A DNA stretch of 64,000 nt, taken from NCBI RefSeq assembly GCF_988242995.1, contig NZ_OZ547043.1; one strand, written 5' to 3'. Positions 1 to 64,000 of the stretch are shown here, one piece after another; positions within the stretch are counted from its first letter, which is position 1; each line of letters begins with the position of its first letter. Position numbers and translations under genes: made by a program. Below the pieces are notes generated by a model. It ran no database searches and was not told the origin of the DNA. It worked only from the letters and a program-made list of their open reading frames with translations.

Positions 1-702
1 GGTAGTGCGATGAAAATCCTCGTACGGGAAAATACCGCTAGCCTGCGCGCCACCGATGAACGTTTGTTATTGGCCTGCGGTGCAAATATGGTTATCCCAT
101 GGAATGCCCCACTCTCCCGCTGTCTGACGATGATCGAAAGCGTGCAAGGGCAGAAGTTTAGTCGCTATGTGCCGGAAGATATCACTACCTTGCTGTCAAT
201 GACCCAGCCGCTCAAACTGCGTGGTTTCCAGAAGTGGGATGTGTTCTGTAATGCCGTCAACAACATGATGAATAACCCTCTATTACCTGCCCACGGTAAA
301 GGCGTTCTGGTTGCCCTACGTCCGGTACCGGGTATCCGCGTTGAGCAAGCCCTGACGCTGTGTCGCCCTAACCGCACCGGCGATATCATGACTATTGGCG
401 GTAATCGGCTGGTGCTGTTTCTCTCATTCTGTCGGATTAACGATCTGGATACCGCGTTGAATCATATTTTCCCATTGCCGACTGGCGACATTTTCTCAAA
501 CCGTATGGTCTGGTTTGAAGATGATCAAATCAGTGCCGAGCTGGTGCAGATGCGCCTGCTTGCCCCAGAACAATGGGGCATGCCGCTGCCTTTAACGCAA
601 AGTTCTAAACCGGTCATCAATGCCGAGCACGATGGTCGCCACTGGCGACGAATACCAGAACCAATGCGACTGTTAGATGATGCTGTGGAGCGCTCATCAT
701 GA
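1..702 (+). CDS. bcsE: Cellulose biosynthesis protein BcsE, C-terminal part (gene starts upstream of window)
   Basis: Reading frame open from window edge to stop at 700-702; 230-aa in-window ORF; lies immediately upstream of bcsF-bcsG as in the E. coli bcsEFG operon. Confidence 0.8.
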
Positions 703-890
703 TGACCATCAGCGATATCATTGAAATTATTGTCGTTTGCGCACTGATATTTTTCCCGCTGGGCTATCTGGCGCGGCACTCTTTGCGACGCATTCGCGAC
801 ACCTTACGTTTGTTCTTTGCTAAACCTCGTTATGTTAAACCGGCCGGGACGTTACGCCGCACGGAAAAAGCCAGGGCAACCAAAAAATGA
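699..890 (+). CDS. bcsF: Cellulose biosynthesis small membrane protein BcsF (63 aa)
   Basis: 63-aa ORF with one hydrophobic helix and basic C-terminus; ATG overlaps bcsE stop; position between bcsE and bcsG. Confidence 0.85.
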
Positions 891-2566
891 CTCAATTTAC
901 GCAAAATACCGCCATGCCTTCTTCCCTCTGGCAATACTGGCGCGGTCTTTCCGGCTGGAACTTCTATTTTCTGGTTAAGTTCGGCCTGTTGTGGGCGGGA
1001 TATCTTAACTTCCATCCGCTCCTCAATCTGGTGTTTGCCGCGTTTCTGCTGATGCCCATTCCGCGCTACAGCCTGCATCGCTTACGCCACTGGATTGCCC
1101 TGCCGATCGGCTTTGCTTTGTTCTGGCATGACACCTGGTTGCCTGGCCCGGAAAGCATAATGAGCCAGGGTTCGCAGGTGGCGGGGTTCAGTACCGATTA
1201 TTTAATCGACCTTGTCACACGCTTTATTAACTGGCAGATGATTGGGGCCATTTTTGTTTTATTAGTGGCCTGGTTATTCCTGTCACAATGGATTCGCATT
1301 ACCGTTTTTGTGGTTGCCATTCTGCTATGGCTGAACGTACTTACCCTGGCGGGACCAAGTTTCTCCTTGTGGCCAGCCGGTCAACCGACGACCACTGTAA
1401 CAACGACGGGTGGTAACGCAGCGGCAACCGTTGCGGCGACGGGTGGCGCACCGGTAGTGGGTGATATGCCCGCACAAACTGCACCGCCAACAACGGCGAA
1501 TCTTAACGCCTGGCTGAATAATTTCTATAACGCGGAGGCGAAACGTAAATCGACCTTCCCGTCTTCGCTGCCCGCTGATGCTCAGCCATTTGAACTACTG
1601 GTGATTAATATCTGTTCGCTTTCCTGGTCGGATATTGAAGCCGCCGGGTTGATGTCGCATCCGCTGTGGTCGCATTTCGATATTGAGTTCAAGAACTTTA
1701 ACTCCGCCACCTCCTACAGTGGCCCGGCGGCGATCCGTTTACTGCGCGCCAGCTGCGGGCAGACTTCGCACACTAATCTGTATCAACCGGCAAATAACGA
1801 CTGCTATCTGTTTGATAACCTGTCGAAACTGGGCTTTACCCAGCACCTGATGATGGGACATAACGGCCAGTTCGGCGGTTTTTTGAAAGAAGTTCGCGAA
1901 AATGGCGGCATGCAGAGCGAATTGATGGATCAAACAAATCTGCCGGTTATTTTGCTGGGCTTTGATGGTTCGCCGGTTTATGACGATACCGCCGTGCTTA
2001 ACCGCTGGCTGGACGTTACCGAAAAAGATAAAAACAGCCGTAGTGCCACGTTCTACAACACGCTTCCACTGCATGACGGCAACCATTATCCGGGCGTCAG
2101 CAAAACAGCGGATTACAAAGCGCGAGCGCAGAAATTCTTTGATGAGCTGGACGCCTTCTTTACTGAACTGGAGAAATCGGGTCGTAAAGTGATGGTGGTC
2201 GTGGTGCCGGAACACGGTGGCGCGCTGAAGGGCGACAGAATGCAGGTATCTGGCCTACGTGATATCCCTAGCCCGTCTATCACAGACGTCCCCGTTGGGG
2301 TGAAATTCTTCGGCATGAAGGCACCACATCAGGGGGCACCGATTGTCATCGACCAACCGAGCAGCTTCCTGGCTATCTCCGATCTGGTGGTTCGCGTTCT
2401 TGATGGCAAGATTTTCTCCGAAGACAATGTTGACTGGAAAAAACTCACCAGTGGGTTACCACAAACAGCACCGGTCTCCGAGAACTCAAATGCAGTAGTT
2501 ATTCAATACCAGGATAAACCGTACGTTCGCCTGAACGGCGGCGACTGGGTGCCTTACCCGCAATAA
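887..2566 (+). CDS. bcsG: Cellulose biosynthesis protein BcsG (559 aa), membrane-anchored alkaline-phosphatase-superfamily enzyme
   Basis: 559-aa ORF with N-terminal TM helices and a Thr/Ala/Gly-rich linker; ATG overlaps bcsF stop; recognised as E. coli BcsG/YhjU. Confidence 0.9.
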
Positions 2567-2571
2567 GAACG

Positions 2572-2602
2572 AAAAAGGCCGCAGAGTTTCACCCCTGCGG
2601 CC
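2572..2602 (-). terminator. Rho-independent terminator (hairpin ggccgcag...ctgcggcc with T-run on minus strand) downstream of ldr copy 1
   Basis: Inverted repeat GGCCGCAGAGTTTCACCCCTGCGGCC preceded on plus strand by an A-run; identical element repeated at 3055-3085. Confidence 0.6.
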
Positions 2603-2652
2603 TGGTCCGGGCGCAAATTGCCATTACGGCAGCCTGACGCCCGCATGACACG

Positions 2653-2760
2653 TTACTTCCGCTTATTCAGCGAGTTCACGATCAGACTGGCAAGAATGCC
2701 AGCAATGATCGGAGCCGCTAAATCATGCCAGAAGGCCATGCCCAGCTCTGCGAGCGTCAT
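2653..2760 (-). CDS. ldrD: Type I toxin Ldr family, 35 aa (MTLAELGMAFWHDLAAPIIAGILASLIVNSLNKRK)
   Basis: 35-aa peptide at the 3' end of the 80-aa ORF-track frame; ATG (plus-strand cat) at 2758-2760; hydrophobic helix plus KRK tail typical of Ldr toxins. Confidence 0.8.
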   Translation of the reverse strand: MTLAELGMAFWHDLAAPIIAGILASLIVNSLNKRK

Positions 2761-2804
2761 ATAGCCGCCTGTGTTGTAATGACAACGTTTCGCGGCTATT
2801 CTTG

Positions 2805-2872
2805 TATTGTTTGGATGCAAGAATGGCCCCCGTGGTGTTGTCAGGTGCATACCTGCAACGTGCGGGGGTTTT
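2805..2872 (+). ncRNA. rdlD: Candidate Rdl antisense RNA (antitoxin) of LDR copy 1; ends approximate
   Basis: Plus-strand GC-rich hairpin followed by TTTTCTCTC at about 2850-2876, antisense to the ldr mRNA leader; placement from known LDR architecture. Confidence 0.35.
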
Positions 2873-3054
2873 CTCTCTCCAGCAACCAATGCCACCAGGG
2901 ATTAAGCCCCCGCAACATTGCGCCTCACCGGAACCCTTCCGGCTTGACGCTGATTCTACGACTGTTTTTCTGTTCCGGAATCCATCACGTCTTCACTCTG
3001 TGCTGCGCATTCCGCAGAATATTATCCGCTTGCAACCGTTGCATTTTTCTTACG

Positions 3055-3085
3055 AAAAAGGCCGCAGAGTTTCACCCCTGCGGCC
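3055..3085 (-). terminator. Rho-independent terminator downstream of ldr copy 2
   Basis: Same hairpin as at 2577-2602 with A-run on plus strand. Confidence 0.6.
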
Positions 3086-3135
3086 TGATCCGGGCGCAAA
3101 TTGCCATTACGGCAGCCTGACGCCCGCATGACACG

Positions 3136-3243
3136 TTACTTCCGCTTGTTCAGCCAGTTCATGATCATACTGGCAAGAATGCCAGCAATGACCGGAGCCG
3201 CTAAATCATGCCAGAAGGCCATGCCCAGTTCTGCGAGCGTCAT
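3136..3243 (-). CDS. ldrD: Type I toxin Ldr family, 35 aa (MTLAELGMAFWHDLAAPVIAGILASMIMNWLNKRK)
   Basis: 35-aa peptide at 3' end of the 80-aa ORF-track frame; ATG (plus-strand cat) at 3241-3243; differs from copy 1 at 5 residues. Confidence 0.8.
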   Translation of the reverse strand: MTLAELGMAFWHDLAAPVIAGILASMIMNWLNKRK

Positions 3244-3291
3244 ATAGCCGCCTCTGTTGTAATGACAACGTTTCGCGGCTATTCTTGAGTG

Positions 3292-3356
3292 GTCTAGAGT
3301 CAAGATTAGCCCCCGTGGTGTTGTCAGGTGCATACCTGCAACGTGCGGGGGTTTTC
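3292..3356 (+). ncRNA. rdlD: Candidate Rdl antisense RNA of LDR copy 2; ends approximate
   Basis: Same GC-rich hairpin plus T-run as in copy 1, antisense to ldr leader. Confidence 0.35.
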
Positions 3357-3718
3357 TCTCTCCAGCGACCAATGCCACCAGGGATTAAGCCCCCGCAACA
3401 TTGCGCCTCACCGGAACCTTTCCGGCTTGCCGCTGATTCTACGACTGTTTTTTACCGTCAGCACCCGGCAATCTTCCTCATTGCGTGATGCCTTCCAGCT
3501 TAATTTCTTTATTTGCATTAGTTGCAGTTCATATCCGGGCTGACTCCAGACTGGTAGTGAAATGCGCAATTTTGTAGAATTGCGCCTCCTCGCGACCTCC
3601 CCAGTGAATCTGTTGCCTCATTTTTTACATACTGCGTATTCGACTTCTCCACCTGTTGCGCAAGAGAAACTGGGTTTATTCATTTTTGCGAGGCCGACTT
3701 CTTTCTGGACAGGACTTT

Positions 3719-4990
3719 ATGCAGCACAACACACTACCGAAACACGATCAGAAAATGCCGTTTACACGCTACGACTTCGGCTGGGTTTTATTATGCATAG
3801 GCATGGCGATTGGTGCCGGAACCGTGCTGATGCCAGTACAAATTGGCTTGAAGGGAATTTGGGTATTTATTACCGCAGCGATCATTGCTTATCCTGCCAC
3901 CTGGGTAGTGCAGGACATTTATTTAAAAACCCTTTCTGAAAGCGATTCCTGTAATGACTACACCGATATTATCAGTCATTACCTGGGGAAGAACTGGGGA
4001 ATTTTCCTCGGGGTTATCTACTTTTTGATGATTATCCACGGGATTTTTATCTACTCTCTCTCCGTGGTTTTCGACAGCGCCTCGTACCTGAAAACCTTCG
4101 GTTTAACCGATGCCGATCTTTCACAATCTCTACTTTATAAAGTCGCTATTTTCGCCGTACTGGTGGCGATTGCGTCTGGTGGTGAACGATTACTGTTTAA
4201 GATTTCCGGGCCAATGGTGGTGGTCAAAGTAGGGATTATTGTCGTGTTCGGTTTTGCGATGATCCCGCACTGGAATTTCGCCAATATAACCGCCTTCCCG
4301 CAAGCCTCCGTCTTTTTCCGCGATGTCCTGCTTACCATTCCATTTTGCTTCTTTTCTGCAGTATTTATTCAGGTACTAAACCCAATGAATATTGCCTATC
4401 GTAAACGGGAAGCGGATAAAGTACTGGCAACCCGGCTCGCGCTGCGTACCCACCGAATTAGTTATATCACGCTCATCGCGGTGATCCTGTTTTTTGCCTT
4501 TTCGTTTACCTTCTCAATTAGCCACGAAGAAGCCGTTTCTGCCTTTGAACAAAATATCTCGGCACTGGCACTGGCCGCGCAGGTGATCCCTGGGCATATC
4601 ATTCATATCACCTCTACGGTGCTGAATATCTTTGCCGTACTGACCGCATTCTTTGGCATTTATCTCGGTTTCCACGAGGCCATTAAAGGCATTATTCTCA
4701 ATCTGTTAAGCCGAATTATTGATACCAAGAAAATTAATTCACGCGTGCTGACTCTGGCGATCTGCGCTTTTATCGTCATTACGTTGACGATTTGGGTTTC
4801 GTTTCGTGTATCGGTGCTGGTGTTCTTTCAGTTGGGAAGCCCGTTATATGGCATTGTGTCGTGCCTCATTCCGTTTTTCCTGATCTATAAAGTCGCACAA
4901 CTGGAAAAACTTCGCGGATTTAAAGCCTGGCTGATTCTGCTTTACGGCATTTTGCTATGCTTGTCGCCACTGTTGAAGCTGATTGAGTAA
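3719..4990 (+). CDS. yhjV: Putative amino-acid transporter YhjV (HAAAP/serine-threonine transporter family), 423 aa
   Basis: Polytopic membrane ORF; start trimmed from ORF-track 3656 to ATG at 3719 ([10 protein letters not shown]...), giving the 423-aa length I recall for K-12 YhjV. Confidence 0.85.
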
Positions 4991-5019
4991 ACCGGAGCGC
5001 ATGGCCCCGGTTTTGTGAG

Positions 5020-6024
5020 TTAACGCTGCGGATTTTCATCCTGATCAACAGCAAAACAAGCTACCAGTTGACCGCCGTAGTCTTTTAGCTGCGGCTGCAA
5101 CTGGGTGCAGGGGCCGAAGTGCCGACGACAGCGGGCGTTAAACGCGCAGCCCGGCGGTGGATTGAGCGGGCTTGGCAGTTCACCGGTGAGCTTGATGCGC
5201 TCGCGGCGATCGTCCGGGTTCAGGCGCGGCGTCGCGGAGAGTAGCGCCTGAGTGTACGGATGACGCGGGTTATTGAAGATTTGGTCCTTCGTTCCCTTCT
5301 CCACGCAGCGGCCCAGGTACATCACCATCACTTCATCGGCAATGTGCTCAACCACTGACAGGTCGTGCGAGATAAAGACATAAGACAGCCCCAACTCCTG
5401 CTGCAAATCCATCATCAGATTCAGCACCTGCGCACGCACTGAAACGTCCAGCGCGGAAACCGGTTCATCGGCAATCACCACATCCGGGTCGAGCATCAGA
5501 CCACGGGCAATGGCGATACGCTGACGCTGACCGCCGGAGAACATATGCGGATAGCGGTCATAATGTTCGGTTTTCAGGCCGACTTTCGCCATCATCGACA
5601 GGGCTTTTTCCCGACGCTGTTCTTTGCTTAAGCTGGTATTAATCAGCAGCGGCTCCTCAAGAATTTGCCCGACTTTTTTACGTGGATTCAGCGAACCGTA
5701 AGGGTTCTGGAAGACAATCTGGATTTTCTGCCGACGCAGCTTCTGCGCCTGCGGATCGTGCTTGAGCAGATCCTGCCCCTGGTAATACAGCTCACCGCCG
5801 GTGGGCGTTTCGATCATCGTAAGCAACCGACCGAGGGTAGATTTACCGCAGCCGGATTCACCTACTACCGCCAGCGTTTTGCCACGTTCAAGGTTAAACG
5901 AAACGCCATCCAGCGCCTTCACCAGACGTTCCGGAGCGAACATACCTTTCTTCACCGGATAATGTTTTTTCAGGTCGATAGCCTGCAACAGCGGTTGTTG
6001 CGAGGTGGCCTCATGCGTACTCAT
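5020..6024 (-). CDS. dppF: Dipeptide ABC transporter ATP-binding protein DppF
   Basis: 334-aa ORF with Walker [13 protein letters not shown] signature LSGGQRQR and oligopeptide C-terminal domain; last gene of dppABCDF. Confidence 0.92.
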
Positions 6025-7004
6025 AGTGTCGGCCTCCCGGCATCATCAAGTGGGTAATGGCATTTGGACTGACGCCCGTCAGAGAGCATATTCAGCGCCG
6101 GTTCTTCAGCGCGACATCTGTCAGTGGCATAGGGGCAGCGCGGGTTAAGCAGGCAGCCGTTCGGGCGGTCGTACTTACCGGGAACGACACCTGGCAACGA
6201 CGCCAGACGTTCTTTGTCCTGAGCAAATTCCGGCAGCGCACGCAGCAATGCCTGAGTATACGGGTGACGCGGCGCATGGAAGATAGCGTGCGCATCGCCC
6301 GTTTCTACTACCTGGCCTGCATACATCACGATGATTTTATGTGCCGCTTCCGCCACCAGTGCCAGGTCATGAGTGATCAACACCAGCGCCATGTTCTCTT
6401 TCTGCTGTAGCTCCAGCAGTAGTTCAATGATTTGCGCCTGAATGGTCACGTCCAGCGCAGTGGTTGGTTCATCGGCAATCAGCAGCTTTGGCCGACAGGC
6501 AATCGCCATGGCGATCATCACGCGCTGGCTCATGCCGCCGGAAAGCTGATGCGGGTAAACATCCAGACGCGATGCCGGATCGGGAATACCGACCTGATTC
6601 AGCAGGTCAATCGCTCGCTGACGGCGGGTACTTTTGTTGCCGCCCTGATGCACCTTTATCGCTTCCATAATCTGGAAACCCACGGTGTAGCACGGGTTAA
6701 GGCTGGTCATCGGGTCCTGGAAGATCATTGCCACTTCGGCACCCACCAGGTTGCGGCGCTCTTTTTCTGAGATACGCTGTAAATCCTGACCGTTAAACTC
6801 CAGCTTTTCCGCCATTACGCGGCCCGGATAATCAATCAGCCCCATAATCGCCAGCGAACTGACCGATTTACCAGAGCCGGACTCACCCACAATCCCGACC
6901 ACTTCGCCCTGTTTTACGCTGTAGCTGATGCGGTCTACGGCGCGGAACGGTGCGCTTTCGTCGCCGAAATGCACCGATAATTTATCTACATTTAATAACG
7001 CCAT
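6021..7004 (-). CDS. dppD: Dipeptide ABC transporter ATP-binding protein DppD
   Basis: 327-aa ORF with Walker A GESGSGKS and signature LSGGMSQR; stop overlaps dppF start. Confidence 0.92.
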
Positions 7005-7014
7005 CTCGAACCTC

Positions 7015-7917
7015 TTACTGCTTCAGTTTGGGATCGAGCGCGTCACGCAGACCGTCACCCATCAGGTTAAATGCCAGCACCGTCAGCAGGATCGCCAGAC
7101 CCGGGAAGGTCACGACCCACCAGGCGCTTTGCGCGAACTGCAACACATCGGAGAGCATGGTGCCCCACTCCGGCGTTGGCGGCTGCGCCCCCATGCCGAG
7201 GAAACCAAGAGCAGCCATATCGAGAATGGCGTTAGAGAAACCGAGCGACGCCTGAACAATCAGAGGCGCAAGGCAGTTCGGGAAGATGTTAATAAACATC
7301 TGACGCATCGCCCCGGCACCTGCCACGCGAGACGCGGTAACGTAATCGCGATTCACCTCCACCAGCACGGCGGCGCGTGTTAAGCGCACATAGTGCGGCA
7401 AGGCAACGAAGGTCAGCGCCAGCGCGGCGTTACCAATCGACGGGCCGAAAATCGCCACCAGCACCAGTGCCAACAGCAGACTTGGCAGCGCCAGCATGAT
7501 ATCGACCACGCGCATGATGATGTTATCGACCAGGCCGCCGAAGTAACCGGCGATCAGGCCGAGAATAACGCCCATAATCAGCGATAACACAACTACCAGA
7601 CAGCCAACCAGCAGTGACAATCGCGCACCGTACATCAGACGCGACAGCACATCACGGCCTACGTCATCGGTGCCCAGCAAGTGCGCCATGCTGCCGCCTT
7701 CCTGCCAGGCTGGCGGGGCGAGCAGTGCATCGCGGAACTGTTCCGCCGGGTTATAGGGTGCAATCCAGTTGGCAAAGATCGCGATAAACAGCACGATGAC
7801 GACGTAAACCAGCCCGACGACCGCGCCTTTGTTGCGTTTAAAATAGTGCCAGAACTCCTGTAACGGGGTCATCGGCACCGGTGCGCTAATCACTTTATTT
7901 TCAGTAACCTGTGACAT
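7015..7917 (-). CDS. dppC: Dipeptide ABC transporter permease DppC
   Basis: 300-aa polytopic permease; operon position. Confidence 0.92.
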
Positions 7918-7926
7918 GATGTCCCC

Positions 7927-8946
7927 TTACTTCTTATGACGAATACGCGGGTTCACCACGCCGTACAGCAGATCGACCAGCAAGTTGACGAGGATAATCA
8001 TCGTCGCCACCAGCAATACGCCGCCCTGCACTACCGGATAGTCGCGGCGTTGCAGTGCGTCAATCAACCAGCGCCCCAGACCGGGCCACGAGAAGATGGT
8101 TTCGGTCAGAATCGCCCCCGCCAGCAATGTTCCCACCTGGAGGCCGATAACGGTCACTACCGGCAGCATCGCGTTACGCAGCGCATGGACGATAATCACC
8201 CGCATGCGGGTCAACCCTTTGGCGCGCGCGGTGCGGATATAATCTTCACCCAGCACTTCCAGCATCGAGGAGCGTGTCATACGCACAATGACCGCCAGCG
8301 GGATAGTACCCAGCACAATGGCGGGCAAGATCATATGGGCGACGGCATCGATAAAGTTACCGTCTTCACCCCAGATGGCGGTGTCGATCAGCATAAAACC
8401 GGTTAACGGATTGGAATCATCGAGGAACACCATGTCGCTCACGCGACCGGAGACGGGCGTCAGGTTCCAGTGCACCGAAACCAGCATGATCAGCATCATG
8501 CCCCACCAGAAGATCGGCATTGAATAACCTGTCAGCGCCAGGCCAACCGCCGTGTGATCGAAAATGGAACCGCGTTTAACCGCAGCCAGCACACCAACCG
8601 GAATACCGACTGCCGTAGCAAAAATCATCGCGCAGACGCCAAGTTCCAGCGTGGCCTGAAAGCGCGGCACGAACTCTTCCCATACCGGGATGCGGCTTTT
8701 CATCGAAATGCCTAAATCGCCGTGCATTACGCCCCAAATGTAATGGAGATACTGCTGCCACATCGGTTTATCTAAGCCGAGTTCAGCCAGCAGCTGCGCG
8801 TGACGCTCTGGGGAGATCCCACGCTCGCCCGCCATGATCATCACCGGATCGCCCGGGATCATGTGGACAAAGGCAAATGTGAGAAGGGTAATACCGATAA
8901 ACGTGGGGATGACGAGTCCCAAACGTCGGAGAATAAACTGCAACAT
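7927..8946 (-). CDS. dppB: Dipeptide ABC transporter permease DppB (339 aa)
   Basis: Permease ORF; start trimmed from ORF-track 9072 to ATG (plus-strand cat 8944-8946; MLQFILRRLGLV...). Confidence 0.9.
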   Translation of the reverse strand: MLQFILRRLGLVIPTFIGITLLTFAFVHMIPGDPVMIMAGERGISPERHAQLLAELGLDKPMWQQYLHYIWGVMHGDLGISMKSRIPVWEEFVPRFQATLELGVCAMIFATAVGIPVGVLAAVKRGSIFDHTAVGLALTGYSMPIFWWGMMLIMLVSVHWNLTPVSGRVSDMVFLDDSNPLTGFMLIDTAIWGEDGNFIDAVAHMILPAIVLGTIPLAVIVRMTRSSMLEVLGEDYIRTARAKGLTRMRVIIVHALRNAMLPVVTVIGLQVGTLLAGAILTETIFSWPGLGRWLIDALQRRDYPVVQGGVLLVATMIILVNLLVDLLYGVVNPRIRHKK

Positions 8947-9096
8947 AACCCGGATTCTCTGTAGTGACCCGCAGCCTGGAACTGCGTGTCTGTATTGCTC
9001 ACAAATCAATTCCCGCCCAGGTTGGGCAGGGAATGAAGTATTGCTGCCGGATGGCGCTGCACGCAGAGGCACAGCGCCACCGGGTATGGCTTTTAA

Positions 9097-10704
9097 TTAT
9101 TCGATAGAGACGTTTTCGAAGTGATGTTTGCCTAATGGATCAACCACATAGCCTTTAACTTCTTTGCGTACCGGTTCAAACACGGTGGAGTGAGCGATGA
9201 TCAGTGCCGGAGCCTGATCGTGCATCACCACCTGTGCTTGTTTGTACAGTTCAACGCGCTTGTTGTGGTCGTCGGTGGCACGCGCCGGTTGAATCAGATC
9301 TTCAAACGGTTTGTAGCACCATTTTGAGTAGTTGGAGCCTTGTTCAGAGGCGGCGCAGCTGAACAGGGTGGCGAAGAAGTTATCCGGATCCCCGTTATCG
9401 CCAGTCCAGCCCATCATTACCGTCTGGTGCTCGCCATCTTTCGCACGCTTGAGGTACTCACCCCATTCGTAGGTGACAATTTTGGCCTGCACGCCGACTT
9501 TCGCCCAGTCTGCCTGAATCATCTCTGCCATGCGGCGAGCGTTCGGGTTATACGGACGTTGTACCGGCATTGCCCACAGGTCGATGGAGAAGCCTTTTTC
9601 CAGGCCCGCTTCTTTCAGCAAGGCTTTCGCTTTTTCGGGATCGTAGGTGTAGTCCTGAACGTCGTCGTTATAGCCCCACATGGTTGGCGGGATCAGGTTT
9701 TTCGCTGCCACGCCCGCGCCCTGATAAACCGCTTTGATGATAGCGTCTTTGTTCACCGCGTAGGTCAGAGCCTGGCGAACTTTCACGTCATCAAGTGGTT
9801 TTTTCTGCACGTTATATGAAAGATAGCCGACGTTAAGCCCCGGCATTTCCATCAGGTTGATGGATTTATCCTGCTTCATGCGAGCGATGTCTGCCGGGTT
9901 CGGGTACGGCATCACCTGGCATTCATTCTTCTGCAATTTCGCGTAACGCACGGAAGCATCAGGGGTAATAGAGAAGACCAGCGTATCGATCTGCGGTTTG
10001 GTGCCCCAGTAGCCATCAAACGCTTTGTAGCGGATACGGGAATCTTTTTGATACTGCTGTAACTGGAACGGACCGGTGCCGATTGGGTTGAGGTCCAGTT
10101 TTTCCGGCGTACCGGCTTTCATCATCGCGTCAGCATATTCTTTTGACAGAATAGAGGCGAAGTCCATTGCCAGATCCGCGAGGAACGGCGCTTCCGGGCG
10201 AGTCAGCACGAACTGAACGGTGTTATCGTCCACCTTTTTCACTTCGCTGATCAGCTCCGGCAAGCCCATGCCTTCGAAGTATTCGTAGCTGCCGCCAGAG
10301 ACTTTATGGTACGGGTTTTGCGCGTTTTTCTGACGATCGAACGAGAACACCACGTCATCGGCGTTCAGTTCGCGCGTCGGTTTGAATTCTTTGTTGTCGT
10401 GCCACTTCACACCTTTACGCAGATGGAAGGTATAGGTTTTTCCGTCTTCGCTGACTTCCCACTTTTCAGCGAGGCCCGGGATTACTTCGGTGGTGCCGAT
10501 TTTAAATTCAACCAGGCGGTTATAAAGCGGCACGGAAGAGGCGTCATAGGTGGTACCGGAGGTAAACAGCTGCGGGTTAAACCCTTCCGGAGATCCTTCT
10601 GAGCAATAAACCAGAGTTTTAGCCTGAACACTTGCTGCGACGGTCATAGCCACCAGGCTGAGACCAAGCTTCAGCATCCCTGACTTTTTCAAGGAAATAC
10701 GCAT
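9097..10704 (-). CDS. dppA: Periplasmic dipeptide-binding protein DppA (535 aa)
   Basis: 535-aa ORF with signal peptide MRISLKKSGMLKLGLSLVAMTVAASVQA; family 5 solute-binding protein; first gene of dpp operon. Confidence 0.95.
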   Translation of the reverse strand: MRISLKKSGMLKLGLSLVAMTVAASVQAKTLVYCSEGSPEGFNPQLFTSGTTYDASSVPLYNRLVEFKIGTTEVIPGLAEKWEVSEDGKTYTFHLRKGVKWHDNKEFKPTRELNADDVVFSFDRQKNAQNPYHKVSGGSYEYFEGMGLPELISEVKKVDDNTVQFVLTRPEAPFLADLAMDFASILSKEYADAMMKAGTPEKLDLNPIGTGPFQLQQYQKDSRIRYKAFDGYWGTKPQIDTLVFSITPDASVRYAKLQKNECQVMPYPNPADIARMKQDKSINLMEMPGLNVGYLSYNVQKKPLDDVKVRQALTYAVNKDAIIKAVYQGAGVAAKNLIPPTMWGYNDDVQDYTYDPEKAKALLKEAGLEKGFSIDLWAMPVQRPYNPNARRMAEMIQADWAKVGVQAKIVTYEWGEYLKRAKDGEHQTVMMGWTGDNGDPDNFFATLFSCAASEQGSNYSKWCYKPFEDLIQPARATDDHNKRVELYKQAQVVMHDQAPALIIAHSTVFEPVRKEVKGYVVDPLGKHHFENVSIE

Positions 10705-10707
10705 TAT

Positions 10708-10760
10708 TCTGCTCCAATTGTGATGTTTGTTGTTTTAACCCTTTGCAGTGGGTTGTCGCT
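10708..10760 (-). promoter_or_regulatory. dppA 5' leader with C/A-rich element (AACAACAAACAUCACAA on the mRNA) just upstream of the SD; candidate GcvB-type sRNA pairing site
   Basis: C/A-rich tract read on the minus strand immediately 5' of the dppA SD/ATG; function inferred from known GcvB regulation of dppA. Confidence 0.45.
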
Positions 10761-11468
10761 GCCTGACCTTTTTTGTTTTTTGCCCGGTCGGGTCAACGTT
10801 ATGAGGTGGGGATGCCGTACTAATTAACATCAGTGTAACAGTGCGGATCCTCCATAAAATGCCCCTCGTGACCTACAATCTGTCAACAGAATGTGAAAAC
10901 GTCAATACAGCCAACCGGGATTTACACCAACGGTGAGAATCCACAAACAAAGATTAAAAAAACTTCAAACAGCTATTTGCAGCAGAGAAATTTGTGCTAC
11001 TCCAACATGACCAGAACAATCAGCTTAATATTTAGCAACAATTGGTGATTAAGTTTTATGCATTTAGTGAAAAAAATCTGAGGAAAAGGTGGATATCTGA
11101 GCGATTAATACCATGAACGCTAAAACGCACAGGGGAAAATGCCAGCGCCAGCCATAAGTAACGCAAAAAAAGATTTAAGCAAATATAAAAAAAGACAATG
11201 GTTTCTGTCACAAATCCGTTAATGGATAGTGAGATATGGGGCGCAAATTTGGCAGGGAAATATGTGGTGTGTTGCCGTTTAGATCGGATAAGACGGATAC
11301 GCTGTATCCCACAATGAGTGCGGTGCCGAATTTGGTCGGTGCCAGAGGATTACTCGCCACTTCGTGGCTCGCCCTGCGGGCCGTTGCTGGCGCAACGTTC
11401 TCTCGCTTCGCTCGAGTCGAACCTCCCTGCCCCCGGAGGTTCTCATCCTCTTCAGGCCGCAGAAAGCA

Positions 11469-11497
11469 AAAAAACCAGCCCGTAGGCTGGTTTTTCT
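11469..11497 (-). terminator. Rho-independent terminator downstream of tRNA-Pro
   Basis: Hairpin CCAGCCCGTAGGCTGG flanked by A-run and T-run (aaaaaccagcccgtaggctggtttttc); may act bidirectionally. Confidence 0.7.
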
Positions 11498-11501
11498 AAA
11501 T

Positions 11502-11578
<77 letters not shown>

Positions 11579-11669
11579 AATGCGGGGCGCATCTTACTGC
11601 GCAGATACGCCCTCGTCAATCCCTTAATAGCAAAATGCCTTTTGATCGGCGAGAAAGTCAGCAGGCCTC

Positions 11670-13361
11670 TTAGTTAGCCGCTGCCTCTTTTGCCTGCGGG
11701 ATGTGACACCAGTTGTTGTTTTCGTTAATTCCACCATCAGGTGAAGTATAGCCAAGACACCCCATGATGGTGTCGTACAGCTCTACGTGACGGCGTGACA
11801 CTTTCATGTCGGCTTCTTTTTTCAGCTGCGCAAATGCCTGCGCATTGGCCGGATTTTCCAGATATTTATCCGACATCCAGACCATCATCGGCACACGGAA
11901 CTGTTCCGGCGGTGCCAGTTCACGCGGCGTGCCGTGCAGGTGCTCGCGTTCATTAATTGACTCACCGTGGTCAGCTGCGTAGAACACAATCGCTTTCTTA
12001 TCGCGAACCTGATCAATCACGCTGGAGATAAAGTGATCCACATAGGTCACCGAGTTGTCATAGGAGTTGATCATCTGCGCTTTGGTACAGCCGCTATCAA
12101 CACCAATACATTCCGGCTTCCACTGCGCAAAGCTGCGCGGGTAACGCTGGGTGTAGTTAAAGTGTGAGCCTTTGGTATGCAGAATGATCAGATGCTTACC
12201 ATCCGGGTTGCGCCCCAGCGATTGCTGCATTTCGTCTACCAGCAACATATCATCTACCGGCTTGCCACGGTTACGTGGCTCCGCACCAATCTGCTCACGA
12301 TAAGCAATGTTGTCCGCCATCGTATTGCTGTAGAACCACATTTCGCTTTGCATAGCGTAGAGATCAGAACTGAATCCTAACTGCTTCAATACCGCGAAAA
12401 TGTTCTGTTCTTTTAATGTGCGCTGCGGATTATCTTCTGCTCCACCCTGACGTACAAACATGCAACGCAGTGAGAGTTTGGTTGCGGTATCACAGGAGTA
12501 ACCACGGAACGCCGCCAGATTTTTCTCCTGGGCCAGCTTCGGCGTGGTATTACGCTCATAGCCAAAAATGCCCATATGGTCCCAACGCGTGGTTTCACCG
12601 ATGATAAACACGACATAAGTGTCATCAACGTTTTGCGGTGCCTGATAAGTGAATTTCTTCGCCGGATTAAGCAATGAATTATTATCGGAAGATTCATCGA
12701 CCCGCGCCCAGGCATACAGCCCCAACGCAGAAAGCCAGTTTGATGGCAGATAAGAGTTCGCTACGACACCGCCATAACTCGGCAAATCAACGCCGGTCGC
12801 CCTCTCCACTTTCTTCTGCTGGATATCCAGCAAACGAATCGGTGCCCAAACCATAATACCCGCCAGTACGACGACCGCCAGGCTGCGAATACGCTGCCCT
12901 GGGGTTCGCAGTTGTCGGAGCAAGGTGTAGCGACAGCGGTTATTCCAGATAAGGATAAGAGGCAATGCACTAACGGCGATTAACCAGAGAATAAAGTTCA
13001 GACCAACAACTTCTTTTGACAGGTCGATATCGGTGGTCATGACGGAAGCGATGATGCCATAACCAATGACCACATTAAGGAAGGTCATGTAATAGCTGGC
13101 ACCGGCGGAAAAGAGCACCACCAGCGATGCCAGAATACGCCAACTGCGGCGGCCAAACAGCGAAAGAAGACGTAGTAAAAAGAAGGTCACCAGTACGGTG
13201 GCAGCCAGTTCAACAACAGCAGAAATGCCTTTCCAGACGGTAAAATCGTGCGCATAGCTGCCGAAGCGGCGGTAAAAAACCGCGCCATTCATAAAAAGGC
13301 CAATATAGATTGCAAGCAAAAAGCTCAGCTTCTGCTGTGTAATCGATTTGATGTATCTCAT
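11670..13361 (-). CDS. eptB: Kdo2-lipid A phosphoethanolamine transferase EptB (563 aa)
   Basis: N-terminal TM domain plus sulfatase-like domain; start trimmed from 13394 to ATG (plus-strand cat 13359-13361; [10 protein letters not shown]...). Confidence 0.9.
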
Positions 13362-13577
13362 GCAAACAAACCCTGGACAAACAGGTGATAACACCCTGCT
13401 TAACGGCTTTTCAGGCCCGGCAGGGGAAAAGTGCGGAGGTAGTCAGATAAGTAAAATCTACACGCGCGAATAAGTAGACCACAGCAAAGGGAAAAAGTGT
13501 GGGGAAAGAGTGTGCACGAAGCACAAATTTACAAAAATGCAAGTTTGAAAAGAGACTTTAGCGTTACAAAAAGCAGT

Positions 13578-13606
13578 AAAAAGGGCCAGTTAACTGGCCC
13601 AAATTT
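13578..13606 (-). terminator. Rho-independent terminator downstream of yhjX
   Basis: Hairpin GGGCCAGTTAACTGGCCC followed by T-run on minus strand. Confidence 0.65.
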
Positions 13607-13684
13607 TACGCGTCATTGTTTATACATTGCGTTGAAGCGTTTGATTCACACTAAGGCTAAAGCCCAGTAGCTCGCGGCAGATGA

Positions 13685-14893
13685 TTAAAGGGAGCCATGC
13701 GCCTCACGCAACATTTTCTGCTCTGGCTGACGAATCGTCGTAGAGAGCGCCAGTGACAGAATCAGCAGGGCGAAAATCACGTAGAAGGTCACATAGAAGC
13801 CGCCAAACAGTGAGGCGATAATCGACCCACAAATGCTGCCGATACCGAAACCGAGATAAATCACACCGTAGTTTTTCGCCAGGTTATTGAGGCCGAAGAA
13901 CTCACTGACCAGTGACGGGAACACCGTGATAGTGCCGCCAAAGTTAAACGCCACGCAGGCAATCGCTGCAAAGAACGTCACTGCATTCAATGGTGCAAAC
14001 AGCAGGGCCGCCATACCCACCAGCGAAATCACCTGACCAATGGTGATAACACGGATTCGGGCGATTTTGTCAGACAGTATCCCCAGAACCAGACGGCCTG
14101 AAAGGTTGGCGATGGAAATAACAGTGACTGCATTGGCTGCGGAAACCACATCAAGGTGTGCCAGACTTTGGGCGATATCTTTCGCTACCCCAATCACGTA
14201 CAGGCCGCTCATGCAGGCAGTCAGGAACATTACCGCTAACATCCAGTACTGCGGTTTACGCATCGACTCTGCCAGCGTGTAATCTTTCTCCACGACACCA
14301 TTGCTGGTTTTCACTTCCTGTTTTGGTGCGTCTTTCATTAACGTTGCGCCGAAAACAATCATCACCAGCGCAATCGCTCCCCAAATCACAAAAGTTTTTT
14401 CCAGACCCACCGTTTCCAGCAGCTGCGTGTCGATAAATTTGAACCCCAGGCTACCCAGACCATAAGAACCGATAGCGAACGCGGAGATCAGACCTTTACG
14501 CTCCGGGAACCACTTCACGCAGTTAGAGAGCGTCAGCAGGTAACCCGCGCCATCCGCCAGACCGACCAGCACACCGGCGCTTAACCACAGCATCATCAGG
14601 TTGTCAGAATGCGCTGTCAGGAAGAAGCCTAATCCCAGCAAAATGCCGGAAGCCATAGTGACGCGTTTAACGCCAAAACGTTCCTGTAATTTCCCCGCAA
14701 CAGAAGATGAAATTGCCAGCCCCAGACTTAACAAGCCGAAAGAGAAAGCGACCTGGCTTACCGGCGCATCCAGCTTGGCAGAAAGCGCGCCGTTAAACAG
14801 GCTCCAGGTATAAACCGACCCAAGGGCAAACTGGGTAATGATAGTACCGATGAGTGTCAACCAGCGGGTACGCTGATAATTTGAAGGTGTCAT
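13685..14893 (-). CDS. yhjX: MFS transporter YhjX (oxalate/formate antiporter-like), 402 aa
   Basis: 12-TM MFS ORF; start trimmed from 14938 to ATG (plus-strand cat 14891-14893; MTPSNYQRTRW...). Confidence 0.88.
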   Translation of the reverse strand: MTPSNYQRTRWLTLIGTIITQFALGSVYTWSLFNGALSAKLDAPVSQVAFSFGLLSLGLAISSSVAGKLQERFGVKRVTMASGILLGLGFFLTAHSDNLMMLWLSAGVLVGLADGAGYLLTLSNCVKWFPERKGLISAFAIGSYGLGSLGFKFIDTQLLETVGLEKTFVIWGAIALVMIVFGATLMKDAPKQEVKTSNGVVEKDYTLAESMRKPQYWMLAVMFLTACMSGLYVIGVAKDIAQSLAHLDVVSAANAVTVISIANLSGRLVLGILSDKIARIRVITIGQVISLVGMAALLFAPLNAVTFFAAIACVAFNFGGTITVFPSLVSEFFGLNNLAKNYGVIYLGFGIGSICGSIIASLFGGFYVTFYVIFALLILSLALSTTIRQPEQKMLREAHGSL

Positions 14894-15121
14894 GGCAGTA
14901 TTCCTGCAGTAATAAAAAGGAAAAATCTCTGCTGACAACCATAACGAAGTGCACTTTATGCCTGGGGAAAAACGGCATGAAATGCCATCAGAACGGAATG
15001 AAATGCATTAGTTCAGGAATGAATGACTCGACAATTATTCACCAAATTTATTATTTAGTAAGTTAGCACCCACTATCGCCACAACTGTTGTTATTCAATG
15101 GTTTCAATTGTATCTATAACG

Positions 15122-15820
15122 TTAAAATCTGGCGCTAACCCCCATCGTATACAGATAGTCGCTATTGTTAGTGGTATTTTCTGCCTGAGATAGCGCAGCA
15201 TAGGCAGCAATATTTTGATTGAGCAACATATCAGCGCCTACGGTGACATCCAGCCAGTTGCCGTTCTGGTTTGTCGCCGTCATCCGGCTCAGGCCTGATT
15301 GCGCCTTCCAGATATTCTCGCCAAATTGCTGGTTATAGCTGATTTGCGCCCAGGGTCGGAGATCGCCAAGCCGGGAGTCAACACGCCAGCCTAAGGTACT
15401 CACGCTGGCATGCCATAACGGATCGGCCAGCGTGGTAGTACTGTCGCCAAACTCGTTATACATCGAGGTGGTTGTGCCATCGTAATGTAATGCCGCGACC
15501 GGGCCGGTTGTAACCTGCTCATATAAAGGAAAATTCCAGCCCATACTCATACTGCTGGTCACATCCACAGGAGTTTCTTCCGCCAGATTGACTTCCAGTC
15601 CCAGCGCCCTTTGGCTACTTTGAATACGTTGCGACAAAATATCGTTGTAATCAGGTTGATGGTCACTATCCCAGGTGTAACGCTCTGTGGAATGTCCGGG
15701 TTGCGTATCAACGATATATTCTTGTTGCCAGGCGTAAGCTGTGTTGAGAAAAAAGGCACTGATTACCACACTCGCCAGCAGGCTTAGCTGCCAGCGACCA
15801 CCGCTTTTTTTTATGATCAT
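15122..15820 (-). CDS. yhjY: Outer-membrane beta-barrel protein YhjY (autotransporter beta-domain-like, no passenger), 232 aa
   Basis: Signal peptide then beta-strand-rich sequence ending in aromatic C-terminal residue (...VSARF); ATG at plus-strand cat 15818-15820. Confidence 0.8.
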   Translation of the reverse strand: MIIKKSGGRWQLSLLASVVISAFFLNTAYAWQQEYIVDTQPGHSTERYTWDSDHQPDYNDILSQRIQSSQRALGLEVNLAEETPVDVTSSMSMGWNFPLYEQVTTGPVAALHYDGTTTSMYNEFGDSTTTLADPLWHASVSTLGWRVDSRLGDLRPWAQISYNQQFGENIWKAQSGLSRMTATNQNGNWLDVTVGADMLLNQNIAAYAALSQAENTTNNSDYLYTMGVSARF

Positions 15821-15977
15821 TAACACGACTCCAGGGAAGAGCCGAATTCGGCAATATTATTGTCATTGTATGAAGGATATCGGGCATAGTAGCCCTGTAT
15901 TAAATATTGACTTTTTCACCGATGCGTCAAGAAAAGCGGCTGAAATTTTTACGATCGGGTACATAGCGAGGGAAAGT

Positions 15978-16541
15978 ATGGAACGTTGCGGCTGGGTGAG
16001 TCAGGACCCGCTTTATATTGCCTACCATGATAATGAATGGGGCGTGCCTGAAACTGACAGTAAAAAACTGTTCGAAATGATCTGCCTTGAAGGGCAGCAG
16101 GCTGGGTTATCGTGGATCACCGTCCTCAAAAAACGCGAAAACTATCGCGCCAGCTTTCATCAGTTCGATCCGGTGAAGGTGGCTGCAATGCAGGAAGAGG
16201 ATGTCGAAAGACTGGTACAGGACGCCGGGATTATCCGCCATCGCGGGAAAATTCAGGCAATTATTGGTAATGCGCGGGCGTACCTGCAAATGGAACAGAA
16301 CGGCGAACCGTTTGCCGACTTTGTCTGGTCGTTTGTCAATCATCAACCACAGGTGACACAAGCCACAACGTTGAGCGAAATCCCTACATCTACGCCCGCC
16401 TCCGACGCTCTATCTAAAGCCCTGAAAAAGCGTGGTTTTAAGTTTGTTGGTACCACAATCTGTTACTCCTTTATGCAGGCATGTGGGCTGGTGAATGATC
16501 ATGTGGTTGGCTGCTGTTGCTATCCGGGAAATAAACCATGA
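15978..16541 (+). CDS. tag: DNA-3-methyladenine glycosylase I (Tag), 187 aa
   Basis: Start trimmed from 15741 to ATG at 15978 (MERCGWVSQDPLYIAYHDNEWGVP...); Cys-rich zinc-binding C-terminus. Confidence 0.92.
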   Translation: MERCGWVSQDPLYIAYHDNEWGVPETDSKKLFEMICLEGQQAGLSWITVLKKRENYRASFHQFDPVKVAAMQEEDVERLVQDAGIIRHRGKIQAIIGNARAYLQMEQNGEPFADFVWSFVNHQPQVTQATTLSEIPTSTPASDALSKALKKRGFKFVGTTICYSFMQACGLVNDHVVGCCCYPGNKP

Positions 16542-16978
16542 TTCGGGAAGCGCAACGTTCAGAACTCCCCGCGATCCTCGAACTGTGGCTGGAAAGTACA
16601 ACCTGGGGGCATCCCTTTATAAAAGCGAATTACTGGCGTGATTGCATTCCGCTGGTGCGGGATGCCTATCTTGCCAACGCGCAAAACTGGGTCTGGGAAG
16701 AAGACGGTAAGTTTCTCGGTTTTGTCAGCATTATGGAAGGCCGATTTCTGGCTGCAATGTTTGTCGCACCGAAGGCCGTCAGACGCGGTATTGGTAAGGC
16801 GCTGATGCAGTATGTGCAGCAGCGCCATCCCCATCTGATGCTGGAGGTTTATCAAAAAAATCAACCGGCGATAGATTTCTACCATGCGCAGGGTTTTCAC
16901 ATTGTCGACTGCGCATGGCAGGATGAAACCCAACTACCCACCTGGATTATGAGCTGGCCGGTGGTTCAAACGCTGTAA
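16538..16978 (+). CDS. yiaC: GNAT-family N-acetyltransferase YiaC
   Basis: 146-aa ORF with acetyl-CoA-binding motif (RRGIGKALM); ATG overlaps tag stop; 3' end overlaps bisC 3' end. Confidence 0.88.
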
Positions 16979-19280
16979 GTGTCAGTTCCGGACCGTTGTA
17001 TTTTTCCAGCCATGCCAGCGCCGTATTACCCGCACAGCCATTCCCCAGCCGCGAGCTGGGGAGATCTTTGGTCAGAACGTTCACCGCGCCGTTTTTACAA
17101 ATACCGTCAGCGGTTAAATCCAGATCCGGCCAAGCCCCTTCATGAATACAAATCACGCCAGGTTTAATTCCCTCGCTAATGACCGCTCCGGCAAGAATTT
17201 GCCCGCGTGCGTTCCACAACCGAACAATATCGCCATCTTGTATGCCGCGCGCCTGGGCATCGTCAGGATGAATGGTGACAGGCTCACGATTTGCCACCGC
17301 GTACAATTCGCGCAGAGAACTGTAATTCAGCTGGCTGTGCAGACGATGTGCCGGATGAGCAGAAAGTACCTGCAACTGTTCCGGTTCGGCATTGCCCTGC
17401 CATTCGTCCGGCTCCAGCCACATTGGATGCCCAGGGCAATCCGGATAAGCGTAATCGGCAATACGCTGCGAGAAGATTTCAATCTTGCCGCTGGCGGTTT
17501 TTAATGGATGCGCCTGCGGATCGCGGCGAAAATCGGCGAAGCGAATAAACCGCTCGCTGTCCGGGTTTTCCGGCATCTCAATTAACTGGTTGGCTTGCCA
17601 GAACTCAGCAAATGGCGGCAATTCAACCTGCTGGCTTGCCCCGCGCTGCCGGGCAACGTTATAAAACGTTTCCAGCCATTGCAGCTCACTTTTTCCTTCC
17701 GTAAACCGCGCATAGCCGCCCTTCTCCCAACGTTCACTCAACTCGGCAAAGACATCAAAATCATTACGCGCTTCATAACGTGGCGGCACCACTTGTTTCA
17801 TCGGCACCAGATGCTGATTGCTGTAATCGCCGGTCATGGTGAGATCATTACGCTCAAACGAAGTGGTCGCAGGCAGAACGATATCCGCGTGTTTCGCCGC
17901 AGCCGTCCAGAAACATTCGGAGATAACCACCAGTTCCGGTTTTTGCCAGGCACGGATCAGGCGATTGGTATCCTGATGATGAGTAAAGTTGGCACCGCCC
18001 GCCCACCAGATAAAACGAATATCCGGGAAATGTCGGTTCATACCGTTGTGTTGATATGCGCCACCAGGGTTTTCCAGTGCTTCAACAATGCGGGCAACAG
18101 GGATTTTATCTACCGCATCGGTGCCGCCAGGCAAGCTGCCCTGCATGGAAGAGAGCACCGCAGAACGCCGCGTGGGGTTACCACCATTGGCAAAATGATA
18201 AGAAAGACCAAAACCGCCGCCGGGTGTGCCGATTTGCCCCAACATTGCCGCCAGCGTGACGATCATCCAATGTTTTTGCTCACCAAACTGTTGACGCTGC
18301 ATTCCCCAGCCAGCCATCAGCATGGTCGTGTTTTGGTGGAAAAGAGCCGCCAGCTCGCGGATTTTCTCTGCGTTAACCCCACAAATCCCTGCCGCCCATT
18401 CGGCGGTTTTGGCTATTCCGTCACTCTCGCCCAGCAAATAAGAGGCGAAGACGGCATAACCGGTGGTGCAACGCGCCAGAAACGCTTCGTCGTGCCAACC
18501 ATTTTCCACCAACGTATGGGCGATCCCCAGCATCAGCGCAACATCGGTGCCCATGTGCGGTGCCACCCACTCCATTTTATCGCCAAAGAAATCGACGGTT
18601 TCCGATCGCATTGGATCAATGCAGATCAGCTTTTTCCCGCTGTCACGCAGTGCGGAAAAGTAAGAAAGCCCCTGCTCATCGGATGCATTCCAAGCAATTT
18701 TCAGCGTATTGAGTGGATTAGCACTCCACAGCACCACAACATCGCTATGTTCCAGCACCAGCGGCCAACTGGTTTGCTGTTGATAAACTTCGCTGCCACC
18801 CACGACATACGGCATGATCGCCTGTGCCGCGCCGGTCGAATAATCCCCCAGATGCCCGGTATAACCGCCTGCCAGCGCCATATAGCGTTGTAATAATGTC
18901 GAGGCCTTATGCAGCACGCCGTTTGAACGCCAGCCGTAGGAACCAGCAAAAATCGATGCCGGACCATAAGCCTCACGAATGCGTTTATGTTGTTGGTGAA
19001 TAAGCTCCAGCGCCTCATCCCAACTCACACGAACAAATTCATCCTGCCCGCGAATGCCTTGCGGTTTTTCCGGTGACGCAAGAAAGCCTTTGCGCACCAT
19101 TGGAAATCGTACCCGCGTATTGCTGTGAACCTGGTCGCGAACCGCGCTCTGCAAGGAGTTTTCCATTCCTGTGACTAACGCGCCACGCGAGCTAAACACG
19201 GTTTCGCCGTCGGTTTCAACCAGCATCGGCCCCCAGTGGGCGGCAGTCAGAACGGAATATCGTGAGGATGAGTTGGCCAA
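16947..19280 (-). CDS. bisC: Biotin sulfoxide reductase BisC (molybdopterin oxidoreductase), 777 aa
   Basis: 777-aa DMSO-reductase-family ORF; first codon is TTG (plus-strand caa at 19278-19280) so a non-ATG start is implied. Confidence 0.9.
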
Positions 19281-19432
19281 ACCGAAGACTCCTGAAAGGT
19301 TAGATGTATTGAGCAGTTAAATATTACTTACAAATTTCCGAGTATTCCCAGGAATAATCTTCATGTTCACGCGGCATAATCTCCCGCCACGGAACCCGTG
19401 GCAAAGAATAAAAAGGTTATTAAGGATTAACA

Positions 19433-20092
19433 ATGAAGAAACGTGTTTATCTTATTGCCGCAGTAGTGAGTGGCGCTCTGGCGGTATCTGGCTGCACAAC
19501 TAACCCTTACACCGGCGAACGCGAAGCAGGTAAATCTGCTATTGGCGCAGGTCTGGGCTCTCTCGTGGGCGCGGGTATTGGTGCGCTCTCTTCTTCGAAG
19601 AAAGATCGCGGTAAAGGCGCGCTGATTGGCGCAGCAGCAGGCGCAGCTCTGGGCGGCGGCGTGGGTTATTACATGGATGTGCAGGAAGCGAAGCTACGTG
19701 ACAAAATGCGCGGCACTGGTGTTAGCGTAACCCGCAGCGGGGATAACATTATCCTCAATATGCCGAACAATATGACCTTCGACAGCAGCAGCGCGACCCT
19801 GAAACCGGCAGGCGCTAACACCCTGACCGGCGTGGCAATGGTGCTGAAAGAGTATCCGAAAACGGCGGTTAACGTGATTGGTTATACCGACAGCACGGGT
19901 GGTCACGACCTGAACATGCGTCTCTCCCAGCAGCGTGCGGATTCCGTTGCCAGCGCGTTGATCACCCAGGGCGTGGACGCCAGCCGCATCCGTACTCAGG
20001 GCCTTGGCCCGGCTAACCCAATCGCCAGCAACAGCACCGCAGAAGGTAAGGCGCAAAACCGCCGTGTAGAAATTACCTTAAGCCCGCTGTAA
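19433..20092 (+). CDS. yiaD: OmpA-family lipoprotein YiaD
   Basis: Lipoprotein signal with lipobox LAVSGC, Gly-rich region, C-terminal OmpA peptidoglycan-binding domain (NRRVEI). Confidence 0.9.
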   Translation: MKKRVYLIAAVVSGALAVSGCTTNPYTGEREAGKSAIGAGLGSLVGAGIGALSSSKKDRGKGALIGAAAGAALGGGVGYYMDVQEAKLRDKMRGTGVSVTRSGDNIILNMPNNMTFDSSSATLKPAGANTLTGVAMVLKEYPKTAVNVIGYTDSTGGHDLNMRLSQQRADSVASALITQGVDASRIRTQGLGPANPIASNSTAEGKAQNRRVEITLSPL

Positions 20093-20195
20093 TCCCTTTC
20101 ATGCCAGGTGATGCAGAAATCACCTGGCATTCTTCAGTTTTCCTTCATCATATTTCAGGCTAAGGTGATCGCCTTATCAGTGAATGGAGAGAAGC

Positions 20196-21170
20196 ATGAA
20201 GCCGTCCGTTATCCTCTACAAAGCCTTACCTGATGATTTACTGCAACGCCTGCAAGAGCATTTCACCGTTCACCAGGTGGCAAACCTCAGCCCACAAACC
20301 GTCGAACAAAATGCAGCAATTTTTGCCGAAGCTGAAGGTTTACTGGGTTCAAACGAGAATGTTGATGCCGCATTGCTGGAAAAAATGCCGAAACTGCGTG
20401 CCACATCAACGATCTCTGTCGGCTATGACAATTTTGATGTCGATGCGCTTACCGCCCGAAAAATTCTGCTGATGCACACGCCAACCGTATTAACAGAAAC
20501 CGTCGCCGATACGCTGATGGCGCTGGTGTTGTCTACCGCTCGTCGGGTTGTGGAGGTAGCAGAACGGGTAAAAGCAGGCGAATGGACCGCGAGCATAGGC
20601 CCGGACTGGTACGGTACTGACGTTCACCATAAAACACTGGGCATTGTCGGGATGGGACGGATCGGTATGGCGCTGGCACAACGTGCGCACTTTGGTTTCA
20701 ACATGCCCATCCTCTATAACGCGCGCCGCCACCATAAAGAAGCAGAAGAACGCTTCAACGCCCGCTACTGCGATTTGGATACACTGTTACAAGAGTCAGA
20801 TTTCGTTTGCCTGATCCTGCCGTTAACTGATGAAACGCATCATCTGTTTGGCGCAGAACAATTCGCCAAAATGAAATCCTCCGCCATATTCATTAATGCC
20901 GGACGTGGCCCGGTGGTTGATGAAAATGCACTGATTGCTGCATTGCAGAAAGGGGAAATTCACGCTGCCGGGCTGGATGTCTTCGAACAAGAGCCACTGT
21001 CTGTAGATTCGCCGTTGCTCTCAATGGCCAACGTCGTCGCAGTACCGCATATTGGATCTGCCACTCATGAGACGCGTTATGGCATGGCCGCCTGTGCCGT
21101 GGATAATTTGATTGATGCGTTACAAGGAAAGGTTGAGAAGAACTGTGTGAATCCGCACGTCGCGGACTAA
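20196..21170 (+). CDS. ghrB: Glyoxylate/hydroxypyruvate reductase B (2-ketogluconate reductase), 324 aa
   Basis: D-2-hydroxyacid dehydrogenase ORF with NAD-binding GxGxxG (GIVGMGRIG); start trimmed to ATG at 20196 ([16 protein letters not shown]...). Confidence 0.92.
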
Positions 21171-21219
21171 GCCGCGACTGCGTGGAGTAAAGCCCGATAA
21201 TCGCTCGGGCTTTTACTCT

Positions 21220-21930
21220 TTATTGGGTTGCAGTAACTGCTGTAGTCCAGGCCTGATTAAACGCCTGATGCTGTGCCGGTAATGGCGCAATCAGTTTGTT
21301 ATATTCACTTGCCTGCTGTGACGTCGGGAACTGGATGCCATTTGCGACAAAGCTCACCTGAGTACCTTGCTGAGCAATGTAGTCTCCAACCATCACCAGT
21401 TGTTGCGTGAAAGTTTGTGCCGCCGGAATCAACGGTTGCAATGCATCAGCTGGCGTCGTTACCACTTTGGTGAATGCCTGATCAAAGACCGGTTTCAGGT
21501 CATCGCTCTGTTTTAGCGCAGAGTGCGCAGCATCGGCCTGCAACTTCGCATTTTGCAGCTGTTGCGCCAGTACGCCCAGAGAACCGTTCATTTCACGCAG
21601 TGGGCCGCTTTGCGTAACGTAATCCTGCGGTACGCGAATTGCGTTAACGCTGTCTACGACCGGGCGCAGACCGGAATCCATCGCCTGATTCACCTGCTGA
21701 GAATAACCATACAGAATCGCGTAATCAGAGACAAAAGGACCAAATTGTTTTTTCTGATCGGCAGTCAGGGTAGGTAGACGTTCACCGCTACGCATCACTG
21801 TATTCTGCAGGAAGTCGATAAACGCTTTACGCTGATCGCCTTCTTTATCAAAACACCCACTCAGGCTAACTACCATTAATAACGCCGCAAGAGGCGCAAA
21901 CCAGCGAGAGCAGGACTTTCCTGTCGCCAT
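21220..21930 (-). CDS. yiaF: Lipoprotein YiaF (DUF3053), 236 aa
   Basis: Start trimmed from 22050 to ATG (plus-strand cat 21928-21930); signal peptide with lipobox LSGC. Confidence 0.85.
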   Translation of the reverse strand: MATGKSCSRWFAPLAALLMVVSLSGCFDKEGDQRKAFIDFLQNTVMRSGERLPTLTADQKKQFGPFVSDYAILYGYSQQVNQAMDSGLRPVVDSVNAIRVPQDYVTQSGPLREMNGSLGVLAQQLQNAKLQADAAHSALKQSDDLKPVFDQAFTKVVTTPADALQPLIPAAQTFTQQLVMVGDYIAQQGTQVSFVANGIQFPTSQQASEYNKLIAPLPAQHQAFNQAWTTAVTATQ

Positions 21931-22363
21931 TTTCTTACTCCTTTCACCCAAAAAAAGCGCACAACGACACACGCGTGTCTGACGTGACAAGGATAGTCCA
22001 GGACAGGCTTGCAGGATACCCTTTCTACGTAATCTTCCTGGTAAAATCATGGAGAAAATGAAACAAGGTTAATTTGTTGTTTCATTGTTAAAAAATGATG
22101 GTGCCGTTGCTTTTTTTGTAGCCAGAGATTTACGCCTTCGCAGAACATTAGATTTTCGAAATCTTTACAAACCGGGAGTGGTAAGAGATATATCGGCATT
22201 TATCAGATCGTTAGGTGGCTATAAGTCACGCTAAATGACTGGCTGAATCGAATCATAGCCAGAGCATGCCCTGACTTCACCCCGCTGTGTCTGCTTTTCC
22301 CGACTATTCTTAATGAGCTTCGATGCAATTCACGATCCCGCAGTGTGATTTGAGGAGTTTTCA

Positions 22364-22654
22364 ATGGAATATAAAGATCCAATGCATGAGCTGTTGAGCA
22401 GCCTGGAACAGATTGTTTTTAAAGATGAAACGCAGAAAATTACCCTGACGCACAGAACAACATCCTGTACCGAAATTGAGCAGTTACGAAAAGGGACAGG
22501 ATTAAAAATCGATGATTTCGCCCGGGTTTTGGGCGTATCAGTCGCCATGGTAAAGGAATGGGAATCCAGACGCGTGAAGCCTTCAAGTGCCGAACTAAAA
22601 TTGATGCGTTTGATTCAAGCCAACCCGGCATTAAGTAAGCAGTTGATGGAATAG
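22364..22654 (+). CDS. yiaG: XRE-family HTH transcriptional regulator YiaG
   Basis: 96-aa ORF with HTH (LRKGTGLKIDDFARVLGVSVAMVKEWE); good SD (gaggag) upstream. Confidence 0.88.
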   Translation: MEYKDPMHELLSSLEQIVFKDETQKITLTHRTTSCTEIEQLRKGTGLKIDDFARVLGVSVAMVKEWESRRVKPSSAELKLMRLIQANPALSKQLME

Positions 22655-22699
22655 ACTTTTATCCACTTTATTGCTGTTTACGGTCCTGATGACAGGACC

Positions 22700-22934
22700 G
22701 TTTTCCAACCGATTAATCATAAATATGAAAAATAATTGTTGCATCACCCGCCAATGCGTGGCTTAATGCACATCAACGGTTTGACGTACAGACCATTAAA
22801 GCAGTGTAGTAAGGCAAGTCCCTTCAAGAGTTATCGTTGATACCCCTCGTAGTGCACATTCCTTTAACGCTTCAAAATCTGTAAAGCACGCCATATCGCC
22901 GAAAGGCACACTTAATTATTAAAGGTAATACACT
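22700..22934 (+). promoter_or_regulatory. cspA promoter region and long 5' untranslated leader (cold-box region); bounds approximate
   Basis: AT-rich region upstream of cspA; function from established cspA biology, elements not individually mapped. Confidence 0.45.
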
Positions 22935-23147
22935 ATGTCCGGTAAAATGACTGGTATCGTAAAATGGTTCAACGCTGACAAAGGCTTCGGCTTCATCACT
23001 CCTGACGATGGCTCTAAAGACGTGTTCGTACACTTCTCTGCTATCCAGAACGATGGTTACAAATCTCTGGACGAAGGTCAGAAAGTGTCCTTCACCATCG
23101 AAAGCGGCGCTAAAGGCCCGGCAGCTGGTAACGTAACCAGCCTGTAA
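22935..23147 (+). CDS. cspA: Major cold-shock protein CspA (70 aa)
   Basis: Recognised sequence [70 protein letters not shown] with RNP motifs. Confidence 0.97.
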
Positions 23148-23171
23148 TCTCTGCTTAAAAGCACAGAATCT

Positions 23172-23202
23172 AAGATCCCTGCCATTTGGCGGGGATTTTT
23201 TT
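23172..23202 (+). terminator. Rho-independent terminator of cspA
   Basis: Hairpin ATCCCTGCCATTTGGCGGGGAT followed by TTTTTTT. Confidence 0.75.
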
Positions 23203-23334
23203 ATTTGTTTTTCAGGAAATAAATAATCGATCGCGTAATAAAATCTATTATTATTTTTGTGAAAAATAAATTTGGGTGCAATGAGAATGCGCAACGCCGT
23301 AAGAAAGGCGGGAATAACTTCCCGCCGAAGACTC

Positions 23335-23487
23335 TTACTCTTTCAAATTGCAGGCTAAAAATGCCGCCAGCTCATAACTCCCCTGTTTAATATGCAATTC
23401 ACACAGTGAATCTCTTATCATCCAGGTGAAAAATAAAAGCGTGAAACAAATCACTATTAAAGAAAGTAATCTATATTTCTGCGGCAT
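23335..23487 (-). CDS. hokA: Hok-family type I toxin HokA (50 aa); the in-frame upstream extension in the ORF track may correspond to the mok leader frame
   Basis: 50-aa peptide MPQKYRLLSLIVICFTLLFFTWMIRDSLCELHIKQGSYELAAFLACNLKE; ATG at plus-strand cat 23485-23487; antisense sok RNA expected nearby but not mapped. Confidence 0.85.
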   Translation of the reverse strand: MPQKYRLLSLIVICFTLLFFTWMIRDSLCELHIKQGSYELAAFLACNLKE

Positions 23488-23764
23488 TCCCAGCCCCCTA
23501 TGTTGATTTCCAACGAGTAAGAGGCTAACCTTATGGTGTTCAGGCATAGGGTAGCCTCACTTTGATTTATAGTCAGGTGGGGCTTTTCTCTGTCTGCCTT
23601 TCGGTGAATACCTGAGACAAACAGTCTCAAGCACCCGCAGCTATTCTAGCTTAATAAGTTCGTTTCTTCTCCTTGATATAATCCTAAAAAAATCTCATAA
23701 AATTAATATATGAGACAATCTTTATTCAGCAGAAGATTATTAAAGGTTGCTCTATTATTTAGCG

Positions 23765-23796
23765 ATAAAAAAGCCTGCCAGATGGCAGGCTTTTTA
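23765..23796 (-). terminator. Rho-independent terminator downstream of glyS
   Basis: Hairpin AGCCTGCCAGATGGCAGGCT flanked by A-run and T-run (bidirectional character). Confidence 0.7.
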
Positions 23797-23808
23797 ATAA
23801 CGGCGTTA

Positions 23809-25878
23809 TTACTGTAACAGCGAAATATCCGCAACGCGCAGGAACAGTTCGCGCAGTTTCTCCAGCATGGTCAAACGGTTGATACGCAATTCTTTGTCAT
23901 CAACCATGACCATCACTTTATCGAAGAAGGCATCAACCGGTTCACGCAGCTCAGCCAGTTCGACCAGCGCATCCTGGTAACGACCTTCAGCAAAGTACGG
24001 CTCCAGTTTATCGCGCAGCACAACCACCTGCATCGCCAGTTTAATTTCTTCCGGCTCTTTCAGAGTAGAAGCATTCACGCGATCGCTCAGCACTTCGTCA
24101 GACTTCGCCAGAATGTTAGATACACGTTTGTTCGCCGCCGCCAGTGCAGCAGCTGCATCCAGGGTACGGAAGTGCGATACCGCCTTCATACGGGCATCGA
24201 AATCTGCCGGACGAGTCGGACGACGCGCCAGTACCGCCTGGATGGTATCAACGGTATAACCTTCGTCCTGATACCAGGCGCGGAAGCGACCGAGCATAAA
24301 GTCGATAACATCATCAACCACGTTGGCATTAGTCAGCTTATCGCCATACAGACGCACTGCTTCTTCGGTCAGCGTTTGCAGATCAAGGTTGAGGTTCTTC
24401 TCAACGATAATGCGCAGCACACCAAGTGCGGCACGACGCAGCGCAAACGGGTCTTTATCGCCTTTCGGATGCTGACCGATACCGAAGATACCTGCCAGGG
24501 TGTCCATCTTGTCAGCAATCGCCAGCGCACAAGCCACTGGGTTAGACGGCAGGTCATCACCGGCAAAACGCGGCTGATACTGCTCGTTCAGCGCCACTGC
24601 CACATCTTCCGCTTCGCCATCGTGACGCGCGTAGTGCATCCCCATAACGCCCTGGGTGTCGGTGAACTCGAAGACCATGTTGGTCATCAGGTCGCACTTG
24701 GACAGCAGGCCCGCACGGGTTGCGTGGTTAACGTCAGCGCCAATCTGTTCAGCAATCCAGCCAGCCAGCGCCTGGATGCGGTCAGTTTTGTCGCGCAGTG
24801 TACCCAGCTGTTGCTGAAACAACACGGTTTGCAGGCGCGGCAGGTTATCTTCCAGACGTTTTTTACGGTCAGTGTTGAAGAAGAACTCGGCATCCGCCAA
24901 ACGTGGACGAACGACTTTCTCGTTACCAGAGATAATTTGCTGCGGATCTTTCGATTCGATGTTGGCAACGAAGATAAAGTTCGGCAGCAGTTTGCCGTCG
25001 TTCGCGTACACCGGGAAGTACTTCTGGTCACCTTTCATGGTGTAAACCAGCGCTTCAGACGGCACAGCGAGGAATTTCTCTTCAAATTTCGCGGTCAGCA
25101 CAACCGGCCACTCCACCAGCGAAGCCACTTCTTCCAACAGGCTTTCGCTTAAGTCAGCGTTACCGCCAATCTTACGCGCCGCTTCTTCGGCATCGGCTTT
25201 AATCTTCGCCTTACGTTCTTCGTAATCGGCGATGACTTTCCCGCGCTCACGCAGAATTTCCGGATACTGATCGGCATTGTCGATAGTGAATTCCGGCTCG
25301 CCCATAAAGCGGTGGCCGCGAATCACGCGATCGGACTGAATGCCCAGAATGGTAGCCGGAATAACTTTGTCGCCCAGCAGCAGGGTCACGGTGTGCACCG
25401 GACGCACGAAGTGCACGTCGCTTGCACCCCAACGCATCAGTTTCGGGATCGGCAGTTTCGCCAGCGAAGTCGCAACCATATTCGGCAACAGTGCTTCAGT
25501 GCTTTCGCCCTTCACGTGGGCGCGATACAGCAGCCATTCACCTTTATCGGTAGTCAGACGCTCAGCCTGGTCTACGGTAATACCGCAACCACGCGCCCAG
25601 CCTTCTGCCGCTTTGCTCGGTTTGCCTTCAGCGTCGAACGCCTGAGCAATCGCCGGGCCGCGTTTTTCGATTTCACGATCCGGTTGCGCTTCCGCCAGGT
25701 TAGCTACTTTCAGCGCCAGACGACGCGGAGCAGCAAACCATTGAACGGTGCCGTGTGCGAGACCAGCGTTATCCAGCTCCGCAGTAAAATTCGCAGCAAA
25801 GGACTCAGCCAGGCTGCGCAGTGCTTTTGGTGGCAGCTCTTCAGTGCCAATTTCCACCAGGAAAGTTTTCTCAGACAT
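23809..25878 (-). CDS. glyS: Glycine--tRNA ligase beta subunit GlyS (689 aa)
   Basis: 689-aa ORF recognised as GlyS; immediately downstream of glyQ. Confidence 0.95.
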
Positions 25879-25887
25879 AGCCGCCTC

Positions 25888-26799
25888 TTACTTATCTTTG
25901 TTGCACATCGGGAAGCCGAGGGCTTCACGGGAAGCGTAGTATGCTTCAGCCACTGCTTTGGTCAGGGTGCGAATGCGCAGAATGTAGCGCTGACGCTCGG
26001 TGACGGAGATGGCTTTACGCGCATCCAGCAGGTTGAAGCTGTGGGCGGCTTTTAGAATACGCTCGTAGGCTGGCAGCGGCAGTGGATTTTCCAGCGCCAG
26101 CAGCTGCTGCGCTTCTTTCTCGTACTGCTCAAAGCAGGTGAACAGGAAGTCCACATCCGCGTATTCGAAGTTGTAAGTGGACTGCTCCACTTCGTTCTGA
26201 TGGAACACGTCGCCGTAGGTGGTTTTACCCAGCGGGCCGTCGCTCCAGACCAGGTCGTAAACGCTGTCTACGCCCTGAATGTACATTGCCAGACGTTCCA
26301 GACCGTAGGTGATCTCGCCGGTAACCGGTTTACACTCCAGACCACCAACCTGCTGGAAGTAAGTGAACTGCGTCACTTCCATGCCGTTCAGCCACACTTC
26401 CCAGCCCAGCCCCCAGGCACCCAGCGTCGGGTTTTCCCAGTTATCTTCCACGAAACGGATGTCGTGGATGGTCGGGTCCATGCCCAGCTCTTTCAGAGAA
26501 CCAAGGTACAGCTCCTGAATATTGTCCGGCGATGGCTTAATGACCACCTGGAACTGATAGTAGTGCTGTAAACGGTTGGGGTTTTCGCCGTAGCGACCAT
26601 CGGTCGGGCGACGAGAAGGCTGAACATAAGCAGCCGCCATCGGTTCTGGCCCCAGCGCGCGCAGACAGGTCATTGGGTGAGAGGTTCCCGCGCCGACTTC
26701 CATGTCCAATGGTTGAACAATGGTGCAGCCCTGGCGAGCCCAGTAATCCTGTAAGGTCAGGATCAAGCCCTGGAAGGTCCTGGTATCAAACTTTTGCAT
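25888..26799 (-). CDS. glyQ: Glycine--tRNA ligase alpha subunit GlyQ (303 aa)
   Basis: 303-aa ORF recognised as GlyQ ([25 protein letters not shown]...). Confidence 0.95.
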
Positions 26800-26893
26800 A
26801 TTATTTCGTGCTGGATACGTGTGGATTTAAAGGAAGGGATCAGTATACCCGCTGGATGGAAGATATACAGTACGAAACGGGAAAAAGCAGGGC

Positions 26894-27202
26894 TTAACGC
26901 ATGGAAAGATGCAAAAAATGGCCATCTGCGTCAAAAGAACAGACAAACTGCTCTTTACGGAAGGTATAACCGCGCATTTCGTAGCTCCCCTGGAACTGTT
27001 CAAATGCGGTGACGTCGATTTTTTGCGCACCTGTATTATAGCGTTTTGCCGCCTGATCTTTGCATAGCCCTTCCATATTCAACGAACGCAGAGGATCAAC
27101 CTTTACCCGTTGTGCTTTCTGCACGGGTGGCGGTGTAGAACAACCCACTAGCGCCATAAGCACCATAAGCGCCATTGCCGGAAAGAAAGAGTTCATCATC
27201 AT
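26894..27202 (-). CDS. ysaB: Small lipoprotein YsaB (start codon among first three Met uncertain)
   Basis: About 100-aa ORF with signal peptide and lipobox LVGC. Confidence 0.7.
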   Translation of the reverse strand: MMMNSFFPAMALMVLMALVGCSTPPPVQKAQRVKVDPLRSLNMEGLCKDQAAKRYNTGAQKIDVTAFEQFQGSYEMRGYTFRKEQFVCSFDADGHFLHLSMR

Positions 27203-27376
27203 TAAATTACCGTCTGGTTTGCAGGTGAGTCTTATTATTTATATCGGTATAGTGGCTGATATCTTACGAATTTCCTTAAGCCTCTATAAGCTGTAGTGAT
27301 AAAACTCAGATTATTCCAGTGCGCCAACCGAATGATTTATCGGTCAGACTTTTTTTAACCAGATACAGAGACACAG

Positions 27377-28372
27377 ATGCAGCCCAAAATTTACTGGATT
27401 GATAACCTGCGAGGGATAGCGTGTTTAATGGTGGTGATGATTCACACCACTACCTGGTATGTGACCAATGCTCATAGTGTTAGCCCCGTCACATGGGATA
27501 TCGCCAATGTTCTGAATTCTGCCTCTCGTGTCAGCGTGCCGCTATTTTTCATGATTTCCGGCTATCTCTTTTTTGGCGAACGCAGCGCCCAGCCGCGCCA
27601 TTTCTTGCGTATCGGCTTATGTCTGCTTTTTTATAGCGCAATCGCACTGCTCTACATTGCGCTGTTTACCTCCATCAATATGGAGTTAGCGCTGAAAAAC
27701 CTGCTGCAAAAGCCAGTGTTTTACCACTTGTGGTTTTTCTTCGCGATTGCGGTGATTTATCTGGTTTCACCGCTGATTCAGGTGAAGAACGTCGGCGGAA
27801 AAATGTTGCTGGTGCTAATGGTGGTGATTGGCATTATCGCTAACCCAAACACAGTGCCGCAGAAAATTGACGGTTTTGAATGGCTGCCAATTAACTTATA
27901 TATCAATGGCGATACTTTTTACTACATCCTGTATGGCATGTTGGGCCGCGCTATAGGGATGATGGACACACAGCATAAAGCACTGTCGTGGGTGTGCGCC
28001 GCACTGTTTGCGACGGGGGTTTATATTATCTCTCGCGGGACATTATATGAATTGCAGTGGCGCGGAAATTTTGCCGATACCTGGTATCTTTACTGTGGGC
28101 CGATGGTTTTTATCTGCGCAATCACGCTATTGACTCTGGTTAAAAACACGCTGGATACGCGTACCGTTCGCGGACTTGGCTTAATCTCCCGCCATTCGTT
28201 GGGTATATACGGATTCCACGCCTTGATTATCCATGCACTGCGCACCCGGGGGATTGAGCTTAAAAACTGGCCAATACTCGATATTATTTGGATCTTTTGC
28301 GCGACGTTGGCAGCGAGTTTGTTACTTTCTATGCTGGTACAACGAATCGACAGAAACAGACTAGTGAGTTAA
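27377..28372 (+). CDS. wecH: O-acetyltransferase WecH (acyltransferase-3 family membrane protein)
   Basis: 331-aa polytopic ORF recognised as WecH/YiaH. Confidence 0.88.
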
Positions 28373-28380
28373 ATAAATAT

Positions 28381-28406
28381 CCTCCGGCATAGCCGGAGGT
28401 TTTTCA
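28381..28406 (+). terminator. Rho-independent terminator of wecH
   Basis: Hairpin CCTCCGGCATAGCCGGAGG followed by TTTTTC. Confidence 0.7.
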
Positions 28407-28409
28407 AAT

Positions 28410-29085
28410 GCGCCTATAAGGCTCTCTTACCAGCCGCGCCCTAACAGGCGCACACGATCTGACATTTGCATCCAACTTCGTTACTTACGGCCCGTAAACG
28501 GGCTGCCCGGATAGGGAATCGATAACTGCTCTCCCATTTTATCCTCTTCAAGCTGGTGCTTTATGTAATCCTGTATCTTCGCCGTGTTCTTACCCACTGT
28601 ATCGACGTAGTACCCTCTGCACCAGAACTCCCTGTTCCTGTATTTGAATTTCAAATCACCAAACTGCTCGTAAAGCATCAGACTGCTTTTCCCTTTCAGA
28701 TATCCCATAAAGCCGGATACGCTCATTTTGGGCGGGATCTCCACAAGCATATGGATATAATCTGCACAGCATTCAGCTTCCAGAATCCGTACGCTTTTCC
28801 ACTCACACAGCTTTCTCAAAATACTGCCTATTGCTCTACGCTTCTCTCTGTAGAACACCTGTCTTCGGTATTTTGGCGCAAAAACTATGTGATATTTACA
28901 GTTCCATCGGGTGTGCGCTAAGCTCTTTTCGTTCCCCATTGGGACCCCCTTTTGATTTCTTGTTTGACACTTGCAGTTGCCAGACCGCAAAGTGTTTTAA
29001 CAAATCAAAAGGGGTTTTAATAACTGGCTCAAAGCTGAAAGCTTTCCGGAACCCCCAGCCTAGCTGGGGGTTTTCTGTGCACAAT
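28410..29085 (-). mobile_element. IS200-like insertion sequence (IS200/IS605 family); boundaries approximate
   Basis: Single Y1-transposase gene flanked by about 70 bp (3' side) and about 150 bp (5' side) containing a strong hairpin (ACCCCCAGCCTAGCTGGGGGTT, 29053-29076), typical of the IS200 left end; inserted between the wecH and yiaA terminators. Confidence 0.7.
28481..28939 (-). CDS. tnpA: IS200/IS605-family Y1 transposase TnpA (152 aa)
   Basis: Start trimmed to ATG (plus-strand cat 28937-28939); MGNEKSLAHTRWNCKYHIVFAPKYRRQ... with HuH motif (YIHMLV) and catalytic Tyr region. Confidence 0.9.
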   Translation of the reverse strand: MGNEKSLAHTRWNCKYHIVFAPKYRRQVFYREKRRAIGSILRKLCEWKSVRILEAECCADYIHMLVEIPPKMSVSGFMGYLKGKSSLMLYEQFGDLKFKYRNREFWCRGYYVDTVGKNTAKIQDYIKHQLEEDKMGEQLSIPYPGSPFTGRK

Positions 29086-29124
29086 AAAGGCCCGGTCACA
29101 TTGGACTGACCGGGCTTATGTGAA

Positions 29125-29562
29125 TTATTCGCTGTATTCTTCCTGGGTAACCTGTGTTTCTTTTAGTGGGTTTATTCCGGCATCACGAATATTCTTCTGC
29201 ACCGCTACTGCACCAAACAAGCTTAAGAAGAAAGCTAGTCCATAAAAACCTTTCTCGCTGAGTAATAATGTCGCATTCCACAGACCTACCATCAGTAATG
29301 CAACAGAGATAATAAAGACAGTCAGGCAGGTCATATAATAAATGGAAGTGGTCGGTATGCCTTCATACTTGTCCCGAACGGTCTTTTGATAAGACGCAGC
29401 AGAAAACAGTCCTAATACCAGTACGGCAAAATAATATCCTTTTTCATTTAACTGCATCTCTGCATTCCATAGCCCTAACAGATAGGTAACGATACCACCA
29501 ACGAGAGCTATCCATGACACAATACTGAATGCCGGAGAATAGGTTGATATTTTGTTGTCCAT
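29125..29562 (-). CDS. yiaA: Inner membrane protein YiaA (145 aa)
   Basis: Hydrophobic ORF with duplicated YiaAB two-helix motif; ATG at plus-strand cat 29560-29562; own terminator hairpin at 29089-29116. Confidence 0.82.
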
Positions 29563-29607
29563 CACAGTATTCCTTTCATTCCTGAATGTGTAAGAGCTTT
29601 ATGTTGC

Positions 29608-29949
29608 TCATGCCGGGCGAAACAAACGCATTTGACCAAACAAGCAGACAAAAAAGGCGATAGGGTAGATCACCATTTCATAAGCATTGATAGGTGCGTT
29701 TAAAACACCTATAAACAAGAGACCGATAGTGATTAACGCAACTAACTGGCAGATGTGGGTAAAAAAATCATCCAGTTGCCCGAGTTTTTCTGCGCGAAGA
29801 TATGCATAGTTGCCAAAAGTTGCCGTCATTAACACGCCAAGAAAATAGCCTTTTCCACTTAACAATGGGCATGAGATCCATAGCCCAAGCAGATAAACCA
29901 GCGCCCCGGCAACAAATAATATTTTTGCCACAGTCTTTGAGGTTTTCAT
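29608..29949 (-). CDS. yiaB: Inner membrane protein YiaB (113 aa)
   Basis: Paralog-like to YiaA; start set to internal ATG (plus-strand cat 29947-29949; MKTSKTVAKILF...), giving the 113-aa length I recall for K-12 YiaB; ORF-track start 29991 possible. Confidence 0.72.
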   Translation of the reverse strand: MKTSKTVAKILFVAGALVYLLGLWISCPLLSGKGYFLGVLMTATFGNYAYLRAEKLGQLDDFFTHICQLVALITIGLLFIGVLNAPINAYEMVIYPIAFFVCLFGQMRLFRPA

Positions 29950-30116
29950 AACGATCTCCATATCTACCAGCGATACATTACGAGTAACCAACGAAAGACA
30001 AAACTGAAAAATGCCATTAACAAATGATTTCAGAATAAATTCATACTAAATATTAATTAATTACTGATATATATAGATGTAAATTATCCCCCACCCGGTC
30101 AGGCAGGGGATAACGT

Positions 30117-31571
30117 TTACGCCATTAATGGCAGAAGTTGCTGATAGAGGCGACGGAACGTTTCACGTCGTGGCTGATAAGCGGCATAACGCTGCGCATC
30201 TGGTAGATGCGACTGTTCTAACGGCAGTTGCGGCAACAACTCAATGAGCGATTTCTCTGGATTCGCCGCAATCTGCGCCAGCCTTGCTGCGCCCAGTGCT
30301 GGCCCCACATCCCCCCCCGTACGGTAATCGAGCCGCTGACCGCTGATATCCGCCAGCATCTGACGCCAGTACTCACTACGCGCCCCGCCACCAATCAACG
30401 TAACACTTTGCGGTTTAATGCCGCAGGCATGCACGACATCCATGCCATCTGCCAGCGCATAACCCACGCCTTCCAGCACTGCTCGCGCCAGTTCATTGGG
30501 GCCATGTTGATGAGTCAAACCAAAGAAAACCCCCTTCGCCTGGGGATTATTGTGTGGTGTACGCTCGCCGGAAAGATAAGGCAGAAACCAAACTGGCTCG
30601 GCACTTTCATCAGCCTGTTGAGCAGCCGCGATTAAAGCTGGGACATTGTTCAGGCCCGTTAATTTCGCAGCCCAATCCAGACACGACGCTGCACTCAGCA
30701 TTACAGACATTAAATGCCAACGCTGCGGTAGCGCATGGCAAAAGCTGTGTACGGCGCTTTCTGGCTTGCTTAAGAACCCTTCGCTGACAGCAAAATAGAC
30801 CCCCGACGTCCCCAGCGATAACATTGCCTGATTAGCATCAACCATTCCTACACCAACCGCACCAGCTGCATTATCACCACCGCCTGCGACAACTGGCACC
30901 GCCGCCATACCCCACGCTTTCGCAACTTCAGGTAGCAAAGCACCAGTAATTTCGCTGCCTTCGTATAATGCGGGCATCTGGTCACGAGATAAGTGGCAAG
31001 CCTGCAGCATGACGTCACTCCAGTCACGCTTTGCGACATCCAGCCACATGGTGCCAGCTGCGTCAGACATATCGCTGGCAAACTCCCCCGTCATACGCAG
31101 ACGCAAGTAATCTTTCGGTAACAATACTTTGTCGATTTGACGGAATATCTCCGGCTCATGCCGCTGAACCCATAGCAATTTAGGCGCAGTAAATCCGGGC
31201 ATCATCAGGTTACCGGTAATCACCCGCGATTGCGGAACTCGCGCTTCCAGCAAAGCGCACTCTTGCGCACAGCGCCCGTCGTTCCACAAAATGGCAGGGC
31301 GTAATAACCGTTGCTGGGCATCCAGTAAGGTTGCACCGTGCATCTGGCCGGCAATACCCAATGCTTTAACGTCCTGCAGAGAATGCTGATCGCCCAGGGC
31401 TTTCATTGCGCGATCAGTTGCCTGCCACCACTGTTCCGGGTCTTGTTCCGACCAGAGTGGATGCGGGCGCGAAACGGTCAGCTTTTCCGTTTGCGAAGCA
31501 ACCACCTCGCCCTGCTCGTTGAGCAAAATAACTTTTACGCCCGAGGTGCCAAGATCTATCCCGATATACAT
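30117..31571 (-). CDS. xylB: Xylulokinase XylB (484 aa)
   Basis: FGGY carbohydrate kinase ORF (MYIGIDLGTSGVKVILL...); downstream of xylA. Confidence 0.95.
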   Translation of the reverse strand: MYIGIDLGTSGVKVILLNEQGEVVASQTEKLTVSRPHPLWSEQDPEQWWQATDRAMKALGDQHSLQDVKALGIAGQMHGATLLDAQQRLLRPAILWNDGRCAQECALLEARVPQSRVITGNLMMPGFTAPKLLWVQRHEPEIFRQIDKVLLPKDYLRLRMTGEFASDMSDAAGTMWLDVAKRDWSDVMLQACHLSRDQMPALYEGSEITGALLPEVAKAWGMAAVPVVAGGGDNAAGAVGVGMVDANQAMLSLGTSGVYFAVSEGFLSKPESAVHSFCHALPQRWHLMSVMLSAASCLDWAAKLTGLNNVPALIAAAQQADESAEPVWFLPYLSGERTPHNNPQAKGVFFGLTHQHGPNELARAVLEGVGYALADGMDVVHACGIKPQSVTLIGGGARSEYWRQMLADISGQRLDYRTGGDVGPALGAARLAQIAANPEKSLIELLPQLPLEQSHLPDAQRYAAYQPRRETFRRLYQQLLPLMA

Positions 31572-31642
31572 ATCGATCGTTCCTTAAAAAAATGCCCGGT
31601 ATCGCTACCGATAACCGGGCCAACGGACTGCACAGTTAGCCT

Positions 31643-32965
31643 TTATTTGTCGAACAGATAATGGTTTACCAGATTTTCCAGTTGCTCCTGGCGACCACTC
31701 TGATGCACCGGAGACAAATTGTGTTCCTGAGCATATTTGGCTAAATCTGCCAGTGACATTTGGCCTTTCAGGATTTGCTGGCCTAATTCGCTATTCCAGC
31801 CGGAATAACGCTGCGCGATGCGTTTATCCAGCTCGCCATCTTCAATCATGCGTGCTGCAATTTTCAGCGCCAACGCCATCGTATCCATCGCGCCGATATG
31901 ACCGTAAAACAGATCATATTTATCAGTACTTTGACGACGTACTTTGGCATCGAAGTTCAGACCGCCGGTGGTGAAACCGCCTGCTTTGAGAATTTCATAC
32001 ATCACCAACGCATTCTCTTCCACACTGTTCGGGAACTGGTCGGTGTCCCAGCCCAGTTGTGCATCGCCACGGTTAGCGTCGACAGAACCGAACAGGCCAA
32101 GCGCAATGGCGGTGGCTATTTCATGATGGAAAGAGTGACCTGCCAGCGTCGCGTGGTTAGCTTCAATGTTCAGTTTAATCTCTTTTTCCAGACCAAACTG
32201 TTTCAGGAAGCCATACACCGTCGCAGCATCGTAATCATATTGATGTTTAGTCGGTTCTTGCGGTTTCGGTTCGATAAGCAACGTGCCCTGGAAGCCGATT
32301 TTATGTTTATGCTCAACCACCATCTGCATAAAGCGGCCCAGTTGTTCACGCTCCTGACGCAGGTCGGTATTTAACAGCGTTTCGTAACCTTCACGACCGC
32401 CCCACAGGACATAGTTTTCACCACCCAATTTATGGGTTGCTTCCATCGCTGTAACAACTTGAGTTGCCGCCCAACTAAAGACTTCAGGATCTGGGTTCGT
32501 CGCCGCACCCGCGCCGTAGCGAGGGTTTGTAAAGCAGTTAGCGGTTCCCCACAGCAGCTTCACGCCGCTCTCTTCTTGCTTGCCTGCCAGGACATCAACC
32601 ATTTGCGCAAAATTATTGATGTACTCTTTTAACGACGCGCCCTCAGGGGAAACATCCACGTCGTGGAAGCAATAAAATGGCACATGTAACTTGTGGAAAA
32701 ACTCAAATGCGACATCTGCTTTACGCTTCGCCAACGCCAGTGCCTCACCAGGCTGCTGCCACGGACGATTAAACGCCCCCACACCAAACATGTCCGCCCC
32801 GTTCCAGCAGAAGGTGTGCCAGTAGCAGGCGGCAAATCGCAAGTGCTCTTCCATACGCTTGCCCAACACCAGTTCGTCGGGATTATAGTGATGGAATGCT
32901 AACGGGTTAGAGGATTTTGAGCCTTCATAACGAACGCGATCGAGCTGGTCAAAATAGGCTTGCAT
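31643..32965 (-). CDS. xylA: Xylose isomerase XylA (440 aa)
   Basis: Start trimmed to ATG (plus-strand cat 32963-32965; [16 protein letters not shown]...); recognised sequence. Confidence 0.95.
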
Positions 32966-33330
32966 ATTGAACTCCATAATCAGGTAATGCCGCGGGTGAT
33001 GGATGATGTCGTAATATTGGGCACTCCCTTTCAGTTGCTCAATTATGTTATTTCACACTGCTATTGAGATAATTCACAAGTGTGCGCTCGCTCGCAAAAT
33101 AAAATGGAATGAGGAAACTGGGTAATTCCTCGAAGAGAAAAATGCAATAAGTACAATTGCGCAACAAAAGTAAGATCTCGGTCATAAATCAAGAAATAAA
33201 CCAAAAATCGTAATCGAAAGATAAAAATCTGTAATTGTTTTCCCCTGTTTAGTTGCTAAAAATTGGTTACGTTTATCGCGGTGATTGTTACTTATTAAAG
33301 CTGTCCTCTACCTACAGAAGGCCCTACACC
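32966..33330. promoter_or_regulatory. xylA / xylF divergent promoter region (expected XylR and CRP binding sites)
   Basis: 365-bp AT-rich intergenic region between divergent xylAB and xylFGH; sites not individually mapped. Confidence 0.5.
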
Positions 33331-34323
33331 ATGAAAATAAAGAACATTCTACTCACCCTTTGCACCTCACTTCTGCTTACCAACGTTGCGGCACACGCCA
33401 AAGAAGTCAAAATAGGTATGGCGATTGATGATCTCCGTCTTGAACGCTGGCAAAAAGATCGAGATATTTTTGTGAAAAAGGCAGAATCTCTCGGCGCGAA
33501 AGTATTTGTACAGTCTGCAAATGGCAATGAAGAAACACAAATGTCGCAGATTGAAAACATGATTAACCGGGGCGTCGATGTTCTTGTCATTATTCCGTAT
33601 AACGGTCAGGTATTAAGTAACGTTGTAAAAGAAGCCAAACAAGAAGGTATTAAAGTATTAGCTTACGACCGTATGATTAACGATGCGGATATCGATTTTT
33701 ATATTTCTTTCGATAACGAAAAAGTCGGTGAACTGCAGGCAAAAGCCCTGGTCGATATTGTTCCGCAAGGTAATTACTTCCTGATGGGCGGCTCGCCGGT
33801 AGATAACAACGCCAAGCTGTTCCGCGCCGGGCAAATGAAAGTGTTAAAACCTTACGTTGATTCCGGAAAAATTAAAGTCGTTGGTGACCAATGGGTTGAT
33901 GGCTGGTTACCGGAAAACGCATTGAAAATTATGGAAAACGCGCTAACCGCCAATAATAACAAAATTGATGCTGTAGTTGCCTCAAACGATGCCACCGCAG
34001 GTGGGGCAATTCAGGCATTAAGCGCGCAAGGTTTATCAGGGAAAGTAGCAATTTCCGGCCAGGATGCGGATCTCGCAGGTATTAAACGTATTGCTGCCGG
34101 TAGGCAAACTATGACGGTGTATAAACCTATTACATTGTTGGCAAATACTGCCGCAGAAATTGCCGTTGAGTTGGGCAATGGTCAGGAACCAAAAGCAGAT
34201 ACCACTCTGAATAATGGTCTGAAAGATGTTCCCTCCCGCCTGCTGACACCGATCGATGTGAATAAAAACAACATCAAAGAAACGGTAGTTAAAGACGGAT
34301 TCCACAAAGAGAGCGAGCTGTAA
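33331..34323 (+). CDS. xylF: D-xylose ABC transporter periplasmic binding protein XylF (330 aa)
   Basis: Start trimmed to ATG 33331 (MKIKNILLTLCTSLLLTNVAAHA signal peptide). Confidence 0.93.
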   Translation: MKIKNILLTLCTSLLLTNVAAHAKEVKIGMAIDDLRLERWQKDRDIFVKKAESLGAKVFVQSANGNEETQMSQIENMINRGVDVLVIIPYNGQVLSNVVKEAKQEGIKVLAYDRMINDADIDFYISFDNEKVGELQAKALVDIVPQGNYFLMGGSPVDNNAKLFRAGQMKVLKPYVDSGKIKVVGDQWVDGWLPENALKIMENALTANNNKIDAVVASNDATAGGAIQALSAQGLSGKVAISGQDADLAGIKRIAAGRQTMTVYKPITLLANTAAEIAVELGNGQEPKADTTLNNGLKDVPSRLLTPIDVNKNNIKETVVKDGFHKESEL

Positions 34324-34400
34324 GCGTTACGCCCCGGCGAGGAGCGGGGGCGTGATTTCTCTCCATGCCGCGTGAATGAATTGGCTTAGGTGGGGTCGTT

Positions 34401-35942
34401 ATGCCTTATCTACTTGAAATGAAGAACATTACCAAAACCTTCGGCAGTGTGAAGGCGATTGATAACGTCAGCTTGCGGTTGAATGCTGGCGAAATCGTCT
34501 CACTCTGTGGGGAAAATGGGTCTGGTAAATCAACGCTGATGAAAGTGCTGTGTGGTATTTACCCCCATGGCTCCTACGAAGGCGAAATTATTTTTGCGGG
34601 AGAAGAGATTCAGGCGAGTCACATCCGCGATACCGAACGCAAAGGTATCGCCATCATTCACCAGGAATTGGCCCTGGTGAAAGAATTGACCGTGCTGGAA
34701 AATATCTTCCTGGGTAACGAAATAACCCACAATGGCATTATGGATTATGACCTGATGACGCTACGCTGTCAGAAGCTGCTCGCACAGGTCAGTTTATCCA
34801 TTTCACCTGATACCCGCGTTGGCGATTTAGGGCTTGGGCAACAACAACTGGTTGAAATTGCCAAGGCACTTAATAAACAGGTGCGTTTGTTAATTCTCGA
34901 TGAACCGACAGCCTCATTAACTGAGCAGGAAACGTCGGTTTTACTGGATATTATTCGCGATCTGCAACAGCACGGTATCGCCTGTATTTATATTTCGCAC
35001 AAACTCAACGAAGTCAAAGCGATTTCCGATACGATTTGCGTTATTCGCGACGGTCAGCACATTGGTACGCGTGATGCTGCCGGAATGAGTGAAGACGATA
35101 TTATCACCATGATGGTCGGGCGAGAGTTAACCGCGCTTTACCCTAATGAACCACATACCACCGGAGATGAAATATTACGTATTGAACATCTGACGGCATG
35201 GCATCCGGTTAATCGTCATATTAAACGAGTTAATGATGTCTCGTTTTCCCTGAAACGTGGCGAAATATTAGGTATTGCCGGACTCGTTGGTGCCGGACGT
35301 ACAGAGACCATTCAGTGCCTGTTTGGCGTGTGGCCCGGACAATGGGAAGGAAAAATTTATATTGATGGCAAACAGGTAGATATTCGTAATTGTCAGCAAG
35401 CCATCGCCCAGGGGATTGCGATGGTCCCCGAAGACAGAAAGCGCGACGGTATCGTTCCGGTAATGGCGGTTGGTAAAAATATTACCCTCGCCGCACTCAA
35501 TAAATTTACCGGCGGTATTAGCCAGCTTGATGACGCGGCAGAGCAAAAATGTATTCTGGAATCAATCCAGCAACTCAAAGTTAAAACGTCGTCCCCCGAC
35601 CTTGCTATTGGACGTTTGAGCGGCGGTAATCAGCAAAAAGCGATCCTCGCTCGCTGCCTGTTACTCAACCCGCGCATTCTCATTCTTGATGAGCCTACCA
35701 GGGGTATCGATATTGGCGCGAAATACGAGATCTACAAATTAATTAACCAACTCGTCCAGCAGGGTATTGCCGTTATTGTCATCTCTTCCGAATTACCTGA
35801 AGTGCTCGGCCTTAGCGATCGTGTACTGGTGATGCATGAAGGGAAACTAAAAGCCAACCTGATAAATCATAACCTGACTCAGGAGCAGGTGATGGAAGCC
35901 GCATTGAGGAGCGAACATCATGTCGAAAAGCAATCCGTCTGA
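34401..35942 (+). CDS. xylG: D-xylose ABC transporter ATP-binding protein XylG (513 aa)
   Basis: Tandem ABC domains (GENGSGKST; LSGGNQQK). Confidence 0.93.
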
Positions 35943-37101
35943 AGTGAAATTGGCCGTACCGACATCCGGTGGCTTTTCCGGGTTGAAGTCACTGAATTTG
36001 CAGGTCTTCGTGATGATTGCAGCTATCATCGCAATCATGCTGTTCTTTACCTGGACCACCGATGGTGCCTACTTAAGCGCTCGTAACGTCTCCAACCTGT
36101 TACGCCAGACCGCGATTACCGGCATCCTCGCGGTAGGAATGGTGTTCGTCATAATTTCTGCTGAAATCGACCTTTCCGTCGGCTCAATGATGGGGCTATT
36201 AGGTGGCGTCGCGGCGATTTGTGACGTCTGGCTAGGCTGGCCTTTGCCACTTACCATCATTGTGACTTTGGTTCTGGGACTGCTTCTCGGTGCCTGGAAC
36301 GGATGGTGGGTCGCGTACCGCAAAGTCCCTTCATTTATTGTCACCCTCGCGGGCATGTTGGCATTTCGCGGCATACTCATTGGCATCACCAACGGCACGA
36401 CTGTATCCCCCACCAGCGCCGCGATGTCACAAATCGGGCAAAGCTATCTACCCGCCAGCACCGGCTTCATCATTGGCACGCTTGGCTTAATGGCTTTTGT
36501 TGGCTGGCAATGGCGCGGAAGAATGCGCCGTCAGGCTTTGGGTTTGCAGTCTCCGGCCTCTACCGCAGTTGTCGGTCGCCAGGCATTAACGGCGATTATC
36601 GTCTTAGGCGCAATCTGGCTGTTGAACGATTACCGTGGCGTTCCCACTCCTGTTCTGCTGCTGACGTTGCTGTTACTCGGCGGAATGTTTATGGCAACGC
36701 GGACGGCATTTGGACGACGCATTTATGCCATCGGCGGCAATCTGGAAGCAGCACGTCTCTCCGGGATTAACGTTGAACGCACCAAACTTTCCGTGTTCGC
36801 TATTAACGGATTAATGGTAGCCATCGCCGGATTAATCCTCAGTTCTCGACTTGGCGCTGGTTCACCTTCTGCGGGGAATATCGCCGAGCTGGACGCAATT
36901 GCAGCATGCGTGATTGGCGGCACCAGTCTGGCAGGCGGCGTCGGGAGCGTGGCTGGAGCGGTAATGGGGGCATTCATCATGGCTTCACTGGATAACGGTA
37001 TGAGTATGATGGATGTACCGACCTTCTGGCAGTATATCGTTAAAGGTGCGATTCTGTTGCTGGCAGTATGGATGGACTCCGCAACCAAACGCCGTTCTTG
37101 A
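35920..37101 (+). CDS. xylH: D-xylose ABC transporter permease XylH (393 aa)
   Basis: Polytopic permease overlapping xylG 3' end by 23 bp. Confidence 0.93.
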
Positions 37102-37178
37102 TTTTGATAAAAATTTTCTCAAAGCCGGTAACATATTACCGGTTTTGAGTTTTTGCATGATTCAGCAGGAAAAGAACC

Positions 37179-38357
37179 ATGTTTACTAAACGTCACCGCA
37201 TCACATTACTGTTCAATGCCAATAAAGCCTATGACCGGCAGGTAGTAGAGGGCGTAGGGGAATATTTACAGGCGTCACAATCGGAATGGGATATTTTCAT
37301 TGAAGAAGATTTCCGCGCCCGCATTGATAAAATCAAGGACTGGTTAGGAGATGGCGTCATTGCCGACTTCGACGACAAACAAATCGAGCAAGCGCTGGCT
37401 GATGTCGACGTCCCCATTGTTGGGGTTGGCGGCTCGTATCACCTTGCAGAAAGTTACCCACCCGTTCATTACATTGCCACCGATAACTATGCGCTGGTTG
37501 AAAGCGCATTTTTGCATTTAAAAGAGAAAGGCGTTAACCGCTTTGCTTTTTATGGTCTTCCGGAATCAAGCGGTAAACGTTGGGCCACTGAACGCGAATA
37601 TGCATTTCGTCAGCTTGTCGCCGAAGAAAAGTATCGCGGAGTGGTTTATCAGGGATTAGAAACCGCGCCAGAGAACTGGCAACACGCGCAAAATCGGCTG
37701 GCAGACTGGCTACAAACGCTCCCACCGCAAACCGGGATTATTGCCGTTACTGACGCCCGGGCGCGGCATATTCTGCAAGTATGTGAACATCTACATATTC
37801 CCGTACCGGAAAAATTATGCGTGATTGGCATCGATAACGAAGAACTGACCCGCTATCTGTCGCGTGTCGCCCTTTCTTCGGTCGCTCAGGGCGCGCGGCA
37901 AATGGGCTATCAGGCGGCAAAACTGTTGCATCGATTATTAGATAAAGAAGAAATGCCGCTACAGCGGATTTTGGTCCCACCAGTTCGCGTCATTGAACGG
38001 CGCTCAACAGATTACCGCTCGCTGACCGATCCCGCCGTTATTCAGGCCATGCATTACATTCGTAATCACGCCTGTAAAGGGATTAAAGTGGATCAGGTAC
38101 TCGATGCGGTCGGGATCTCGCGCTCCAATCTTGAGAAGCGTTTTAAAGAAGAGGTGGGTGAAACCATCCATGCCATGATTCATGCCGAGAAGTTGGAGAA
38201 AGCGCGCAGTCTGCTGATTTCAACCACCTTGTCAATCAATGAGATATCGCAAATGTGCGGTTATCCATCGCTGCAATATTTCTACTCTGTTTTTAAAAAA
38301 GCATATGACACGACGCCAAAAGAGTATCGCGATGTAAATAGCGAGGTCATGTTGTAG
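37179..38357 (+). CDS. xylR: Xylose operon transcriptional activator XylR (AraC family), 392 aa
   Basis: Periplasmic-binding-protein-like N-domain plus C-terminal AraC HTH. Confidence 0.93.
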   Translation: MFTKRHRITLLFNANKAYDRQVVEGVGEYLQASQSEWDIFIEEDFRARIDKIKDWLGDGVIADFDDKQIEQALADVDVPIVGVGGSYHLAESYPPVHYIATDNYALVESAFLHLKEKGVNRFAFYGLPESSGKRWATEREYAFRQLVAEEKYRGVVYQGLETAPENWQHAQNRLADWLQTLPPQTGIIAVTDARARHILQVCEHLHIPVPEKLCVIGIDNEELTRYLSRVALSSVAQGARQMGYQAAKLLHRLLDKEEMPLQRILVPPVRVIERRSTDYRSLTDPAVIQAMHYIRNHACKGIKVDQVLDAVGISRSNLEKRFKEEVGETIHAMIHAEKLEKARSLLISTTLSINEISQMCGYPSLQYFYSVFKKAYDTTPKEYRDVNSEVML

Positions 38358-38464
38358 CGATGATGAGAATTGTCGGCGTCGCTTCAGGTAACTCAGCACA
38401 ACCACCTGATGGGAGCAAAAGCCTTATCCGACAGACAAATCGGATAAGGCTCGAGGAAATGCAA

Positions 38465-39289
38465 TTACATATGTGCCGCGATTAACCGTTGGTTATCCTG
38501 GTACATTGCGAACAGGTAGTTGTTATAACTCTTCCCTTTGGTCGAGTAGCCCTTCAGCTTGTGAATCATCGCTGTGGCAGTCACTTCCTGATCTGCTTTA
38601 CGCAGCTGTGCACGCGATTTACGGAACGAAGAGTAAGCCGGATGCGTATTCAGGTTAGTAACATAGGCGCTCACCGATTCTTTGACAGAACTAAACTGTG
38701 AGTACCCCTTCACTTTACCCGGCGCATTAGTACAACGTCCTTTCATGCATTTCATGCCGAACAGATTGTTGTTGTTGCGCGCCAGCTTCGACGTTCCCCA
38801 ACCGCTTTCTGCTGCAGCCATCGTCGCTACCATACTGGTGGGGATAATGTCTACGCGTTCAAGCAAGGTATTCCACGGGATTTTTCGCGTATTACCAGAC
38901 CACTTCACCTTGTAGCGTTTGGCGATGTCTTTCAGACGCGCACGCTCAGCAGGTGACCATTGGCCCTGATACTGTTTTGAAATCAGCCAGTTACGTTCCG
39001 CAGTAATGGCCGCATTTTGGCTGGTAATGTAAGGCATTACAGTCCGGAGAAACGCCTTTTTCCTTGGTGTTCCGGAAGGGTATTTTCGCAAATCAGGAAG
39101 TGAACTACTCTTTGCACTATTGCGAGAATACTCTTGTTTACTGCTTACCTGGTTATTACTAGCTTTAGTTAAGTGGGACTTTTGACTCGCTGTTGTTGTG
39201 TGCGTCTTCGCTAACACCTCACTCGAAAACACCAGAGTGAGTAACATAAGAATCATCGCCCCATATCGTCGTATGGGAGTCAAAATCAT
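38465..39289 (-). CDS. bax: Bax protein (glucosaminidase-like domain), 274 aa
   Basis: Signal peptide plus FlgJ/glucosaminidase-like domain; synteny xylR-bax-malS. Confidence 0.85.
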   Translation of the reverse strand: MILTPIRRYGAMILMLLTLVFSSEVLAKTHTTTASQKSHLTKASNNQVSSKQEYSRNSAKSSSLPDLRKYPSGTPRKKAFLRTVMPYITSQNAAITAERNWLISKQYQGQWSPAERARLKDIAKRYKVKWSGNTRKIPWNTLLERVDIIPTSMVATMAAAESGWGTSKLARNNNNLFGMKCMKGRCTNAPGKVKGYSQFSSVKESVSAYVTNLNTHPAYSSFRKSRAQLRKADQEVTATAMIHKLKGYSTKGKSYNNYLFAMYQDNQRLIAAHM

Positions 39290-39608
39290 CAGGTCTCCTG
39301 GTCGGATTTAATCATTCCAACACCTTATATTTTTCACAAATTTGAGAGTTGAATCTCAAATCATATCAAAAATAGCTGTCAAGAGCACCCCAAGGAATAG
39401 TCCAAATCTGAAACTATGTCACGAGTTAACGATTCAGATTGGCGCTAAATCGCAGAAAATGTGGGGTTTATCGCAAAATTCAGCCGTTTTTTGCGCGCGA
39501 TCGCTCACCCTTGCTTCTCATCCTGTGGACTTACCGCTCAGGGATGAGTTTTGTCTGGCTTATCGCTGGCAAACTGTCTGAAATCGCAGCAATAAGGACT
39601 CATTCACC

Positions 39609-41639
39609 ATGAAACTCGCCGCCTGTTTTCTGACGCTCCTTCCTGGCTTCGCCGTTGCCGCCAGCTGGACTTCTCCGGGGTTTCCCGCCTTTAGCGAACA
39701 GGGGACGGGAACATTTGTCAGCCACGCACAGTTGCCCAAAGGTACGCGTCCACTAACGCTAAATTTTGACCAACAGTGCTGGCAGCCTGCGGATGCGATA
39801 AAACTCAATCAGATGCTTTCCCTGCAACCTTGTAGCAACACGCCGCCTCAATGGCAATTGTTCAGGGACGGCGAATATACGCTGCAACTAGACACCCGCT
39901 CCGGTACACCAACATTGATGATTTCCATCCAGAACGCCGTCGAACCGGTAGCAAGCCTGGTCCGTGAATGCCCGAAATGGGATGGATTACCGCTCACACT
40001 GGATGTCAGCGCCACTTTCCCGGAAGGAGCCGCCGTACGGGATTATTACAGCCAGCAAATTGCGATAGTGAAGAACGGTCAAATAACGTTACAACCCGCT
40101 GCCACCAGCAACGGTTTACTCCTGCTGGAACGGGCAGAAACTGACGCCCCTGCCCCTTTTGACTGGCATAACGCCACAGTTTACTTTGTGCTGACAGATC
40201 GTTTCGAAAACGGCGATCCCAGTAATGACCAGAGTTACGGACGTCATAAAGACGGTATGGCAGAAATTGGCACTTTTCACGGCGGCGATTTACGCGGCCT
40301 GACCAACAAACTGGATTACCTCCAGCAGTTGGGCGTTAATGCTTTATGGATAAGCGCCCCATTTGAGCAAATTCACGGCTGGGTCGGCGGCGGTACAAAA
40401 GGTGATTTCCCGCATTATGCCTACCACGGTTATTACACACAGGACTGGACGAATCTTGATGCCAATATGGGCAGCGAAGCCGATCTACGGACACTGGTTG
40501 ATAGCGCGCATCAGCGCGGTATTCGTATTCTCTTTGATGTCGTGATGAACCACACTGGCTATGCCACGCTGGCGGATATGCAGGAGTATCAGTTTGGCGC
40601 GTTATATCTTTCTGGTGACGAAGTGAAAAAAACGTTGGGTGAACGCTGGAGCGACTGGAAACCTGCCGCCGGGCAAACCTGGCATAGCTTTAACGATTAC
40701 ATTAATTTCAGCGACAAAACAGGCTGGGATAAATGGTGGGGAAAAAACTGGATCAGAACCGATATCGGCGATTACGACAATCCTGGATTCGACGATCTCA
40801 CTATGTCGCTGGCCTTTTTGCCGGATATCAAAACCGAATCAACGACCGCTTCTGGTCTACCAGTGTTCTATAAAAACAAAACGGATACCCACGCTAAAGT
40901 TATCGACGGTTTTACCCCTCGCGATTACTTAACCCACTGGTTAAGTCAGTGGGTCCGCGACTATGGGATTGATGGTTTTCGGGTCGACACCGCCAAACAT
41001 GTTGAGTTGCCCGCCTGGCAGCAACTGAAATCCGAAGCCAGCGCCGCACTTCGCGAATGGAAAAAAGCTAACCCCGACAAAACATTAGATGACAAACCGT
41101 TCTGGATGACCGGTGAAGCCTGGGGCCACGGCGTGATGCAAAGTGATTACTATCGCCACGGCTTCGATGCGATGATCAATTTCGATTATCAGGAGCAGGC
41201 GGCTAAAGCAGTCGATTGTCTGGCGCAGATGGATACGACCTGGCAGCAAATGGCGGAGAAATTGCAGGATTTCAACGTGTTGAGCTACCTCTCATCGCAT
41301 GATACCCGCCTGTTCCGTGAAGGGGGCGACAAAGCAGCAGAGTTATTATTATTAGCGCCAGGCGCGGTACAAATCTTTTATGGTGATGAATCCTCGCGTC
41401 CGTTCGGCCCCACCGGTTCGGATCCGCTGCAAGGTACGCGTTCGGATATGAACTGGCAGGATGTTAGCGGTAAATCTGCCGCCAGCGTCGCGCACTGGCA
41501 GAAAATCAGCCAGTTCCGCGCCCGCCATCCCGCAATTGGCGAGGGCAAACAAACGACACTTTCGCTGAAGCAGGGCTACGGCTTTGTTCGTGAGCATGGC
41601 GACGATAAAGTGCTGGTCATCTGGGCTGGGCAACAGTGA
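39609..41639 (+). CDS. malS: Periplasmic alpha-amylase MalS (676 aa)
   Basis: Signal peptide; GH13 motifs (GFRVDTAKH, FDVVMNHTG). Confidence 0.93.
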   Translation: MKLAACFLTLLPGFAVAASWTSPGFPAFSEQGTGTFVSHAQLPKGTRPLTLNFDQQCWQPADAIKLNQMLSLQPCSNTPPQWQLFRDGEYTLQLDTRSGTPTLMISIQNAVEPVASLVRECPKWDGLPLTLDVSATFPEGAAVRDYYSQQIAIVKNGQITLQPAATSNGLLLLERAETDAPAPFDWHNATVYFVLTDRFENGDPSNDQSYGRHKDGMAEIGTFHGGDLRGLTNKLDYLQQLGVNALWISAPFEQIHGWVGGGTKGDFPHYAYHGYYTQDWTNLDANMGSEADLRTLVDSAHQRGIRILFDVVMNHTGYATLADMQEYQFGALYLSGDEVKKTLGERWSDWKPAAGQTWHSFNDYINFSDKTGWDKWWGKNWIRTDIGDYDNPGFDDLTMSLAFLPDIKTESTTASGLPVFYKNKTDTHAKVIDGFTPRDYLTHWLSQWVRDYGIDGFRVDTAKHVELPAWQQLKSEASAALREWKKANPDKTLDDKPFWMTGEAWGHGVMQSDYYRHGFDAMINFDYQEQAAKAVDCLAQMDTTWQQMAEKLQDFNVLSYLSSHDTRLFREGGDKAAELLLLAPGAVQIFYGDESSRPFGPTGSDPLQGTRSDMNWQDVSGKSAASVAHWQKISQFRARHPAIGEGKQTTLSLKQGYGFVREHGDDKVLVIWAGQQ

Positions 41640-41816
41640 CTTTTCCGGCTTCCCGTTCGTCAGTACCTCGGGAAGCCGCCAACCAGGATAAAATGTCAGC
41701 TCTAATCAGCGTTGCAGGATAAAGCACCGCTCCCTCTTCAACAGAGCGATTTGCACCCCAGCAAATGTAGCGTTATTGTTACCTTCCTTGCTACAGAGTT
41801 CGACAGATATCCCGCT

Positions 41817-43070
41817 ATGACATTCTCCCTTTTTGGTGACAAATTTACCCGCCACTCCGGCATTACGCTGCTGATGGAAGATCTGAACGACGGTTTACGC
41901 ACGCCCGGCGCGATTATGCTCGGCGGCGGTAATCCGGCGCAGATCCCGGAAATGCAGGACTACTTCCAGACGCTACTGACCGACATGCTGGAAAGTGGCA
42001 AAGCGACTGATGCACTGTGCAATTACGACGGTCCACAGGGGAAAACGGAGCTACTCACACTGCTTGCCGGAATGCTGCGCGAGAAGTTGGGCTGGGATAT
42101 CGAACCACAGAATATTGCACTAACAAACGGCAGCCAGAGCGCGTTTTTCTACTTATTTAATCTGTTCGCCGGACGCCGTGTCGATGGTCGGGTCAAAAAA
42201 GTGCTGTTTCCGCTGGCACCGGAATACATTGGCTACGCTGACGCCGGACTGGAAGAAGATCTGTTTGTCTCTGCGCGTCCGAATATTGAACTGCTGCCGG
42301 AAGGCCAGTTTAAATACCACGTCGATTTTGAGCATCTGCATATTGGCGAAGAAACCGGGATGATTTGCGTCTCCCGGCCGACGAATCCAACAGGCAATGT
42401 GATTACTGACGAAGAGTTGCTGAAGCTTGACGCGCTGGCGAATCAACACGGCATTCCGCTGGTGATTGATAACGCTTATGGCGTCCCGTTCCCGGGTATC
42501 ATCTTCAGCGAAGCGCGCCCGCTGTGGAATCCGAATATCGTACTGTGCATGAGTCTTTCCAAGCTGGGTCTACCAGGCTCCCGCTGCGGCATTATCATCG
42601 CCAATGAAAAAATCATCACCGCCATCACCAATATGAACGGCATTATCAGCCTGGCACCTGGCGGTATTGGTCCGGCGATGATGAGTGAAATGATTAAGCG
42701 TAACGATCTGCTGCGCCTGTCTGAAACAGTCATCAAACCGTTTTACTACCAGCGTGTTCAGGAAACTATCGCCATCATTCGCCGCTATTTACCGGAAGAT
42801 CGCTGCCTGATTCATAAACCCGAAGGAGCCATTTTCCTCTGGCTATGGTTTAAGGATTTGCCAATTACGACCGAGCAGCTCTACCAGCGCCTGAAAGCAC
42901 GGGGCGTGCTGATGGTGCCGGGGCACAGCTTCTTCCCAGGGCTGGATAAACCGTGGCCGCATACGCATCAATGTATGCGCATGAACTACGTACCAGAGCC
43001 GGAGAAAATTGAGGCGGGAGTGAAGATTCTGGCGGAAGAGATAGAAAGAGCCTGGGCTGAAAGTCACTAA
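41817..43070 (+). CDS. avtA: Valine--pyruvate aminotransferase AvtA (417 aa)
   Basis: Start trimmed from 41712 to ATG 41817 (MTFSLFGDKFTRHSGI...); PLP aminotransferase fold. Confidence 0.9.
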   Translation: MTFSLFGDKFTRHSGITLLMEDLNDGLRTPGAIMLGGGNPAQIPEMQDYFQTLLTDMLESGKATDALCNYDGPQGKTELLTLLAGMLREKLGWDIEPQNIALTNGSQSAFFYLFNLFAGRRVDGRVKKVLFPLAPEYIGYADAGLEEDLFVSARPNIELLPEGQFKYHVDFEHLHIGEETGMICVSRPTNPTGNVITDEELLKLDALANQHGIPLVIDNAYGVPFPGIIFSEARPLWNPNIVLCMSLSKLGLPGSRCGIIIANEKIITAITNMNGIISLAPGGIGPAMMSEMIKRNDLLRLSETVIKPFYYQRVQETIAIIRRYLPEDRCLIHKPEGAIFLWLWFKDLPITTEQLYQRLKARGVLMVPGHSFFPGLDKPWPHTHQCMRMNYVPEPEKIEAGVKILAEEIERAWAESH

Positions 43071-43074
43071 AAAT

Positions 43075-43190
43075 TGCCTGATGCGCTACGCTTATCAGGC
43101 CTACATGATTTCTGCAATATATTGAATTTGGTAGAATTTGTAGGCCGGATAAGGCGTTTTAGCCGCATCCGGCATAAACAAAGCGCACTA
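43075..43190. repeat. REP/BIME cluster (two REP-type palindromes) between avtA and ysaA
   Basis: gcctgatgcgctacgcttatcaggcctac and taggccggataaggcgttttagccgcatccggcat match the E. coli REP consensus. Confidence 0.8.
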
Positions 43191-43221
43191 TCCCTGCGTT
43201 GAGAAACGCCGGAAAAACGTT

Positions 43222-43695
43222 TCAAACAGGCTGCTGCCGTAGCCGATGTCGCTGCACTTTCTCGACATCCATGCACTGCAACGCCTTTGTCGGGCAGGCT
43301 TCAACACAGGCCGGTCCCGTCGCCCGATGCCAGCACAGATCGCACTTAATCGCCCTCGCCTTTTTGCGCGAAGAAACGACCTCCATCGCACCAAACGGGC
43401 AAGCCAGCATACAGCTTTTACAGCCAATGCAACGTGATTGTTCAACGAAAATATGCCCATGTTCGCGGCTTATCGCGTCAACAGGGCAGACATTCGCGCA
43501 CGGTGCATCTTCACACTGATGGCAGGCTACAGCCGTGGTCCATGTGTGGTCTTTAATGACACGAATACGGGAAATAAACTCGTCTGGTGACAACGCAGCG
43601 CAATCCTGATTTTCCTGATGCGACACTGCGCAAGCCACTTCACAGGTACGGCAACCGATACATTTCGTCGCATCTGCAATAATAAACCGGTTCAT
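43222..43695 (-). CDS. ysaA: 4Fe-4S ferredoxin-type protein YsaA (157 aa)
   Basis: Multiple CxxCxxCxxxCP motifs; ATG at plus-strand cat 43693-43695 (ORF-track start is GTG two codons upstream). Confidence 0.85.
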   Translation of the reverse strand: MNRFIIADATKCIGCRTCEVACAVSHQENQDCAALSPDEFISRIRVIKDHTWTTAVACHQCEDAPCANVCPVDAISREHGHIFVEQSRCIGCKSCMLACPFGAMEVVSSRKKARAIKCDLCWHRATGPACVEACPTKALQCMDVEKVQRHRLRQQPV

Positions 43696-43796
43696 GATCA
43701 CTCCTTTGCACTAAAACAGCAGAGTGCCAGAGAGCGCGTCTCTACTGCTTTGATCCAACGAAGGAAATGTTAAAGTTTTGGCACTTGTCCAAAGCG

Positions 43797-44645
43797 TTAT
43801 GTGATCGCGCCCTGGTCGTCCCTGACAGTAAATCCCAGTTCATTAGAAATAGCCTGCGCGGTTTCACGCAGTGGTTTCAGGAGATTTTTCTCCCCCACCT
43901 GTTTCAGACGCGATGTCGAAAGAGAAATCGACACGGCGTACGGCACCCGCCCATGAATATCAAACACCGGAACAGCAATACAAGAGACGCCGAGTTCGTT
44001 TTCTTCTCTGTCCATCGCCGCTCCGCTTTCACGAATGTGCGCCAGTTCGTCGAACATCGCGGGCAGCTCGGTAATGGTATTGCGGGTTAACGGCTGGATC
44101 TCATGCTGATGGCTTTCCCAGTATGACTTCACGTAGTCCGGGTGACCAAACGCCATGTAGATCTTGCCCATTGCGGAACAGTAGAGCGGCATATGCTGGC
44201 CTATATAGGCACGGGTTCGCAGCATCCCGGTTGTGGGTTCCAGCTTATAAATCAAAATAGCGTGATCGTCTTCGCGGCTCGAGAAGTTAATGGTTTCACC
44301 AGTGGCGATGTTCAGTGCCTCAAGATGCGGAGCGGCGATATGAATGATATTCAGCGAAGACAGCGCCTTCTGCCCGACGGCAATAAATTTGGTAGTCAGG
44401 CGGTAACTCCCTGCGGCGGGCGCGGTGGTCACATAGCCGCAGGATTGTAATCCCTGCAATAAGCGATGGACGGTACTCTTATTTAAACCAGCCAGCTCCG
44501 AAAGATGCGCCAACGGACAACCGTTTGGATAGTTGCTCAAAATCTCAATCAGCATCAACCCGCGAAACAGACTCTGGCTTCCGGCTGGACGCTCTTTTTC
44601 CTGCGCCATCTCGTTCTCTTTTTTTCCCATCACTTCTTTCCCCAT
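43797..44645 (-). CDS. yiaJ: IclR-family transcriptional repressor YiaJ of the yiaK-S operon (282 aa)
   Basis: N-terminal HTH plus IclR effector domain; divergent from yiaK. Confidence 0.9.
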   Translation of the reverse strand: MGKEVMGKKENEMAQEKERPAGSQSLFRGLMLIEILSNYPNGCPLAHLSELAGLNKSTVHRLLQGLQSCGYVTTAPAAGSYRLTTKFIAVGQKALSSLNIIHIAAPHLEALNIATGETINFSSREDDHAILIYKLEPTTGMLRTRAYIGQHMPLYCSAMGKIYMAFGHPDYVKSYWESHQHEIQPLTRNTITELPAMFDELAHIRESGAAMDREENELGVSCIAVPVFDIHGRVPYAVSISLSTSRLKQVGEKNLLKPLRETAQAISNELGFTVRDDQGAIT

Positions 44646-44846
44646 TTTGTCGCGTCCTGATGGTAGCGCAAAGTGTGTCGTAGTTCACGATCTCGACAGA
44701 TAATTTATAACCACTTGATTTTTAAGTTTTTTGAAATTCATCAATCAGATTGCTTTGTTAAAAAGCGATCGATATATTTGAAATCAGATTTCGCATATTG
44801 AAATTTTATGCCAAAAAAGCGATCAAAAAAAACAAGGAAGCCAGGG

Positions 44847-45845
44847 ATGAAAGTGACATTTGAGCAGTTAAAAGCAGCCTTTAATCGAGTCTTAATTTCA
44901 CGCGGCGTTGACAGCGAAACGGCTGATGCCTGTGCCGAGATGTTCGCCCGCACCACCGAATCCGGCGTTTATTCTCACGGCGTCAACCGTTTCCCTCGTT
45001 TCATTCAACAACTGGAAAACGGCGATATCATTCCCAATGCCCAACCCAAACGTATAACCAGCCTCGGCGCAATTGAACAGTGGGACGCCCAGCGTTCGAT
45101 CGGTAACCTGACAGCGAAAAAGATGATGGATCGCGCCATTGAACTGGCTGCCGATCACGGTATTGGTCTGGTGGCACTACGTAATGCCAACCACTGGATG
45201 CGCGGCGGCAGCTACGGCTGGCAGGCGGCGGAAAAAGGCTATATTGGCATTTGCTGGACCAACTCCATCGCCGTAATGCCGCCGTGGGGCGCAAAAGAGT
45301 GTCGCATCGGCACTAACCCGCTGATCGTCGCCATTCCTTCTACCCCAATCACCATGGTCGATATGTCGATGTCGATGTTCTCTTACGGCATGTTAGAAGT
45401 TAACCGTCTGGCAGGCCGTCAGCTCCCGGTCGATGGTGGCTTTGATGATGAGGGCAATTTGACCAAAGAACCTGGCGTTATCGAGAAGAATCGCCGCATT
45501 TTGCCGATGGGCTACTGGAAAGGTTCTGGCATGTCGATTGTGCTGGATATGATCGCCACTCTCCTTTCTGACGGCGCATCGGTTGCCGAAGTCACCCAGG
45601 ACAACAGCGACGAATACGGCATTTCACAAATTTTTATTGCCATTGAAGTAGATAAGCTTATCGACGGCCCCACCCGCGATGCCAAGCTGCAACGCATCAT
45701 GGATTACGTTACTACCGCTGAACGCGCTGACGAAAACCAGGCCATCCGCTTACCCGGCCACGAATTTACTACCCTGCTGGCCGAAAACCGCCGTAACGGC
45801 ATCACCGTTGATGACAGCGTGTGGGCCAAAATCCAGGCGTTATGA
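44847..45845 (+). CDS. yiaK: 2,3-diketo-L-gulonate reductase YiaK (332 aa)
   Basis: Start trimmed to ATG 44847 ([16 protein letters not shown]...); malate/L-lactate dehydrogenase-2 family. Confidence 0.92.
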
Positions 45846-45853
45846 GGAGATAA

Positions 45854-46324
<471 letters not shown>

Positions 46325-46441
46325 TCGAATAATCGTCTACGCCAGAACGCCTGGGTAATGTTATTGCTCTAACTATATTAATAATTCAGGTTGCTGCACA
46401 TGCAACTTGAATTATGACAAACATAGCCTCAAGGAATAGCT

Positions 46442-46915
46442 ATGAAAAAAATACTTGAAGCAATACTGGCGATTAATCTCGCCGTACTTTCCTGTATTGT
46501 GTTTATAAACATTATTTTAAGATATGGTTTTCAGACAAGCATTTTATCTGTAGATGAATTGTCACGTTATTTATTTGTCTGGTTAACATTTATTGGCGCG
46601 ATTGTGGCTTTTATGGATAACGCCCACGTTCAGGTCACCTTTCTGGTGGAGAAACTCTCCCCCGCATGGCAGCGACGAGTCGCTCTGGTTACCCATTCCT
46701 TAATCTTATTTATTTGTGGCGCACTGGCCTGGGGCGCAACGCTAAAAACAATTCAGGACTGGAGCGATTATTCACCGATCCTCGGTTTGCCCATCGGCCT
46801 GATGTATGCCGCTTGTCTGCCCACCAGCCTCGTTATCGCATTCTTTGAACTGCGTCATTTATATCAACTCATCACGCGTAGCAATTCTCTAACGTCGCCA
46901 CCGCAAGGAGCTTAA
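46442..46915 (+). CDS. yiaM: TRAP transporter small permease YiaM
   Basis: 157-aa 4-TM ORF (DctQ-like). Confidence 0.9.
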
Positions 46916-46917
46916 TC

Positions 46918-48195
46918 ATGGCTGTGCTGATTTTTCTGGGCTGTCTGTTGGGTGGTATTGCTATCGGTTTGCCTATTGCCTGGGCACTGTTGTTGTGCGG
47001 AGCGGCGTTAATGTTCTGGCTGGACATGTTTGATGTCCAGATCATGGCACAAACGCTGGTGAACGGAGCCGACAGCTTCTCCCTGCTGGCGATTCCGTTC
47101 TTTGTGCTGGCGGGTGAAATCATGAATGCGGGCGGCTTGTCGAAACGCATTGTTGACCTGCCGATGAAACTGGTGGGGCATAAGCCTGGTGGGCTTGGCT
47201 ACGTCGGCGTGCTGGCGGCAATGATTATGGCGAGCCTTTCCGGTTCTGCCGTTGCAGATACCGCCGCCGTTGCCGCACTACTGGTGCCGATGATGCGCAG
47301 CGCCGACTACCCGGTCAACCGGGCGGCGGGGCTGATTGCCTCTGGCGGCATTATCGCGCCAATTATTCCCCCTTCCATTCCGTTTATTATTTTCGGCGTT
47401 TCCAGCGGATTATCCATCAGTAAGCTGTTTATGGCGGGCATTGCCCCTGGCATGATGATGGGCGCAACGCTGATGCTTACCTGGTGGTGGCAGGCCAGTC
47501 GCCTTAATTTACCCCGCCAGCAAAAAGCAACGATGCAGGAAATCTGGCACTCTTTTGTCTCCGGTATCTGGGCGCTGTTTCTTCCAGTCATCATTATTGG
47601 CGGGTTTCGCTCCGGTCTGTTTACCCCTACCGAAGCCGGGGCCGTTGCTGCTTTCTATGCGCTGTTTGTCGCCACAGTTATTTACCGTGAAATGACCTTC
47701 GCCACACTTTGGCATGTGCTCATTGGCGCAGCGAAAACGACCTCAGTGGTGATGTTTCTGGTGGCCTCGGCACAAGTTTCCGCCTGGCTGATCACCATTG
47801 CTGAACTGCCGATGATGGTTTCTGATTTACTGCAACCGCTGGTCGATTCACCGCGTCTGCTGTTTATCGTCATTATGGTGGCTATCCTGATTGTCGGCAT
47901 GGTCATGGATTTAACGCCGACGGTATTAATTCTTACCCCGGTATTAATGCCTTTAGTTAAAGAGGCAGGAATCGATCCGATTTATTTCGGTGTCATGTTT
48001 ATCATTAACTGCTCAATCGGCTTAATTACACCGCCTATCGGTAATGTGCTTAACGTTATTTCAGGGGTGGCAAAACTCAAATTCGATGATGCAGTCAGAG
48101 GCGTTTTCCCTTACGTCCTGGTTTTATATTCATTATTAGTCGTATTTGTTTTTATTCCCGATCTCATCATCCTCCCTTTGAAATGGATTAATTAA
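46918..48195 (+). CDS. yiaN: TRAP transporter large permease YiaN
   Basis: 425-aa polytopic DctM-like ORF. Confidence 0.9.
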   Translation: MAVLIFLGCLLGGIAIGLPIAWALLLCGAALMFWLDMFDVQIMAQTLVNGADSFSLLAIPFFVLAGEIMNAGGLSKRIVDLPMKLVGHKPGGLGYVGVLAAMIMASLSGSAVADTAAVAALLVPMMRSADYPVNRAAGLIASGGIIAPIIPPSIPFIIFGVSSGLSISKLFMAGIAPGMMMGATLMLTWWWQASRLNLPRQQKATMQEIWHSFVSGIWALFLPVIIIGGFRSGLFTPTEAGAVAAFYALFVATVIYREMTFATLWHVLIGAAKTTSVVMFLVASAQVSAWLITIAELPMMVSDLLQPLVDSPRLLFIVIMVAILIVGMVMDLTPTVLILTPVLMPLVKEAGIDPIYFGVMFIINCSIGLITPPIGNVLNVISGVAKLKFDDAVRGVFPYVLVLYSLLVVFVFIPDLIILPLKWIN

Positions 48196-48207
48196 AAGGA
48201 AAATATT

Positions 48208-49194
48208 ATGAAATTACGTTCTGTAACCTACGCTTTATTAATTTCCGGAGTGGCTGCGTTCAGCACATCTTCTCTGGCGGCACAATCATTACGTTTCGGT
48301 TATGAAACCTCACAAACCGACTCGCAACATATTGCGGCAAAGAAATTCAATGAATTATTACAGGAAAAAACCAAAGGCGAACTGAAATTAAAATTGTTTC
48401 CGGATAGCACTCTCGGTAATGCGCAGGCGATGATCAGCGGCGTACGTGGCGGCACCATCGATATGGAAATGTCCGGCTCGAATAACTTTGCCGGGTTATC
48501 ACCAGTGATGAACTTGCTTGATGTCCCTTTCCTGTTCCGCGATACCGCTCACGCGCATAAAACGCTCGACGGCAAAGTCGGTGATGATCTGAAAGCCTCA
48601 CTTGAAGGTAAAGGACTAAAAGTACTGGCCTACTGGGAAAACGGCTGGCGCGATGTCACCAACTCGCGCGCACCGGTTAAAACCCCCGCCGACCTGAAAG
48701 GGCTGAAAATTCGCACCAACAATAGCCCGATGAATATCGCCGCATTCAAAGTCTTTGGCGCTAACCCGATCCCGATGCCGTTTGCCGAAGTCTATACCGG
48801 GCTGGAAACGCGCACTATCGACGCACAGGAACACCCGATCAACGTCGTCTGGTCAGCAAAATTTTTCGAAGTACAGAAGTACCTTTCTCTGACGCACCAC
48901 GCCTATTCGCCACTTCTGGTGGTGATCAACAAAGCGAAGTTTGACGGCTTAACCCCGGAGTTCCAGCAGGCGCTGATCTCATCTGCGCAGGAAGCGGGTA
49001 ACTACCAGCGCAAACTGGTTGCCGAAGATCAGCAAAAAATCATCGACGGCATGAAAGAAGCGGGCGTGGAAGTCATCACCGATCTCGACCGCAAAGCCTT
49101 TAGCGACGCACTGGGGAATCAGGTTCGCGACATGTTTGTTAAAGATGTTCCGCAGGGTGCTGATCTGCTGAAAGCCGTGGATGAGGTGCAATAA
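48208..49194 (+). CDS. yiaO: TRAP transporter periplasmic solute-binding protein YiaO
   Basis: 328-aa ORF with signal peptide, DctP-like. Confidence 0.9.
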   Translation: MKLRSVTYALLISGVAAFSTSSLAAQSLRFGYETSQTDSQHIAAKKFNELLQEKTKGELKLKLFPDSTLGNAQAMISGVRGGTIDMEMSGSNNFAGLSPVMNLLDVPFLFRDTAHAHKTLDGKVGDDLKASLEGKGLKVLAYWENGWRDVTNSRAPVKTPADLKGLKIRTNNSPMNIAAFKVFGANPIPMPFAEVYTGLETRTIDAQEHPINVVWSAKFFEVQKYLSLTHHAYSPLLVVINKAKFDGLTPEFQQALISSAQEAGNYQRKLVAEDQQKIIDGMKEAGVEVITDLDRKAFSDALGNQVRDMFVKDVPQGADLLKAVDEVQ

Positions 49195-49197
49195 ACC

Positions 49198-50694
49198 ATG
49201 ACGCAATACTGGCTGGGGTTAGATTGTGGCGGTAGCTGGCTGAAAGCCGGGCTGTATGACCGCGAAGGCCGGGAGGCAGGCGTGCAGCGCCTGCCGCTGT
49301 GCGCATTAAGCCCGCAGCCAGGCTGGGCAGAGCGCGATATGGCAGAACTGTGGCAATGCTGCATGGCTGTCATTCGCACCCTGCTTACTCATTCTGGTGT
49401 CAGCGGGGAGCAAATAGTGGGTATCGGTATCTCCGCACAGGGAAAGGGCTTGTTTTTGCTGGATAAAAACGACAAGCCGCTCGGGAATGCTATTTTGTCC
49501 TCGGACCGCCGGGCGATGGAAATCGTTCGTCGCTGGCAGGAAGATGGCATCCCGGAAAAACTCTACCCGCTGACCCGACAAACCTTGTGGACCGGGCATC
49601 CGGTGTCGCTGTTACGCTGGCTGAAAGAGCACGAACCAGAACGCTACGCGCAAATTGGCTGCGTGATGATGACGCACGACTACCTGCGCTGGTGTTTAAC
49701 TGGCGTCAAAGGCTGTGAAGAGAGCAATATTTCCGAGTCCAATCTCTACAACATGAGTCTTGGGGAATATGACCCGTGTCTCACCGACTGGCTGGGGATC
49801 GCTGAAATCAACCACGCCCTGCCGCCTGTTGTCGGATCTGCCGAAATCTGCGGGGAAATCACCGCTCAGACAGCCGCACTGACCGGTCTGAAAGCGGGTA
49901 CGCCCGTTGTCGGCGGCCTGTTTGATGTGGTTTCCACCGCACTCTGTGCCGGGATCGAAGACGAATTTACCCTTAATGCGGTGATGGGCACCTGGGCGGT
50001 GACCAGCGGAATAACCCGTGGTTTACGTGACGGTGAAGCGCATCCGTATGTCTATGGTCGCTACGTTAACGATGGTCAATTTATCGTTCACGAAGCCAGC
50101 CCCACCTCTTCCGGCAACCTCGAATGGTTTACCGCACAGTGGGGAGAAATCTCGTTTGATGAGATTAACCAGGCCGTTGCCAGCTTGCCGAAGGCCGGGG
50201 GCGATCTCTTTTTCCTGCCGTTCCTGTACGGCAGCAACGCCGGACTCGAGATGACCAGCGGTTTCTACGGGATGCAGGCCATTCACACCCGCGCACACCT
50301 GTTGCAGGCCATTTATGAAGGCGTGGTGTTCAGCCATATGACCCATCTCAACCGAATGCGCGAACGTTTTACTGATGTGCACACCCTGCGCGTCACTGGC
50401 GGCCCGGCGCATTCCGATGTCTGGATGCAAATGCTGGCGGACGTCAGCGGGCTGCGTATCGAACTGCCGCAGGTGGAAGAAACCGGCTGTTTTGGCGCGG
50501 CGCTTGCCGCCCGCGTCGGCACCGGGGTTTATCGCGATTTCAGCGAAGCCCAACGTGATTTACAGCACCCGGTACGCACCCTGCTGCCGGATATGACCGC
50601 CCATCAGCTTTACCAACAAAAATACCAACGCTATCAGCATCTCATTGCCGCACTTCAGGGCTTTCACGCCCGCATCAAGGAGCACACATTATGA
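49198..50694 (+). CDS. lyxK: L-xylulose/3-keto-L-gulonate kinase LyxK (498 aa)
   Basis: FGGY kinase family (YWLGLDCGGSWLKAGLYD...). Confidence 0.92.
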   Translation: MTQYWLGLDCGGSWLKAGLYDREGREAGVQRLPLCALSPQPGWAERDMAELWQCCMAVIRTLLTHSGVSGEQIVGIGISAQGKGLFLLDKNDKPLGNAILSSDRRAMEIVRRWQEDGIPEKLYPLTRQTLWTGHPVSLLRWLKEHEPERYAQIGCVMMTHDYLRWCLTGVKGCEESNISESNLYNMSLGEYDPCLTDWLGIAEINHALPPVVGSAEICGEITAQTAALTGLKAGTPVVGGLFDVVSTALCAGIEDEFTLNAVMGTWAVTSGITRGLRDGEAHPYVYGRYVNDGQFIVHEASPTSSGNLEWFTAQWGEISFDEINQAVASLPKAGGDLFFLPFLYGSNAGLEMTSGFYGMQAIHTRAHLLQAIYEGVVFSHMTHLNRMRERFTDVHTLRVTGGPAHSDVWMQMLADVSGLRIELPQVEETGCFGAALAARVGTGVYRDFSEAQRDLQHPVRTLLPDMTAHQLYQQKYQRYQHLIAALQGFHARIKEHTL

Positions 50695-51353
50695 GCCGAC
50701 CACTTCTGCAACTGGCCCTCGACCACTCATCACTTGAAGACGCACAGCGCGACGTGATGCTGTTAAAAGACAGCGTCGATATCGTCGAAGCGGGCACCAT
50801 TCTCTGTTTAAACGAAGGGCTTGGCGCAGTGAAAGCCTTGCGCGAACAGTGCCCGAACAAAATCATCGTCGCTGACTGGAAGGTCGCCGATGCCGGTGAA
50901 ACGCTCGCTCAACAAGCATTTACCGCAGGTGCTAACTGGATGACCATCATCTGCGCCGCACCGCTCGCGACGGTGGAAAAAGGCCACGCGATGGCGCAAC
51001 GCTGCGGCGGTGAAATTCAGATAGAGCTGTTCGGTAACTGGACGCTGGACGACGCCCGCGACTGGCATCGTATTGGCGTGCGGCAGGCGATTTATCATCG
51101 CGGTCGCGACGCGCAAGCCAGCGGGCAACAGTGGGGCGAAGCCGATCTTGCACGCATGAAGGCGCTTTCCGATATCGGCCTTGAGCTTTCCATTACCGGC
51201 GGTATTACTCCTGCTGATCTGCCACTGTTTAAAGATATCCGCGTAAAGGCGTTTATTGCCGGACGGGCGCTGGCAGGCGCAGCAAATCCGGTGCAGGTGG
51301 CTGGCGATTTCCATGCGCAAATCGACGCTATCTGGGGAGGCGCGCGTGCGTAA
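50691..51353 (+). CDS. sgbH: 3-keto-L-gulonate-6-phosphate decarboxylase SgbH (220 aa)
   Basis: OMP-decarboxylase-like ORF; ATG overlaps lyxK stop. Confidence 0.92.
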
Positions 51354-52206
51354 TCATCCGTTAGGGATTTATGAAAAAGCGCTGGCGAAAGATCTCTCCT
51401 GGCCGGAGCGGCTGGTGCTGGCAAAAAGCTGCGGCTTTGATTTTGTCGAAATGTCGGTGGATGAAACTGACGAGCGTCTGTCACGCCTTGACTGGAGCGC
51501 CGCACAACGTGCTTTGCTGGTCACTGCGATGATCCAAACGGGTGTTGCCATTCCGTCGATGTGCCTGTCCGCACATCGTCGCTTTCCTTTTGGTAGCCGT
51601 GACGACGCGGTACGCCAGAGAGCACGGGAGATCATGAGTAAAGCGATTCGCCTGGCGCGCGATCTCGGCATTCGTACTATTCAACTGGCAGGTTACGACG
51701 TCTATTACGAAGACCACGACGAAGGCACCCAGCAACGTTTTGCTGAAGGGCTGGCGTGGGCGGTCGAACAGGCGGCGGCATCACAAGTCATGCTGGCAGT
51801 GGAGATTATGGATACCGCGTTTATGAACTCCATCAGCAAATGGAAAAAATGGGACGAGATGCTCGCCTCGCCGTGGTTCACCGTCTACCCGGACGTCGGC
51901 AACCTCAGCGCCTGGGGCAATGATGTTCCCGCCGAACTGAAACTGGGCATTGATCGTATCGCCGCGATCCACCTGAAAGACACCCAGCCAGTCACCGAGC
52001 AAAGCCCCGGACAGTTCCGCGACGTGCCGTTTGGCGAAGGCTGCGTCGATTTCGTTGGCATCTTCAAAACGCTGCATGAACTGAACTATCGCGGTTCTTT
52101 CCTGATTGAGATGTGGACCGAAAAAGCCAAAGAGCCGGTGCTGGAGATTATTCAGGCGCGGCGCTGGATTGAAGCGCGTATGCAGGAGGCTGGATTTATA
52201 TGTTAG
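51346..52206 (+). CDS. sgbU: L-ribulose-5-phosphate 3-epimerase SgbU (286 aa)
   Basis: Xylose-isomerase-like TIM barrel; start placed at GTG 51346 ([18 protein letters not shown]...) overlapping sgbH stop by 8 bp; ORF-track ATG at 51256 would overlap sgbH by 98 bp. Confidence 0.85.
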
Positions 52207-52895
52207 AGCAACTGAAAGCCGACGTGCTGGCGGCAAATCTGGCACTTCCCGCTCACCATCTGGTGACGTTCACCTGGGGCAATGTCAGCGCGGTAGACGA
52301 AACGCGGCAATGGATGGTAATCAAACCTTCCGGCGTCGAGTACGACGTGATGACCGCCGACGATATGGTGGTGGTTGAGATAGCCACCGGTAAGGTGGTG
52401 GAAGGCAGAAAAAAACCCTCGTCCGACACGCCAACGCATCTGGCGCTCTACCGTCGCTATGCCGAAATCGGTGGCATTGTGCATACCCACTCGCGCCACG
52501 CGACCATCTGGTCACAGGCCGGGCTGGATCTCCCCGCCTGGGGCACCACGCACGCCGATTACTTCTATGGAGCCATCCCCTGCACGCGCCTGATGACCGC
52601 AGAAGAGATCAACGGCGAGTATGAATACCAGACTGGCGAAGTGATCATTGAAACCCTCGAAGAACGCGGCAGGAGTCCAGCGCAAATCCCGGCGGTTCTG
52701 GTACATTCTCACGGCCCGTTCGCCTGGGGAAAAAATGCCGCCGATGCAGTGCATAACGCCGTGGTGCTGGAAGAGTGCGCCTATATGGGCCTGTTCTCGC
52801 GCCAGCTTGCGCCGCAACTCCCTGCGATGCAAAACGAACTGTTGGATAAGCACTACCTGCGTAAGCATGGGGCCAATGCCTATTACGGGCAGTAA
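52200..52895 (+). CDS. sgbE: L-ribulose-5-phosphate 4-epimerase SgbE (231 aa)
   Basis: Class II aldolase/epimerase family (AraD-like); overlaps sgbU stop. Confidence 0.92.
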
Positions 52896-52926
52896 TCCCT
52901 CACGCCGGGGCTTCATCGCCCCGGCA

Positions 52927-53742
52927 CTACGAATTGATATGTTCCTTGCTGTAACGTCGCTTCCACGCAGCTGGCGTTAAACCGGTGTGTTTGCGAAAAA
53001 TCTGTCGGAAATAACCAACGTCATTAAACCCGCACAACGCCGCCACTTCCGTGAGCGATCGCGCTTCGCTAATTAACAGCTTTTCGGCTTCGCGCACTCG
53101 CTGGCGATGAATTGCTTCTGTTAACGTCAGATGAAACACCCGCCGATAGACACGCCCAAGATAATCGGCATTGCAGTACAGCTCGCGGGCTAAAAGCGCC
53201 GTGGAAAGCGGGCGATGATATTGCGTGCGGATCAGTTTCTGCGCTTTCCAGGCAAGCGTGGTACCTGCGGCATCGGCCTGTTCATCAAGACGCGCGTCAC
53301 GGGTGAGTTGCTGCAAAATCAGCAGCACAATAAACTCCAGCGCCGGAGTGCGTTGATGCTTTTCCTGTTCGCTTAAGAACTGGCGAAACAGGGCCACCAA
53401 CGCCTGCGGATCGGCAACCTTCGTTTGTTGCGGCACGCTAAGATGAGTGAGCCAGCGCGGGTCGCTATCCGGCGCTTTAACCTCAAAATGCAGCCAGTAA
53501 AATTTGAGATCGGCGGGAAAATCCTCTACCCCAACATGCTGTCGGTTCGGCCAGAGTAATAAACTCTCTCCCGCATCGACCAGAAATATCCGCTCTTCTT
53601 CCTGAATCGCTAATCGACCTTTTTCGACAAAGATAATTTCCCATGACTCCAGCCGCCTTGCCGGATGCCTCCCTACGCCACGGGAAATAAATAATCCACC
53701 ATTTTGCACTTTAATCGGTAACGTTATGGATAATTCGAGCAT
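52927..53742 (-). CDS. AraC/XylS-family transcriptional regulator (271 aa)
   Basis: N-terminal cupin-like ligand-binding region plus C-terminal double HTH (signature ...DVGYFRQIFRKHTGLTPAAWKRR); divergent from transporter gene. Confidence 0.85.
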   Translation of the reverse strand: MLELSITLPIKVQNGGLFISRGVGRHPARRLESWEIIFVEKGRLAIQEEERIFLVDAGESLLLWPNRQHVGVEDFPADLKFYWLHFEVKAPDSDPRWLTHLSVPQQTKVADPQALVALFRQFLSEQEKHQRTPALEFIVLLILQQLTRDARLDEQADAAGTTLAWKAQKLIRTQYHRPLSTALLARELYCNADYLGRVYRRVFHLTLTEAIHRQRVREAEKLLISEARSLTEVAALCGFNDVGYFRQIFRKHTGLTPAAWKRRYSKEHINS

Positions 53743-53967
53743 TGATATGTAATTTCCCGCTTATTCATTAATGATTAAACACATTACCTTTTGATTATGA
53801 ATCAAAAACATTAATTTCACCTGATCCAATTCACACTTTTAAATTCAGGTCGGAATCGTCACCTTTTTTTACTCTTTTCTCGCCTTGTTGATATTCCCGT
53901 TCACGGCAGAATTAATCATGTCATTGCAATAAAACTAAAAATTGCTCCCTATTCACGAGGAATATCT
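53743..53967. promoter_or_regulatory. Divergent promoter region between the AraC-family regulator gene and the GPH transporter–GH127 gene pair
   Basis: 225-bp AT-rich intergenic region with homopolymer tracts (ttttttt) and SD-like sequence (cacgaggaa) before the transporter ATG; individual sites not mapped. Confidence 0.4.
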
Positions 53968-55368
53968 ATGACCTCTACACCGATTACTGCCGCTGATATC
54001 GCTAAAGGTAAAATTGACGATGCGTTATCTGTACGGGAAAAAATAGGCTACGGCCTGGGTGACGCAGGCGGCACCGTAATAACTTGCCTGATCATGAACT
54101 TTCTCACCTTTTTCTACACCGACGTTTTTGGCTTAACTCCGGCGCTGGTCGGCACGCTGTTTATTGCACTGCGCGTGTTTGATGCCATCTCCGACCCGGT
54201 GATGGGCGTCATTGCCGACCGGACGCAAAGTCGCTGGGGGCGCTTTCGTCCGTGGCAGTTATGGATTGCCATTCCCATCGGCATTATCGGCATCCTGACG
54301 TTCACCGTGCCAGATGCCAGCATGGGAGTAAAAATCGCCTGGGCGTTCGGCACTTACCTGCTCCTTTCAGTCGGTTATACCGCCATCAACGTGCCGTACT
54401 GCGCGCTGATCAACACCATGACCACCCGCCACAATGAAGTGATCTCCTGCCAGTCCTGGCGATTCGTTCTCTGCGGCGTAGCGGGATTTCTGGTTTCGGT
54501 AGGCTTACCGTGGATGGTAGATCTCTTCGGTCAGGGTAATGCCGCGCGCGGCTATCAACTGGGCGTCGGCGTGCTGTGCGCCATCGCTGTGGTGATGTTC
54601 CTGTGCTGTTTCTTCTGGGTTCGTGAACGGGTGCCACTCTCCACAATGGGGAAATTTACCCTGCGCGAACATCTTGCCGGGCTGCGAAACAACGACCAAC
54701 TACTGCTGATGCTGGTCATGTCTTTCCTGCTGATTAACGTCTTTAACATTCGCGGCGGTGGGTATATGTACTTCATTACCTACGTCTTACAAGGCAGTAC
54801 GGGCTACACGTCGCTGTTCTTCACCATGGTCACCTTCGCCTCCATTATCGGCTCGGTGATTGTCAGCCCGTTAACGCGGCGTTTCGATACCGTCAAAATT
54901 TATTACTACACCAACCTGCTCCTCGCTGCGCTGGCGGTGTTGATGTGGTTCCTGCCCTCCGGCCCGGCTTATCAAACGCTGTGGCTGGCGGTGATCCTCG
55001 GTAATGGCGTGATTCTTGGCTTCACATTGCCACTGCACTTCTCATTGATGGCCTTTGCCGATGACTACGGCGAGTGGAAAACCCGCGTACGTTCTTCCGG
55101 CATGAACTTCGCCTTCAATCTGTTTTTCATCAAACTGGCCTGGGCCTCCAGCGCCGGGATCATCAGCCTGCTGTTTATTTTTGTCGCCTACCAGCCAGGC
55201 GTGGAAAACCAGACCACCAGTTCGCTTGGCGGGATCACGGCGATGGAAACATTACTGCCTGCGCTATTCCACCTGCTGCTGGCAGGGGCGATCCGCTTTT
55301 GCAAACTCAATAACCCTATGATGTCACGCATTGCTACCGACCTGCGTCAGCGTCATGTACAGCCTTAA
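53968..55368 (+). CDS. Glycoside-pentoside-hexuronide (GPH):cation symporter family transporter (MFS superfamily), 466 aa
   Basis: 12-TM ORF with N-terminal GPH-type sequence (...[25 protein letters not shown]...); stop 10 bp before GH127 start. Confidence 0.85.
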
Positions 55369-55378
55369 GGAGCACAAG

Positions 55379-57343
55379 ATGAACATTTCGGAAGTCGATC
55401 TGCATAAACTGACGGTCAGCGATCCGTTCCTCGGTCAGTACCAACAACTGGTCCGCGATGTGGTGATTCCTTATCAGTGGGACGCCTTGAACGATCGTAT
55501 CCCAGAAGCGGAACCCAGCCATGCGATTGAAAACTTTCGCATTGCCGCAGGACTGCAAGACGGTGAATTTTACGGGATGGTGTTTCAGGACAGCGACGTC
55601 GCCAAATGGCTGGAAGCGGTAGCCTGGTCGCTGTGCCAGAAGCCGGATGCCGAACTGGAAAAAACCGCTGACGAGGTAATCGAACTGGTCGCTTCCGCCC
55701 AGTGCGAAGATGGCTATCTCAATACTTACTTTACGGTAAAAGCGCCCGAAGAACGCTGGAGCAATCTGGCGGAGTGTCATGAACTTTACTGCGCCGGTCA
55801 TCTGATTGAAGCCGGAGTCGCCTTCTTCCAGGCCACGGGCAAGCGGCGCTTGCTGGAAGTGGTTTGCCGTCTGGCCGATCATATCGACAGCGTATTTGGT
55901 CCAGGTGAAAGTAAGTTACACGGTTATCCTGGTCACCCGGAAATTGAACTGGCGCTAATGCGCCTGTATGAAGTGACCGAAGAGCCGCGCTACCTGGCGC
56001 TGACGAACTATTTTGTCGAACAGCGTGGTGCGCAACCGCACTATTACGACCAGGAATATGAAAAGCGCGGGCAGACCTCGCACTGGCACACCTACGGCCC
56101 GGCGTGGATGGTGAAAGATAAAGCCTACAGCCAGGCGCATTTGCCCATCGCACAGCAACAAACCGCCATCGGACATGCAGTACGCTTTGTATATCTGATG
56201 ACTGGCGTCGCACATCTGGCGCGTTTAAGTCACGATGAAAGCAAGCGTCAGGATTGCCTGCGGCTGTGGAACAATATGGCCCAGCGTCAGTTATATATTA
56301 CCGGCGGCATTGGCTCACAAAGCAGCGGCGAAGCGTTCAGCAGCGATTACGATCTGCCGAATGACACGGTTTACGCCGAAAGCTGTGCTTCCATCGGCCT
56401 GATGATGTTCGCCCGGCGAATGCTGGAAATGGAAGGCGACAGTCAATATGCCGATGTGATGGAGCGCGCACTGTACAACACCGTGCTCGGCGGCATGGCG
56501 CTGGATGGCAAACATTTCTTCTATGTGAATCCGCTGGAAGTACATCCAAAATCGCTGAAATTCAACCATATCTACGATCACGTTAAGCCGATCCGCCAGC
56601 GTTGGTTTGGTTGCGCTTGTTGTCCGCCAAATATCGCCCGCGTGCTGACCTCGATTGGTCATTATCTCTACACGCCGCGTGAAGATGCGTTGTATATCAA
56701 CATCTACGCAGGAAACAGCATGGAAGTGCCGGTAGAAAATGGCACGTTGCGCCTGCGGGTTAGCGGGAACTATCCGTGGCAGGAACAGGTGACAATTGCG
56801 GTTGAATCGCCCCAGCCGGTGCGTCATACGCTGGCTTTACGTCTGCCGGACTGGTGCACACAGCCGCAGATCATATTGAATGGGGAAGAGGTCGGGCAGG
56901 ATATTCGTAAAGGGTATTTGCACATTACCCGCGAATGGCAGGAGGGCGACACACTGAATCTGACTTTGCCAATGCCGGTACGTCGCGTTTACGGTAACCC
57001 TCTGGTGCGTCACGTCGCCGGAAAAGTGGCGATTCAGCGCGGCCCGCTGGTGTATTGCCTGGAACAGGCCGACAACGGCGAGTCACTGCATAACCTGTGG
57101 CTGCCTACCGATGCGCCATTTACGACCTTTGACGGCAAGGGATTGTTCCGCCATAAGATCTTAATCCAGGCACCGGGTTACCGGTATGAACAGAGCAATC
57201 CAGAGCAGCAACCGCTGTGGCATTACGACAGCGCGCCAGCCAAACGCCAGCCGCAAACCCTGACCTTTATCCCGTGGTTTAGCTGGGCCAACCGGGGTGA
57301 AGGCGAAATGCGGATCTGGGTGAATGAGGAAACCAGCGCATGA
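55379..57343 (+). CDS. Glycoside hydrolase family 127 / DUF1680 protein (beta-L-arabinofuranosidase-like), 655 aa
   Basis: Start trimmed to ATG 55379 preceded by SD aaggag; contains the Cys-rich CACCPPN motif and conserved Glu/Cys positions typical of HypBA1-type enzymes; family assignment from recalled motifs, not from a search. Confidence 0.75.
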   Translation: MNISEVDLHKLTVSDPFLGQYQQLVRDVVIPYQWDALNDRIPEAEPSHAIENFRIAAGLQDGEFYGMVFQDSDVAKWLEAVAWSLCQKPDAELEKTADEVIELVASAQCEDGYLNTYFTVKAPEERWSNLAECHELYCAGHLIEAGVAFFQATGKRRLLEVVCRLADHIDSVFGPGESKLHGYPGHPEIELALMRLYEVTEEPRYLALTNYFVEQRGAQPHYYDQEYEKRGQTSHWHTYGPAWMVKDKAYSQAHLPIAQQQTAIGHAVRFVYLMTGVAHLARLSHDESKRQDCLRLWNNMAQRQLYITGGIGSQSSGEAFSSDYDLPNDTVYAESCASIGLMMFARRMLEMEGDSQYADVMERALYNTVLGGMALDGKHFFYVNPLEVHPKSLKFNHIYDHVKPIRQRWFGCACCPPNIARVLTSIGHYLYTPREDALYINIYAGNSMEVPVENGTLRLRVSGNYPWQEQVTIAVESPQPVRHTLALRLPDWCTQPQIILNGEEVGQDIRKGYLHITREWQEGDTLNLTLPMPVRRVYGNPLVRHVAGKVAIQRGPLVYCLEQADNGESLHNLWLPTDAPFTTFDGKGLFRHKILIQAPGYRYEQSNPEQQPLWHYDSAPAKRQPQTLTFIPWFSWANRGEGEMRIWVNEETSA

Positions 57344-57345
57344 TG

Positions 57346-57380
57346 CGACGCTTAACGCGTCTTATCAGTATCAACATATC
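57346..57380. repeat. REP-like palindromic element downstream of the GH127 gene
   Basis: gatgcgacgcttaacgcgtcttatcag resembles the E. coli REP consensus. Confidence 0.6.
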
Positions 57381-57414
57381 GGTGCGGTTGCCCGCCAACC
57401 ATCGAAACGCGAGA

Positions 57415-57825
57415 TTAAACGCCCGGCAATACACGCCGGGCAGCTTCCGCCAGAAACGCACTTCTGTTGGCATAGTCTGGGTTATTGCGCACGTAGGTAT
57501 CAATCTTGTTCAGTAATCTTTTTGGCATCGTAATATTGATACGTTCAGCCCGACCTTCGAACTGATTCATATTGATATCCACCAGCAACCATTGCCCGCC
57601 AATAAAGTCCTGCGCACGCTGGACCAGATGTGTTTCCACAGAGCCTGGAAGCGGCAACTCTTCATTCATCTCGCATAAGGTTTCGAAGTGCGCGACCAGT
57701 GCACTTCGCGCATCCTGGAAAGCGTAGTCCAGCGTATCACCAGCAAAATAACAGCCTGGAACATCAGGGAAAAAACCGCTGGCACTGCCGTCAGGATCAC
57801 TGTGGATATAGGCGGGATAAAACAT
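57415..57825 (-). CDS. hicB: HicB-family antitoxin (RNase-H-like N-domain plus C-terminal ribbon-helix-helix), 136 aa
   Basis: MFYPAYIHSDPDGSASGFFPDVPGCYFAGDT... N-terminus typical of HicB/UPF0150; C-terminal RHH-like segment (INITMPKRLLNKIDTYV); 14 bp downstream of hicA. Confidence 0.8.
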   Translation of the reverse strand: MFYPAYIHSDPDGSASGFFPDVPGCYFAGDTLDYAFQDARSALVAHFETLCEMNEELPLPGSVETHLVQRAQDFIGGQWLLVDINMNQFEGRAERINITMPKRLLNKIDTYVRNNPDYANRSAFLAEAARRVLPGV

Positions 57826-57841
57826 ATTGCCTCCTGAAATT

Positions 57842-58027
57842 TTAAAATGTTAAACCAGCCTGACGCCCAATTTGCGCCAGCGTACCGGGCTTAATATCTT
57901 TTTTAGGGTGCGGAACCGTCACCAGACCCGGATGAACAGGGTGGCGGAACTGATGATGACTGCCACGGGTTCGAATATGTTCCCAGCCATGCTGCTTCAG
58001 GATGGCGATCACGTCTGCACTTTTCAC
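57842..58027 (-). CDS. hicA: HicA-family mRNA-interferase toxin (61 aa)
   Basis: MKSADVIAILKQHGWEHIRTRGSHHQFRHPVHPGLVTVPHPKKDIKPGTLAQIGRQAGLTF; matches the YcfA/HicA pattern (GSHH..F.HP...G.VTVPHP.KD...GTL..I.KQAGL). Confidence 0.85.
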   Translation of the reverse strand: MKSADVIAILKQHGWEHIRTRGSHHQFRHPVHPGLVTVPHPKKDIKPGTLAQIGRQAGLTF

Positions 58028-58239
58028 ATCCCTGCCCTTCCATGATTATACACACGATACACACACAATTAGCGATAACAATCACGATAGCGCGATTTAT
58101 ATGGGCCGTCAGGGGGATAAAGTTGACTCGCTCGGAAGGAGAATAACGGTGTGCAGTAACTTGTTGAAAAGATGCGAGGAGACTCGTAATTAAGTTCAAT
58201 CAATATTCAGTCATTCAAGACGTAGACATTTGAATTGGT

Positions 58240-58285
58240 AAAACGCGTAAGCGTCGCATCAGGCAATGAATACCCAATGCGACCA
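58240..58285. repeat. REP-like palindromic element between hicA upstream region and aldB 3' end
   Basis: gcgtaagcgtcgcatcaggcaatgaatacccaatgcgacc contains REP-type inverted repeat. Confidence 0.5.
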
Positions 58286-58295
58286 GCTTCTTATA

Positions 58296-59834
58296 TCAGA
58301 ACAGCCCCAACGGTTTATCCGAATAGCTCACCAGCAGGCACTTGGTTTGCTGGTAATGCTCAAGCATCATCTTATGGGTTTCGCGTCCGATGCCCGACTG
58401 TTTGTAGCCGCCAAACGCCGCATGTGCCGGGTAAGCGTGATAACAGTTGGTCCACACGCGCCCAGCCTGAATGCCGCGCCCCATCTTATAGGCCAGATTA
58501 CCGTTGCGGCTCCAGACACCCGCGCCCAGGCCATATTGCGTGTCGTTCGCCAGCTCCAGCGCTTCTTCCATCGTTTTGAAGGTGGTCACCGCCAGCACCG
58601 GACCAAAAATTTCTTCCTGGAACACGCGCATATTATTCTGACCAAACAGAATCGTCGGTTCGAGGTAGTAGCCGTCTTTCAGTTCGCCTTCCAGCAGCTT
58701 GCGCCGCCCGCCGGTGAGCACATCAGCGCCTTCTTTTTTACCGATATCAATGTAATTGAGGATGGTTTCCAGTTGCCCGTGCGAAACCTGCGCCCCCATT
58801 TGCGTCACGCTGTCGAGTGGGTTACCGCTACGAATGCTTTCGACACGGCGGATGGCGCGTTCCATAAAGCGTTCGTAGATAGACTCCTGCACTAAAGCAC
58901 GGCTTGGACAGGTGCAAACTTCGCCCTGGTTAAAGGCAAACAGTGCAAAGCCTTCCAGCGCTTTATCGAAAAAGGCATCTTCTTCATCCATCACATCAGC
59001 AAAGAAGATATTTGGCGATTTGCCGCCCAGCTCCAGGGTTACCGGAATAATGTTTTGCGTAGCGTATTGCATAATTTGTTGGCCCACTTCCGTTGAGCCG
59101 GTAAACGCCACTTTAGCGATGCGTTTCGAGGTCGCCAGATATTCGCCAATTTCCCCACCTGCACCGTTGACCACGTTCACCACGCCTGGCGGCAGTAAAT
59201 CACCGACGATTTCCATTAGCAGCAGTACAGAAAGCGGGGTAAGACGTGCGGGTTTCAGCACCACACAGTTGCCCGCCGCCAGCGCGGGGGCCATTTTCCA
59301 GCTCGCCATCAGCAGCGGGAAGTTCCACGGAATAATCTGCCCCACCACGCCTAACGGTTCGTGGAAGTGATAAGCCACAGTTTCGCTATCCACTTCACTA
59401 ATACCGCCTTCCTGCGCCCGAATACACGAGGCGAAATAGCGGAAATGGTCAATCGCCAGCGGCACATCGGCAGCACTGGTTTCGCGAATGGGTTTGCCGT
59501 TATCCCAGGTTTCAGCGGTCGCTAACAGTTCGAGGTTCTGCTCCATCCGATCGGCAATCTTAAACAGAATCGCCGCGCGATCCTGCACCGAGGTATGCGC
59601 CCATTTATCTTTCACTTTGTGCGCAGCATCCAGCGCCAGATCGATATCTCGTTTGCCCGAAGACGCCACTTCGCACAGCAGCTGCCCGGTCACCGGCGTC
59701 AGGTTCTGGTAATACTCGCCGTCGGCAGGGGCTACCCATTCGCCGCCAATAAAGTTGTCGTAGCGGGCTTTTAACTTGAGGGGGAAACCATACTCGCCGG
59801 GCTTAATCTGTGCTGAAGGGGGATTATTGGTCAT
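58296..59834 (-). CDS. aldB: Aldehyde dehydrogenase B (AldB), 512 aa
   Basis: Start trimmed from 59924 to ATG (plus-strand cat 59832-59834; [17 protein letters not shown]...); ALDH motifs (catalytic Cys in GQNCTCPSR-like context). Confidence 0.93.
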
Positions 59835-59993
59835 GATCGTCTCCTTGCAGTGTGAGGTATAACAAGGGTAGACGTGACTGGCGAAATCTTCGCCAGTCGG
59901 TAACAGCTTTACGACGGCTATCACGAATTTACGGGCAAGGACTACAGAGATAACTAAAACTCTCTCAAAAATCGCAAATTTTGAGATAGTTTA

Positions 59994-60024
59994 AAAAATG
60001 GCTGACAATTAGCCAGCCATTGGG
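59994..60024 (-). terminator. Rho-independent terminator downstream of yiaY
   Basis: Hairpin ATGGCTGACAATTAGCCAGCCAT with T-run on minus strand (A-run on plus). Confidence 0.6.
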
Positions 60025-60034
60025 GGAATGATGA

Positions 60035-61186
60035 TTACATCGCAGCGCGATAAATTGCCACAATCTCTTCGTGAGTTGCCTGAATCGGGTTAGTAAACCC
60101 ACACGCATCTTTCAGGGCATTGGTGGCCAGTACCGCGAAATCCTCTTCTTTCACGTTCAGGTCACGCAGGCCTGCCGGGATATTCACTTTCTTCGCCAGT
60201 TCACGGATGGCATTGATGCACGCTTCTGCGCCTTCCGCGTCATTTTTGCCTGTCACGTTAACGCCCATGGCAGCAGCACAGTCACGCAGACGCGCAGCAG
60301 CGACTTTGCTGTTGAACACCTGAACGTGTGGCAGCAGAACGGCATTACATACACCATGTGGCAGGTTGTAGAAACCGCCCAGCTGGTGCGCCATCGCATG
60401 AACATAACCAAGAGATGCGTTGTTGAATGCCATGCCAGCGAGGAACTGGGCATAAGCCATTGCTTCACGCGCTTTAGCATTGCTGCCATCTTCAACGGCT
60501 AACGGCAGATTTTCGGCAATCATGGTCACCGCTTTCAGTGCGCAAGCGTCAGTGATCGGCGTTGCAGCAATTGAAACATACGCTTCAATAGCGTGTGTTA
60601 AGGCATCCATACCGGTTGCGGCGGTCAGTGACTTCGGCATACCGATCATCAGAGAGGAGTCATTGACAGAAAGCAGCGGGGTCACGTGCTTATCAACAAT
60701 CGCCATTTTGATGTGACGCGCTTCGTCAGTGATGATGCAGAAACGGGTCATTTCAGAGGCCGTACCCGCCGTGGTATTGATGGCGATCATCGGCAGCTGC
60801 GGTTTTGCAGAGCGGTCAACGCCTTCATAATCGCGAATATCGCCACCATTGGCCGCCACCAGCGCAATACCTTTTGCGCAGTCGTGTGGAGAACCACCGC
60901 CTAAGGAAATCACGCTATCGCAATTATTTTCTTTAAGTAATTTCAAACCTGCAGCGACGTTTTCCGTGGTGGGGTTAGGTTGGGTGCCATCATAAATAAC
61001 ACTAAAAATATTGCGTTCTTCCAGTGCTTTTTGCACATCACCCGCCATACCCAATTTCGTTAACATATTGTCAGTGACAATTAAGGTACGGGTAAATCCA
61101 TAATCTGCCATCATATTCATTGCATCATTCAATGAATCAGCACCAATAACATTCACGGAAGGAATAAAAAAGGTTGAAGCTGCCAT
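60035..61186 (-). CDS. yiaY: Iron-containing (group III) alcohol dehydrogenase YiaY, 383 aa
   Basis: Fe-ADH family ORF with NAD-binding GGGSPHD motif. Confidence 0.9.
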
Positions 61187-61283
61187 AACACACTCCTGAA
61201 AGTGTAAAAAAGGGCGGGCAGCTTACTGAGGATTTTCATTCAAAAATATGATCAGTATTATTGATTATCAAAATTAATCTAAT

Positions 61284-61322
61284 AAAAAGCACATTGTATT
61301 CATTAAACAATGTGCTTTTTTT
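61284..61322 (-). terminator. Rho-independent terminator downstream of selB (bidirectional hairpin)
   Basis: AGCACATTGT...ACAATGTGCT hairpin flanked by A-run and T-run. Confidence 0.7.
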
Positions 61323-61375
61323 AAATTCATAAGAATTTTGTATTAATTTATTTTAAAACTTAATTAATCATTTCC

Positions 61376-63220
61376 TTATTTTTCCGGAAATAATAATGCG
61401 TCGCGCAATAAATGATCATTTCCACGACGACGCGTAAAGCCAATGCGGTCAAAATATTCCAAAATCTGAATTGCCAGCTTTCGGCCTACACCTAAGCGAT
61501 CGCGGAAATCCGCCGCGCAGGTTGAACCACACTCCTGATCGAGATCGCGGATCATATTGGCAAACTCGACAATCCGATCGTTACGGTAATAACGATCTTT
61601 AACGATCGCGGTAATTATCCCCTGCTGCGCCGCCTGGCGTAGCGTCAGGCGCATTGCCTGCTCGTCGGTTCCCGTCTCTTTTGCCAGGTCACGCACCCAC
61701 CACGGTTCGTCACCAAACAGCGGCTCTGCTTTTTGCCAGACGACCTGCTGCTCTTCGCTGAAGCCCGCTTTATGATCCGGCAGATGCAGCCAACCGTGAT
61801 GACTGAGGATGTCGCCGCTTTCGCGCATCTTTTCAATCAGCAACAGTACCAGCGCTTCATCTTCCATTGGCAACGCCATACGTCGCAGACGTTCGCGCCC
61901 AGGACCAGGTTCATCGCGATGTTGCTCATGATAAGTCGCTAATGTGTCGAGAATTTTCCGCTGCCAGCGGGCGGCAACCGGCGCATTCAACAAGCTATAA
62001 CCAGCCTGAATATAGCCAGGCTGTTGCAGCAGTTCGCGCATCCCTTCGCCGTTGAGCTGCCGTGCCCAGGCGAAATCCGCAAGGTTAACCGCTCCGCGTT
62101 CCAGATGAACAGATAACGCATCGGCATCGCTCTGCGCCCGTGCAAGAGACGCCAGCCATTGCAGATATTCCGGCTTACGCTTACCGCGACGCGGCGGGTT
62201 AAGCATCACCACACGCGCCCCCGCCAGCGTGTTGCGGGCCGAGATATCGCGCAGCACCAGGCGATCGTTATCCGCCAGCCATAGCGGCGTGTCGAACACC
62301 AGCTCGGCAAGGTTATCTTCCAGCAGCGAAACGCGTCCCGTGACGTGGCTGGCGGCGTGGTGAATATGCAGCGGCTGCCACTGGGTCAGCGGTGTATGGG
62401 TTTGAAGCTCGACAATCACCCGTGTGAAAGGCTCCGGCGGCGCATCGGCAAGCAGCCAGTCACCACGGTGAATCTGCTCTTTTTCCGCATCACCCGCGAT
62501 GTTAAGCGCGATACGCTGACCGGCATGGGCAGTTTCTGTTGGCTGATTTTGCGCATGCAGCGCACGCACGCGCATCGGTTTATTTACACCAGTCAGCCAT
62601 AGTGAATCGCCTACCTTCACTTCCCCGCTTAACGCCGTACCGGTGACGACCAGCCCGGCACCTTTTACGGTAAATGCACGGTCGATCGCGAGGCGGAAAC
62701 TATGTTGGCTGGCGTGTTCACGTTCTGGTAACTGAAGCAAATGCTCGCGCAGGGCATCAATTCCCCGACCTTCGGTTGCTGCGGTGATAAACAGTTTTGC
62801 CTCAGCAAAACCGTATTCCCGCAGCACCTCCTTTACCTGGCGTTCAACCTCATCAACACGCGCTTCGTCCACGCGATCGGCTTTGGTCAGCGCCACTGTC
62901 AGCATCGGGTTACCGGTCAGCTGCAAAATCGCCAGATGCTCACGGGTCTGTGCCATCACGCCGTCATCGCACGCCACCACCAGCAGCGCATGATCGATAC
63001 CCCCGACGCCCGCCAGCATGTTGGAAAGAAACTTTTCATGACCGGGAACGTCGATAAAACCAGGCACGCGGCCATCCGGCTGCGGCCAGTAGGCATAACC
63101 GAGATCGATGGTCATGCCGCGCTTTTTTTCTTCCGGCAGACGGTCGGCATTTACGCCAGTAATCGCCTGCAATAAGGTTGTTTTGCCGTGGTCAACGTGT
63201 CCGGCAGTCGCAATAATCAT
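61376..63220 (-). CDS. selB: Selenocysteine-specific translation elongation factor SelB (614 aa)
   Basis: N-terminal GTPase ([10 protein letters not shown]) plus winged-helix C-terminal domains. Confidence 0.95.
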
Positions 63221-64000
63221 TTCAACAACATCTCCAAAAACCGTTGCTCATCTTCAAGGCAGCGTAAATCCAGCCACAATCGTCCGTCATAAATACGACC
63301 AATCACCGGCACTGGCAATTCACGCCAGCGGGCGGCTAATGACTCAAGGTGGCTACCGCGTCCATCATGGGGTGTAAACGTTAATGCCGCGCTCGGCAGG
63401 CGATCAACCGGCAGCGAACCACTGCCAATCTGCGAAAGACATGGCATAACCTGTACCGCAAACTCCGCGCCGTAATGTGCGGCAAGGGGAGCCTGTAAAC
63501 GTTGTGCCTGGATTTGAATGACCTCTGCGCTGCGGGTAAGCAGGCGCAGGGTCGGTAATTTTTCACTCAGAGCTTCAGGGTGTAAATAAAGACGCAACGT
63601 GGCTTCCAGCGCCGCGAGGGTCATTTTATCCGCGCGTAATGCACGCTTCAGCGGGTGGCTTTGCAGGCGGGCGATCATCTCTTTTTTACCAACGATAATC
63701 CCTGCCTGCGGCCCGCCTAACAACTTGTCGCCGGAGAAACTCACCAGACTGACGCCCGCCGCAATCAACTCCTGCGGCATTGGCTCTTTCGGCAAACCGT
63801 ACTGGCTAAGATCAACCAGCGAGCCACTGCCTAAATCAGTCACTACGGGAACATCCAGCTCTTTGCCGAGCGCCACCAGTTCCGCTTCATCTATCGCTTT
63901 GGTGAATCCCTGAATGCTGTAGTTACTGGTATGTACTTTCATCAACAGCGCGGTATTTTCATTCACCGCCTGGCGATAATCATTAGCGTGCGTGCGGTTG
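63217..64000 (-). CDS. selA: L-seryl-tRNA(Sec) selenium transferase SelA, C-terminal part (gene continues beyond window end)
   Basis: Reading frame open to window edge; C-terminal sequence recognised as SelA; stop overlaps selB start. Confidence 0.85.

Follow-up and report, generated by a model that had tools for sequence, protein, structure and literature searches.

In the 64-kb stretch of DNA analysed here (hereafter, the window), the stop codons of the convergent genes wecH and yiaA are 752 bp apart, whereas a K-12-type genome has 41 bp and a single hairpin between them. Hence, 711 bp were added at this locus. This raises the questions of what was inserted, why it landed at this very position, and how it could have moved with a transposase whose catalytic motif is altered.

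Identity and limits of the element

The added DNA (28373-29083, minus strand) is a complete 711-bp copy of IS200C, from the IS200 group of the IS200/IS605 family (Table 1). It is an already known element in its typical kind of site. Its top strand is the minus strand of the window, which contains this copy and no second one. Copies at other loci are 99.3-100% identical to it across the 711 bp; those at 99.3% carry the RefSeq annotation IS200C (PGAP naming), and NCBI names the exact protein encoded by the window copy IS200C family. The sole ORF in the element with a family match is the 152-aa tnpA, and tnpB is absent. The element also has plus-strand ORFs of 121 aa and 92 aa, which were set aside as unsupported. 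The tnpA product matches the Pfam profile Y1_Tnp (PF01797; 5.2e-37, 127 bits for a cut-off of 23) and the NCBIfam equivalog transpos_IS200 (NF033573; 142 bits for a cut-off of 55, 1e-41), and its relatives with solved structures are the Y1 transposases of Sulfolobus, IS608, and ISDra2 (PDB 2EC2, 2A6M, 2XM3). A preliminary description of this locus had proposed a single 152-aa Y1/HUH transposase gene in an element of IS200 family and architecture, with a strong hairpin near its 5' (left) end and no disruption of genes. All of this stands: there is one Y1 gene (28481-28939, minus strand), a left-end hairpin (29050-29072), and no target duplication, and the wecH and yiaA coding sequences are intact.

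Table 1. Features of the IS200C copy and of its flanks in the window. LE, left end; RE, right end; a point in the strand column marks a hairpin scored on both strands.
Feature	Position	Strand	Details
wecH (O-acetyltransferase), intact	27377..28372	+	Pfam Acyl_transf_3 2.7e-46; RefSeq annotation of homologous loci
IS200C, whole element	28373..29083	-	LE at 29083, RE at 28373; 711 bp
RE last five bases, TTTAT on top strand	28373..28377	-	presumed RE cleavage site
RE subterminal hairpin, 8 bp, loop 3	28381..28399	.	terminator scan scores both strands; folds as hairpin
tnpA, 152 aa + stop codon	28481..28939	-	full-length ORF, ATG at 28939, stop at 28481
Codon 125, catalytic Tyr (DYIKHQ)	28565..28567	-	intact; aligns with IS608 Y127
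Codon 61, TAT (Tyr) for CAT (His)	28757..28759	-	first His of HUH metal-binding motif; changed base 28759
art200 antisense sRNA, approximate (putative)	28931..29020	+	Salmonella IS200 coordinates transferred
LE stem-loop over ribosome-binding site, element nt 70-138	28946..29014	-	MFE and centroid fold
Rfam RF01405 STnc490 (IS200 LE RNA) match	28949..29072	-	144.6 bits vs gathering score 56; E = 5e-31; full model 1-124
LE perfect hairpin, element nt 12-34, 10 bp	29050..29072	-	folding
Target pentamer TTTAT, host flank immediately 5' of LE	29084..29088	-	within yiaA terminator T-tract; once in empty allele
Host hairpin, yiaA intrinsic terminator	29090..29115	-	terminator scan 9 bp, 7 GC; T-rich tail
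yiaA (inner membrane protein), intact	29125..29562	-	Pfam YiaAB 7e-40; RefSeq 438 nt; co-oriented with tnpA

The element has the length and the ends of IS200C of E. coli. It also resembles IS200/IS200F of Salmonella enterica, with 143 of 152 TnpA residues identical, a single gene in ~0.7 kb, and the same LE layout (hairpin at nt 12-34, stem-loop at nt 69-138, STnc490/art200); its 711 bp compare with the 707 bp quoted for Salmonella IS200 (PMC4513863). The Y1 transposases of IS608 (Helicobacter pylori) and ISDra2 are more distant homologues (E = 2.6e-18 to PDB 2A6M). They share with IS200C the subterminal hairpins in place of inverted repeats, the lack of a duplication, and insertion 3' of a short T-containing target, but IS200C in the window lacks the tnpB of IS608 and ISDra2.

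The limits of the element were set by comparison with empty and occupied sites. The assembly GCA_034199335.1 carries an empty allele from which exactly the 711 bp are missing and whose flanks show 0 differences from the window across 5,996 bp. Such an allele, with 100% identical flanks, fixes the boundaries and shows that the insertion was precise, very recent, and made no target-site duplication, the check that the preliminary description had advised. We also reconstructed the empty site, giving it the A that the eight occupied genomes have at 29089. Over 170 nt, this sequence has a single mismatch to each of 165 complete genomes; in the one genome examined, the mismatch lies away from the junction. 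A metagenome scaffold with an identical left flank has the occupied allele and breaks 52 bp inside the IS. IS200C copies elsewhere match the window from ~28372 to 29088.

These limits differ from those first proposed, in which the element spanned 28410-29085 and lay between two convergent host terminators, that of wecH (28381-28406) and that of yiaA. The hairpin at 28381-28399 and the TTTTT after it do score as a plus-strand terminator directly after wecH. However, this hairpin is part of the right end (RE) of every IS200C copy examined at unrelated loci, and it is missing from the empty sites, including the one with 100% identical flanks. The empty site holds 41 bp and one hairpin, which is the one at 29090-29115. 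We therefore give the earlier layout practically no credence: the supposed wecH terminator is the RE hairpin of the IS.

To place the ends, we aligned them against eleven further loci. The pentamer 5' of the LE varies by locus (TTTAT, TTAAT, TTCGT, TTACT, GTTTT, TTTGT, and others) and is not repeated at the 3' flank, which means that no target-site duplication is made. The RE finishes with ...CCTCCGGCTATGCCGGAGGATATTTAT in nearly every complete copy. Its last five bases are TTTAT in 10 of the 11 full copies aligned at the right end and TTTTT in the other, and TTAT ends every complete copy recovered in the junction collection described below. By analogy with IS608, we presume that cleavage at the RE takes place at 28373-28377. 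Because T flanks both junctions, each cleavage position can be placed only to within one base. In the window copy, ATAAA appears at the two junctions but has two origins: at one it is the terminal TTTAT of the element itself, and at the other it is the host target. The sequences of the LE and the RE are unrelated to each other, so there are no terminal inverted repeats, and each end has a subterminal hairpin.

Structures of the ends and the neighbouring genes

The LE of the window copy contains the parts described in Salmonella IS200, where a bidirectional terminator at nt 12-34 blocks read-through into tnpA (PMC4513863) and a stem-loop at nt 69-138 sequesters the Shine-Dalgarno sequence (PMC4513863; PMC5435999). 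A search for left-end hairpins had been recommended at the outset, and folding recovers both published structures, at element nt 12-34 and 70-138, with z = -3.9 for the 144-nt LE. All three parts of the LE are preserved, namely the terminator hairpin, the stem-loop that occludes the ribosome-binding site, and the STnc490/art200 region. Their regulatory functions in IS200C are inferred from Salmonella IS200, in which art200 and an sRNA derived from the 5'UTR, acting on invF, have regulatory roles (PMC4513863; PMC5435999). The strand of the RF01405 match is that of tnpA, whereas STnc490/art200 has been described as an antisense RNA of the LE region (PMC4513863), a discrepancy between two RNAs that both derive from the same LE segment. 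Matches to two other Rfam families, snoR41 and DLG2-AS1_2, fell below their gathering scores and were taken as chance.

The RE hairpin ends 8 nt short of the right end and is followed on the plus strand by TTTTT (28400-28404). It is kept in all the IS200C copies examined at other loci. Neither the LE nor the RE differs from the ends of other copies, so the sites needed in cis for transposition are intact.

On the host side, the stop codon of wecH (28370-28372) directly abuts the RE of the element, and insertion took place 6 nt past the stem of the yiaA terminator, within its T-tract. This terminator is the only hairpin between the two genes in empty sites and was retained after the insertion. 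It folds strongly both as RNA (-19 kcal/mol, z = -5.6) and as DNA (-11 kcal/mol, z = -5.7). Transcripts of wecH would now meet first the RE hairpin and its TTTTT, which are predicted to act as a terminator. In annotation, the hairpin after wecH should be given as IS-borne and not as host, within the corrected limits of the element.

Probable target choice at terminator tails

The position of the window copy raises the question of whether terminator tails are a habitual target of IS200C. To collect LE junctions, we scanned metagenomes with the initial 43 nt of the element, which gave 92 stretches, and added all other loci obtained in the analysis; together they supply 72 distinct 5' flanks. A flank was scored positive when it had a perfect hairpin of at least 5 bp, with at least 3 GC pairs and a loop of 3-8, ending at most 12 nt before the LE. 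Such a hairpin is present in 63 of the 72 flanks; under the same rule it is found at 15.7% of random window positions and at 13.3% of positions behind a T-rich pentamer (binomial p ~1e-45). Most of the remaining nine flanks have imperfect hairpins when inspected by eye. The junction follows the consensus TTNT/T after a GC-rich stem, the slash marking the point of insertion: T(-4) in 71/72, T(-3) in 63/72, any base at -2, T(-1) in 72/72, and T(+1) in 32/32. Orientation is constant, with the LE always beside the host hairpin. As a result, tnpA is co-directional with the upstream gene and doubly shielded, since both the host terminator and the element's hairpin at nt 12-34 stand in front of it. 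The T-tract that follows a terminator hairpin is thus the usual target of IS200C, which explains the position of the window copy.

The RE of the element has the same form, i.e., a hairpin, then ATATTTAT, then the cut, and the target may mimic it. This differs from the fixed targets of IS608 and ISDra2, TTAC and TTGAT, where IS200C takes TTNT/T just after a host hairpin; in IS608, the cleavage site is selected by pairing with a guide sequence, which is a feature of that element. A preprint reports that terminator-like sequences are enriched just upstream of IS200/IS605 elements. A nucleotide-level terminator rule for IS200 or IS1541 was not found in the searchable literature, a search that covered sources other than the older subscription journals.

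The link between hairpin and target is correlative, drawn from natural insertions, and selection after insertion could contribute to it. At its strongest, this would mean that the transposase has no such preference and that the pattern reflects the survival of harmless insertions. Copies behind terminators disrupt nothing and have their tnpA shielded from read-through, and in the preprint the pattern is interpreted as a niche in which transposase expression is restricted. Yet survival would have to account for a registration to the nucleotide (T(-1) 72/72, T(-4) 71/72, T(+1) 32/32) and a fixed orientation with the LE beside the hairpin, when hairpins accompany only 13% of the matched T-rich pentamers and neutral intergenic DNA has many other positions on offer. 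We regard selection in place of target choice as very unlikely, and retain an apparent target preference of IS200C for terminator tails as our reading.

The strand of the insertion agrees with what is known of the family. GC skew along the window is below zero in 7 of its 8 bins, and the locus lies, in the same orientation, at ~3.72 Mb in a K-12-type record. We take this map position to be on the counter-clockwise replichore. The skew and the map position indicate that the minus strand of the window, i.e., the top strand of the IS, is the lagging-strand template, assuming synteny with K-12. The minus strand also carries the T's after the yiaA hairpin. In the IS200/IS605 family, the top strand is on the lagging-strand template, and the IS200C copy of the window agrees with this. 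Under the single-strand "peel-and-paste" mechanism, the top strand of IS200C would leave its donor site as a circle and then be pasted into a single-stranded stretch of the lagging-strand template, on the 3' side of a short target. The preferred target would be a terminator-type hairpin followed by TTNT/T, resembling the element's own RE.

Complete genomes suggest that the very same site was used repeatedly. The wecH-yiaA site is occupied in 8 of the 5,426 complete RefSeq genomes of E. coli, the closest over a 1.3-kb query being strain TUM1886 (99.2%). The elements at the occupied site belong to at least three haplotypes that are discordant with their flanks: TUM1886 and Nord122 have 0 differences in the element and 40 in the flanks, and EBJ003 and Nord122 have 4 in the element and 3 in the flanks. 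The copy of strain Yu5 is a pseudogene. Probably, then, the same nucleotide position was hit independently several times; alternatively, copies were overwritten by gene conversion. The preliminary description had seen in the element a lineage marker. This holds for a very recent sub-lineage and fails more widely, given the 8 occupied genomes in 5,426, the three or more haplotypes, and the state of the closest relatives. The exact WecH protein of the window is present in 133 blocks of the collection, and most genomes with it have an empty site (the empty allele described above and 22 similar places). For strain typing, the insertion thus marks only a very recent sub-lineage and is unfit as a deep lineage marker.

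The altered HUH motif and the spread of Y61 copies

The tnpA ORF of the window copy is full-length. A truncated or frameshifted gene, which the preliminary description had thought would speak against an IS200 element, was not found, but that test misses a missense change in the catalytic motif. The only difference between the window TnpA and the common IS200C TnpA (WP_000526135.1, IS200C family in PGAP) is at residue 61, where the window copy has H61Y. The HUH motif reads Y61-I62-H63 (YIH) and is not intact, where Salmonella TnpA has HIH. In the alignments with the structures of IS608, ISDra2, and Sulfolobus TnpA, Y61 stands under the first His of HUH ("cadYiHml" vs "dkdHiHil" in IS608). HIH is found in wild-type IS200C, IS200F, and relatives from Yersinia and Tatumella. 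Position 61 is His in 144 and Tyr in 3 of 148 aligned family representatives (from the best 150; 50%-identity clusters), the Tyr cases including close relatives or relics of the same element. The codon is CAT in 26 of 26 unselected metagenome copies, and the base at 28759 is G (= CAT) in all 8 other copies at the same site. Mutation of H64, H66, or Y127 inactivates the TnpA of IS608 (PMC3597680), the published His mutants being H64A and changes of that type. By this analogy, TnpA-Y61 is most likely inactive, and the copy is predicted to be without an active transposase. The broken motif bears on predicted activity and not on ancestry.

The window copy is not the only one of its kind. The exact Y61 protein is encoded on 25 contigs of a large collection, its carriers including the assemblies GCA_034225025.1, GCA_032614775.1, and GCA_900448615.1, and the loci other than wecH-yiaA include rplT-pheM, tynA-feaB, pmrD-ymgL, fadR-ycgB, and kdsA-ldr. 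The recurrence of the protein was discarded as evidence by itself, since any missense variant of an abundant protein recurs in a large collection; the evidential weight lies only in whole-element identity of 100% across different loci. Such identity exists here: the Y61 copies at rplT-pheM and pmrD-ymgL match the window element at 100% across all 711 bp. Identical Y61 elements at other loci, together with the empty allele with identical flanks, indicate the recent transposition of an element that was already Y61.

How would such an element move? TnpA supplied from a plasmid mobilised a tnpA-less derivative of IS608, and also a mini-IS200 (PMC4513863). TnpA can act in trans on any pair of ends, which makes wild-type sister copies the simplest explanation for the movement of Y61 elements. 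In this mechanism, the Y61 copy would be non-autonomous with intact ends, and the wild-type TnpA of sister copies would mobilise it. The known non-autonomous derivatives of IS200/IS605 elements likewise combine intact ends with a transposase gene predicted to be non-functional. However, their tnpA is deleted, while that of the window is full-length with one missense change, and its loss of activity is predicted. Taken together, we consider it likely that the window holds a recent terminator-tail insertion of IS200C whose TnpA is most likely inactive through H61Y, and which was non-autonomous and moved by sister copies.

Y61 is found at seven or more sites and in at least three haplotypes of the element, which could instead reflect recurrent mutation, gene conversion, or retained activity of Y61. 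With retained activity, Tyr or another ligand would replace the first His in metal binding, and the copy would have inserted itself autonomously. Identical Y61 elements at three loci, a second Y61 haplotype at two loci, and the very recent date of the window insertion are all compatible with this, and the helper H61 copy is presumed, with none within the 64-kb window. Nevertheless, the near-universal His of the family representatives (144/148, with relatives or relics of the same element among the three Tyr cases) and the loss of IS608 activity upon mutation of H64 or H66 (PMC3597680) argue against an active Y61. Intact Y61 copies are also essentially absent from ~7,900 places with IS200C in complete genomes, unlike what is expected of a successful active variant. 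We find this reading unlikely, and mobilisation in trans remains the one we prefer.

The frequency of intact Y61 copies needs some care. The IS200C segment is present in 2,058-2,332 of the 5,426 complete E. coli genomes (~38-43%). A 52-mer of Y61 type centred on the codon occurs in 135 of 2,196 records. The three of these that we examined are a truncated (element nt 3-499) and frameshifted relic beside a group II intron within a bcs-like cluster, so the 52-mer count was rejected as a measure of how frequent intact Y61 copies are. With a 68-mer that excludes the relic, an exact match was obtained in at most 1 of 2,548 complete-genome records. Hence, intact Y61 copies are rare.

The relic bears on another scenario, in which an H61 copy was inserted and His was changed to Tyr in place, by point mutation or by short-patch gene conversion, e.g., from the widespread relic. 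All 8 other copies at the site have H61, the several haplotypes with Y61 show that the change or transfer occurred more than once, and the TAT-bearing relic type is present in ~135 records, mostly plasmids. On the other side, all 711 bp are identical to the Y61 copies at two other loci, and the zero divergence of the flanks from the empty allele leaves little time for a later mutation. The differences specific to the relic that are closest to the codon, 23 nt (element nt 348) and 71 nt (nt 254) away, are unshared, so any conversion tract would be shorter than ~95 nt. A change in place seems quite unlikely to us, and the transposition of a copy already bearing Y61, with wild-type TnpA provided by sister copies, accounts better for these identities.

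Two points of this locus are of some interest: the mutation of the HUH motif in a recently transposed copy, and the precise targeting of terminator tails. A broader proposal would join them: IS200C would pick its targets by structure as well as sequence, terminators mimicking its RE, and a dead "YUH" copy would spread as a non-autonomous parasite. We hold this combined view as tentative and somewhat doubtful. Since each active site of TnpA is built across the dimer, the YUH copy could moreover serve as a poison subunit and lower transposition. A natural HUH-motif mutant present at several loci offers a convenient way to test for mobilisation in trans or residual activity. If the preference for terminator U-tracts is target recognition, it would extend the target rules of single-strand transposons and would explain why IS200 is so benign.

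Insertion sites and left end of IS200C

We compiled 72 distinct IS200C left-end junctions, comprising the window junction (29084-29125) and those of the comparison loci L002-L114. In nearly all of them, the insertion point lies within a T-tract directly 3' of a terminator-like hairpin. A perfect hairpin is present in 63 of the 72 5' flanks, against a background of 13-16%. The junctions conform to a TTNT|T consensus, in which position -1 is T in 72/72 sites and position +1 is T in 32/32. Orientation is fixed, with the hairpin always on the side of the left end.

Within the left end of the window copy, the match to the Rfam STnc490 model (28949-29072) lies on the tnpA-sense strand, whereas STnc490/art200 has been described as antisense to the tnpA 5'UTR (Ellis et al. 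2015). This discrepancy may stem from the strand convention used for the Rfam seed.

The wecH-yiaA site

Eight complete genomes with an occupied site (L014-L021) carry at least three IS200C haplotypes at the same nucleotide position, and the divergence of the element is discordant with that of the flank. The right-end junctions of the MEW and GN02461 copies have one additional A/T; the Yu5 copy, an annotated pseudogene, has three 1-bp deletions.

Position 29089, located at the stem base of the yiaA terminator, is G in the window and A in K-12 and in 8/8 of these genomes. An insertion scar is ruled out: since the same G occurs in L118, whose site is empty and whose flanks are identical, the sequence comparison identifies it as a lineage allele.

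Codon 61 and an IS200 relic

The His-61 codon of wild-type IS200C copies places its C within a GATC (Dam) site (GATCAT), which is lost through the change to Tyr.

Coordinates of the codon 61 region, the relic and the variant left end
Feature	Location	Positions	Strand	Sequence or remark
Codon 61 region	window	28757-28762	minus	GATTAT
Truncated, frameshifted IS200 relic	L115 (plasmid pTB211, NZ_CP033251.1)	2209-2704		
Truncated, frameshifted IS200 relic	L116, L117 (chromosomes)	2220-2704		
Variant IS200C left end	L013 (metagenome contig with Y61 protein)	295-330		GATGCACAGACCCCCCCCAGCCTAGCAGGGGG

The relic corresponds to element nucleotides 3-499 (~97% identity) and has TAT at codon 61, as does the window copy. 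In L115-L117 it directly follows a group II intron (ltrA), within a bcsB-bcsZ'-bcsC cluster. Terminators are also targets of certain classes of group II intron.

In L013, the variant left end is similar to the relic's hairpin variant. The 5' flank of the L013 copy is not T-rich; this copy may represent a diverged subtype or a product of recombination.

The relic is probably the source of the Y61-type 52-mer in most of the 135 records that have it: all three records examined carried the relic, and just one record has the 68-mer that excludes it. In gene conversion, the relic could act as a donor.

Follow-up and report, generated by a model that had tools for sequence, protein, structure and literature searches.

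A conserved GTG start for sgbU at its overlap with the sgbH stop codon, preceded by a Shine-Dalgarno element within sgbH

We conclude with high confidence that sgbU in the window (the whole 64,000-nt stretch of contig NZ_OZ547043.1, assembly GCF_988242995.1) is translated from the GTG at 51346 as a protein of 286 amino acids, that initiation is directed by a Shine-Dalgarno (SD) element, that the open frame upstream is a by-product of sgbH, and that reinitiation after sgbH is probable. The comparisons presented here establish the position of the start, the SD together with its selective maintenance, and the absence of coding constraint upstream. The first-pass annotation had called the sgbU start ambiguous, but the GTG proved to be a conserved start with a strong and selectively maintained SD. 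Judged from these alignments, it is the known and ordinary start that databases already annotate, and little is at stake in confirming it.

The sgbH-sgbU junction and the candidate start codons

The features of the locus, all on the + strand, are as follows.

50691-51353, + strand: sgbH, 220 aa; open reading frame, RefSeq CDS in Escherichia coli KE55, model NF009831 (447.7 bits, 1-220/220)
50691-50694, + strand: overlap of lyxK and sgbH, 4 nt (ORF list and KE55 annotation)
51244-51246, + strand: TAA bounding the open extension of the sgbU frame (33 codons), its upstream limit
51256-51258, + strand: TTG, rejected upstream candidate, 316 codons, 98 nt inside sgbH
51313-51315, + strand: ATG, rejected upstream candidate, 297 codons, 41 nt inside sgbH
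51334-51340, + strand: SD of sgbU, GGGGAGG, 5-nt spacer to the GTG, within the sgbH Trp-Gly-Gly codons
51346-51348, + strand: GTG start of sgbU, 286 codons; ATG in 75 of 80 other species
51346-51353, + strand: overlap of the sgbU start and the sgbH stop, GTGCGTAA, 8 nt, co-directional, '-8' class, which 22 of 81 sequences share
51351-51353, + strand: sgbH stop TAA, read from the sequence
51346-52206, + strand: sgbU, putative L-ribulose-5-phosphate 3-epimerase, 286 aa, GTG start; RefSeq CDS WP_089646957.1 in KE55
52204-52206, + strand: sgbU stop codon (ORF list)
52200-52206, + strand: overlap of the sgbU stop and the sgbE ATG, 7 nt (ORF list and KE55 annotation)

These genes belong to the operon yiaKLMNO-lyxK-sgbHUE, which is repressed by YiaJ/PlaR (PMC6958661). 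The neighbours lyxK, sgbH and sgbE are backed by family models, and since the sgbH model NF009831 spans the protein from end to end, the sgbH stop and the overlap are real. A scan of 50600-52400 returned no promoter-like sites and terminator-like matches only at chance level, and nothing in it points to a transcript that begins internally and would separate sgbU from sgbH. The RefSeq pipeline labels sgbH (50691-51353) 'ulaD' and sgbE (52200-52895) 'araD', which are paralogue names, despite the yia-sgb operon context.

The junction segment was matched in 4833 of 5426 complete E. coli genomes, with KE55 100% identical over it. In the RefSeq annotation of KE55, K-12 DH1 and six more E. coli genomes taken across the identity range, sgbU begins at the GTG equivalent to 51346. 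Over positions 51000-51700 the identity to most complete E. coli is 92-93% (4651 of the 4833 lie in the 90-95% band), and six complete genomes reach at least 99%. Given that the wider operon (45877-53030) averages 96.0% identity to K-12 DH1, the lower values at the junction suggest a divergent, possibly imported allele.

The sgbU frame is +1 relative to sgbH and contains three canonical starts ahead of the conserved protein body. The first-pass annotation had described this frame as open back to an ATG at 51256, giving 316 residues and reaching 98 nt into sgbH; the open frame and both figures stand, but the codon at 51256 is a TTG, which straddles the sgbH codons ATT-GCC (Ile-Ala) in the context TTT ATT GCC. 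The sole in-frame ATG upstream of the GTG is at 51313, straddling the sgbH codons CAT-GCG (His-Ala), and this candidate (297 aa) had been overlooked. The protein length given at that stage fits the GTG and the accepted 286-residue protein, and the reported overlap of the GTG with the sgbH stop is borne out as the 8 nt of GTGCGTAA.

The 286-residue form agrees with its protein family. TIGR00542 matched sgbU with 518.7 bits (cut-off 272.15) over profile positions 1-279 of 279, and NF009689 with 507.9 bits (cut-off 200). Residue 2 of the GTG form, which corresponds to residue 32 of the 316-residue form, is where position 1 of TIGR00542 and position 2 of NF009689 align, so the N-terminus of the family falls at the GTG codon. 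UlaE (L-xylulose-5-phosphate 3-epimerase, PDB 3CQH) aligns from residue 33 of the 316-residue form. It is a paralogue of SgbU from a different operon (ula, ascorbate), alignable over the whole length (E = 2.3e-107), and, like 286-residue SgbU, it begins a few residues ahead of the PLGIYEKAL motif that the two have in common. The sgbU product would accordingly be named L-ribulose-5-phosphate (L-xylulose-5-phosphate) 3-epimerase, its activity, 3-epimerisation of L-xylulose-5-P to L-ribulose-5-P, being assigned by homology. UniProt still labels K-12 SgbU 'putative', and the name in the protein-collection record agrees.

Exact look-ups of the SgbU forms were made in a collection of about 15 billion proteins. 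The 286-residue form occurs on at least 1000 contigs as the K-12 allele and on 350 contigs as the window allele. The 297-residue form occurs on eight contigs, with records AAB18559.1 (K-12), AAN82841.1 (CFT073) and WP_194244833.1 (window allele). Other N-terminal versions on record have 293 residues (WP_257604497.1) and 288 residues (EIE38974.1, one record), and the collection holds no exact match to the 316-residue form. The historical ambiguity in the databases is thus between the ATG at 51313 and the GTG at 51346, not the TTG at 51256. The older 297-residue records, like any longest-ORF call of 316 residues, are over-extensions, and the current RefSeq and UniProt start is correct.

The conserved start and its Shine-Dalgarno element

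The comparative set comprised 80 loci from Enterobacterales and relatives, with one genome per species scanned and sgbH directly upstream in all. The codon aligned with 51346 is a start in 80 of 80 loci (ATG in 75, GTG in 5), a count that takes in four loci whose start is two or five codons upstream of the aligned codon. The encoded N-terminus, which opens with MR, is near-invariant. The GTG version is confined to the Escherichia group (loci L004-L007) and one unrelated locus (L070), and in other genera that share the 8-nt overlap the start is ATG. As the two genes overlap there, the A-to-G change that converts the ATG start to GTG also turns sgbH residue 218 from His (CAT) into Arg (CGT).

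The predicted duplex with the 3' end of 16S rRNA is -11.3 kcal/mol for the GTG, compared with -5.9 kcal/mol for the ATG at 51313 and -3.7 kcal/mol for the TTG at 51256. The background of anti-SD pairing has a mean of -2.35 and a standard deviation of 2.36 kcal/mol, and values of -9 kcal/mol or lower occur at 0.7% of positions. Across the 80 loci the sgbU SD averages -8.3 kcal/mol; the SDs of sgbE and sgbH in the window have values of -10.3 and -7.7 kcal/mol, respectively.

The conservation of the SD extends to positions at which sgbH could vary silently. Among 22 sequences with the identical 8-nt overlap, columns -15 to -7 are near-invariant, sgbH third positions included. In the 80 loci, the sgbH codon after the conserved Trp is GGA in 56, GGG in 12, AGA in 9 and AGG in 3, and never GGC or GGT. 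All four of these purine-rich codons are minor codons in enterobacterial usage. Since minor codons are always the ones chosen here, the purine run appears to be selected as an SD and not for the sgbH protein. The locus is a textbook case of an SD inside an upstream gene that is maintained through rare codons. The five loci with a GTG start have a longer SD than the others (mean -10.9 versus -8.1 kcal/mol), which may compensate for the weaker start codon in this small sample of related lineages.

Junction geometry and coupling to sgbH termination

In all 81 sequences compared, the sgbH stop lies between an 8-nt overlap with the sgbU start and a 4-nt gap from it. Six junction types occur (-8, -4, -1, +1, +2 and +4), across which the SD and the start stay fixed. 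A spacing of -8 is among those enriched in prokaryotes, after -4 and -1, and the reported efficiency of coupling is highest at short spacings and declines as overlaps lengthen, with no coupling observed at -25 (PMC12548453). The '-8 nt' gene pairs of the NTGNNTGA type are associated with translational coupling. The junction GTGCGTAA has their geometry and shows the two properties tested for that class, namely the spacing and an SD inside the coding region (here the last codons) of the upstream gene. It differs from the NTGNNTGA type in its stop codon, TAA in place of TGA, and related species have -4, -1, +1, +2 or +4 at the same junction.

From this geometry and the literature, a route for coupling can be proposed. 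The SD GGGGAGG (51334-51340), in the last sgbH codons, directs initiation at the GTG at 51346. Given that the distance from the first base of the GTG to the sgbH stop is 5 nt, a ribosome that terminates at 51351-51353 would sit on the ribosome-binding site of sgbU and cover both the SD and the GTG. Such a ribosome could pair again with the SD and would probably reinitiate at the GTG (termination-reinitiation), with fresh 30S subunits binding at the SD alongside. Termination-linked coupling of sgbU to sgbH is therefore plausible. The first-pass annotation was right that the choice of start decides whether such coupling is possible, for a start at 51256, with its 98-nt overlap, is incompatible with it. 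A hairpin over the sgbU start that enforces coupling by its unfolding was considered and rejected: the predicted RNA fold over the start region is no better than those of shuffled sequences (z = 0.5), and since no stable structure is predicted, the unfolding form of coupling finds no support.

Initiation at the GTG could instead be purely de novo at the strong SD, with no role of sgbH termination and no coupling, an account that we regard as possible, though less likely than not. The SD is strong and conserved, the predicted RNA fold shows no inhibitory structure, and the stop position drifts over the six junction types with the SD and start unmoved. In the in vitro INRI-seq data for K-12, judged by the peaks in Table S3, initiating ribosomes are drawn to the sgbU start region on fragments that include no more than 30 nt ahead of it and lack sgbH translation (PMC9825163). 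Against this stand the position of the stop, which in 81 of 81 sequences is kept within the range reported as efficient for coupling (PMC12548453), and the physical cover that a terminating ribosome would give to the SD and the GTG. We therefore continue to favour initiation at the GTG with probable reinitiation after sgbH. The locus offers sgbH-synonymous mutations by which coupling at a '-8' junction can be tested.

The K-12 locus is the closest point of reference for these data. K-12 SgbU (b3582, formerly yiaR; WP_001350555.1, 286 aa) is the same gene with the same operon order, GTG start, 8-nt overlap and GGGGAGG, and the window allele has about 92% DNA identity to it over the junction. 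The two differ two codons upstream of the annotated start, where the K-12-type GGT GCG creates a second in-frame GTG (L002 1341-1343); the window has GCG at this codon (51340-51342), so that the GTG at -6 is absent. At least 1624 complete E. coli genomes have this additional GTG, and at least 1288 (238 of the window type and 1050 of the Nissle type) lack it. The 'alternative' K-12 sgbU peaks given in Table S3 of the INRI-seq report are an out-of-frame CTG at -14 and this K-12-specific GTG at -6 (PMC9825163). As the constructs are described there, they carry 30 nt of upstream sequence, which leaves the TTG at -90 and the ATG at -33 outside them (PMC9825163). The TRAINSPOTTER N-terminomics supplements contain no entries for sgbU or sgbH.

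Evolution of the frame upstream of the GTG

Since the frame relationship is the same throughout the 22 sequences with the identical 8-nt overlap, these could be compared column by column. Upstream of the start, entropy peaks in every 30-nt block at position 2 of the sgbU frame, which is the third position of sgbH (0.85-1.26 bits versus 0.1-0.5 elsewhere). Downstream, it peaks in each block at position 3 of the sgbU frame (0.64-1.06 versus 0-0.18). The switch from the sgbH to the sgbU phase occurs exactly at offset 0, the GTG. The distinct variants, with positions relative to the GTG, are distributed as follows.

-90 to -34: sgbU frame, 7 synonymous and 62 non-synonymous; sgbH frame, 39 synonymous and 30 non-synonymous
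-33 to -10: sgbU frame, 5 synonymous and 15 non-synonymous; sgbH frame, 9 synonymous and 11 non-synonymous
+3 to +59: sgbU frame, 25 synonymous and 5 non-synonymous; sgbH frame, 3 synonymous and 27 non-synonymous

By this measure, nothing before the GTG behaves as coding sequence of sgbU. A dual-coding test of 51256-51345 likewise found neither a conserved upstream start with an open frame, nor a ribosome-binding site before an upstream start, nor purifying selection in the sgbU frame. The locus can serve as a textbook case in which an apparent long overlap is resolved from sequence alone by the codon-phase switch of substitutions.

The open extension itself is not above chance, because runs of at least 33 stop-free codons upstream are found at 18% of the +1-frame positions within long ORFs of the window. 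Among the 80 loci, 43 lack any in-frame ATG, GTG or TTG upstream of the start before a stop is reached, and 31 have fewer than 30 open codons there. The extension is cut by a TAA at codon -21 in E. albertii and by a TAG at codon -16 in E. whittamii and locus L006; the TAG arises by an sgbH-synonymous change of GTG to GTA (Val). In E. coli, each of nine sampled sequences keeps the extension open, and the stop-creating GTA variant was found in none of the complete E. coli genomes searched, 3586 of which have the open GTG variant. As the extension is generally open within E. coli, the refutation of the long form rests on the comparison between species. The first-pass annotation had looked to conservation of the 30 upstream codons and to SD evidence as possible support for the longer form; read in the sgbU frame, these codons show no conservation and are broken by stops in sister species, and neither upstream codon has a usable SD. 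Taken at the level of the alignments, the upstream open frame, with its TTG at 51256 and ATG at 51313, is a non-functional by-product of the sgbH coding sequence in the +1 frame.

A start at the ATG at 51313 would add 11 residues and yield the 297-residue protein, as the main product or as a minor isoform. ATG is the strongest start codon, its frame is open in nine of nine sampled E. coli, a weak AGGTGG precedes it, and the 297-residue form is the one used in the older or alternative records cited above (AAB18559.1, AAN82841.1 and WP_194244833.1). However, the AGGTGG is separated from the ATG by a 12-nt spacer and its pairing reaches only -5.9 kcal/mol, and the ATG exists only where the sgbH His codon is CAT, which is the case in 12 of the 22 same-frame sequences and 11 of the 80 species loci. 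Where this ATG is present (12 sequences), the sgbU-frame variants of the 11-codon extension number 2 synonymous and 8 non-synonymous; the eight codons that follow have 8 and 0, respectively. The family profiles do not reach the extension, and the eight contigs with the 297-residue form compare with at least 1000 for the 286-residue form. We thus consider a start at this ATG very unlikely. It is just as improbable that, in Escherichia and in some Klebsiella and Citrobacter with the ATG at -33, a few ribosomes start there and make a minor 297-residue isoform independent of sgbH termination.

A start at the TTG at 51256, which would give the 316-residue form with its synthesis unlinked to sgbH termination, can be dismissed almost entirely: it is the first canonical start after the in-frame stop, opens the longest ORF and has a frame that is open in the sampled E. 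coli, but TTG is a weak start, its pairing of -3.7 kcal/mol is near the background mean of -2.35, the codon arises incidentally from the Ile-Ala codons of sgbH, in E. albertii, E. whittamii and L006 a stop intervenes between its position and the gene body, the extension has 7 synonymous against 62 non-synonymous variants in the sgbU frame, a run of this length is open at 18% of comparable positions, and the form is without a record among about 15 billion proteins. The GTG at 51346 is consequently retained as the start of sgbU.

Some further observations concern the locus in other genomes and the surroundings of the operon. Klebsiella indica TOUT106 has two sgbH-sgbU loci in one genome (L022 and L059), whose junctions are an 8-nt and a 1-nt overlap and whose identities to the query are 93% and 83%, respectively. 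In E. coli strain L1PEag1, sgbU (L003 1345-2186) is annotated as a frameshifted pseudogene. Downstream of sgbE, the window contains an intact AraC-family regulator, an MFS transporter, a GH127 glycoside hydrolase and a HicAB toxin-antitoxin pair (52927-57343, on to about 58236), followed by aldB. K-12 DH1 has only short remnants of AraC and hypothetical-protein genes beside sgbE, with yiaT-yiaU-yiaV-yiaW instead.

Follow-up and report, generated by a model that had tools for sequence, protein, structure and literature searches.

The described region closest to the one considered here is that of Escherichia coli K-12, in which the annotation places yiaT-yiaU-yiaV-yiaW between sgbE and aldB. Full-text searching of the literature gave nothing specific on this interval in E. 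coli. Two of the gene products discussed below have relatives of solved structure. The GH127 beta-L-arabinofuranosidases of Geobacillus stearothermophilus (4QJY) and Bifidobacterium longum (HypBA1, 3WKW) have three domains and carry E-x-C and C-A-C-C-P-P-N motifs. Toxin-antitoxin pairs with a ribbon-helix-helix (RHH)-type HicB, in which the toxin gene comes first, include HicAB of Burkholderia pseudomallei (PDB 6G26/4C26) and HicA3B3 of Yersinia pestis (PDB 4P78). A preprint reports the loss of hicAB in phylogroup B2, with the locus not specified there.

The window analysed here, a stretch of 64,000 nucleotides from contig NZ_OZ547043.1, shares with K-12 the genes that flank the interval and their order. 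An earlier note made from the letters of the window alone had claimed this, and its placing of yiaT-yiaW at this position in K-12 also proved correct. The sgbE-aldB interval is exactly 52896-58295 (sgbE stop 52895, aldB stop 58296; ORF list and homologous loci) and contains genes for an AraC-family regulator, a GPH/MFS symporter and a GH127 beta-L-arabinofuranosidase-type enzyme, together with an intact hicA-hicB pair. We consider it highly probable that sgbE-aldB is an old resident, multi-module chromosomal region, and that lineages differ mainly by the modules they have deleted. These modules are designated A (araC-GPH-GH127), B (yiaT-yiaU-yiaV-yiaW) and C (hicB-hicA). The features of the interval and its flanks are as follows.

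52200..52895, plus strand: sgbE, L-ribulose-5-phosphate 4-epimerase, left core flank (ORF; araD/sgbE annotation in homologous loci); the gene is annotated araD-like
52904..52925: G+C-rich hairpin, gccggggc-ttcatc-gccccggc, in the 31-bp gap between the convergent sgbE and araC-like genes (folding)
52927..53742, minus strand: AraC-family regulator, 271 aa (HTH_18 2e-19; AraC_binding 8e-9; annotated in RefSeq relatives)
53031..57051: 4,021-bp segment deleted in the K-12 type, comprising most of araC, all of the MFS gene and most of the GH127 gene (K-12 locus L001 9135/9136 joins 53030/57052)
53743..53967: A+T-rich region separating the divergent regulator gene and transporter-GH127 operon (GC 0.324, i.e. 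32%)
53968..55368, plus strand: GPH (glycoside-pentoside-hexuronide) family cation symporter, 466 aa (MFS_2 6e-73; TIGR00792 gph 331.7 bits, cut-off 231)
55379..57343, plus strand: GH127 glycosidase, 654 aa (PF07944 9e-112; PF20736 1.5e-23; PF20737 1.8e-25)
57340..57366, plus strand: canonical REP (exact match to GATGCGACGCT-N4-GCGTCTTATC; chance expectation 0.00)
57368..57389: window deletion junction, 22 bp of ambiguous origin (homology to locus L008 ends at 57332/57367 and resumes at 57390)
57390..57418, plus strand: small ORF remnant, the last 9 codons and stop (RPPTIETRD*), convergent with hicB (comparison with full-length strains)
57415..57825, minus strand: hicB antitoxin, 136 aa, HicB fold and C-terminal ribbon-helix-helix region (PF15919 3e-35)
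57420..57442, minus strand: terminator-like hairpin at the hicB 3' end, gcccggcaatacacgccgggcagc, followed by TTTAAT (9-pair stem, 7 GC; -19 kcal/mol)
57842..58027, minus strand: hicA toxin, 61 aa, GTG start (PF07927 2e-23, 82.7 bits, cut-off 27)
58028..58236: hicA upstream region, absent from all yiaTUVW-only strains (K-12-type deletion 57499-58235)
58237..58260, minus strand: REP-like element just downstream of aldB (2 mismatches to the REP pattern)
58296..59834, minus strand: aldB, aldehyde dehydrogenase B, right core flank (ORF and annotation of homologous loci)

Haplotypes were counted with junction-specific queries in 5,426 complete E. coli genomes. Coverage of the interval reaches 80% or more in only 2,312 of them, and its exact arrangement occurs in 489, in keeping with the earlier description of the segment as strain-variable rather than universal. 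The six junction classes are:

K-12 type: 2,461 genomes (K-12 scar junction)
GH127 locus with yiaTUVW: 1,239 genomes (GH127-yiaT junction, less the full type)
GH127 locus only: 567 genomes (GH127-aldB junction)
window type: 489 genomes (GH127-hicB junction)
empty: 481 genomes (sgbE-aldB junction)
full: 16 genomes (chimeric query)

With constant flanking core genes and a content that varies over these classes, the locus is a core-gene-bounded region of genome plasticity. The GH127-yiaT junction, which marks the GH127 locus and yiaTUVW together, occurs in 1,255 genomes. The junction counts are self-consistent (2,461 + 1,255 + 567 + 489 + 481 = 5,253 of 5,426), 505 genomes have an intact hicBA (489 + 16), and yiaTUVW in 3,727, near 2,461 + 1,255; another 173 genomes (3.2%) fall outside all six classes. 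The full order, araC-MFS-GH127-yiaTUVW-smORF-hicBA, was predicted from the scars described below, then sought with a chimeric query and recovered in the 16 genomes, and the annotation of strains EC42405 and E200086 confirms it. The interval is 4.2 kb long in K-12, 5.4 kb in the window and about 9.3 kb in the full form.

The earlier note was right that the content differs from K-12 (araC-MFS-GH127-hicBA against yiaT-W); the difference is not complete, however, as three scars remain in K-12. The K-12 interval retains 52896-53030, 57052-57241 (a 190-bp GH127 fragment) and about 57386-57498 (approximately 110 bp, the hicB 3' end; L001 12940-13041). The deletion scar 53030/57052 is common to the 2,461 genomes of the K-12 type, and all that remains of the regulator gene in K-12 is a 3' pseudogene stub, 52927-53030. 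The hicB 3' end was present in all yiaTUVW strains tested, at 78-96% identity, and the empty type has, between sgbE and aldB, 24 nt identical to the hicB-end hairpin (locus L093, 13973-13996). The window in turn has the tail of the small ORF, which when intact is a 104-aa small membrane-protein gene with 51-59% identity across genera. From 57390 through aldB the window is collinear with the full type at 96.9% identity; thus, no more than one deletion need be assumed for the origin of the window type. The 22-bp junction weakly resembles what follows the REP in other strains, and mapping of this breakpoint revealed neither a convincing direct repeat nor a long microhomology.

Both states thus derive from a larger common locus, given the co-occurrence of modules and the scars. 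The most complete form would read sgbE / module A / BIME / module B / 104-aa small ORF / module C / REP / aldB. The window (A and C) would have arisen by one deletion of approximately 3.8 kb, from the post-GH127 REP to 25 bp past the hicB stop, removing module B and the small ORF except for nine codons. K-12 (B only) would have lost 4,021 bp of module A and, separately, hicA with most of hicB, and other lineages would have been left with modules A and B, with module A by itself, or with none. We infer how many such events there were, and in which order, from the arrangements seen today. Instead of descending directly from the ancestor, the 16 full genomes may have been rebuilt by recombination, through crossover in the shared region of approximately 110 bp that consists of the small-ORF tail and the hicB 3' end; even so, the scars would still require a full ancestor.

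The same region can be followed outside E. coli. Synteny of sgbE-araC-MFS-GH127...aldB is seen in Citrobacter, Enterobacter, Salmonella diarizonae, Klebsiella indica, Yokenella, Lelliottia, Pseudocitrobacter and others, and the GH127-aldB gap of other Enterobacteriaceae genera contains these modules too, in a patchy distribution. Identity to the window across genera is 75-86% for HicB and 79-88% for GH127, and the modules diverge about as much as neighbouring genes. The outgroups Escherichia sp. E1V33 and E. whittamii do not bear on the ancestral state; they have, after GH127, unrelated genes (DUF3829, a TPR protein, an HSP90-like ATPase and fdhD) and are without the yiaK-sgbE operon. Defence-type genes, an HSDR_N nuclease and SoFic, lie nearby in neighbouring strains.

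Deletion is not the whole story in this family. Enterobacter, Lelliottia and Pseudocitrobacter carry hicBA ahead of yiaT, a permuted order that requires at least one rearrangement or re-insertion. A wider reading, which we regard as unlikely but worth some weight, would treat the GH127-aldB and aldB-yiaY gaps as a family-wide hotspot free of mobile elements, in which hicBA, the HSDR_N nuclease, SoFic and small operons are lost, regained and permuted, possibly through REP/BIME-associated or short-homology recombination. The low diversity of hicBA would then reflect selection-driven spread of haplotypes by homologous recombination. A scan of the other genera found almost no E. coli-type REPs at module boundaries, so REP involvement is not generalisable.

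It is improbable, in our judgement, that the window state is ancestral for E. coli and that other lineages gained yiaTUVW, alone or together with the small ORF, by insertion between the post-GH127 BIME and hicB. In favour of this, hicB directly follows GH127 in Yokenella, Pluralibacter, Lelliottia and Citrobacter sp. 18056; moreover, the permuted genera have yiaT after hicA, not before hicB, and the position of yiaT-W is thus not fixed in the family. However, the window keeps an in-frame nine-codon tail of a gene conserved in several genera, which means that at least the small ORF was once present and was then truncated. Citrobacter, which has the most similar non-Escherichia GH127 among the loci retrieved, is arranged as in E. 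coli (GH127-yiaTUVW-aldB), with GH127-yiaT-yiaU-smORF-aldB in C. amalonaticus. In addition, the E. coli genomes examined with an intact or partial small ORF all have yiaTUVW upstream of it.

The earlier note proposed a replacement by homologous recombination in the flanks. In its strict form, a single event in sgbE and aldB would have exchanged yiaT-W for an unrelated cassette, the two contents being alleles of one site. The conserved flanks and the lack of mobile-element marks agree with this, as does a mosaic of identities indicating that recombination is active here: the window flanks are 98-100% identical to those of strain MLI108K3, whose middle differs, while the window hicBA is 99% identical to that of strains with flanks only 88-97% identical. 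Even so, such a swap is very improbable, since the GH127 locus and yiaTUVW occur together in the 1,255 genomes noted above, all modules occur in 16, and decayed pieces of araC, GH127 and hicB persist in K-12 as a piece of the small ORF does in the window. What survives of the proposal is the spread of haplotypes, as homologous recombination in the highly mosaic flanks probably shifts them between backgrounds; recombination is likely the vehicle of spread and not the origin of the difference. The two contents, which the note had treated as alternatives, are instead independent modules.

The interval bears none of the marks of a genomic island or integrative mobile element (integrase or transposase, attachment site, direct repeats, atypical composition). 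As the earlier note had stated for the boundaries, no tRNA lies within 48-64 kb of the window, and in a profile search the five interval genes matched regulator, transporter, glycosidase and HicA/HicB families only, with no integrase or transposase family. Neither the interval nor hicBA matched any plasmid record of the E. coli genome set, and direct repeats were not seen in the junction alignments. A GC comparison, which that note had suggested, gave normal values (genes 0.50-0.55, interval 0.52, window 0.513). Its view that the difference is old rather than a recent mobile insertion is upheld by the conservation of synteny and modules across genera. Toxin-antitoxin pairs are commonly mobile, hicBA coding sequences differ by 0-1.7% of nucleotides among carriers against 3-8% in the flanks, which could mean recent spread, and the HSDR_N nuclease and SoFic genes are close by in neighbouring strains, but recent horizontal acquisition of the interval, or of its hicAB part, on a degraded mobile element or island is the least probable account of all, given this lack of mobile-element traits, the presence of hicBA in the same chromosomal gap in many genera, diverged like its neighbours, and the hicB scars in the yiaTUVW-bearing and empty genomes examined, from which it follows that hicBA predates the diversification of E. 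coli.

Under the preferred reading of an old region eroded by deletion, a larger ancestral locus would have undergone three independent deletions, each with its scar, which together look like a cassette swap; K-12 would be the more eroded at sgbE-aldB.

The hairpin that the earlier note saw just after sgbE has eight G-C-rich pairs (-19.9 kcal/mol, z = -4.65; none of 200 shuffles equally stable) and is kept in K-12, where the first 135 bp of the interval are conserved. The terminator scan passes over it because neither strand has the T-run of an intrinsic terminator; it may be a bidirectional transcript-end structure without a U-run. Unlike this hairpin, the one at the hicB end was called by the scan. 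The REP-like element on the aldB side was correctly noted earlier; it is inverted relative to the canonical REP at 57340-57366, which had been missed, and is homologous to the K-12 REP at L001 13133-13158. Both are intergenic, as expected of REP/BIME elements. Comparison with loci L008 (6572-6643) and L012 (11150-11221) identifies the canonical REP as the second of the two-REP post-GH127 BIME of full-length strains, of which the window is without the first; the number of post-GH127 REPs, one or two, varies between strains. Proximity alone suggests a role of REPs in the breakpoints. The REP rearrangement that follows the GH127 gene has made its terminal codons differ from those of the 656-aa form.

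Module A has the layout of a three-gene catabolic unit. A crude sigma-70 consensus scan of 52700-58500 found no promoter, so promoters in the interval are placed by inference; from the divergent gene layout, 53743-53967 would be a divergent control region. All three GH127 domains, catalytic, middle and C-terminal, are present, and the closest solved structures are beta-L-arabinofuranosidases (4QJY, 1e-235 over residues 11-650; HypBA1 3WKW, 1e-152). The YAESCASI (E-x-C) and GCACCPPN motifs align with the same motifs in 4QJY; published work on HypBA1 is reported to assign these motifs to the catalytic site, with its cysteine nucleophile, and to the Cys3-Glu zinc site. The best NCBIfam model was aceric acid hydrolase, at 453 bits and below its cut-off of 950. 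By homology, the enzyme is probably a cytoplasmic beta-L-arabinofuranosidase. The AraC-type regulator would activate the symporter gene, the symporter would take in a glycoside of the beta-L-arabinofuranoside type, a substrate suggested by family membership only, and GH127 would free L-arabinose in the cytoplasm. Unlike 4QJY and HypBA1, the E. coli enzyme is encoded in a minimal regulator-symporter-hydrolase locus adjoining the yiaK-S/sgb operon. Approximately 43% of E. coli have this locus intact, K-12 not among them, probably for the use of plant beta-L-arabinofuranosides, and it may bear on phenotypes in the gut or plant niche that differ between strains.

Module C has the sequence traits of a HicAB type II toxin-antitoxin system: a HicA domain, a HicB domain with a DNA-binding C-terminus, and two neighbouring genes in the same orientation, hicA preceding hicB on the minus strand (58027->57842; 57825->57415) with a 16-bp gap. 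HicA aligns end to end with B. pseudomallei HicA 4C26 (1e-16), and the His in its GSHHQF motif, presumably the catalytic residue, aligns to the Ala of that crystallised mutant. The protein is identical in five carriers compared and in all carriers examined, a conservation that gives indirect support to a putative toxicity of HicA and its neutralisation by HicB. HicB aligns over its full length (residues 2-133, RSAFLAEAA segment included) with the B. pseudomallei RHH-type HicB 6G1N (1e-24), whereas its match to K-12 HicB 6HPB is limited to the N-terminal 66 aa, placing the pair in another subfamily than the K-12 hicAB locus. None of the PADLOC and NCBIfam models matched HicA, HicB or the small ORF. 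On the pattern of the family, this intact operon would encode a HicA that cuts mRNA and a HicB that neutralises it and represses its own operon through the C-terminal RHH region; 58028-58236 presumably holds the hicA promoter and operator. Approximately 9% of E. coli thus have a second hicAB, of the Burkholderia/Yersinia type, which could matter for toxin-antitoxin inventories and niche phenotypes. In contrast to those comparison systems, this pair is chromosomal, at a site fixed across the family, and is known here from sequence.

Compared with the K-12 region, the window shares the order and orientation of the flanking genes, the post-sgbE hairpin and a REP before aldB. K-12 is without 4,021 bp of araC-MFS-GH127, hicA and most of hicB, whereas the window is without yiaTUVW and most of the small ORF. 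Overall, sgbE-aldB appears to be an ordinary plasticity region of an already known kind, no surprise to a specialist and a clean worked example. Like other core-bounded plasticity regions of E. coli with REP/BIME-rich boundaries, it combines variable content and boundary REPs with an absence of mobile-element hallmarks. Unlike plasticity regions built by foreign gain, its variation would consist mostly of nested deletions of old resident genes, with the scars as their record.

The segment at 52896-58295 runs exactly from the sgbE stop codon (52895) to the aldB stop codon (58296) and contains five intact genes:

52927-53742, minus strand, AraC-family regulator with HTH_18 and AraC_binding domains
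53968-55368, GPH-family MFS symporter, divergent from the AraC-family regulator
55379-57343, GH127 glycosidase
57825-57415, minus strand, hicB, downstream of hicA
58027-57842, minus strand, hicA; hicB starts 16 bp further on

In the annotated K-12 locus, the same two genes flank yiaT-yiaU-yiaV-yiaW, as the earlier note had stated. Its description of the boundaries was also borne out: there is no tRNA, none of the genes matches an integrase or transposase family, a hairpin follows sgbE (52904-52925; -19.9 kcal/mol, z = -4.65) and a REP-like element lies beside aldB (58237-58260). The hairpin has no T-run and was not called in a terminator scan. A canonical REP, inverted relative to the element beside aldB, follows GH127 at 57340-57366. 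The GC comparison that the note had proposed found an unremarkable composition (genes 0.50-0.55, segment 0.524, window 0.513). A sharp GC dip (0.338) at 61000-61500, upstream of yiaY and between yiaY and selB, is probably just a promoter region.

Exchange of one cassette for another, as the earlier note had proposed, was rejected, the window genes and the K-12 genes being separate modules in annotated relatives. In MLI108K3, EC26 and O157:H7, araC-MFS-GH127 is followed by yiaTUVW. What K-12 keeps of these genes is a stub of 104 bp from the 3' end of the araC-like gene and a 190-bp piece from within GH127; the two are joined exactly at window 53030/57052, a deletion of 4,021 bp. Similarly, in all yiaTUVW strains examined, the final ~80 bp of hicB and the flank downstream of it survive between yiaW and aldB (78-96% identity to window 57386-57498), and the window retains only the last 9 codons and stop (57390-57418) of a small ORF that other strains carry between yiaW and hicB. 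These scars predict an ancestor with all modules. A chimeric query, in which the EC26 sequence from yiaW to the small ORF was fused to the window hicBA, found the predicted arrangement in 16 genomes, annotated in the order sgbE, araC, MFS, GH127, yiaT, yiaU, yiaV, yiaW, small ORF, hicB, hicA, aldB. The window is collinear with this full form on either side of one gap (52000-57332, 96.1% identity; 57390-59000, 96.9%), and a single deletion of ~3.8 kb therefore suffices to produce the window type.

This deletion has its left breakpoint just past the post-GH127 REP and its right breakpoint within the small ORF. Junction alignments revealed no clear direct repeat, and 22 bp between the breakpoints are ambiguous in origin. 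Full-length strains carry a two-REP BIME after GH127, of which the second REP alone is left in the window; MRY15-131 and some other window-type strains retain both, which makes their junction ~55 bp longer. Involvement of REPs in the deletions is a mere possibility, suggested by their proximity.

A census by junction-specific megablast (coverage at least 80%) placed 5,253 of 5,426 complete E. coli genomes (96.8%) in the following classes.

Haplotypes of the sgbE-aldB gap in complete genomes
K-12 scar type (araC stub and GH127 fragment, then yiaT): 2,461
GH127 locus with yiaTUVW (GH127-yiaT junction): 1,255, including the 16 full ones
GH127 locus only (GH127-aldB junction): 567
Window type (GH127-hicB junction): 489
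Empty type (sgbE-aldB junction, 46-bp gap): 481

Separate counts were consistent with these classes, giving 505 genomes with intact hicBA (489 + 16), 3,727 with yiaTUVW (near 2,461 + 1,255) and 2,312 with the GH127 locus (near 1,255 + 567 + 489). The empty type is also scarred, its 46-bp gap containing a 24-nt exact copy of the hicB 3'-end hairpin.

Mosaicism is unusually strong across the entire yia region: in 500-bp bins, identity between the window and other E. coli runs from 69% to 100%. The closest flanks are those of MLI108K3 (98-100% on both sides, except 95.6% in the bin at 51500), the middle of which holds yiaTUVW and merely a scar of hicB. The window hicBA is 99% identical to that of MRY15-131 and of EC42405 and E200086, two annotated full-type genomes, and the flanks of these strains are 88-97% identical to the window; among carriers, nucleotide differences number 0-1 in hicA (186 nt) and 0-7 in hicB (411 nt). 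Since both scars are widely shared, they are old. From old scars and near-identical flanks around unlike middles, we infer that whole haplotypes were moved by homologous recombination. Thus, the earlier note's interpretation of an old, non-mobile segment stands, as does spread by recombination at this inferred strength; replacement does not, given the scars and the co-occurrence of modules.

Within the same region, window ~46000-48500 (yiaL-yiaN) shares no more than 69-84% identity with isolateI and isolate 127, far beyond normal within-species divergence, suggesting that the TRAP transporter region exists as an ancient, divergent allele. Isolate 127 has an additional DUF4862 gene between yiaL and yiaM. 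The yiaK-sgbE operon is wholly missing from O157:H7, Escherichia sp. E1V33 and E. whittamii; the araC-like gene adjoins a yiaJ remnant in O157:H7 (L003 6871-7011) and, in E1V33, is joined to sequence matching window ~43937 (L013 ~7538).

Across genera, the GH127 protein was searched against one genome per species, followed by tblastn with all module proteins. The synteny sgbE-araC-MFS-GH127 ... aldB is kept in many Enterobacteriaceae genera, and the GH127-aldB gap is variable everywhere, built of the same parts.

Content of the GH127-aldB gap in other genera
Nothing: Salmonella diarizonae, Klebsiella indica
yiaTU: Enterobacter, Leclercia
yiaTUVW: Citrobacter
hicBA only: Yokenella
Small ORF-hicBA: Enterobacter sp. 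kpr-6
Small ORF only: Citrobacter sedlakii, Kluyvera
Small ORF-hicBA-yiaTUVW: Pseudocitrobacter
HSDR_N-domain nuclease and hicBA: Trabulsiella, Enterobacter chuandaensis

HicB is 75-86% identical to that of the window, within the range of GH127 (79-88%) and, in most loci, above the araC-like gene (60-85%). Given the conserved synteny and this comparable identity, hicBA has long resided at the site and did not arrive recently. The order of hicBA and yiaT in Citrobacter and E. coli is unlike that in Enterobacter and Pseudocitrobacter, which indicates at least one rearrangement as well; deletion is thus not the whole history. One record, 'Chryseobacterium sp. 18061', has the araC-MFS-GH127 ... 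aldB layout (GH127 85%, AldB 93%) and looks mislabelled or contaminated, because layout and identities are the same as in Citrobacter sp. 18056.

The small ORF (104 aa; 10183-10497 in the full-length strain L008) is convergent with hicB, overlaps its stop codon and is 51-59% identical across genera. It has no family match in Pfam or NCBIfam and, from its hydrophobic stretches, apparently encodes a small membrane protein. K-12 has a 47-aa version with 57 codons deleted in-frame (L001 12830-12973). Other neighbouring genes also vary. MRY15-131 carries a hicA-aldB insertion (L012 12354-13433) encoding a 359-aa protein with HSDR_N/HSDR_N_2 type I restriction enzyme R N-terminal domains, homologues of which (73-81% identity) occupy the GH127-aldB gap of Trabulsiella, Enterobacter chuandaensis and other genera. 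A 431-aa Fic-family gene, matching the PADLOC SoFic defence model (1.2e-43), lies between aldB and yiaY in O157:H7 (L003 17056-18351), isolateI (L005 12280-13575) and MRY15-131 (L012 15120-16415); this gap is only 200 bp in the window (59835-60034). In E. whittamii, unlike E. coli, GH127 is followed (L014 12106-17515) by genes for a DUF3829 protein, a 768-aa TPR protein and a 611-aa HSP90-like/HATPase_c_3 protein, possibly a defence-like trio, and then fdhD.

The window GH127 is very similar to the Geobacillus beta-L-arabinofuranosidase of solved structure (4QJY; E = 1e-235) and to Bifidobacterium HypBA1, with both the E-S-C and the C-A-C-C-P-P-N motif conserved. In several Bradyrhizobium genomes, a GH127 gene without araC/MFS neighbours encodes a protein sharing 71-72% identity with its E. 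coli counterpart, surprisingly high for alpha- versus gamma-proteobacteria. Judging from these families, the AraC-type regulator would activate the divergent symporter-GH127 operon through the A+T-rich 225-bp control region, the symporter would import a glycoside, most likely a beta-L-arabinofuranoside, and GH127, presumably cytoplasmic because its N-terminus, by eye, is unlike a signal peptide, would release L-arabinose. HicA would be a small mRNA-cleaving toxin restrained by HicB, the C-terminal DNA-binding domain of which may also repress its own operon. The nearest pair is that of Burkholderia pseudomallei (4C26/6G26; E = 1e-16 for HicA and 1e-24 for HicB); HicA has a histidine where 4C26 carries an alanine mutation, and HicB aligns over its whole length with the ribbon-helix-helix type, whereas the match to K-12's own HicB is confined to the N-terminal 66 residues. 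A literature search found no paper specific to the sgbE-aldB interval. The gap is an ordinary region of genome plasticity bounded by core genes and made up of annotated gene families, with nothing in it outside known kinds.

Follow-up and report, generated by a model that had tools for sequence, protein, structure and literature searches.

A regulator, GPH symporter and GH127 hydrolase cassette of Escherichia coli with a predicted role in beta-L-arabinofuranoside scavenging

Here we examine a compact cassette of Escherichia coli, composed of an AraC-family regulator, a glycoside-pentoside-hexuronide (GPH):cation symporter and a glycoside hydrolase family 127 (GH127) enzyme, and propose that it probably provides the inducible import of a small beta-L-arabinofuranoside and its cytoplasmic cleavage to L-arabinose. 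The substrates would be beta-L-arabinofuranosyl-L-arabinose disaccharides or similar small glycosides, which may originate from plant hydroxyproline-rich glycoproteins, arabinans or arabinogalactan proteins degraded by other organisms. The cupin domain of the regulator would sense the glycoside or its product and the regulator, probably together with cAMP-CRP, would switch on a weak sigma-70 promoter in the divergent region; a cation gradient would drive import through the symporter, in cleaving the glycoside the hydrolase would use C414 as a zinc-bound cysteine nucleophile and E318 as the acid/base glutamate, and the freed L-arabinose would enter the ordinary araBAD pathway. Points that count towards an arabinofuranoside as substrate are the retention of key hydrolase residues, similarity to the structure 4QJY and to HypBA1, and the location of symporter relatives beside arabinofuranosidase-type genes.

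The family annotation is already known, RefSeq labelling the genes in thousands of genomes as 'glycoside hydrolase family 127 protein / MFS transporter / AraC family transcriptional regulator', and the cassette is an intact three-gene sugar-scavenging unit, one gene of which has previously featured in a pangenome association study. The searchable literature yielded neither a biochemical characterisation of the E. coli cassette nor an assay, growth or induction test of any enterobacterial member, such that the description 'uncharacterised' in the original prediction holds for biochemistry and fails for family assignment.

Organisation of the cassette

Within the window, that is, the whole 64,000-nucleotide stretch analysed from contig NZ_OZ547043.1 (RefSeq assembly GCF_988242995.1), the open reading frame listing contains three intact genes at 52927-53742 (minus strand), 53968-55368 (plus) and 55379-57343 (plus), which bears out the trio as first described. 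The AraC-family gene diverges from the symporter gene, and the GH127 gene lies on the same strand as the latter. Also as predicted, the symporter stop codon (TAA, 55366-55368) precedes the hydrolase ATG (55379) by 10 nt and the hydrolase has its own Shine-Dalgarno sequence, AAGGAG (55367-55372, plus strand), whose overlap with the symporter stop indicates that the two genes form one operon; their translation is probably coupled. The identical junction is still present in a Salmonella remnant described below. A longer hydrolase frame could begin at a TTG (55331), but the lengths of orthologues (651-656 aa) and the RefSeq annotation agree on the ATG, giving a protein of 654 aa plus a stop codon where 655 aa had been stated.

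The surroundings are likewise as first described: the yiaK-sgbE operon immediately precedes the cassette, with the xyl operons some 15-23 kb away on that upstream side and aldB on the downstream side. Where the sgbE and AraC-family genes converge, a GC-rich hairpin (GCCGGGGC-TTCATC-GCCCCGGC, 52904-52925) probably acts, judging by its sequence, as a bidirectional terminator; it is absent from the output of a terminator scan because no T-run follows the stem. At the opposite end, strain comparison identifies a REP-like palindrome covering the GH127 stop codon (57338-57368) as both the 3' limit of the cassette and a recombination breakpoint, with between-strain homology ending at 57332-57338 and the final hydrolase residues varying among strains.

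The hydrolase and its probable substrate

The product of 55379-57343 (plus strand) is a GH127 cysteine glycosidase, with matches in the PDB and all three Pfam domains of the family (PF07944, PF20736 and PF20737; catalytic domain E = 1e-111). The predicted C-A-C-C-P-P-N motif is present at residues 412-418 (codons 56612-56632, plus strand), where alignment equates C414 with the catalytic nucleophile of HypBA1 (C417) and identifies C414 and C415 as zinc ligands. Codons within 56330-56386 (plus strand) supply the acid/base E318 and the zinc ligands E334 and C336, which align with E322, E338 and C340 of HypBA1. The Cys3-Glu zinc site, cysteine nucleophile and glutamate acid/base, whose roles have been described (PMC8106489), are all kept, and domains and residues alike uphold the predicted GH127 membership. 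Furthermore, the substrate-binding residues of HypBA1, H142, Y145, H194 and R273 (PMC10850190), align with H134, Y137, H186 and R269, and these, like E318, E334 and C336, are invariant in 13 orthologues. Neither a signal peptide nor a hydrophobic segment was found in the hydrolase (maximum Kyte-Doolittle 19-residue score, 1.2), which predicts a cytoplasmic location.

The closest solved relative is Ara127N of Geobacillus stearothermophilus T6 (PDB 4QJY and 4QK0), 4QJY matching with E = 1e-235, 54% identity over 646 aligned positions and 787 bits. Ara127N shares the three-domain layout, the C-A-C-C-P-P-N motif and a short lid loop with the E. coli enzyme. The deposit title of 4QJY names a GH127 beta-L-arabinofuranosidase, an activity that the crystallisation paper is said to have inferred from similarity to HypBA1. 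The Geobacillus gene reportedly closes a large gene cluster for arabinan utilisation that includes ABC transporters, whereas the E. coli gene belongs to a cassette of only three genes, with a GPH symporter as the transporter. HypBA1 itself follows (E = 1e-152, 513 bits) with just 41% identity, and the Bacteroides GH127 structures 6EX6 and 5MQO score lower (392 and 320 bits).

It is unlikely, in our estimation, that the same architecture imports and cleaves another glycoside, such as a different furanoside or a modified pentoside. GH127 does have more than one known specificity, including those of an aceric-acid hydrolase and a 3,6-anhydro-D-galactosidase, and a model for the former matches residues 252-649; its 453 bits, however, fall far short of a cut-off of 950 and coverage is only partial, while the two structures labelled as arabinofuranosidases outscore 6EX6 and 5MQO. 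The hydrolase also lacks 12 residues matching HypBA1 39-50 in the alignment, and thus most of loop A (HypBA1 residues 35-49), the lid that covers the active site (PMC10850190), so that its aglycone preference may differ from beta-Ara2; set against this, every named sugar-binding and catalytic residue of HypBA1 is retained and the symporter has relatives adjoining arabinofuranosidase-type genes. No solved structure resembles the sensing domain of the regulator by sequence, which also counts towards another glycoside. Finally, a GH127 gene of Salmonella Kentucky is reported to reach higher expression on lactulose than on glucose (PMC13304739), an observation consistent with catabolite control; because the control was glucose, simple catabolite derepression suffices to explain it. 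A small beta-L-arabinofuranoside is the substrate we favour.

The symporter and its coupling to the hydrolase

The symporter (466 aa, 53968-55368, plus strand) is placed in the GPH family by TIGR00792 (331.7 bits against a cut-off of 231, covering residues 25-462) and has the hydropathy of a polytopic membrane protein. It is a probable glycoside importer, and the original pairing of such a protein with a cytoplasmic hydrolase stands. Every named equivalog or subfamily was rejected as falling below its cut-off: the best-scoring NCBIfam model, a YagG-type putative symporter (354 against 610), PRK11462 (323 against 836), MelB (206 against 456) and a glucuronide transporter (191 against 528). GPH symporters paired with cytoplasmic glycosidases are familiar in E. 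coli (melB-melA with MelR, yicJ-yicI, yagG-yagH and uidB-uidA). The melAB system is similar to the cassette in combining an operon for importer and glycosidase with a divergent AraC-family activator; in contrast, the cassette enzyme belongs to GH127, a family unused by melA, yicI, yagH or uidA.

Outside the enterobacteria, the gene for the nearest symporter relative (62% identity) lies close downstream of one encoding a GH51-type alpha-L-arabinofuranosidase, and that for a second (42% identity) is followed after 4 bp by a GH43 gene. That these partners are not GH127 genes would suit a looser arrangement, which we regard as improbable, whereby the symporter takes up pentosides, alpha-linked arabino-oligosaccharides for instance, with the hydrolase trimming occasional beta-L-arabinofuranosyl caps from material entering by several routes. 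The same could be said of one Salmonella enterica lineage in which the symporter gene has been exactly deleted, leaving the regulator alongside a GH127 gene that is still intact, the hydrolase there being under purifying selection (dN/dS 0.066). However, the symporter and hydrolase genes lie 10-13 nt apart behind a common promoter region in six genera, and the E. coli cassette has no alpha-arabinofuranosidase gene with which to process alpha-linked imports, both of which argue against so loose a coupling.

Control region, conservation and loss

The AraC/XylS-family regulator (271 aa, 52927-53742, minus strand) comprises an N-terminal cupin-type AraC_binding domain (residues 26-132, E = 1.5e-8) and a C-terminal HTH_18 domain (residues 184-263, E = 4e-19). 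AraC is its top NCBIfam match but was rejected as its identity, scoring 61 bits against a cut-off of 208. The divergent control region (53743-53967; 225 bp, ~40% GC), characterised by seven-genus alignment and composition profile, holds six invariant blocks separated by freely variable sequence; no Rfam family matched it, and a promoter scan found no strong sigma-70 consensus promoter. The candidate symporter-hydrolase promoter (53885-53912, plus strand) consists of TTGTTG (53885-53890), a 16-nt spacer and CAGAAT (53907-53912); with 8 of 12 consensus positions matched it stays under the scan threshold, and it contains the invariant columns CTTGTnG and GCAnAAT. Upstream of its -35 element, the invariant blocks GGTCGGAAT (53848-53856) and CTTTTTnTACT (53863-53873) are candidate AraC-family activator sites by analogy with the araI layout at the araBAD promoter. 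A CRP-like site (53820-53839, minus strand AAAGTGTGA-N6-TCAGG) shows an invariant GATC-N4-TCACA-N-TTT pattern; CRP-consensus matches occur in the window at chance level (26 found, 24 expected) and this one is weak, its weight coming only from cross-genus conservation. The invariant block TTGATTAT (53791-53798; nATAAT on the minus strand, alignment columns 70-76) could serve as the regulator gene's -10 element. The layout recalls araC-araBAD in its divergent AraC-family gene, blocks at the activator position, weak -35 and CRP-like site further upstream, although the regulator here is not AraC and the sites are predictions.

The three genes accompany one another as intact orthologues in six other enterobacterial genera, among which Klebsiella, Kluyvera, Enterobacter, Citrobacter and Kosakonia retain the trio as a unit. 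The dN/dS values against these genera were 0.05-0.14 for the regulator, with 0.06-0.10 for the symporter and 0.03-0.07 for the hydrolase, synonymous sites being saturated between genera, and the trio is under purifying selection. Together with the Pfam E-value and the above-cut-off TIGR00792 score, these orthologues and ratios put the genes far outside chance expectation. Proximity to the xyl and yiaK-S operons, originally offered as functional evidence, loses its value: the cassette persists in O157:H7, which has lost yiaK-sgbE, occurs in Enterobacter and Citrobacter with no adjacent yiaK-S, and occupies an unrelated chromosomal site in Kosakonia.

In E. coli, 2313 of 5426 complete genomes (about 43%) carry the cassette, O157:H7 and an E. 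coli B derivative among them, while some strains have nothing between sgbE and aldB. In K-12, a deletion of 4,021 bp (window positions 53031-57051) has left a scar in which the final 34 codons of the AraC-family gene are joined to the decayed 3' remnant of the GH127 gene. The cassette is thus absent from K-12 as first stated, but yiaT-W do not stand there in its stead; many strains carry both, which lie side by side in AR_0015, O157:H7 and the B derivative. A cryptic remnant, intact by inheritance but now unexpressed or useless and being lost, might be read into the 57% of genomes without the cassette, the K-12 scar, the empty intervals and the missing consensus promoter, yet is very unlikely given dN/dS of 0.03-0.14 over genera with saturated synonymous sites, promoter blocks invariant in seven genera, a transcriptionally responsive Salmonella orthologue (PMC13304739) and a sole pseudogene flag, among intact-cassette loci with annotation retrieved, that reflects C-terminal variation.

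Frequent loss, as seen in K-12, the empty strains and, for the transporter, one Salmonella lineage, shows that the module is dispensable. In Bifidobacterium longum, an extracellular enzyme frees beta-Ara2, which a transporter imports and intracellular HypBA1 splits into two L-arabinose (PMC7263609). The HypBA1/HypBA2/HypAA/ABC-importer system of B. longum JCM 1217 likewise brings a small beta-L-arabinofuranoside to an intracellular GH127 enzyme with identical catalytic, zinc and sugar-binding residues, as we propose for E. coli, but its importer is an ABC system with a beta-Ara2-specific binding protein where E. coli has a cation symporter. No second glycoside hydrolase of the GH121/GH43 kind is encoded in the flanking regions inspected around the cassette across seven genera, and E. 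coli, which encodes no such extracellular partner nearby, would rely on other organisms for substrate release. With GH121 releasing enzymes nearly confined to bifidobacteria and Xanthomonas (PMC7263609), this gene content fits a scavenger role for the cassette.

A GH127 hydrolase paired with a GPH-family symporter

The cassette consists of an AraC-family regulator gene (52927-53742, minus strand), a divergent gene for a 466-residue GPH-family transporter (53968-55368, plus strand, with its TAA stop at 55366-55368) and a gene for a GH127 hydrolase (55379-57343, plus strand, with its ATG start at 55379). These open reading frames lie at the coordinates and on the strands given in the original prediction, while the hydrolase has 654 rather than 655 residues. 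The 10-bp spacing and separate Shine-Dalgarno site ascribed to the hydrolase gene were also recovered: its ATG lies 10 nt past the transporter stop codon, which is itself overlapped by the sequence AAGGAG (55367-55372, plus strand), such that the two genes form one operon, the translation of which is probably coupled. A public record, from a human rectal-swab isolate of E. coli, is 99.8% identical to the window over the cassette region, and here the cassette is flanked upstream by yiaK-sgbE, beyond which the xyl operons lie at about 15-23 kb, and downstream by hicB-hicA-aldB.

As had been anticipated, profile searches (Pfam) placed the hydrolase in GH127/DUF1680, with matches to the catalytic (PF07944, E = 1.1e-111, residues 12-427), middle (PF20736, E = 2.6e-23, residues 438-532) and C-terminal domains of the family (PF20737, E = 3.4e-25, residues 534-649). 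A sequence search of the PDB matched it to HypBA1, the GH127 beta-L-arabinofuranosidase of Bifidobacterium longum, at E = 1e-152 and 41% identity, with two Bacteroides GH127 structures scoring below HypBA1 (392 and 320 bits). In HypBA1 the nucleophile is Cys417 and the acid/base is Glu322, and zinc is bound through three Cys and one Glu (PMC8106489). The aligned residues of the hydrolase, C414 and E318, are invariant in all 13 enterobacterial orthologues compared, as are E334, C336, C414 and C415, which align with the Zn2+ site of HypBA1 (E338, C340, C417 and C418); the catalytic Cys and the Zn-ligand Cys and Glu residues are all present, and the predicted Cys3-Glu Zn2+ site is kept. Similarly, the residues that form the substrate site of HypBA1, H142, Y145, H194 and R273 (PMC10850190), align with H134, Y137, H186 and R269, which are invariant in the same 13 orthologues, and the sugar-binding pocket looks HypBA1-like. 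At the entrance to this pocket, a 12-residue gap at HypBA1 positions 39-50 removes most of 'loop A' (HypBA1 35-49), which lies over the active site; owing to these missing residues the entrance, and hence the aglycone that is accepted, may differ from those of HypBA1. A short loop A is shared with the Geobacillus GH127 structure 4QJY (Ara127N), and loop A is a trait of HypBA1 rather than of the whole family, the gap concerning specificity and not membership of GH127.

From the 54% identity between the hydrolase and 4QJY, its closest solved relative, we infer a fold composed of an (alpha/alpha)6 barrel together with a pair of beta-sandwich domains; an AlphaFold model generated from 13 close orthologues (84-98% identity) had a mean pLDDT of only 50.7, which was insufficient for a fold search. 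Inspection of the sequence and its hydropathy revealed neither a signal peptide nor a hydrophobic stretch, and the hydrolase should therefore be cytoplasmic. Its predicted activity is that of a beta-L-arabinofuranosidase (EC 3.2.1.185). Assignment as an aceric acid hydrolase (NCBIfam NF049879) was rejected, the score of 453 bits being under half of the 950-bit cut-off and the best-matching stretch being confined to residues 252-649. The C-terminus beyond ...WVNEE varies among strains, reading TSA* in the window (57332-57343), KHCHP* in AR_0015 and O157:H7 and TSAIRR* in 20AR0734 (variable ends at 5633-5650 of strain locus L008 and 5637-5660 of L009), since the reading frame enters a REP region where homology between strains breaks. 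The copy in 20AR0734 that RefSeq describes as frameshifted represents such a variant terminus (...EETSAIRR*) with no internal stop, and the notion of a commonly inactivated GH127 gene was discarded.

The symporter scored 331.7 bits against the GPH model TIGR00792 (cut-off 231.35), with residues 25-462 spanning model positions 1-437 of 437, and fell below the cut-off of every named subfamily, namely the YagG-type putative symporter, its top named model in NCBIfam (354 of 610 bits), PRK11462 (323 of 836), MelB (206 of 456) and the glucuronide transporter (191 of 528). By a crude hydropathy scan the protein is polytopic, with about 10 clear peaks and further weaker ones, compared with twelve transmembrane helices in the GPH family, and it carries F-D-A-I-S-D-P at the putative position of the MelB helix-2 cation site, where MelB has the acidic residues in D55-x-x-N58-D59. 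The symporter has few close relatives among 1.8 billion representatives of clusters formed at 50% identity: a single full-length cluster reaches 62%, two more reach 42-43%, and all others stay at or below 39%. The gene of the 62% relative directly follows one whose product has GH51-type alpha-L-arabinofuranosidase domains, and a 42% relative has a GH43 gene 4 bp downstream; these contexts, two in number, point to arabinose-containing glycosides as the putative cargo of this branch.

Distribution, loss and mobility of the cassette

A 4,021-bp segment that is absent from K-12 (window 53031-57051) was found, at a coverage of at least 80%, in 2313 of 5426 complete E. coli genomes (43%), always on the chromosome and almost always in single copy. 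Among the genomes with the segment are those of O157:H7, O145 and strain C122, as well as that of the E. coli B derivative NEBExpress_Iq, a B-lineage expression host whose three cassette genes all carry an intact annotation (L021 2897-7328). K-12 is a deletion derivative with respect to the cassette: between sgbE and yiaT, MG1655 retains a two-part scar (L010 1228-1521, equivalent to 52927-53030 plus 57052-57241 of the window) in which the regulator's final 34 codons run into a degraded piece of the hydrolase gene, which covers residues 559-621 at 88% nucleotide identity and has accumulated many amino-acid changes. The junction, at window 53030/57052, is blunt with no microhomology, the second breakpoint lies at 57241, and RefSeq annotates the scar as an incomplete AraC-family pseudogene and an incomplete 'hypothetical protein'.

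The suggestion that K-12 carries yiaT-yiaW in place of the cassette proved incorrect, as AR_0015, O157:H7 and the B strain carry both; in the window strain the position of yiaT-yiaW is taken by hicBA, and in some E. coli strains the sgbE-aldB interval lacks any gene. The order cassette, yiaTUVW, hicBA, aldB is probably ancestral, with differential losses thereafter. In O157:H7 F8952 (L012 2871-3828) the whole yiaK-sgbE operon has been lost, with the cassette and yiaT-yiaW kept. Given this loss, together with the contexts in Enterobacter, Citrobacter and Kosakonia, the neighbouring pentose operons are uninformative on function, which removes the argument drawn from them in the original prediction concerning the product; on the synteny in the same four groups, a dependence of the cassette on the adjoining yiaK-S operon was also rejected. 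In O157:H7 the AraC-family gene is directly adjoined, at its stop codon, by what remains of the IclR-family regulator gene (yiaJ position).

Several further features of the region were recorded. hicB (57415-57825) and hicA (57842-58027), both on the minus strand, encode a HicA/HicB toxin-antitoxin pair directly after the GH127 gene, flanked by two inverted REP-like copies (57338-57368 and 58236-58265). A remnant of about 114 bp of the 3' end of hicB (81-83% identical) is located between yiaW and aldB in K-12, AR_0015 and O157:H7, and in Enterobacter ludwigii hicBA likewise directly follows the GH127 gene. Elsewhere in the window, three tandem Ldr-family type I toxin genes spaced about 480 bp apart (2884-3957, from the annotation of a near-identical record) and a hokA toxin gene (at about 24048-24200) are ordinary E. 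coli features unrelated to the cassette.

Orthologues of the hydrolase with 84-88% identity were identified in Salmonella, Kluyvera, Klebsiella, Kosakonia, Enterobacter, Citrobacter and Scandinavium, and the same arrangement of divergent regulator, symporter and, 10-13 nt on, hydrolase occurs in five genera besides E. coli (Klebsiella michiganensis, Kluyvera ascorbata, Enterobacter ludwigii, Citrobacter sedlakii and Kosakonia sacchari). In comparisons with six genera, for which synonymous sites are saturated, the regulator gave a dN/dS of 0.05-0.14, the symporter one of 0.06-0.10 and the hydrolase one of 0.03-0.07, and hence all three genes are under strong purifying selection. In Kosakonia sacchari the cassette (L006/L007 3968-10514) occupies an unrelated site downstream of ychF, near an integrase fragment, a setting which suggests that it came on an integrative element; the presence of the intact trio at this unrelated site shows that the three genes move as a unit. 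The integrase fragment, an arm-binding one of 38 aa, adjoins the Kosakonia cassette, as do small unannotated reading frames. In Salmonella enterica subsp. enterica (L002 7738-8000) the symporter gene has been excised exactly, leaving a 10-codon reading frame (ATGACCTCTATAGCCTTAAGGAGCACGAAATGA) that fuses the first and last symporter codons and keeps the Shine-Dalgarno site of the hydrolase gene; the symporter is kept, at 89-90% identity, in subspecies diarizonae, arizonae and houtenae.

The regulator and its control region

The C-terminus of the regulator matches HTH_18 (E = 4e-19, residues 184-263) and HTH_AraC (E = 5e-8), and its N-terminus the AraC_binding cupin (E = 1.5e-8, residues 26-132), domain matches (Pfam) by which it is assigned to the AraC/XylS family. 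It is not AraC itself, scoring 61.2 bits against a cut-off of 208 for the equivalog model NF007860, and a sequence search of the PDB matched DNA-binding domains only, giving no clue to the effector.

The 225-bp intergenic region (53743-53967) is AT-rich, and an alignment of seven genera revealed six invariant blocks amid freely varying sequence: TTGATTAT (53791-53798), GATC-N4-TCACA-N-TTT (53823-53839), GGTCGGAAT (53848-53856), CTTTTTnTACT (53863-53873), CTTGTnG (53884-53890) and GCAnAAT (53906-53912). From this phylogenetic footprinting, the last two blocks constitute a candidate weak promoter, TTGTTG-N16-CAGAAT, that agrees with the consensus at 8 of 12 positions, while GGTCGGAAT and CTTTTTnTACT are candidate activator sites at roughly -46 to -71, and the GATC...TCACA block, with one perfect half-site, is a candidate CRP site centred near -91. 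A sigma-70 promoter scan of 52800-58400 returned no match, and the CRP consensus match in the intergenic region is by itself at chance level (26 matches in the window vs 24 expected), gaining weight solely from its conservation. An Rfam search of the control region identified no leader, riboswitch or other RNA family. With its candidate promoter, activator and CRP sites, the region would resemble that of araBAD in layout. The E. coli control region also contains a 23-nt direct repeat (53764-53786 and 53791-53813, 74% identity, 27 nt from start to start) and, in its regulator-proximal half (53764-53813), a perfect 8-bp palindrome, TTTTGATT-ATG-AATCAAAA; neither was retained as an operator, since other genera keep only the TTGATTAT core. 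In Salmonella Kentucky, RNA-seq found a GH127 gene to be expressed more on lactulose than on glucose (PMC13304739), which is compatible with catabolite control and shows that the orthologue is expressed, but does not mark lactulose as a substrate.

A predicted route to L-arabinose and its alternatives

RefSeq already provides family labels for all three genes in thousands of genomes. The literature on GH127, DUF1680 and beta-L-arabinofuranosidase, in which subscription journals were thinly covered such that absence is no proof, yielded no enterobacterial enzymology, genetics or growth data, and a recent survey of carbohydrate metabolism in the Enterobacteriaceae makes no mention of the cassette, which is an uncharacterised orthologue group inside a known enzyme family. 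In a pangenome study of IBD isolates, the GH127 gene is one of those listed as co-segregating with invasion of the epithelium, and HypBA1-like activity was assumed (PMC11879602).

In B. longum, the disaccharide Araf-beta1,2-Ara (beta-Ara2) is freed from hydroxyproline-rich glycoproteins by an extracellular GH121 enzyme and taken up by an ABC transporter, after which intracellular HypBA1 converts it to two L-arabinose (PMC7263609). The import-and-cleave step of this system (HypAA, HypBA2, ABC importer and HypBA1) is similar to that predicted for the cassette. However, the flanks of the cassette in E. coli and six other genera contain no hydrolase of the GH121/GH43 type and no ABC sugar importer belonging to it, and lacking these releasing enzymes and importer the cassette is not a member of the B. 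longum system. Under the mechanism proposed here, a cation symporter, instead of an ABC importer, would take up a small beta-L-arabinofuranoside that the cytoplasmic GH127 enzyme would split to yield L-arabinose. As no releasing enzyme is found in the flanks, and GH121 is reported to be almost confined to bifidobacteria and Xanthomonas (PMC7263609), E. coli would depend on other organisms to free the substrate. A GPH symporter combined with a cytoplasmic glycosidase and an AraC-type activator is a familiar pattern in E. coli, to which the cassette conforms. We consider it probable that a small beta-L-arabinofuranoside enters and L-arabinose results; beta-Ara2 specifically is a candidate substrate that we put forward tentatively, a caution owed mainly to the missing lid loop.

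Cleavage of some other glycoside is the alternative that survives best, and is nonetheless unlikely. Less probable is a loose coupling between transporter and hydrolase, for which the Salmonella lineage with an exact deletion of the transporter gene and an intact, constrained hydrolase gene provides an argument, set against the single operon found in E. coli. That genes under such purifying selection form a cryptic remnant is the least probable reading of all. The uptake and cleavage of a small beta-L-arabinofuranoside is the preferred interpretation, and the original prediction was essentially right, its observation being correct and three side claims (K-12 gene content, the value of the pentose neighbours and the annotation status of the locus) having been corrected.

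No current concept is challenged by these findings, which fill in one more accessory sugar module, and a beta-L-arabinofuranosidase result, if obtained, would not be surprising. Should the prediction prove right, an L-arabinose route that K-12 lacks exists in 43% of sequenced E. coli, and its absence from K-12 would account for the cassette escaping classical genetics. Furthermore, given its intact GH127 gene, NEBExpress_Iq may contribute an endogenous background to assays of recombinant beta-L-arabinofuranosidases. More speculatively, and with some doubt, a sizeable share of E. coli strains, among them O157:H7, B laboratory strains and many gut isolates, may feed on beta-L-arabinofuranosyl disaccharides or Araf-beta-hydroxyproline that primary degraders, for example bifidobacteria, free from plant glycoproteins of the diet, through a proton-coupled GPH importer new to this sugar and a 'lidless' GH127 clade with an aglycone range unlike that of HypBA1. 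If this is true, the cassette would be a strain-specific niche determinant, offering a possible explanation of why, in the one pangenome study, the GH127 gene segregated with those IBD isolates that were invasive. L-arabinose is known to matter to E. coli and Salmonella as a nutrient in the gut, and cross-feeding from plant glycoproteins would therefore add a strain-variable colonisation trait.

Follow-up and report, generated by a model that had tools for sequence, protein, structure and literature searches.

The minus strand of the window (the whole stretch of DNA analyzed here, 64,000 nucleotides long) carries a pair of small genes, hicA and hicB, which in all likelihood form an intact, autoregulated type II toxin–antitoxin (TA) operon of the HicAB family, in the subclass whose antitoxin bears a ribbon-helix-helix (RHH) domain. 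The operon is an old resident of its chromosomal site that has repeatedly been lost (Table 1). Both genes are already known, being named hicA and hicB in the public E. coli RefSeq annotation; a literature search by RefSeq accession returned no work on the pair, only a single unrelated phylogeny paper. As a TA pair it adds little, the family, structures, and mechanism being established and the genes annotated, and its modest value lies in the history of the locus. Toxin–antitoxin genes are a class usually treated as mobile. A place beside the same sugar-utilization cassette, kept across many enterobacterial genera and accompanied by purifying selection, is unusual.

Table 1. Features of the hicAB locus, in window coordinates
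Feature	Position	Strand	Description
Left REP, TGATGCGACGCTTAACGCGTCTTATCA	57341-57367	+	Overlaps the GH127 stop codon
Deletion junction and last ~9 orf104 codons	57386-57418	+	Placed by alignment to EC42405 (L011)
hicB	57415-57825	-	ATG start, 136 aa; HicB antitoxin gene; RefSeq WP_000499746.1
GC-rich hairpin	57420-57442	-	9-bp stem, 5-nt loop, in the last hicB codons
hicA–hicB spacer	57826-57841	-	16 nt; holds the hicB Shine-Dalgarno sequence AGGAGG
hicA	57842-58027	-	GTG start, 61 aa; HicA toxin gene; RefSeq WP_000833473.1
GTGTGTATCGTGTGTATAAT	58045-58064	-	-10 box TATAAT (58045-58050) with an overlapping TGTGTAT repeat in tandem
GCGCTATCGTGAT	58081-58093	-	Further conserved block 30 bp upstream, akin to the operator unit
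CRP-S-like palindrome	58170-58191		Core 58173-58188; TACGA-N6-TCGCA on the hicA strand
Right REP	~58236-58266	-	Downstream of aldB; opposite orientation to the left REP; common to K-12

The HicA and HicB Proteins

An earlier reading of the window, made from the sequence only, had proposed a toxin-first HicA/HicB type II pair encoded by open reading frames of 61 and 136 aa. Both frames were found, on the minus strand, and the assignment is borne out by strong profile matches and by near-full-length alignment with solved HicA and HicB proteins. In the profile search suggested with that reading, HicA matches the Pfam family PF07927 with 82.7 bits (E = 1.9e-23), covering profile positions 2–58 of 58, and HicB matches PF15919 with 121.3 bits (E = 3.4e-35) over residues 3–129; the gathering cut-off is 27 for PF07927 and likewise 27 for PF15919, so that both scores lie far above it and HicA exceeds the curated threshold for family membership. 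No specific NCBIfam model was found for either HicA or HicB.

All residues listed as conserved in HicA (PMC3969222) are present in the window protein with identical numbering (L10, G14, W15, G22, S23, H24, P39, P41, D44, G48, I53, and A57). Gly22, Ser23, and His24 align with the same residues of Burkholderia pseudomallei HicA, in which toxicity requires Gly22 and His24 and is abolished by G22C or H24A (PMC3969222). The N-terminal (partial RNase H-like) domain of HicB is recognized by the PF15919 match and by alignment with solved HicB N-domains; it aligns with the 6G1C N-domain construct (E = 1e-12) and with K-12 HicB, and close homologs with solved structures predict that it binds HicA. In the alignments, HicB residues ~94–133 fall on the RHH domains of 6G1N and 4P78, and weak matches to the NikR RHH domain cover residues 93–132. 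By these alignments, the C-terminal domain is a ribbon-helix-helix DNA-binding domain, not a helix-turn-helix.

The two genes have the type II TA layout, adjoining on the same strand with a short spacer and the toxin first, and this order is kept in all orthologs. Judged from its domains, the pair is a HicAB toxin–antitoxin with a C-terminal RHH on the antitoxin (class 4 in Gerdes 2024). On the model of its homologs, HicA would be a small RNase of dsRBD-like fold that acts independently of the ribosome and needs His24 for toxicity, and the N-terminal domain of HicB would bind it and cover the His24 site. RHH dimers of HicB would sit on the TGTGTAT repeats over the -10 box and repress the operon; if HicB were lost or titrated, free HicA would cut mRNA and growth would stop. 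Both HicB autorepression and HicA neutralization are predictions from homology, joined in the former case by a conserved operator-like motif.

Control Signals around hicAB

Promoter elements were assigned from cross-genus conservation, not from the sigma-70 scan. The sigma-70 consensus scan found no promoter at hicAB, and no recognizable -35 element was found for the TATAAT box. The stretch at 58045–58064 is the candidate for the main promoter and HicB operator: across 16 loci, among which synonymous sites are saturated, 18 of its 20 positions are at least 80% conserved, and its conserved box, TGTGTAT-NN-TGTGTATAAT, runs over the -10 element. Direct comparison of the B. pseudomallei locus sequence places TGTGTATAATTACACA over the -10 box, and BpsHicB is reported to bind a palindrome overlapping the B. 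pseudomallei -10 element (PMC11594946). The operator motif likewise occurs in Massilia and Janthinobacterium, and its TATAATACACACA half is retained in Avibacterium.

The block at 58081–58093, conserved as GCG.TA..GTGAT, is a candidate second HicB site. A direct repeat (D4) occupies 58044–58059 and 58074–58089, and TCGTGAT adjoins the operator in B. pseudomallei and Janthinobacterium too. Alternatively, TATCGT in this block could serve as the -10 box of an upstream promoter, with CTGACG (58107–58112) as its -35; the sigma-70 scan did not recover this promoter either. The predicted HicB-binding stretch, 58040–58095, takes in the TGTGTAT repeats and the ATCGTGAT block. A 14-codon plus-strand open reading frame (58149–58193) behind GGAAGGAG was set aside; by eye, its start codon was missing from the two or three other genera inspected.

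The spacer between the genes, earlier given as 14 bp, measures 16 nt. Within it, AGGAGG (57830–57835) stands 4 nt ahead of the hicB ATG, and the CAGGAG core is kept with unchanged spacing in 14 of 16 orthologous loci; the GTG start of hicA is kept in all 17 of the 17 orthologs. A conserved weak GTG for hicA, set against an ATG with a strong AGGAGG for hicB, would favor an excess of antitoxin.

The inverted repeat previously noted over the 3′ end of hicB is present as a hairpin, followed on the minus strand by GTTTAATCT (listed also as GUUUAAUCU), and is probably an operon terminator or 3′ stabilizer. It also forms in the RNA fold and is the sole terminator-like site in the scan, a count that alone is not above chance, since the scan's shuffles average 1.3 such sites. 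A different hairpin, GCAGCAC..GTGCTGC, occupies the same codons (AARRVLPG) in 10 of 15 loci, covering most other genera, and the hicB fossil of K-12 has an 11-bp gap across the hairpin stretch. A further hairpin can form at the 3′ end of hicA, with UUUAACAUUUU after it, shortly before the hicB ribosome-binding site. An internal terminator at this point, like that of the IncI2 HicA(T)B system, was rejected as a defining feature, since the hairpin (z = -1.9) is not conserved, occurring in the predicted fold of only 5 of 16 orthologous loci. An Rfam search of 56500–59000, with E up to 1, found no RNA family.

Upstream of these elements lies a palindrome resembling a CRP-S site. Such a CRP site is taken here to span 22 bp, to carry a TGCGA core (C at position 6) in one or both half-sites, and to lie at a class I distance from a promoter; TGCGA is the CRP-S-defining core (PMC1635313). 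A TGCGA-N6-TCGCA site with at most one mismatch is found at 11 of 21 orthologous loci, versus 0.5% of shuffles. In ten of the 11 the distance to the hicA start is fixed, at -153 to -165 (the Serratia site is at -117), and information content is highest on the half-sites. The palindrome is also the outermost element common to E. coli variants with different flanks; homology with the variant carrying a nuclease gene (L007) stops at 58191. Strains of the nuclease-gene variant have the perfect allele, TGCGA, where the window has TACGA. Together with the P1 promoter of K-12 hicAB, which is CRP-S and Sxy dependent, these features raise the possibility, which we regard as tentative, that hicAB receives a second input from CRP with Sxy, tying the toxin to the starvation/competence regulon. 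The window itself argues the other way, in that its palindrome match taken alone is no better than chance and its allele has a G-to-A change at a CRP-contacted base (the one mismatch). Judged from the TATAAT box, moreover, transcription would start ~140–150 bp downstream of the palindrome center, and no promoter could be placed at class I distance from the palindrome.

A weak hairpin with a T-rich tail offers a terminator of the upstream gene as an alternative at some loci. As a terminator the palindrome was rejected, its hairpins being weak (0 to -10 kcal/mol across loci, -3.4 in the window) and compensatory changes not being seen, although at some loci it may act as one. Also rejected was a match of a conserved TGCGA-N6-TTCC block to the TGCGA/TTCCG-type site of the sxy promoter: read on a common strand, the degenerate halves of the two do not correspond.

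The wider proposal, that RHH-type hicAB is an ancient, vertically kept resident of the aldB/GH127 region with its expression tied to CRP and Sxy by a conserved CRP-S site, is on the whole unlikely. If true, its CRP/Sxy logic would be that of K-12 hicAB, of an unrelated class, and of Haemophilus influenzae toxTA, and the competence and starvation regulon would have taken up toxin-first RNase modules more than once. Should the palindrome be a CRP-S site, control by the competence regulon would extend to a second, independent hicAB.

History of the Locus and Possible Roles

REP elements had been described as bracketing the pair. Both REP-like palindromes are real, but they do not mark the ends of an inserted unit, since genomes without hicAB carry both in the same positions. 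The left REP belongs to the GH127–yiaT intergenic region in other strains and follows GH127 in O157:H7 and BL21, both without hicAB. Homology with hicAB-less genomes restarts at the right REP, after which a degenerate half runs into the aldB stop codon (58296–58298).

Window positions 57338–57386 align with sequence downstream of GH127, and from 57390 on the window aligns with EC42405 (L011) from its position 7251. Between the two sides of this junction ~3.8 kb of the L011 locus is missing, comprising yiaT, yiaU, yiaV, yiaW, and most of orf104, a convergent 104-aa gene whose stop codon overlaps that of hicB. It is because of this deletion that GH127 adjoins hicB in the window lineage, which numbers 489 genomes; the full layout, GH127-yiaTUVW-orf104-hicBA-aldB, is found in 16.

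E. coli is polymorphic at the site. The pair occurs in 505 of 5,426 complete genomes (9%), as a single chromosomal copy every time, in keeping with the strain-variable segment recognized by the sequence-only reading. About 3,800 others (~70%), K-12 among them, have only a fossil of ~84 bp from the 3′ end of hicB beside aldB. K-12 did not always lack the module, as its fossil is of this same hicB; the fossil also makes K-12 a natural empty background for a cloned operon. By comparison of the layouts, hicAB is ancestral at the aldB/GH127 site and repeatedly lost, not a recent insertion, and most strains, K-12 included, have since deleted it. Beside the GH127 gene, orthologs also occur in ten or more further genera of enterobacteria. 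No mobile copies of hicAB were found on E. coli plasmids; two "100%" matches in the plasmid collection were dismissed as 4.9-Mb chromosomes filed as plasmids, and the best true-plasmid relative of HicB is 58% identical, the best phage relative 43%.

Compared with 16 orthologs, hicA gives pN of 0.14–0.36 and pS of 0.66–0.91 (with pN no higher than 0.22 among the 15 syntenic genera), and hicB gives pN of 0.09–0.21 and pS of 0.69–0.95; on these ratios the orthologs are under purifying selection. In six E. coli loci representing all layout variants, the HicA protein sequence is the same as that encoded in the window, and the five of these that are annotated in RefSeq carry the identical HicA accession. 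Maintenance is not universal, as decayed orthologs exist: hicA is frameshifted in Escherichia sp. E1V33, carries H24P in E. chuandaensis, and is missing from an Enterobacter metagenome-assembled genome (MAG). Most E. coli do without the pair.

What selection has favored may, with considerable doubt, be abortive infection against phage, the flank of aldB forming a small defense islet; infection would deplete or titrate HicB, and free HicA would degrade RNA. HicA genes are argued to lie often in defense islands (Gerdes 2024). Among E. coli genomes, 190 carry a stand-alone HSDR_N nuclease gene, and at the three such loci inspected it adjoins hicA, with a SoFic-like Fic gene across aldB; in Trabulsiella, Enterobacter, and Lelliottia the nuclease gene adjoins hicB. 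The window, however, has neither the HSDR_N nuclease nor the Fic gene, PADLOC returned no matches for HicA and HicB, and the stable synteny across genera is at odds with the fast turnover usual for defense islands.

It is less probable that, as the sequence-only reading suggested in general terms for neighboring DNA, hicAB is kept chiefly as an addiction module, guarding the GH127 cassette from deletion. The gene order would suit such a role: hicB faces GH127, so a deletion entering there would take out the antitoxin gene first, and the common fossil, a hicB 3′ end without hicA, is what would be expected if deletions could survive only when hicA was lost with them. Besides adjoining GH127 in many genera, hicAB is accompanied by it at every hicAB-positive E. 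coli locus inspected, against 43% of genomes overall. Against this role, ~1,800 E. coli genomes have the GH127 cassette without hicAB. The full layout, furthermore, puts ~3.8 kb between hicB and GH127, and the co-occurrence may be plain clonal linkage.

That the pair is a decaying relic, its TA function gone in the source strain, is highly improbable: it has been deleted from most E. coli and its hicA is broken in some orthologs, but both reading frames are full length with catalytic and core residues intact, HicA is identical across divergent E. coli lineages with pN far below pS, and the promoter, operator, and ribosome-binding sites are conserved.

Comparison with Known Systems

By alignment, the closest solved relatives of the intact operon are B. 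pseudomallei HicAB and Yersinia pestis HicB3. The B. pseudomallei system (4C26, 6G26, 6G1N) is likewise a toxin-first operon. Its HicA (4C26/6G26) aligns 1:1 with the window protein, including G22-S23-H24 (E = 1e-16), and its HicB (6G1N) aligns over residues 2–133, including the RHH (E = 1e-24); both loci have the TGTGTATAAT motif over the -10 box and TCGTGAT upstream. The operator in B. pseudomallei is the inverted repeat TGTGTATAATTACACA, whereas the half-site stands in tandem in the window, which also has the second related block 30 bp upstream. The B. pseudomallei spacer is longer (43 versus 16 nt), and its neighbors are PAAR and VRR-NUC genes.

Y. pestis HicA3–HicB3 (4P78, 4P7D) shares the RHH-type HicB, aligned over residues 1–132 (E = 5e-21), and its two operator sites include one that covers the -10 box. 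It differs in its HicA, for which similarity is weak (E = 1e-4), and in the distance between its genes (174 bp, versus 16 nt in the window pair). The HicA(T)B system of IncI2 plasmids (PMC11878559) is also a toxin-first hicAB in E. coli, and a hairpin at the 3′ end of hicA is possible in both; in the window, however, this hairpin lies inside coding sequence and folds only marginally better than shuffles (z = -1.9), and the window pair is never plasmid-borne.

K-12 HicAB (6HPB; hicA b4532, hicB b1438) belongs to the same family and has the same gene order but occupies another chromosomal locus. The view that the two pairs are distinct holds: BLASTP found no significant similarity between the HicA proteins (E = 0.011), and the HicB proteins share 33% identity limited to the N-terminal 66 residues, with no similarity found to the helix-turn-helix part of K-12 HicB. 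This part is a class 3 domain, in contrast to the class 4 RHH of the window HicB. K-12 hicAB has two promoters and receives a CRP-S input, to which the conserved palindrome upstream of the window pair may be a parallel.

The hicAB pair and its family

All compared segments of the window, part of an E. coli chromosome, are 99.5-100% identical to isolate AF39. The toxin-antitoxin pair was read correctly from the sequence and is a previously annotated member of a well-known family (RefSeq: HicA family toxin WP_000833473.1; HicB family antitoxin WP_000499746.1). The HMM search proposed in the sequence-only reading matched the 61-aa protein to Pfam HicA_toxin (E=1.9e-23) and the 136-aa protein to HicB_lk_antitox (E=3.4e-35), both far over the curated cut-offs. 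REP-like palindromes flanking the pair (REP, repetitive extragenic palindromic element) and the inverted repeat over the 3' end of hicB were found close to the positions proposed; the spacer between the genes measures 16 nt, not 14 nt as first read, and contains AGGAGG 4 nt before the hicB ATG. To this known family our analysis adds a deletion history, a K-12 fossil, cross-genus synteny, an operator assignment and a CRP-S-like site, findings of modest interest that are easy to test.

Features of the hicAB locus and of related loci
Feature	Coordinates	Strand	Description
hicA	window 57842-58027	minus	61-aa ORF, GTG start
hicB	window 57415-57825	minus	136-aa ORF, ATG start
Candidate -10 box and predicted HicB operator	window 58045-58064	minus	GTGTGTAT-NN-TGTGTATAAT, just upstream of hicA
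Second block	window 58081-58093	minus	GCGCTATCGTGAT, related to operator, 30 bp upstream of it
CRP-S-type palindrome	window 58173-58188	plus	TGCGA-N6-TCGCA, ~150-165 nt upstream of hicA; window half-site TACGA
orf104	L011 (E. coli EC42405, full layout) 6965-7279; remnant window 57390-57418		104-aa hydrophobic ORF, convergent with hicB, stop codons overlap
Stand-alone HSDR_N nuclease gene	L007 (E. coli EC581, nuclease-gene variant) 7088-8167		359 aa, between hicA and aldB; absent from window
SoFic-like Fic gene	L007 9854-11149		431 aa, between aldB and yiaY; absent from window
hicB fossil	K-12 MG1655 NC_000913.3 ~3754720-3754822 (L010 5722-5823)		yiaW-aldB spacer; matches window 57386-57498

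Deletion history and conservation of the locus

Among 5426 complete E. coli genomes, 505 carry the hicAB core, one copy each and on the chromosome in every case, and 2314 carry the GH127 gene. Direct joining of GH127 to hicB, as in the window, occurs in 489 genomes; in the other 16 with hicAB, hicB is joined to orf104, beside yiaW. Strain EC42405 has the full order GH127, yiaT, yiaU, yiaV, yiaW, orf104, hicB, hicA, aldB. Aligned with this layout, window 57338-57386 is the REP-containing sequence normally 3' of GH127, and the window from 57390 on consists of the last orf104 codons and then hicB; ~3.8 kb is absent between these pieces, showing that yiaTUVW and most of orf104 were deleted in the window lineage. 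The pair is not an insertion between REPs; both REPs are also found at these positions in genomes without hicAB. A 60-bp deletion including one REP altered the last codons and stop of GH127 in the window (...NEETSA, 57332-57343, versus ...NEEKHCHP in yiaT+ strains, L011 3335-3395).

A Pfam search with the orf104 product gave no match. The gene has an internal deletion in K-12, and ~9 of its codons remain in the window; Pseudocitrobacter and Enterobacter sp. kpr-6 retain it beside hicB (54-58% identity).

The K-12 fossil, for which no annotation is present, comprises the orf104 end and the last 27 hicB codons, and an 11-bp gap falls within its hairpin region; it is followed by unrelated REP sequence and then by the shared REP beside aldB. 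A sensitive search of complete E. coli genomes found this stretch in 4304, of which 505 have the intact pair and ~3800 the fossil only. Identical truncation in Escherichia whittamii and an unnamed Escherichia species means that the deletion either is old or was spread by recombination. The orientation of hicB towards GH127 and the loss of hicA in every fossil would fit a locus at which only deletions that remove the toxin gene survive, although ~1800 genomes have GH127 and lack hicAB.

The only near-identical "plasmid" matches, NZ_CP134663.1 and NZ_CP141089.1, are 4.9-Mb PLSDB records that are in fact E. coli chromosomes. A 1.2-kb contig labelled MAG: Collinsella sp. (JAIJJM010000854.1) spans hicA and hicB together with the ends of aldB and GH127, with two amino-acid differences from the window in the hicA product and an identical hicB; it is almost certainly mis-binned E. 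coli DNA.

One genome was scanned for each species, and orthologues were found in Pseudocitrobacter, Pluralibacter, Trabulsiella, Citrobacter, Yokenella, Enterobacter, Lelliottia, Phytobacter and "Escherichia sp. ESNIH1", with HicB 74-86% identical to the window protein. At nearly all of these loci hicB is convergent with a GH127 gene and aldB lies within a few kb; the Yokenella gene order is exactly that of the window. In Pseudocitrobacter the yiaTUVW block sits on the opposite side of hicAB, so the two blocks have swapped places at least once. The pair is under long-lasting purifying selection: between window and orthologues pS is 0.66-0.95 (synonymous saturation) and pN 0.09-0.22 (0.36 for hicA in a non-syntenic Serratia copy), and HicA is identical across all E. 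coli layout variants examined. Some relatives show decay: hicA carries a frameshift in Escherichia sp. E1V33, HicA of E. chuandaensis has the H24P change, an Enterobacter MAG locus lacks hicA, and hicB is broken into fragments in Lelliottia nimipressuralis.

Signals for expression and control

The GTG start of hicA is kept in 17/17 orthologues and the hicB ribosome-binding site CAGGAG in 14 of 16 orthologous loci, a bias that would favour antitoxin over toxin. Just upstream of hicA, 18 of 20 positions of the candidate -10 block are conserved across genera with saturated silent sites. The -10 region of the B. pseudomallei hicAB locus is a palindrome, TGTGTATAATTACACA, with TCGTGAT just upstream, and BpsHicB is reported to bind a single palindrome overlapping its -10 (PMC11594946). 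The same motif precedes hicA in Massilia and Janthinobacterium, and the TATAATACACACA half is retained in Avibacterium. On these grounds the block is assigned by homology as the promoter -10 and predicted HicB operator. The second block may be another site for the HicB tetramer, as in Y. pestis, or could be the -10 element belonging to an upstream promoter.

A terminator scan found the hairpin over the hicB stop as the sole terminator-like site. The same codons form a different hairpin in 10 of 15 loci of other genera, which hints at selection for 3' structure. The hicA 3' end (window 57845-57895, minus strand) may form a hairpin, with UUUAACAUUUU after it and the hicB ribosome-binding site a short way downstream, an arrangement reminiscent of the internal terminator in IncI2 HicA(T)B. 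The fold beats shuffled sequences only narrowly (z=-1.9), and it is not conserved between genera.

The palindrome farther upstream offers a lead as a candidate CRP-S site. Sxy-dependent CRP sites are defined by a TGCGA core (PMC1635313), and K-12 hicAB P1 is an Sxy-dependent CRP-site (CRP-S) promoter. The palindrome is perfect in Lelliottia, Pseudocitrobacter and E. coli strains with a nuclease gene beside hicA, and has at most one mismatch in 11 of 21 loci versus 0.5% of shuffled controls; for ten of the 11 the spacing to hicA is almost constant, the Serratia site being at -117. Conservation peaks on the half-sites, and homology among E. coli flank variants stops exactly at the outer edge. 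However, the match is at chance level when the window is taken alone, its one mismatch falls on a CRP-contacted base, and the distance between palindrome and TATAAT promoter is too great for simple class I activation; no other promoter could be placed. As an RNA hairpin it is weak (-3.4 kcal/mol in the window).

On the plus strand (window 58134-58193), a strong GGAAGGAG and then GTG begin a 14-codon ORF (VCSNLLKRCEETRN) that runs divergently from hicA and overlaps the palindrome; its start codon was absent by eye in two or three other reverse-complemented genera. A second conserved block, TGCG(A/T)-N6-TTCC, lies ~105-125 nt upstream of hicA in other genera, a fixed ~48 bp from the palindrome, and is a perfect TGCGA-N6-TCGCA in Serratia silvae. 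Compared with other genera, E. coli has lost ~10 nt at this place; the window counterpart is indel-altered, ending at TTCC (58134-58137), and a further 9-bp indel at ~58128 distinguishes the window from E. coli loci L006 and L011.

Possible defence context and comparison with known HicAB systems

The HSDR_N nuclease gene is found in 190 E. coli genomes; it adjoins hicA in 3/3 loci inspected, each with a SoFic-like Fic gene on the far side of aldB, and recurs beside hicB, on the opposite side of the pair, in Trabulsiella, Enterobacter and Lelliottia. These neighbors would fit a small defence islet, although the window has neither gene.

The mechanism of the pair would follow from its family membership. 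The nearest solved HicA is that of B. pseudomallei (E=1e-16), and residue numbers correspond because the alignment has no gaps. G22C and H24A abolish toxicity of the B. pseudomallei protein (PMC3969222); window HicA keeps at equal numbers G22, H24 and the ten residues listed as conserved, L10, G14, W15, S23, P39, P41, D44, G48, I53 and A57 (PMC3969222). The nearest solved HicB proteins are those of B. pseudomallei (E=1e-24 over residues 2-133) and Y. pestis (HicB3, E=5e-21), and in both cases the alignment includes the C-terminal ribbon-helix-helix domain. In contrast, K-12 HicA has no significant similarity to window HicA, and the K-12 HicB match is confined to the N-terminal 66 residues (33% identity); in Gerdes' scheme the K-12 pair is class 3 (helix-turn-helix) and the window pair class 4 (ribbon-helix-helix) (PMC10865869). 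The sequence-only reading was therefore right to regard the window pair as distinct from that of K-12.
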